DNA of 12,814 nucleotides from Archangiaceae bacterium (GCA_043750125.1 JAYVCD010000355.1:1-12814); one strand, 5' to 3'. Positions 1 to 12,814 are shown, counted from the stretch's first letter. The notes: a model not told the origin generated them from the letters alone. A program made the numbers and translations.

Positions 1-158
1 GAGCACGGCCCCAGTCCGTCAATCTCTTCCTTCAGCTGGGCGCCCTCTGCATCAAGATTGAAAGCTGCCTTCACCTTCAGCGGCCGCTTGCGGTCCGACA
101 TCTGCTGAAACCACTTCGCCAACGTCCATCGACTCATCCCCAGCTCTCCAGCGGCTAC
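1..158 (-). pseudogene. Helix-turn-helix protein fragment, possibly transposase-associated (IS3 OrfA / IS66 TnpA-like); runs off the left edge, 5' end apparently lost
   Basis: Manual minus-strand translation VAAGELGMSRWTLAKWFQQMSDRKRPLKVKAAFNLDAEGAQLKEEIDGLGPC is open to base 1. 'AAGELGMSRWTLAKW' fits the A-x-E-L-G-[IVM]-S-x-x-T-L-x-x-W HTH pattern. Not in the supplied ORF track. Confidence 0.4.
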
Positions 159-416
159 GTGAAGGCCGAGCTGTTGGTGATCGACGACTTCGCCGTGCTC
201 GCGATGGATCCGACGCAGGCCAAGCTCGCCTTTCAGGTCATCTCGGAACGCTACGAGTACAGACGGTCGACTTCGATCACCACCAATCGGGCATTCAAGG
301 ACTGGCCGAAGGTGTTCCCCGACGCACTCAACGCGGAAGTGATCGCCAAGCGCCTCACCGAGCGCTGCGAGCACTTCGTCCTCGACGGCAAAGGCTACCG
401 CCCCGAGGTTTCGTGA
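153..416 (+). pseudogene. istB: IS21-family helper ATPase IstB, C-terminal fragment
   Basis: Walker B LLVIDDF, followed by ISERYE, ITTN, F-x-x-W-x-x-x-F-x-D and terminal G-x-x-YR, typical of IstB/DnaC-like AAA+. No Walker A: the upstream in-frame sequence is open but unrelated to IstB. Confidence 0.85.
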
Positions 417-820
417 TGCCCGCCTGCGGCATCTGGCGCTCGAGGAATCGGCTGGTGGCCGTCGTCGTCGATGACGATGGTCGGGCTCCGCCTACCATCC
501 TCGCGGCAATCGACGACGAGGAACGCTGGGCGCTGCTCCAGCACGTCGATGCGGTGCACGGCCTCGACTGCGCGCTCGTCCTCACCGACGACCTGCTCAA
601 GGCAGACGACAACATCTGCAGCTTCGCTCTCGAGCGCGGTCGCGATTTCTGGGTCGTGCCCCGCAGGCTCGCTGACGCCATCCGCCTCGCCGCCGGCGTG
701 GCGACTGCGCCGCGCGTGGCGGCGATGATCGCCAGGCTGGCGATCGTCCCCGGTTTCCACGGCCATCTGCGTCGCATCGATCGCGGCGCCTACGACTGCC
801 GCCAACTGTCTCTGCTGTAG
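416..820 (+). CDS. IS-associated hypothetical protein (134 aa); degenerate IS110/RuvC-like (RNase H) fold with C-terminal QLSLL motif
   Basis: ATG at 416 overlaps the istB stop (TGATG); high GC3 codon use. The pattern CGIW..LVAVVVDDDGR ... LVLTD ... G.DFWVVP ... AAMIARL follows the DEDD_Tnp_IS110 layout without the catalytic acids. Confidence 0.7.
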   Translation: MPACGIWRSRNRLVAVVVDDDGRAPPTILAAIDDEERWALLQHVDAVHGLDCALVLTDDLLKADDNICSFALERGRDFWVVPRRLADAIRLAAGVATAPRVAAMIARLAIVPGFHGHLRRIDRGAYDCRQLSLL

Positions 821-968
821 AGCCAAGGACGACCACCGCCGGCCCGCGCCACCACCACAGCACTCAACCGGGAAGAGTCAGCCCGCCCACTGCCGTCATC
901 GACGAGCAGGTCGTCCCTGCGCGGCACTTGCGCTGTCGGATCGGGCGAAGAACCGCCCCGAGATCACC

Positions 969-1031
969 GGGTGGTCCCCTGGTCCCCGGTGATTCCGGTG
1001 ATCGGGGTGGGCTCAGACTCCGCTGGTGACA
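969..1031. repeat. IS21-type right end with subterminal repeat
   Basis: GGGTGGtcccctggTCCccGGTGA (969-992) aligns with GGGTGGgctcagacTCCgctGGTGA(CA) (1005-1031). CCGGTGAT occurs twice (986-993, 995-1002) with an inverted copy ATCACCGG (963-970). Confidence 0.65.
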
Positions 1032-1297
1032 GCCACAGCGCGAAGACGCTGGCAAAGCATCCGGACCTGCAGATGGTTTTGATCACGTTGAAGTGCGGCG
1101 ACAGCCTCGGTGAACATCTGGCAGCCGGATCCGTCGCCCTACAGGTCCTCGAGGGCAGCGTGCGTGTGAAGGTTTCGCGCGAAGTAGTCGACCTTGTCGT
1201 CGGCTCATTGCTCACGCTGGGGCCCTCGGTCCCGCACGACGTCGAAGCATTGGACGACAGTGCCGTGTTGCTCACCATCGCAGGCAACATCGAGTGA
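1032..1297 (+). pseudogene. Cupin-domain protein, N-terminus removed by the IS insertion
   Basis: HSAKTLAKHPDLQMVLITL..G..L.EH...G.V.LQVLEG ... L..G..L.L...VPHDVEALDDS.VLLTI is a two-His cupin_2 pattern. The first 20 codons of ORF 971..1297 are read from the IS end. Confidence 0.8.
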
Positions 1298-1322
1298 GAA
1301 GGGAGTCCGGAGCGCAGCGCGC

Positions 1323-2078
1323 TTAGGGCTGACTTGCAGGAAGTCCGCCGCCAGGAGCGACCAGACGCTGTGCGCGGGCGAGAATCTCTTGGGCCGTGGT
1401 GGGGTTCTCAGAGCGAACCGAGACCGCGAATCCATTGCCGACGGAGGTGACACGTGCCTCGACCCCTTTCGGGACGAGGGGGCAGTTGGGCATTTCCGAA
1501 ATCGCGTGCCCAAGCGCAGAATTTCGCGAGAGGTGACAGTCGACCAGGCGCTGCAACCATTCGGCGGTCATCCCTTCGACAGCGCGGAACGTCACGACTG
1601 CGCCGGCTGGGAGTCGCATTGAGTTCTTGCCACCCGTGGTTGAGTTCTCCAGTCGCACCACCGACACGATGTCCTCGGTGTGCGCGAAAGGGCTGATATC
1701 ACGGTCATCGGGAGCGATGCCCGCGCAGGCGGTGGTTTCGGCTTCCCTTAGTGCGGCAGATGCCGCGCGGTGGTCAGCGGCACGCTTGCGGAAGTCCTCA
1801 GCCGTCCGCCGATGCTCGTCCGTGGGGTTGACCGCTGACGTCCAACATGAAGCGACACTGTTCAGCTCGATCGCCCTCGCGCCCCTTCCAATTGGTGCAC
1901 AGCGCACCCTGGTGGTGGTCGCACCGGGCCGGTATTGCGCGTCGTGCCCGGGCGCCTGGGCCTCCTCTTGTCGGGCGGTGGCCTCATGCTGCGCGGCGCT
2001 CATGTCGTGAGGCTGCGCGCCGGGGGTTGCGCACGCAGCGAGGGCAAATAGCGAGAAAAGGGGAAGTGGTCGGTTCAT
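1323..2078 (-). CDS. Uncharacterised lipoprotein (251 aa), His/Cys/Met-containing
   Basis: Start moved to ATG 2078, which has GGAG upstream. Signal peptide MNRPLPLFSLFALAAC with lipobox LAAC; motifs QPHDMSAAQH, EWLQRLVDCH, EMPNCPL. Confidence 0.8.
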   Translation of the reverse strand: MNRPLPLFSLFALAACATPGAQPHDMSAAQHEATARQEEAQAPGHDAQYRPGATTTRVRCAPIGRGARAIELNSVASCWTSAVNPTDEHRRTAEDFRKRAADHRAASAALREAETTACAGIAPDDRDISPFAHTEDIVSVVRLENSTTGGKNSMRLPAGAVVTFRAVEGMTAEWLQRLVDCHLSRNSALGHAISEMPNCPLVPKGVEARVTSVGNGFAVSVRSENPTTAQEILARAQRLVAPGGGLPASQP

Positions 2079-2179
2079 GAGCTGCTCCAGGGTACGGGCT
2101 ATTGGATTGACCGAAGGTGCGGCCGCGGTCCGCCGAACATTTGCGGTCCGAGGCCGTCCCCGTTTGGGTTGCCCCTCAC

Positions 2180-2194
2180 GCACTTTGTGTGCCA
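2180..2194 (-). promoter_or_regulatory. sigma54 (RpoN) -24/-12 promoter for the 1323..2078 lipoprotein
   Basis: Minus strand TGGCAC-ACAAA-GTGC: exact GG-N10-GC spacing, one mismatch to TGGCAC-N5-TTGC, about 100 nt upstream of the ATG in a ~390 nt intergenic region. Confidence 0.65.
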
Positions 2195-2470
2195 CGAATT
2201 TCTGGGAGCGGTCGGAGATGGGTCTCTCGCGAGGCGGCGGATTCTCGGCGCAAGGATTGCGGTGTCACGTATTCAGTGCAACGGCAGCGCGAGAAGTCGA
2301 CACCTCTGGTGAGCGGTCGCGACCGAAAAGATGGCCCCCAAAGTGCCCGGCCCAACCGAGGTGCAGATCAGCCAGGGCCGTTTCGCCGGTGGCTTCAAAC
2401 TGGCGGAAAGGGTGCTGACCCGCGAAGAGCCCGAGACGGAAGTGTCTTCAGACCTTTGCCTAAAGGCCCT

Positions 2471-3439
2471 TCAGGGGATGACGCAAGACGCTGCGCACTT
2501 CGAGGCGGTGCAGGTGCCGCTGACGCACTCGTCCCCGTTGCCGCAAGCGGCCATCTCGGCACCGCGCAGCGTGCAGGTGCCGGTGGTCGAAAGCGGGGCC
2601 ACTTTGCAGAACGAGCCGACGCAGCCCGCGTTCTCGTAGTTGAACCCCATCAAAGTCACTCCGCATGCCGCCCCTGGCATCGCCGAGCGAACGCAGATGT
2701 TGGTGCTTGCGCACGAGGTGAAGGGCTCGCAGGTCCCATGGCCGAAGACGCATGCCTGGCCCTCTTTGATCGGTGTCGCGCACGTCTTGCCGACGCGATC
2801 GCAGATCAGCCCGAGCTTGCAACGCACCGAAGAGCTGCAGGCCACTGCGACCTCGGCGGTCCCATCGGCGGGGTTCGCCGTGCAGACGCTGTTGACGCAG
2901 CTGTGGCGGTTGACGCACTGGTCGCCCGTTGCGCAGGCCGCACCGGCTGCGAGCTGGGCTTTGCAGACTCCGGCGCAGGCGCCCGAGGCCTTCGCACAGT
3001 AGTTTACGTCTCCGCAGTCGACGTCGGCGTAGCACGCAGTGCCAATCGCAACTTTCCCGTTGAGCGCCTTCTTGCAGTCGGGCGAGACCGATGCTCCCGC
3101 GTTGATGATTGCAGTGCAGCTCAGGCCGGCGACCGAGGTGAGGCAGGGCTGAGCCGAGGTCGCATCGTAGGTGGCCCGATTCGCGGTGACCGACTTGTTG
3201 ACGTCGCTGCAGACAACGGCCGAGTCAATCTGTTTGACCCAGAGGTCTTTGGGCCCGCCCAGGCAGGTCGACGCCTGGCCGCCGATCGCGTCGACGTATT
3301 TGGTACAAAACTCGGTGAGCGTTTGCGCAGCGCCGCCACCACCGCCCGAACCTCCGCCGGACCCTCCGGTCGTTCCACCCGAGGAGCAACCGACGAGGAC
3401 AACGCACGCGACGAGCGAGATCGACTTCAAGCAGTTCAT
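2471..3439 (-). CDS. Cysteine-rich lipoprotein (322 aa), Dickkopf_N/EGF-like repeats
   Basis: Start ATG 3439 with AAGGAG RBS; lipobox LVGC; Gly/Ser linker; repeated G-x-x-C-x4-5-C-x4-5-C units (e.g. GTACYADVDCGDVNYC, GAACATGDQCVNRHSC, AACGNGDECVSGTC). Confidence 0.85.
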   Translation of the reverse strand: MNCLKSISLVACVVLVGCSSGGTTGGSGGGSGGGGGAAQTLTEFCTKYVDAIGGQASTCLGGPKDLWVKQIDSAVVCSDVNKSVTANRATYDATSAQPCLTSVAGLSCTAIINAGASVSPDCKKALNGKVAIGTACYADVDCGDVNYCAKASGACAGVCKAQLAAGAACATGDQCVNRHSCVNSVCTANPADGTAEVAVACSSSVRCKLGLICDRVGKTCATPIKEGQACVFGHGTCEPFTSCASTNICVRSAMPGAACGVTLMGFNYENAGCVGSFCKVAPLSTTGTCTLRGAEMAACGNGDECVSGTCTASKCAASCVIP

Positions 3440-3727
3440 GGGTGCTCCTTCATTCAAGAAAACTGACGGGGTGGTTTCGATGAGCTCTTCGACGATCAGA
3501 ACCCTGTCGACGACGATGAGCTCGACGCGGGGTTCTGCTCGCGGGCAGCGTCGGTCGTCTATCACGCTGAGCCGGGGATCTTCAGCGGAAAGCTCCCGTG
3601 AGAATCGTACAGGGTGAGCGCAGCCGTTTGGTCGCCCAGGGCGTGCTCGACATCACCCAGCGGGGTCACGTCGTCATGCCTCGACCGCGAAAGGACCGTT
3701 TCGCCTGCGCCGCTGATGCGCCCGTGT

Positions 3728-4885
3728 TCACAGCCTGACATCCGTCGTCAGCCTGCTGATAGCGACCGCGCGGATCTTCGGGGCGAGTTGAAACGTGTGC
3801 TCCCCGGCATGAACGACATCGAGCTGGTCGAGCTTCAAGTCCTCCATCGCGATGTGCATCGACCTGGTCACCGCGGGCGCGACCGTGAGCTTGATCTCGA
3901 ACCCCCGCCGCTTGCCGTCGCGGATGACGAGGAAGTCGAGCTCCGCCCCCTGGTAGGTGGACCAGAAGAAGCACTCGCGCTCGTCGAGGCTGAGCAGATC
4001 CACGAGCTGCTCGATCACAAAGCCCTCGAACGACCCCCCCCCCGCAGCGGGAGAACCCAGCAGCGCCTGTTCCGTCCGGATGCCGAGCAATGCGTGGAGC
4101 ATCCCGGGATCGCGCAGGTACACCTTCGGCGCCTTGACTTCCCGCTTGCCGAGGTTCGCGTGCCAGGGCCGCAACGATCGAACCATGAACGTCTGAACGA
4201 GCGCGTCGAGGTAGCGCCGCACGGTGGTGTCGCCGACTCCAAGCGAGCCGCCCAGCTGCGAGTAGTTGATCAGCTGCCCGTGCACGTGACCCAACATCGT
4301 CCAGAACCGAAGCATCGTCGGAGCCGGGACCCCGATCCCCAGCTGAGGAAGATCCGTCTGAATGAACGTTCGAATGAAGCCTTCCCGCCACCGCCAGCTT
4401 TGATCCTCGGTTCGCGCGGTGAAGGCGGCCGGAAACCCTCCCCGGCGCCACAGCTTCTTCCACGCCGTCGGCTTCACCTCGGTCAGGCTGAGTCCGGGGA
4501 GGACGTAGAACGTCACCCGGCCCGCGAGGCTCTCACTGCTCTGCTTGAGCAGCTGCGGCGAGGCGCTGCCCAACACGAGGAACCGCGCCGGGAGCGGACG
4601 CCGATCGCCCAGCCCGCGCAGAGTGGGAAACAACTCAGGGCGCAGCTGCACCTCGTCGAGGACAATCAGGCCCTCCAGAGGCTCGAGTGCCAGAAGGGGG
4701 TCGGTGAGCCGCGCGAGGTCGGTCGAACGCTCGAGGTCGCAGAACTCCACCGGAGGCTTCCTCGATCGGGCGACGGCGCGGGCAAGCGTCGTCTTCCCCA
4801 CGTGCCGGGGCCCAAGCAGCGCCACCACCGGAGTCTCACGCAACAGCTTTCCCAGCGTGCGCTCGTGCTTGAGTCGTCGAATCAC
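3728..4885 (-). CDS. AAA_14 ATPase with C-terminal DUF4143 (wHTH + PD-(D/E)xK-like) domain
   Basis: Likely start GTG 4885 (MIRR...). Walker A GPRHVGKT, Walker B IVLDEVQ, LGSAS, ESLAGR, RGGFP, KAPKVYLRDPG, GAELDF...FEIK. Confidence 0.9.
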   Translation of the reverse strand: MIRRLKHERTLGKLLRETPVVALLGPRHVGKTTLARAVARSRKPPVEFCDLERSTDLARLTDPLLALEPLEGLIVLDEVQLRPELFPTLRGLGDRRPLPARFLVLGSASPQLLKQSSESLAGRVTFYVLPGLSLTEVKPTAWKKLWRRGGFPAAFTARTEDQSWRWREGFIRTFIQTDLPQLGIGVPAPTMLRFWTMLGHVHGQLINYSQLGGSLGVGDTTVRRYLDALVQTFMVRSLRPWHANLGKREVKAPKVYLRDPGMLHALLGIRTEQALLGSPAAGGGSFEGFVIEQLVDLLSLDERECFFWSTYQGAELDFLVIRDGKRRGFEIKLTVAPAVTRSMHIAMEDLKLDQLDVVHAGEHTFQLAPKIRAVAISRLTTDVRL

Positions 4886-4897
4886 GTCAAAACGGGA

Positions 4898-4934
4898 CCA
4901 TGAAGATTCGATGCTCAACGACGAATATTCATGG
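4898..4934. promoter_or_regulatory. 13-bp inverted repeat (operator-like) upstream of the ATPase gene
   Basis: CCATGAAGATTCG-N11-CGAATATTCATGG, 12/13 match, AT-rich, 12 nt from the GTG start. Confidence 0.6.
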
Positions 4935-5067
4935 AATGAGGAATGGACCCGCTGTTCTCGGCGAAGACCTGGAAGGCACGGTCGGAGCGCCTCTACAGCG
5001 GCAGGCGGCGGCCCGCGTGGCGTTTAGGAACTTGCTGGTCCGCCTTTGGGATGCGCGACGCAGCGGC

Positions 5068-5102
5068 TTGAGAAGGCCAGATTGACGTACTAAATTCTGA
5101 CC
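5068..5102 (+). promoter_or_regulatory. sigma70-type promoter and overlapping operator of the TA operon (probably leaderless)
   Basis: TTGAGA (5068-5073), 17 nt, TAAATT (5091-5096), 7 nt, ATG 5104; no SD. Imperfect palindrome 5075-5102 (9/14) centred on GTAC. Confidence 0.6.
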
Positions 5103-5103
5103 T

Positions 5104-5385
5104 ATGAAAGCCTCGAGTATTCGTCCCATCACCGAGCTGAAGAACCGAACCAAGCAGCTGGTCCAAGAGGTCTCCGACTCGGGCCAGTCGGTCGTGATTA
5201 CCCAGAACGGAAAGCCCAAGGTCGTCCTGATGGGCGTCGAAGAGCACGACCGCCTCAACGACACCCTGCTGATGCTGAAGCTGCTGGCGCATGGGCAGGA
5301 AGTGCAGCAAGGCGGCAAGCGGTACTCGACGGCGGAAGTCAGGAAGTTGGCGCACGCCGCCCTCGCGAGGGCGCGGAAGAGATGA
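5104..5385 (+). CDS. Type II antitoxin, Phd/YefM family
   Basis: IRPITELKNRTKQLVQEV...VVITQNGKPKVVLM is the Phd N-terminal DNA-binding signature; ATGA overlap with the toxin. Confidence 0.92.
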   Translation: MKASSIRPITELKNRTKQLVQEVSDSGQSVVITQNGKPKVVLMGVEEHDRLNDTLLMLKLLAHGQEVQQGGKRYSTAEVRKLAHAALARARKR

Positions 5386-5723
5386 GGGCTCGCCGGTACG
5401 CGGTGGAGTGGATGGAAGTCAGCCGTCGCGACCTAGAAGCCATCGCCGCGCATCTGTGGGTCGAAGCTCCACTGCGCGCTGAAAAGATCCTCGACCGGAT
5501 CATCGACAAAGGACAGTCGCTTCGCCGACTTCCACAACGGGGGCGTGTGGTTCCCGAGTTGCGCGATGTCGGAGAGCGCTCATGGCTCGAGCTTCAAGAG
5601 CACCCCTGGAGAATCGTTTATCGAATCACCGGAAACGCCGTCGAAATCCACGGGGTCCTGGACTCGCGTCGGCACCTCGATGACGTCCTGCGCGAACGAA
5701 TTGTCTCGGGCGCCCGAGTCTAA
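5382..5723 (+). CDS. Type II toxin, RelE/ParE family
   Basis: V.W...S..DL.AI ... A.K..D.I ... L...P.RGRVVPEL ... WRIVYRI...[10 protein letters not shown] pattern; 113 aa; coupled to the antitoxin. Confidence 0.9.
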
Positions 5724-5753
5724 GGCGGCCGATCCGAATTGGCCGATCCGGGT

Positions 5754-5773
5754 AGGCGCCATTGATGGCGCCT
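5754..5773. other. Perfect 9-bp inverted repeat between the toxin gene and phosphoketolase (hairpin or operator)
   Basis: AGGCGCCAT-TG-ATGGCGCCT with no U-tract; preceded by direct repeat GGCCGATCCG at 5727-5736 and 5741-5750. Confidence 0.4.
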
Positions 5774-5838
5774 CGTCGAGCCCTCAGTGTCGACTGGCCT
5801 TGTTGCATCCTTCCCGAAGTGAGACGAACGCAACCATC

Positions 5839-8208
5839 ATGGTCCAGGACACAATCGACTCCGACGAGCTCCAGGCACTCGACGACTATTGGCGTGCGGC
5901 GAACTACCTCACCGTTGGCCAAATATACCTGCTGTCGAATCCGCTTTTGCGCGAGCCCCTCCGCCTGCGGGACATCAAACCGCGCCTGCTTGGGCATTGG
6001 GGAACATCGCCAGGCCTGAGTCTTCTGTACGTCCATCTGAATCGGCTCATTCGAAAGCACGATCTCAACGTCGTCTATTTCGCCGGCCCCGGGCACGGGG
6101 GCCCGGCGATCCTGGCCAACCTCTATCTCGAGGGGACCTATTCAGAGGTCTATCGGAACGTGACGGAGAACGAGATCGGGATGTTGCGCCTCTTTCGCCA
6201 ATTCTCGACCCCCGGGGGAGTGCCCAGCCACGTGGGGCCGCCCACGCCGGGTTCCATTCACGAAGGAGGCGAGCTTGGCTACGTGCTGACCCACGCGTTC
6301 GGCGCGGTCTTCGATAATCCTGGTCTCCTCGCAGTAGCCGTGGTGGGCGACGGGGAAGCAGAGACCGCGCCTCTTGAAGGCTCCTGGAAGGGCATTCGCT
6401 TCCTCAACGCCGCCCGCGATGGAGCGGTGCTGCCAGTCCTTCACCTCAATGGTTACAAAATCTCGGGACCGACGGTGCTCGGTCGAGCGACGGACGCGTC
6501 GATCCGCAGCCTTCTCGAGGGGCATGGGTACGACGTTCATTTCGTGACGGGAGACGAGCCGCTCAAGGTTCATCGCGCGCTCGCTGCGACGTTGGACGCA
6601 TGCGTGGCGGACATTCGATCGATTCAAGAAGCGGCGCGAACGCGCGGAGTGGGCGGTACCCCGCACTGGCCCGCGATCGTCCTGCGGACTCCGAAAGGAT
6701 GGACGGGCCCGAAGACGGTGAATGGTCTGCCGGTTGAGGGCACGTTCCGAGCGCATCAGGTGCCGCTGGGCAATGTGCGGGCCGATCCAAAACAATTGTC
6801 GATGTTGGAGACGTGGATGCGCAGCTATCAGCCAGAGCGCCTCTTCGATGAGCACGGACGGCTGGCAAGACACTTGAGAGAGCTCGCTCCGAAGGGAGAC
6901 CGGCGCATGGGCAAGAACCCTCACGCAAACGGCGGGAAGCTCACCGTGCCCCTCGATATGCCCGACTTCGCGGCGTACGCGGTTTCTGTGCCCGAGCACG
7001 GCTCCGTTCACCACGAGTCGACGCGAGCGCTCGGGGGAATGCTGCGCGACATCTACTCCCGCAACCCCAAAACCTTTCGCCTTTTTTGCCCAGACGAAAC
7101 CAATTCGAATCGGCTGGGTGCGGTGTTCGAGGTCGAGACGCGCTGCTTCCAGGAGCCTACCATTGCCATCGACGACCACGTGTCCGCGGAAGGGCGGGTG
7201 ATGGAGGTGTTGAGCGAGCACAACTGCGAAGGGTGGCTGGAAGGCTATGTGCTCACCGGCCGCCACGGCCTCTTTGCGACCTACGAGGCGTTTGCCCTCA
7301 TCGTCGCTTCGATGGCGACTCAACATGCCAAATGGCTCGAAACCTGCGCTTCCCTGCCTTGGCGAGAGCCTGTTCCGTCGCTCAACTACCTGCTCACCTC
7401 AACCTGCTGGAGAAACGACCACAACGGGTTCAGCCATCAGGGCCCGGGGTTCATGGACACCATCATCTCGAAGAGAGGCACTGTCGCGCGCGTCTACTTG
7501 CCCCCTGATGCGAATTGCCTCTTGGCGATCGCCGACCATTGCCTGCGCAGCAAGAACTACGTGAACCTCATCATCATCGACAAACAGCCGCAGCTTCAGT
7601 GGCTGGACATGGCGGCGGCGCGCGAGCATTGCGCGAGGGGTGCGTCGACATGGGAATGGGCCGGCACGGAAGGGAACGCGAAGGATGGGACCGAGCCCGA
7701 TCTGATTCTCGCCTGCGCCGGAGATGTGCCGACCCTCGAGACGCTGGCCGCAGCTTCGTGGCTGCGAAAGAACGTGCCGTCGATGCGCGTGCGCTTCGTG
7801 AACGTGGTCGACCTGATGACGTTGTTCTCACCGCGGGAGCATCCGCATGGAATGAACGACGACAGATTCATCGAGCTCTTTACGAGGGATACTCATGTCC
7901 TCTTCTCGTTTCACGGATACCCCGGCGCCATCCATCAATTGCTCCACGGTCGGCCGAATGCCCACCGCTTCCACGTGCGCGGGTACAAAGAGGAAGGAAC
8001 GACGACGACTCCCTTCGACATGGTCGTTCTGAACGAAACAAGTCGGTTTCACCTCTGCATGGATGCGATCCGGCGTACCCGTCGACCGCTCGCTGACGCA
8101 GGCGAGCGCATCCAGGATTGCGCCCGCATCCTCGAAAATCATCGCGCGTACGTCGACGAGCACTTCGAAGACATGCCTGAAATCTCAAACTGGACCTGGA
8201 CCCCTTGA
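5839..8208 (+). CDS. xfp: Xylulose-5-phosphate/fructose-6-phosphate phosphoketolase (789 aa)
   Basis: [38 protein letters not shown] motif GDGEAET...[49 protein letters not shown]. Start set to ATG 5839 because the extension to 5545 overlaps the toxin gene. Confidence 0.97.
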
Positions 8209-8627
8209 GCGACGTGCCTATTTCGCAGGTGAAGAATCTTGCTCTGGCCAACCTCGAGGCGGTGACGCTGCAACCGCTGAAAGAGATCGAACCCGGTGTC
8301 TTTGTCGGAGAGTGGACCGACTCACACATCGCCGCCCGGCTCTCTTTGCCCCAGCTCGTTCGCGGGATGCCGGTGAAGGGCACGCCAATCGCGTTCACGT
8401 CGACCACGGGCACATTCGTCGTCGCGGGATCCGACGACCCAGCCGGCCTGCTCCGAGCGTTCGAGCTGTCGGCCTCGTGTCTGACGACCGAGACCGCGGA
8501 GCAGACGCTGACGAACCACCCGTGGATCCTCGATGCAGCGGGATTGAAGCGTTGGGAGGTTCCGTCGGCTCACCCGCTCGCCGCCCACCTGAAAACCGCC
8601 CACGCCTCGCAACAGCAGCGGTCGTGA
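8205..8627 (+). CDS. Hypothetical protein, DUF1444-like; possibly an N-terminally truncated fragment
   Basis: TTG start overlaps the xfp stop (TTGA). ALANL...PGVF...W.D...AARL..P...G.PIAF...F.V.G.DD resembles DUF1444-type proteins (recalled pattern only). Confidence 0.5.
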
Positions 8628-8707
8628 CGGGCCCTGGTCCATCCGGCCCATGCCGCCCGGCGTCGGACCAGCGAGCGGGCCCAACACCGCGCCACCTCCG
8701 ACCGTCG

Positions 8708-9649
8708 CTAGGGCCTGGGAAAGTTGTCGACCGAGACGCAGCTCTTCGAATCGCCCAACTCGAGAAACGGGGGCCAGGTCTGCTTGACGTAGGTGGTGTT
8801 GAAGGCCGCGTCCCAGCACTCGAACTGGGTGGCTCCTTTGTAGCCCATCGCTCCTTCGGTGACGGTCAGCACCCCGAAGCCCGCGCCGGAAGCCAGCCAC
8901 GCGGTTCCCACATCGAGTCGCGAGATGTTGGGGTCGGTGCTTTTGCTCGTGAAACTCATTCCCCCCGACTTGTCCTCATTTTCCTGGTACCCATAATCGA
9001 GGCTCTGCAGCACCTGTCCGGGCTTGACGGTGAACTTCATCACCACCGTGACGGGGAACATGTCGGTGACGTAGCTCACCTCGATTTTTTCCAGTAACTC
9101 GAGGGCCTTCGCCGTCTTCAGTTGATGTGCGACCGCGTCTGCCGCGTGGATGATCAGCGCGCCACTTCCCTTGCGCAGTGACTCGGACGCCTTGAACGAG
9201 CCGGTGACGGTGTCGAAGAACTCGCCGTCCTTCGGCCGGTGCTGGAAGGCGTAGGTAAAGTTCTTGTCGTCGACCTTGGTAATCACGGCCCGAAATTCGA
9301 AGCCCGGGTTGTCCTTGTCTGCCCACGGGCCCCAGGTGCGCGACTCGTCGGTGCGGCTCGTCGGAGGGTAAGAGCGAATGAGGTCCAGGGCCCCGACCAG
9401 GAATGTGAGGATTCCGTTGAACTTGTCGGAAGCGTCCTTCGAGTCGGTATACCGCTGCGAGCGTTCGCCAATCGCGAGTGCATCGCGCCGGGTTCCTTCG
9501 CCGGCCAGGGCTCCGGCGGTGCCGGTCGGCAGCTTGGATCTCAGCTGCTCTTTGGTCGGCATGGCATTGAGGAACTCGAGGTCCTTGTTCGACCAGTTGC
9601 CACAACCGGAAATCATCAGGCAGCTGCACAGAAGCGCGATTGTTTTCAT
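8708..9649 (-). CDS. Uncharacterised lipoprotein (313 aa), last gene of the ECF/caspase operon
   Basis: MKTIALLCSCLMISG-C lipobox; 3 nt after the caspase stop; beta-rich C-half ending ECWDAAF...G...C. Confidence 0.85.
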   Translation of the reverse strand: MKTIALLCSCLMISGCGNWSNKDLEFLNAMPTKEQLRSKLPTGTAGALAGEGTRRDALAIGERSQRYTDSKDASDKFNGILTFLVGALDLIRSYPPTSRTDESRTWGPWADKDNPGFEFRAVITKVDDKNFTYAFQHRPKDGEFFDTVTGSFKASESLRKGSGALIIHAADAVAHQLKTAKALELLEKIEVSYVTDMFPVTVVMKFTVKPGQVLQSLDYGYQENEDKSGGMSFTSKSTDPNISRLDVGTAWLASGAGFGVLTVTEGAMGYKGATQFECWDAAFNTTYVKQTWPPFLELGDSKSCVSVDNFPRP

Positions 9650-9652
9650 GAC

Positions 9653-11317
9653 CTAGTCCCGAAACTCATAGTTGAGAACCGACGCCAATTCGAGATACCC
9701 AAAGTTTCTCACCTGATCGACGTTGTACAAAAGGTAGTGAAGGCGCCCACGCACGCTGATCGACACGCTCTTGCTGATGCGCAGCTTGAGCCCGACCACC
9801 GCGCCCGGTGAGAACGTCTGATAGTTCTGCGCCGGCAGGCCCGAGCCCGGAAACTCGCGACCCATGATGTTCAACCCCAACCGAATGCCAAGGAAGGGGA
9901 CCCAGGTGCTGTCCGGCCACTCGTAGAGAACCGAGCTGCCGACCGAGAGCAGCGAGTAGCGGTAGCCGGTCGTCAACGCTCCGGTCTTCAAAATCCCATT
10001 GGCAAAGCCATACAGCCCATCGATTCCGATTCCGAAGCCCTTGCCGAACGCGTTGTGGAACGTCGCGTCGATTCCGACCACCGGGGCTGAAGGAAACGTG
10101 CCTCCATTCGAGAGCGGCTGATCGAAGACCAGCTGGTAGCTGCCTGAGGCGCCCAGGCTCCAGTGACGGGTGTAGATGAGGTTGCGCTCGACGCCCTTGA
10201 CCGGATCGTCGGCGAACGCGACGTTCTTCAAGCGCGTTTCATCGAGCACCGCCAGTTGCCCCGCGGCGACGGACACCTCACCCACGCGCAGGTGGTCCAC
10301 CAGCCGCCGCTTGACCACGTAGCGCCCGGGGGCCAGCGCGACCCGCCGTTCGACATTGGCCACCTTCGACAGCTCAGCGACCACGAAGCCCCTCGGGTCG
10401 ATCAGAAAGTACGTCCCCGCTGGAACCGCCGCCGGAAACTGCAGCCCTTCCTTGCGGTCGGCAAAATCGGTGAGAACCAGGTCGCCGTTGCCCGCCAGGT
10501 CGAAGCTGAACGTGGGGTGCTGGGCGCCGGCGGCACTCTCGGCGGTGTCGGCGACAGTTCGCTCGTAGGCGTAGGCATAGGCCTCACCCAGGCTGACCTT
10601 CCCGTCTCCGCTGCGGTCCGCGTCGCCGAGCAGGCCACTGGCGAGGTGGTGCGAAAAGTAGCTCCCGCCGATCACATCGGACTCTTGCGAGTCTTCGTCC
10701 GAGGCGCTGGACGTGAGGATCACCAGGCCCTTCGTCGCCCGCGTTTCATCGGCTTCGACTTCGAAGGCGGGGGCCCGGCGGGCTCCCTTGGCGCGGGTCA
10801 TCGTCCCCGATCGACAGGCGTCGAACACCGCGACCCTCATGTCCGCGGGAGACTGGGCCAGCCGCGCCTTCAGCGATTCCATCGGAAGCTTGCTCGACCC
10901 CAGCCGCAGCGCCCCGTCCTTCGCGTGCCCTGAAAAGTAGAAGAAGAGCGAAGTGCGATTGCCCTGGGTGCGGGCGTCTTTGGCGCGACGCTCGAGCTCT
11001 GCCAGCGCGGTCAGCAGATCCTGGGCGTCGGCGTTGAGCAGCAGCATCGCGTCGGGCTCCTGCACCCCTCCGACCCGGGTGAGGATCGCGTGCAGCTTGC
11101 GTGCATCGTCGCGGGCATAGAGCAGCTCGCGCGTTCCGGGCCCGCCTTCGTCATTGCCCGCGATCAACGCGAACCTCCGAATCGGCCCGGAAGGCCCGGC
11201 CGTCGCCGCGGGCATGGGCGCCCACCCCTCTTGCCCCGATGCTGAGCCCGTGAGCATCAGACCCAGCCAAAGCCAGTGACCGCGCGAGGGTCGAGCGGTG
11301 GTGAAGCGCGAAGTCAC
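9653..11317 (-). CDS. Exported caspase-family (Peptidase C14) protease with Ig/PEGA-like linker and probable C-terminal outer-membrane beta-barrel
   Basis: N-terminal hydrophobic signal (WLWLGLMLTGSASG); RFALIAGN, L.YA.DDA, catalytic FYFSGH131 and VFDAC168RSG, SYFSHHL..GL.G.AD, QHP. The last ~170 aa have alternating amphipathic strands ending LNYEFRD. GTGA overlap with the upstream gene. Confidence 0.9.
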   Translation of the reverse strand: MTSRFTTARPSRGHWLWLGLMLTGSASGQEGWAPMPAATAGPSGPIRRFALIAGNDEGGPGTRELLYARDDARKLHAILTRVGGVQEPDAMLLLNADAQDLLTALAELERRAKDARTQGNRTSLFFYFSGHAKDGALRLGSSKLPMESLKARLAQSPADMRVAVFDACRSGTMTRAKGARRAPAFEVEADETRATKGLVILTSSASDEDSQESDVIGGSYFSHHLASGLLGDADRSGDGKVSLGEAYAYAYERTVADTAESAAGAQHPTFSFDLAGNGDLVLTDFADRKEGLQFPAAVPAGTYFLIDPRGFVVAELSKVANVERRVALAPGRYVVKRRLVDHLRVGEVSVAAGQLAVLDETRLKNVAFADDPVKGVERNLIYTRHWSLGASGSYQLVFDQPLSNGGTFPSAPVVGIDATFHNAFGKGFGIGIDGLYGFANGILKTGALTTGYRYSLLSVGSSVLYEWPDSTWVPFLGIRLGLNIMGREFPGSGLPAQNYQTFSPGAVVGLKLRISKSVSISVRGRLHYLLYNVDQVRNFGYLELASVLNYEFRD

Positions 11318-12087
11318 GGCTTGAGAAAAGTCCGATGAAATTGCTCGCCGGGAAGGTCCAGAGTTCCCAGCTGCGACAGGTTGCCCCGCGCTTCGTCATA
11401 GCGGGCCCGGGCCGCGCGGCGAACGTCTTCCACGTCGATCGGGTCGGCGGTCATCACCACGACCAGCCGCTCGAGGCCGTGCCCGGTGAACTCGAGACTG
11501 TCCGACAGGTATTCCTTCGCCCCGTCGTTGCGCACCCGAATGCTGGGCCCGCGCTCGGGGTACAGCGCCGTCACCTCGCCGCTCTCGTCGATGCTCACCG
11601 CGGCGAGGTAGCGGTAGTTGCCGGCGCGGAACCCGATTCGGACCCGTTCGCCGTGGCCGAGCGCCTCGGGAAGCAGGGGATCAGGCGACCCCATGCGCTG
11701 CGGGCCGTTGGCCTGTCCGGCGATCACCACTTCGACTTCGCTGCCGCCCTTGAGTCGGTGGGTGGGCTCGCCGGTCGTCGCGCGCATCACCAGAGGGATT
11801 CCGGCCAGCAACAACACCGTCGCCGCGATCGCGATCAAGATCTTGACCGGCCCTCCCGTGGTCTTCGGAGTCGGCCTCGGCTGACGCATCGCTCGCTCGA
11901 CACCGGCCGCAAAGCGCTCGAACGGAATCGCGGCTTCGAAGCTCTGCTGCTGCTCTTGAAGTTGGGTCAGCCGCGCCTTGCAGTCCGTACAGCCGGTCAG
12001 GTGGGTGGATATGGCTTCGATCGTTTCGCCCGTGAGCAGCCGACGCAGCTCGATTTCCCGGGGGTGAAGGGGGGCTGCTGGATTCAT
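11314..12087 (-). CDS. Transmembrane anti-sigma factor: zf-HC2 (ZAS) + TM + DUF4384
   Basis: HLTGCTDC = HxxxCxxC; TM ILIAIAATVLLLAGIPLVM; periplasmic L..GERVRI.F...YLAAVSIDESGEVTALYP is DUF4384-like; ATGA overlap with the sigma gene. Confidence 0.85.
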   Translation of the reverse strand: MNPAAPLHPREIELRRLLTGETIEAISTHLTGCTDCKARLTQLQEQQQSFEAAIPFERFAAGVERAMRQPRPTPKTTGGPVKILIAIAATVLLLAGIPLVMRATTGEPTHRLKGGSEVEVVIAGQANGPQRMGSPDPLLPEALGHGERVRIGFRAGNYRYLAAVSIDESGEVTALYPERGPSIRVRNDGAKEYLSDSLEFTGHGLERLVVVMTADPIDVEDVRRAARARYDEARGNLSQLGTLDLPGEQFHRTFLKP

Positions 12088-12614
12088 GGCTCGTCGAACT
12101 CCGCCTTTGTTGCCGCAGCGAACTCACGCAGGCGTTTGCGAATGGTGGGCACCGAACGGCCCAGAAGTACCCCGATCTCTTCCAGCGTCATCTCGTCGAC
12201 CCAGTAGTGCACGACGGCCGACTGGGTCTCGAGGTCGAAATTTTCCAGCGCCCGCCGCACCAGGTCGCGCTTCTCGAGCAGGTGAGGGCCGCCGTGACCT
12301 TCACCGCGGTTCTGCTCGTCGCGCGCGTATTGCCCCTTCCACTTCGCCGCATCTGAGCGCAGCAGATTGAGGCAATGGTGGGTGCTGATCTTGAGCAGCC
12401 AGGTGAGGGGAGACGACTCGCCGCGAAATTCGCGCTCATGAACCATGGCTCTGGCGAATACGTCCTGCATCGCGTCCTCCGCCTTGGCGGAATCCTTCAA
12501 GAGGTACTGACAGCGGCCGTACACCGTGCTGCCGAACTTCACGTACAGCTCTTTCAACCAGACACGCCCAGCGCTCTTTCCCCCTTCGATGACTTCGAGC
12601 GCCGGACGGTTCAT
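12084..12614 (-). CDS. ECF RNA polymerase sigma-70 factor
   Basis: Region 2 AEDAMQDVF...TWLLKISTHHCLNLLR; region 4 EMTLEEIGVLLGRSVPTIRKRL; 176 aa. Confidence 0.93.
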   Translation of the reverse strand: MNRPALEVIEGGKSAGRVWLKELYVKFGSTVYGRCQYLLKDSAKAEDAMQDVFARAMVHEREFRGESSPLTWLLKISTHHCLNLLRSDAAKWKGQYARDEQNRGEGHGGPHLLEKRDLVRRALENFDLETQSAVVHYWVDEMTLEEIGVLLGRSVPTIRKRLREFAAATKAEFDEP

Positions 12615-12646
12615 GCACCGTTAGTTTACCTACGACTGCGCTCCAT

Positions 12647-12814
12647 TCAGGGAGCGACGAGTGAGAAGTCAGCGGTCTTGAAGGCGCAAGCGCTTTCGGC
12701 GCCCCAACCGCCGGTGGGTGCAAACGACGCCACCAGGTAGCGCGAGGCGAAGTTGCTGTCCCAGCACTCGCTGAAGGTCGCTTCCGAGGTCAGGTTGCCT
12801 CCGTTGACCTTCAC
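12647..12814 (-). CDS. 3' end of an upstream gene, paralogous to the 8708..9649 lipoprotein (partial)
   Basis: Manual translation VKVNGGNLTSEATFSECWDSNFASRYLVASFAPTGGWGAESACAFKTADFSLVAP*, stop at 12647-12649. Shares ECWDxxF-x3-Y-x6-P-x4-G-x4-C with the downstream lipoprotein. Confidence 0.8.
   Translation of the reverse strand: MKVNGGNLTSEATFSECWDSNFASRYLVASFAPTGGWGAESACAFKTADFSLVAP

What the first reader, a model, noticed from the sequence alone, without database searches (positions are those of the whole stretch)
8708..12814. Candidate trans-envelope caspase signalling system: ECF sigma + ZAS/TM/DUF4384 anti-sigma + OM-barrel-anchored caspase + lipoproteins
Seen: four genes coupled by ATGA and GTGA overlaps and a 3-nt gap. 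Their products are predicted for the cytoplasm (ECF), inner membrane (anti-sigma) and periplasm/outer membrane (caspase-barrel with intact His131/Cys168, lipoprotein). Known: ZAS anti-sigmas are released by regulated proteolysis, and the Myxococcus DdvS/DdvA pair uses an anti-sigma carrying a caspase-like CHAT domain. Inference: here a separate, operon-encoded C14 protease acts as a dedicated site-1 protease, relaying a surface cue to the sigma factor, like FecARI cell-surface signalling but caspase-driven. Similar clusters probably recur in myxobacteria; I know of no mechanism described for them.
Basis: partly seen in the sequence, partly recalled or inferred. Interest (0 to 1): 0.85.

Follow-up and report, generated by a model that had tools for sequence, protein, structure and literature searches.

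The report
Sigma-factor switch with outer-membrane-tethered caspase
A myxobacterial operon encodes a stress-type sigma factor, its membrane inhibitor, a caspase-like protease anchored to the outer membrane and two unknown lipoproteins, and a short motif shared by inhibitor and protease suggests, untested, that the protease frees the sigma factor by cutting the inhibitor.

Summary
On the minus strand lie an ECF sigma (12614..12084), a ZAS/TM/DUF4384-like anti-sigma (12087..11314), an exported C14 caspase homologue with a predicted 8-strand OmpA-like barrel (11317..9653) and a lipoprotein (9649..8708). They are joined by ATGA, GTGA and a 3-nt gap. A fifth gene, a paralogous lipoprotein, is cut by the contig end (12814..12665).

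The sigma/anti-sigma/caspase triad is colinear in 57 of 60 loci fetched by caspase match alone from Myxococcota genomes. It recurs in at least four more places in this genome.

Every anti-sigma has K-G/S/T, mostly R-x-K-G, 8-30 residues beyond its TM helix. Loss of the Arg co-varies between partners in at least three lineages.

Not supported: a surface cue or a FecA-like mechanism. The barrel is a small anchor and the caspase most likely faces the periplasm.

Sigma/metacaspase operons were noted in print in 2012 (PMC3501461), without a mechanism. This scan has reported the same module, and the shared motif, on other DNA. Cleavage is untested. My odds that the caspase is the site-1 protease: about 0.45.

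The parts
12665..12814 (-). 3' end (50 aa) of an upstream lipoprotein paralogue, cut by the contig end; first gene of the five-gene cassette
   Evidence: Ends ...SECWDSNF...; tblastn of this fragment hits the gene upstream of the sigma gene in L008 (76%) and L012 (54%). A paralogous lipoprotein lies upstream of the sigma gene in 19 of 40 full-type loci, 10-93 nt before the sigma start in the 11 orthologous loci where the gap could be measured, of 13 examined.
12084..12614 (-). ECF (group 4) sigma factor, 176 aa
   Evidence: Sigma70_r2 2.1e-12 (47.1 bits, cut-off 24); TIGR02937 sigma70-ECF 65.6 bits (cut-off 42.9); region 4 hits are below cut-off.
11314..12087 (-). Single-pass anti-sigma factor, 257 aa: cytoplasmic helical ZAS domain, TM helix, short linker, periplasmic beta domain (DUF4384-like)
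   Evidence: AF2 model, mean pLDDT 87.5: helices 11-66, helix 80-104, low-confidence 105-110, strands from 117. DUF4384 matches 23 of 35 family members at E<=0.01 and zf-HC2 matches 4 of 35. The window protein itself scores 18.9 bits, below the cut-off of 27.
11980..12003 (-). H-x3-C-x2-C zinc-anti-sigma motif (H29, C33, C36)
   Evidence: C33 and C36 are invariant and H29 is at least 90% conserved in 35 sequences; H8 is also invariant.
11776..11850 (-). Transmembrane helix of the anti-sigma (residues 80-104)
   Evidence: Helix 80-104 in the AF2 model; hydrophobic stretch ILIAIAATVLLLAGIPLV.
11746..11757 (-). R111-L-K113-G114: candidate site-1 cleavage motif in the periplasmic juxtamembrane linker
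   Evidence: It lies between the TM helix (ends at 104) and the first strand (117). K113 and G115 are at least 90% conserved. K-[GST] is found at this place in all anti-sigmas of the 76 pairs, and R is at -2 in most.
9653..11317 (-). Exported caspase homologue (554 aa): signal peptide, C14 domain, beta-sandwich, 8-strand barrel
   Evidence: Peptidase_C14 9.3e-12. AF2 model, mean pLDDT 79.3. Foldseek hits to caspases/MALT1 and to OmpA/NspA/OmpX/Ail. The N-terminal hydrophobic stretch plus A-x-A-like site aligns across homologues.
10499..11179 (-). Peptidase C14 domain (residues 47-273) with H131 (10925-10927) and C168 (10814-10816)
   Evidence: Pfam match 47-273. H131 and C168 are invariant in 34 of 34. 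The closest solved sequences are metacaspases (7qp0 1e-6).
10784..10798 (-). T174-R-A-K177-G178: invariant motif in the disordered loop after the catalytic Cys; candidate autoprocessing site
   Evidence: R175, K177 and G178 are invariant in 34 of 34. The loop 172-184 has pLDDT below 50. K-G is present at Cys+9/+10 in all 76 paired caspases.
10217..10477 (-). Beta-sandwich domain (residues 281-367) between caspase and barrel
   Evidence: Strands 281-367 in the AF2 model. MALT1 caspase-Ig3 chains align over long stretches. No profile similarity to the anti-sigma's periplasmic domain (hhalign probability 0.12).
9659..10165 (-). Eight-strand outer-membrane-type beta-barrel (residues 385-553)
   Evidence: Eight long strands in the model. 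Foldseek: OmpA TM domain 4e-9 (TMt 0.71), NspA 2.4e-8 (TMt 0.78), OmpX, Ail. Opacity matches 13 of 34 homologues and OMP_b-brl 9 of 34; the window protein itself has no such Pfam hit.
8708..9649 (-). Lipoprotein of a family seen here only in Myxococcota (313 aa; lipobox I-S-G-C16; WGP and C-terminal ECWD...C motifs)
   Evidence: No Pfam or NCBIfam family. Atlas neighbours above TM 0.5 are unnamed Myxococcota clusters only. A homologue lies directly downstream of the caspase in 40 of 40 full-type loci and in 0 of 20 paralogue-type loci.

Best explanation
This is a five-gene envelope signalling cassette: lipoprotein', ECF sigma, anti-sigma, barrel-tethered caspase, lipoprotein.

Proposed working:
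1. The anti-sigma holds the sigma at the inner membrane through its zinc-type cytoplasmic domain.
2. The caspase homologue is exported and anchored by a small barrel on the periplasmic face of the outer membrane.
3. On activation it first cuts its own T-R-x-K|G loop just after the catalytic Cys.
4. It then cuts the anti-sigma after Lys113 in the R-x-K|G linker, about 9 residues outside the inner membrane. This removes the DUF4384-like domain.
5. The short stub becomes a substrate for the RseP-type site-2 protease, and the sigma is released.
6. The two lipoproteins are accessory sensors or regulators.

Shown here: the genes, domains, predicted folds, conservation of gene order, and the motifs with their co-variation. 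Inferred: every proteolytic step, the basic P1 specificity, the order of events and the role of the lipoproteins.
For: (1) Gene order.
- Sigma, anti-sigma and caspase are colinear in 37 of 40 loci taken from 40 Myxococcota genomes by a full-length caspase match. Of the other three, two are cut by contig ends and one lacks the sigma gene.
- They are colinear in 20 of 20 loci of paralogous caspases with other C-termini.
- They are colinear in 9 of 12 related loci from genome contigs.
- In this genome, all 5 anti-sigma-family hits with E below 1e-30 lie next to a caspase-family gene.

(2) Tight coupling by ATGA and GTGA overlaps.

(3) Shared motif.
- Caspase R175, K177 and G178 are invariant (34 of 34) and lie in a loop with pLDDT below 50.
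- Anti-sigma K113 and G115 are at least 90% conserved and lie in the non-regular linker between the TM helix and the first strand.
- K-G (K-G/S/T in the anti-sigma) is present at both places in all 76 pairs.
- The background rate of R.KG is 0.005 per 30 residues in this genome's long ORFs. None of 7 other TM-bearing ZAS anti-sigma candidates of this genome has it.

(4) Co-variation.
- Arg is absent from both partners in 4 pairs, from the caspase only in 1, from the anti-sigma only in 4, and present in both in 66. Fisher p = 2.7e-4.
- The four double losses fall in at least three separate clades of the caspase tree.
- A fifth no-Arg/no-Arg pair is on C231.

(5) Specificity. The closest solved sequences are metacaspases. 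Metacaspases and orthocaspases cut after Arg or Lys, and MaOC1 activates itself by cutting at Arg219 (PMC7475262 and PMC3501461, passages).

(6) DUF4384 elsewhere. It is fused to orthocaspases (PMC7475262). It also forms the C-terminal domain of some Csx30 proteins, the sigma-binding substrates of the caspase-like Csx29 (bioRxiv 10.1101/2022.08.17.504292, passages).

(7) A Peptidase_M50 (RseP-type) gene is present in this genome at 4e-66.
Against: - No cleavage has been observed anywhere.
- The motif is short and the co-variation rests on few events: 3 to 4 joint losses against 5 one-sided ones.
- Geometry is awkward. An outer-membrane-tethered caspase must reach a site about 9 residues from the inner membrane. 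This is an inference, not a computation.
- The S1 pocket was not analysed, so basic P1 specificity rests on family resemblance alone.
- The motif in the anti-sigma abuts the first strand of the periplasmic domain. It could be conserved for structural reasons.
- No fused anti-sigma-caspase protein was found. There were no hits among longer proteins. None of the 150 best representatives is long enough to hold a caspase domain, apart from one sigma-anti-sigma fusion.
- Co-transcribed genes of an ECF operon can simply be its regulated output.
Confidence: 0.45

Rival explanations
1. Output model. The barrel-tethered caspase and the lipoproteins are what the sigma factor switches on, namely an envelope-remodelling or quality-control protease set. 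The anti-sigma is inactivated by something else: general periplasmic proteases plus RseP, or oxidation or zinc loss of its ZAS domain.
For: ECF operons are commonly self-regulated, so co-transcribed genes are outputs by default (established knowledge). The ZAS H-x3-C-x2-C motif is intact. The lipoproteins travel with only one subfamily of the caspases, 40 of 40 against 0 of 20, as cargo might. No caspase-anti-sigma fusion was found.
Against: It does not explain three things. First, the identical conserved R-x-K-G motif in both proteins and its co-variation. Second, why the triad, and not only the sigma/anti-sigma pair, is kept through deep paralogy, with caspase identity down to about 35%. Third, why the anti-sigma carries a domain otherwise fused to caspase homologues.
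Confidence: 0.28
2. Reverse-control model. The anti-sigma's periplasmic domain and linker dock onto the caspase as a pseudosubstrate or inhibitor. The membrane protein then regulates the protease, or both are cut at R-x-K-G by a third protease, and the caspase's true substrates are other envelope proteins.
For: The shared motif fits a pseudosubstrate as well as a substrate. DUF4384 is an accessory domain of orthocaspases of unknown role.
Against: The motif lies in a flexible linker next to the membrane, where site-1 cuts are made in known anti-sigma pathways (PMC11506125, passages). No third conserved protease gene lies in the cassette.
Confidence: 0.12
3. Defence or cell-death model. The cassette is an anti-phage or programmed-death device whose caspase destroys envelope proteins once the sigma is induced, as first suggested for myxobacterial metacaspases.
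For: PMC3501461 discusses myxobacterial metacaspases as candidate autolytic enzymes (passage). ECF sigmas and caspase-like proteases work together in DdvS/DdvA and type III-E systems. A toxin-antitoxin pair and an IS fragment lie on the same contig.
Against: No PADLOC defence model matches apart from a 21-bit generic 'caspase' hit. There are several paralogous copies per genome and very wide vertical conservation across Myxococcota families. The neighbours are housekeeping genes, for example phosphoketolase here.
Confidence: 0.07

Closest known systems
Sigma-70/metacaspase operons of Myxococcus xanthus DK1622 and other Deltaproteobacteria (Asplund-Samuelsson et al. 2012, PMC3501461; passages read)
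   Same: The same gene association. The paper states that four of the five M. xanthus metacaspases lie in operons sharing a sigma-70-type factor. It also reports the arrangement in Anaeromyxobacter, Haliangium, Sorangium, Ralstonia and Fibrobacter.
   Different: In the passages I read, the paper reports co-occurrence only. It mentions no anti-sigma, no barrel anchor, no lipoproteins, no motif and no mechanism. Its supplementary tables were not available to me.
DdvS/DdvA of Myxococcus xanthus (PMC11506125; abstract and passages)
   Same: An ECF sigma and a single-pass zinc-type anti-sigma, with a caspase-fold protease in the periplasm proposed to make the site-1 cut in the juxtamembrane linker before RseP acts.
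   Different: In DdvA the protease is a TPR-CHAT domain fused to the anti-sigma, about 900 residues, dimeric and acting on itself in trans. Here it is a separate C14 protein on an outer-membrane barrel, and the anti-sigma ectodomain is a small DUF4384-like beta domain. DdvA controls a CBASS/CRISPR island; no defence genes lie here. Cleavage is unproven in both.
Type III-E CRISPR 'craspase': Csx29 cuts Csx30, which binds an ECF-type RpoE (bioRxiv 10.1101/2022.08.17.504292; passages)
   Same: A caspase-like protease cuts a sigma-binding inhibitor in a linker. Some Csx30 C-terminal domains are DUF4384.
   Different: That system is cytoplasmic, RNA-guided and CHAT-type, with Cas7-11 and Csx31. None of these is present here.
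RseA/DegS/RseP regulated intramembrane proteolysis and FecA-FecR-FecI cell-surface signalling (established knowledge; RIP summarised in PMC11506125)
   Same: A two-step release of an ECF sigma from a single-pass anti-sigma: a periplasmic site-1 cut, then a site-2 metalloprotease. A Peptidase_M50 gene is present in this genome.
   Different: The site-1 enzyme would be a cysteine protease of family C14 encoded in the operon, not DegS or Prc. There is no TonB-dependent transducer and no FecR domain.
Orthocaspases and metacaspases such as MaOC1 of Microcystis (PMC7475262; passages)
   Same: A His/Cys C14 fold, probable Arg/Lys P1 specificity, self-activation by a cut after a basic residue, and association with DUF4384.
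   Different: Those are cytoplasmic or undefined in location, with no known substrate. This one is exported, barrel-anchored, and paired with a candidate substrate.

Membership tests
ECF (group 4) sigma-70 factors | Only regions 2 and 4, small size, match to the ECF model | tested here: met
   176 aa. Sigma70_r2 47.1 bits (cut-off 24). TIGR02937 65.6 bits (cut-off 42.9). Region 4 models are below cut-off at 21.5 against 25.7.
ECF classification group (ECF Hub numbering) | Assignment to a numbered group with its conserved context | not testable with these tools
   No ECF-group models are on hand. The main text of Casas-Pastor et al. 2021 (PMC7826278) has no 'caspase' or 'C14'. Its supplements, which describe the groups' gene neighbourhoods, were closed.
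Zinc-binding (ZAS) class I anti-sigma factors | N-terminal helical anti-sigma domain with H-x3-C-x2-C | tested here: met
   H29-x3-C33-x2-C36, with the two Cys invariant in 35 sequences. Helices 11-66. zf-HC2 matches 4 of 35 relatives, not the window protein itself. Zinc binding cannot be tested here.
DUF4384 (PF14326) | Score at or above the Pfam gathering cut-off | tested here: inconclusive
   The window protein scores 18.9 bits against a cut-off of 27. 23 of 35 family members match at E<=0.01, best 2.6e-6. Some database relatives are named DUF4384 proteins by their sources.
Peptidase C14 (caspase/metacaspase/orthocaspase) | C14 fold with a His/Cys catalytic dyad | tested here: met
   PF00656 45.6 bits (cut-off 21.4). 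H131 and C168 invariant in 34 of 34. Foldseek hits to caspases and MALT1 at 1e-7 to 1e-6.
Metacaspase/orthocaspase subgroup | Cleavage after Arg or Lys | not testable with these tools
   The closest solved sequences are metacaspases, 7qp0 at 1e-6. The specificity pocket was not analysed and activity needs an assay.
NF047832 caspase, EACC1-associated type | Score at or above the curated cut-off | tested here: not met
   60.5 bits against a cut-off of 140.
Small outer-membrane beta-barrels (OmpA TM domain / OmpX / Opa / NspA type) | Eight antiparallel TM strands at the C-terminus of an exported protein | tested here: met
   This rests on a predicted structure only. Eight strands at 385-553. Foldseek: OmpA 4e-9, NspA 2.4e-8, TMt 0.71-0.78. 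Opacity matches 13 of 34 homologues and OMP_b-brl 9 of 34, but there is no Pfam hit for the window protein itself.
Cell-surface signalling (FecA/FecR/FecI type) | TonB-dependent transducer with a signalling domain, and a FecR-type anti-sigma | tested here: not met
   No TonB-receptor or FecR match in any of the cassette's proteins. The barrel has 8 strands, not 22.
DdvA-type anti-sigma | Periplasmic TPR-CHAT domain fused to the anti-sigma | tested here: not met
   The anti-sigma is 257 aa with a beta domain of about 140 residues and no CHAT or TPR match.
Type III-E craspase module | Cas7-11, Csx29 (TPR-CHAT), Csx30/Csx31 | tested here: not met
   No PADLOC match apart from a 21-bit generic caspase hit. 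Nothing of that kind was found among the window ORFs searched against Pfam and NCBIfam.
Bacterial lipoproteins | Signal peptide ending in a lipobox Cys | tested here: met
   MKTIALLCSCLMISG-C16 read from the sequence. A lipobox Cys is conserved in the alignment of 62 upstream and downstream paralogues. Sorting to the outer membrane was not tested.

The most novel reading that the evidence does not exclude
The cassette is a built-in reporter of outer-membrane assembly or envelope geometry.

The caspase is fused to a small barrel that must be inserted by the BAM machinery. The candidate cut site in the anti-sigma lies only about 9 residues from the inner membrane. A correctly inserted, outer-membrane-tethered caspase is therefore held out of reach.

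The protease could meet its substrate and switch the sigma on in two situations:
- barrel insertion fails and the uninserted protease accumulates in the periplasm;
- the two membranes come abnormally close.

This would be a 'bait OMP fused to its own site-1 protease'. It is functionally analogous to unfolded-OMP sensing by DegS, or to periplasm-width sensing in the Rcs system, but built from a caspase. The multiple paralogous copies per genome would then monitor different conditions through their different C-terminal anchors and lipoproteins.
Probability: 0.12. Interest if true: 0.85.

Novelty: new variant of a known kind. Interest (0 to 1): 0.6.

Why it matters
Bacterial caspase homologues are abundant, but almost none has a known physiological substrate. 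They are usually discussed only in terms of cell death.

This cassette offers a concrete, cheap-to-test substrate: the cognate anti-sigma, at R-x-K|G. It also offers a signalling rather than a killing role. If true:
- it adds a fourth protease class, after serine proteases such as DegS, Prc and signal peptidase, the PrsW type, and self-cleaving domains, to the site-1 step of ECF sigma activation;
- it gives the stand-alone counterpart of the still unproven CHAT model for DdvA;
- it explains dozens of orphan ECF sigma factors in myxobacteria, which carry several copies per genome.

Tried and rejected
- **Complex prediction.** I folded the caspase (residues 41-378) with the anti-sigma ectodomain (104-257), both with alignments. 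ipSAE was 0.12 and 0.19, under the mark of 0.32, so there is no verdict either way.
- **Fused forms (Rosetta stone).**
  - No relative of the anti-sigma was found among proteins of 451-2000 residues (the tool itself calls this weak evidence).
  - Among the 150 best of 7,379 representatives, only two were much longer than about 300 aa. One is a sigma-anti-sigma fusion and one is joined to a permease fragment. Neither holds a caspase.
- **Domain relatedness.** Profile comparison of the anti-sigma ectodomain with the caspase's beta-sandwich found no relation (probability 0.12).
- **Fold of the anti-sigma.** Foldseek against the PDB gave nothing at E<=0.001. The best rows were RhoGDI-like Ig sandwiches at about 3e-3.
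- **Lipoprotein.** No Pfam or NCBIfam family. Atlas neighbours outside its own family have TM below 0.5, with DUF748/TamB-like rows as leads only. No R-x-K-G motif is conserved in 62 aligned paralogues, so I dropped the idea that the lipoproteins are substrates at the same motif.
- **Promoter search.** The gap between the upstream lipoprotein gene and the sigma gene is 10-93 nt in the 11 orthologous loci where it could be measured, of 13 examined. I saw no conserved box by eye. The consensus scan found nothing above chance. I did not attempt a regulon search.
- **FecARI-like surface signalling.** Rejected; see the membership test.
- **Defence system.** PADLOC was negative.
- **First synteny attempt.** The search for related loci gave only 14 loci, so I replaced it with the genome search plus fetched regions.
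- One search failed because my coordinates for L011 were wrong. I corrected them.

Full report
**What is there.**
The window is one whole 12,814-base contig of a 460-contig metagenome-assembled genome, 89% complete. Database relatives of its proteins are named Myxococcaceae, Archangiaceae or Myxococcota.

- 12614..12084, 176 aa;
- 12087..11314, 257 aa;
- 11317..9653, 554 aa, GTG start;
- 9649..8708, 313 aa.

They are joined by an ATGA overlap, a GTGA overlap and a TAG-GTC-ATG 3-nt gap.

Upstream, the last 50 codons of a fifth co-directional gene run off the contig at 12814..12665. It ends in the same ECWD-type C-terminal motif as the downstream lipoprotein. The unit is therefore a five-gene cassette whose first gene is cut.

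**The proteins.**

*Sigma.* It is an ordinary ECF sigma: Sigma70_r2 at 2e-12 and TIGR02937 at 65.6 bits against a cut-off of 42.9.

*Anti-sigma.*
- It has H29-x3-C33-x2-C36, with both Cys invariant in 35 relatives.
- Its AF2 model (pLDDT 87.5) has cytoplasmic helices 11-66, a TM helix 80-104, a low-confidence linker and a beta domain from residue 117.
- The DUF4384 label is weak for this protein, 18.9 bits against a cut-off of 27. It holds at family level, where 23 of 35 members match at E<=0.01. zf-HC2 matches 4 of 35.

*Caspase.*
- It has a Peptidase_C14 domain at residues 47-273, 45.6 bits against a cut-off of 21.4.
- H131 and C168 are invariant in 34 of 34 homologues.
- Its N-terminus is a signal-peptide-like hydrophobic stretch that aligns across homologues.
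- The database gene call for this very protein starts at Met35 (520 aa, P0001). That start would remove the signal peptide, and the alignment favours the GTG start.
- The AF2 model (pLDDT 79.3) shows the caspase fold, a beta-sandwich at 281-367, a disordered hinge at 370-380 and eight long strands at 385-553.
- Foldseek matches the C-terminal part to the OmpA TM domain (4e-9), NspA (2.4e-8), OmpX and Ail. It matches the N-terminal part to caspases and MALT1.
- Opacity and OMP_b-brl Pfam models match 13 and 9 of 34 homologues, though not the window protein itself.
- By sequence the nearest solved proteins are metacaspases.

*Lipoprotein.* It has a lipobox Cys16 and belongs to a family without any Pfam or NCBIfam model. 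Its Atlas neighbours above TM 0.5 are Myxococcota clusters only.

**Topology.**
An eight-strand barrel has both ends on the periplasmic side (established knowledge of OmpA-type barrels). Its predicted outward loops are short: 12, 4, 8 and 9 residues by the strand limits.

The caspase therefore most likely hangs into the periplasm from the outer membrane. There is no sizeable surface receptor.

**Conservation.**
A profile of the caspase found matches at E<=1e-20 in 144 of 201 sampled Myxococcota genomes, often several per genome. That tally includes one genome, G196, flagged as unpublished.

I fetched 60 loci chosen only by their caspase match.
- *40 full-length matches, one per genome, from many families*:
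  - sigma, anti-sigma and caspase are colinear in 37;
  - two are cut by contig ends (L023, L053);
  - one (L055) has a membrane-protein gene on the other strand where the sigma gene should be;
  - the lipoprotein follows the caspase in 40 of 40;
  - a paralogous lipoprotein precedes the sigma gene in 19 of 40.
- *20 matches covering only the caspase and sandwich*:
  - the triad is colinear in 20 of 20;
  - the lipoprotein is absent in 20 of 20.

Among the 14 loci from named public records, 12 encode a caspase at 34% identity or more.
- Nine have the colinear triad.
- Two are cut by contig ends but keep the anti-sigma.
- One (L018) has the sigma/anti-sigma pair downstream of the caspase instead.
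- The two most distant, labelled Ferruginibacter and Alphaproteobacteria, have no sigma pair.

In the window's own genome there are further cassettes:
- on C429 and C108, colinear;
- on C321, where the sigma/anti-sigma pair converges on the caspase gene;
- on C231, where the caspase frame looks broken.

All five anti-sigma-family hits with E below 1e-30 lie next to a caspase-family gene. One caspase, on C354, has no sigma pair within 7 kb upstream.

The core is therefore the triad. The lipoproteins belong to one subfamily.

**A shared motif.**
- In every caspase the loop just after the catalytic Cys carries K-G at Cys+9/+10, mostly as T-R-x-K-G. R175, K177 and G178 are invariant in 34 of 34. 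This loop is the least confident part of the catalytic domain, with pLDDT below 50 for 172-184. It is where caspases carry their intersubunit processing site (established knowledge).
- In every anti-sigma a K-G (rarely K-S or K-T), mostly R-x-K-G, lies 8-30 residues after the TM helix. In the window this is R111-L-K-G114, between the helix end (104) and the first strand (117).

Controls:
- R.KG occurs 1.8e-4 times per residue in this genome's long ORFs, which is 0.005 per 30-residue window.
- None of seven other TM-bearing ZAS anti-sigma candidates of this genome has it.
- Three caspase homologues without a sigma neighbour (L019, twice, and L020) lack it. A fourth, weak caspase-like ORF on L005 carries A-K-G at about the same distance from its Cys.

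Co-variation of the Arg, among 75 non-duplicate pairs:

| Arg status | pairs |
|---|---|
| missing from both partners (L004, L015, L054, L077) | 4 |
| missing from the caspase only (L047) | 1 |
| missing from the anti-sigma only (L002, L018, L037, L055) | 4 |
| present in both | 66 |

- Fisher p = 2.7e-4. The automatic table before I resolved five rows by eye gave 1.7e-4.
- On a caspase tree the four double losses fall in at least three separate clades. About 0.5 coincidences are expected if the losses were independent, and P(3 or more) is 0.017.
- The broken C231 pair, not in that count, is also no-Arg/no-Arg.
- The numbers are small and kin are not independent. This is suggestive, not proof.

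**Mechanism.**
Metacaspases and orthocaspases cut after Arg or Lys, and MaOC1 activates itself at Arg219 (PMC7475262 and PMC3501461, passages).

The simplest reading is that the caspase processes its own T-R-x-K|G loop and cuts the anti-sigma at R-x-K|G. That cut would clip off the whole ectodomain and leave a stub of about nine residues. This is the condition under which RseP-type site-2 proteases act (summarised in PMC11506125). A Peptidase_M50 gene is present in this genome. The steps are inferred; none is shown.

The main difficulty is reach. A protease tethered to the outer membrane must cut next to the inner membrane.

That difficulty suggests the boldest reading the data allow. The caspase may reach its substrate only when its barrel is not inserted or when the envelope is deformed. 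The cassette would then be a reporter of outer-membrane assembly or geometry.

**Literature.**
- Asplund-Samuelsson et al. 2012 (PMC3501461, passages) already state that four of the five M. xanthus DK1622 metacaspases lie in operons with sigma-70-type factors. They report the same arrangement in Anaeromyxobacter, Haliangium, Sorangium, Ralstonia and Fibrobacter. In what I read there is no anti-sigma, anchor, motif or mechanism.
- DdvA (PMC11506125) carries a fused periplasmic TPR-CHAT domain proposed, but not shown, to make the site-1 cut.
- In type III-E systems the CHAT protease Csx29 cuts Csx30, which binds an ECF-type RpoE. [quoted passage not shown]
- A review notes CHAT proteins in the context of group ECF54 (PMC8999054).
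- Searches for DUF4384; anti-sigma + caspase + ECF; ECF + sigma + Peptidase_C14; Myxococcus + ECF sigma + caspase; orthocaspase + sigma factor; metacaspase + anti-sigma; and Myxococcota + caspase + outer membrane + sigma factor gave no paper describing this module's working.
- The main text of the ECF re-classification (PMC7826278) has no 'caspase' or 'C14'. Its supplements, which list conserved neighbourhoods, were closed and could bear on novelty.

**Earlier notes of this scan.**
I looked at these only after finding the motif. They report the same five-gene operon, the outer-membrane-tethered caspase and a shared cleavage-type motif on other genomes. So the scan has found this before on other DNA. 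Those notes are unchecked AI readings and I do not count them as evidence.

**What failed.**
- The complex prediction gave no verdict.
- No fused caspase-anti-sigma form was found.
- The anti-sigma ectodomain has no clear structural relative, and it is not related to the caspase's sandwich.
- No defence-system model fits.
- No promoter could be defined.

**Verdict.**
My odds are about 0.45.
- The 'surface cue' part is not supported.
- The gene association is in print; the mechanism is not. I class it as a new variant of a known kind (regulated proteolysis of an ECF anti-sigma) and score interest at 0.6.

Noticed in passing
window 3-416 (+): The 5'-open ORF at the contig start matches the C-terminal part of IstB (IS21 helper ATPase; PF01695 8e-17, profile positions 145-231). 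An insertion sequence probably broke the assembly here.
   Followed up: no
window 5104-5385 and 5382-5723 (+): A Phd/YefM antitoxin (1.7e-17) and a ParE toxin (3.6e-11) with a 4-nt overlap: a type II toxin-antitoxin pair between unknown ORFs and the phosphoketolase gene.
   Followed up: no
window 5545-8208 (+): Phosphoketolase (XFP_N, XFP and XFP_C, 3.5e-161). The listed ORF begins 103 residues before the Pfam match and overlaps the ParE gene, so the true start is probably further downstream.
   Followed up: no
window 2117-3466, 3614-4903 (+) and 1323-2195 (-): Long ORFs (449, 429 and 290 aa) with no Pfam or NCBIfam match. In DNA of 65% G+C they may be spurious or may be unknown genes.
   Followed up: partly
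window 11215-11317 (-): The public database's gene call for this caspase (P0001, 520 aa) starts at Met35 and so lacks the signal peptide. Homologues of 84-86% identity carry the longer N-terminus.
   Followed up: partly
L004 (G000:C321) 2067-5267: In this paralogous cassette of the same genome the sigma/anti-sigma pair lies on the opposite strand and converges on the caspase gene. Both partners have lost the Arg of the motif (LATKG / WTAKG).
   Followed up: partly
G000:C231 5739-7651: A fifth cassette whose caspase frame is only a 223-residue segment starting mid-domain. It is either a broken gene or an assembly error. Its motif pair is LQKG / GVKG.
   Followed up: partly
G000:C263 6056-6751 (-): One frame holds an ECF-like N-terminus, a TM helix and then R-P-K-G, but no caspase gene was recognised nearby. 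It may be a remnant or a different partner.
   Followed up: no
L055 (G073:C36) 1-2968: The only complete locus of 60 without a sigma gene before the anti-sigma. A 634-aa membrane-protein ORF on the other strand takes its place, and the anti-sigma motif there is SATKG.
   Followed up: partly
L041, L049, L052: In three loci two lipoprotein paralogues follow the caspase, and none was found upstream of the sigma gene. The same five genes appear in another order.
   Followed up: no
P0281 (515 aa): A database protein with Sigma70_r2 at 47-113 and the anti-sigma family match at 220-515. It is either a sigma-anti-sigma fusion or a run-through gene call.
   Followed up: partly
anti-sigma C-terminus, window 11314-11350 (-): The last strand ends in a strongly conserved ...GEQFHRTFLKP. 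K256 is invariant and penultimate in 35 relatives, and a Lys near the C-terminus is kept in distant paralogues. Its role is unexplained.
   Followed up: no
caspase residues 202-214, window 10676-10714 (-): A nearly invariant acid-rich segment, SSASDEDSQESD, follows the post-Cys loop. It is a candidate for binding the basic P1 and P3 residues, but I could not inspect the model's pocket.
   Followed up: no
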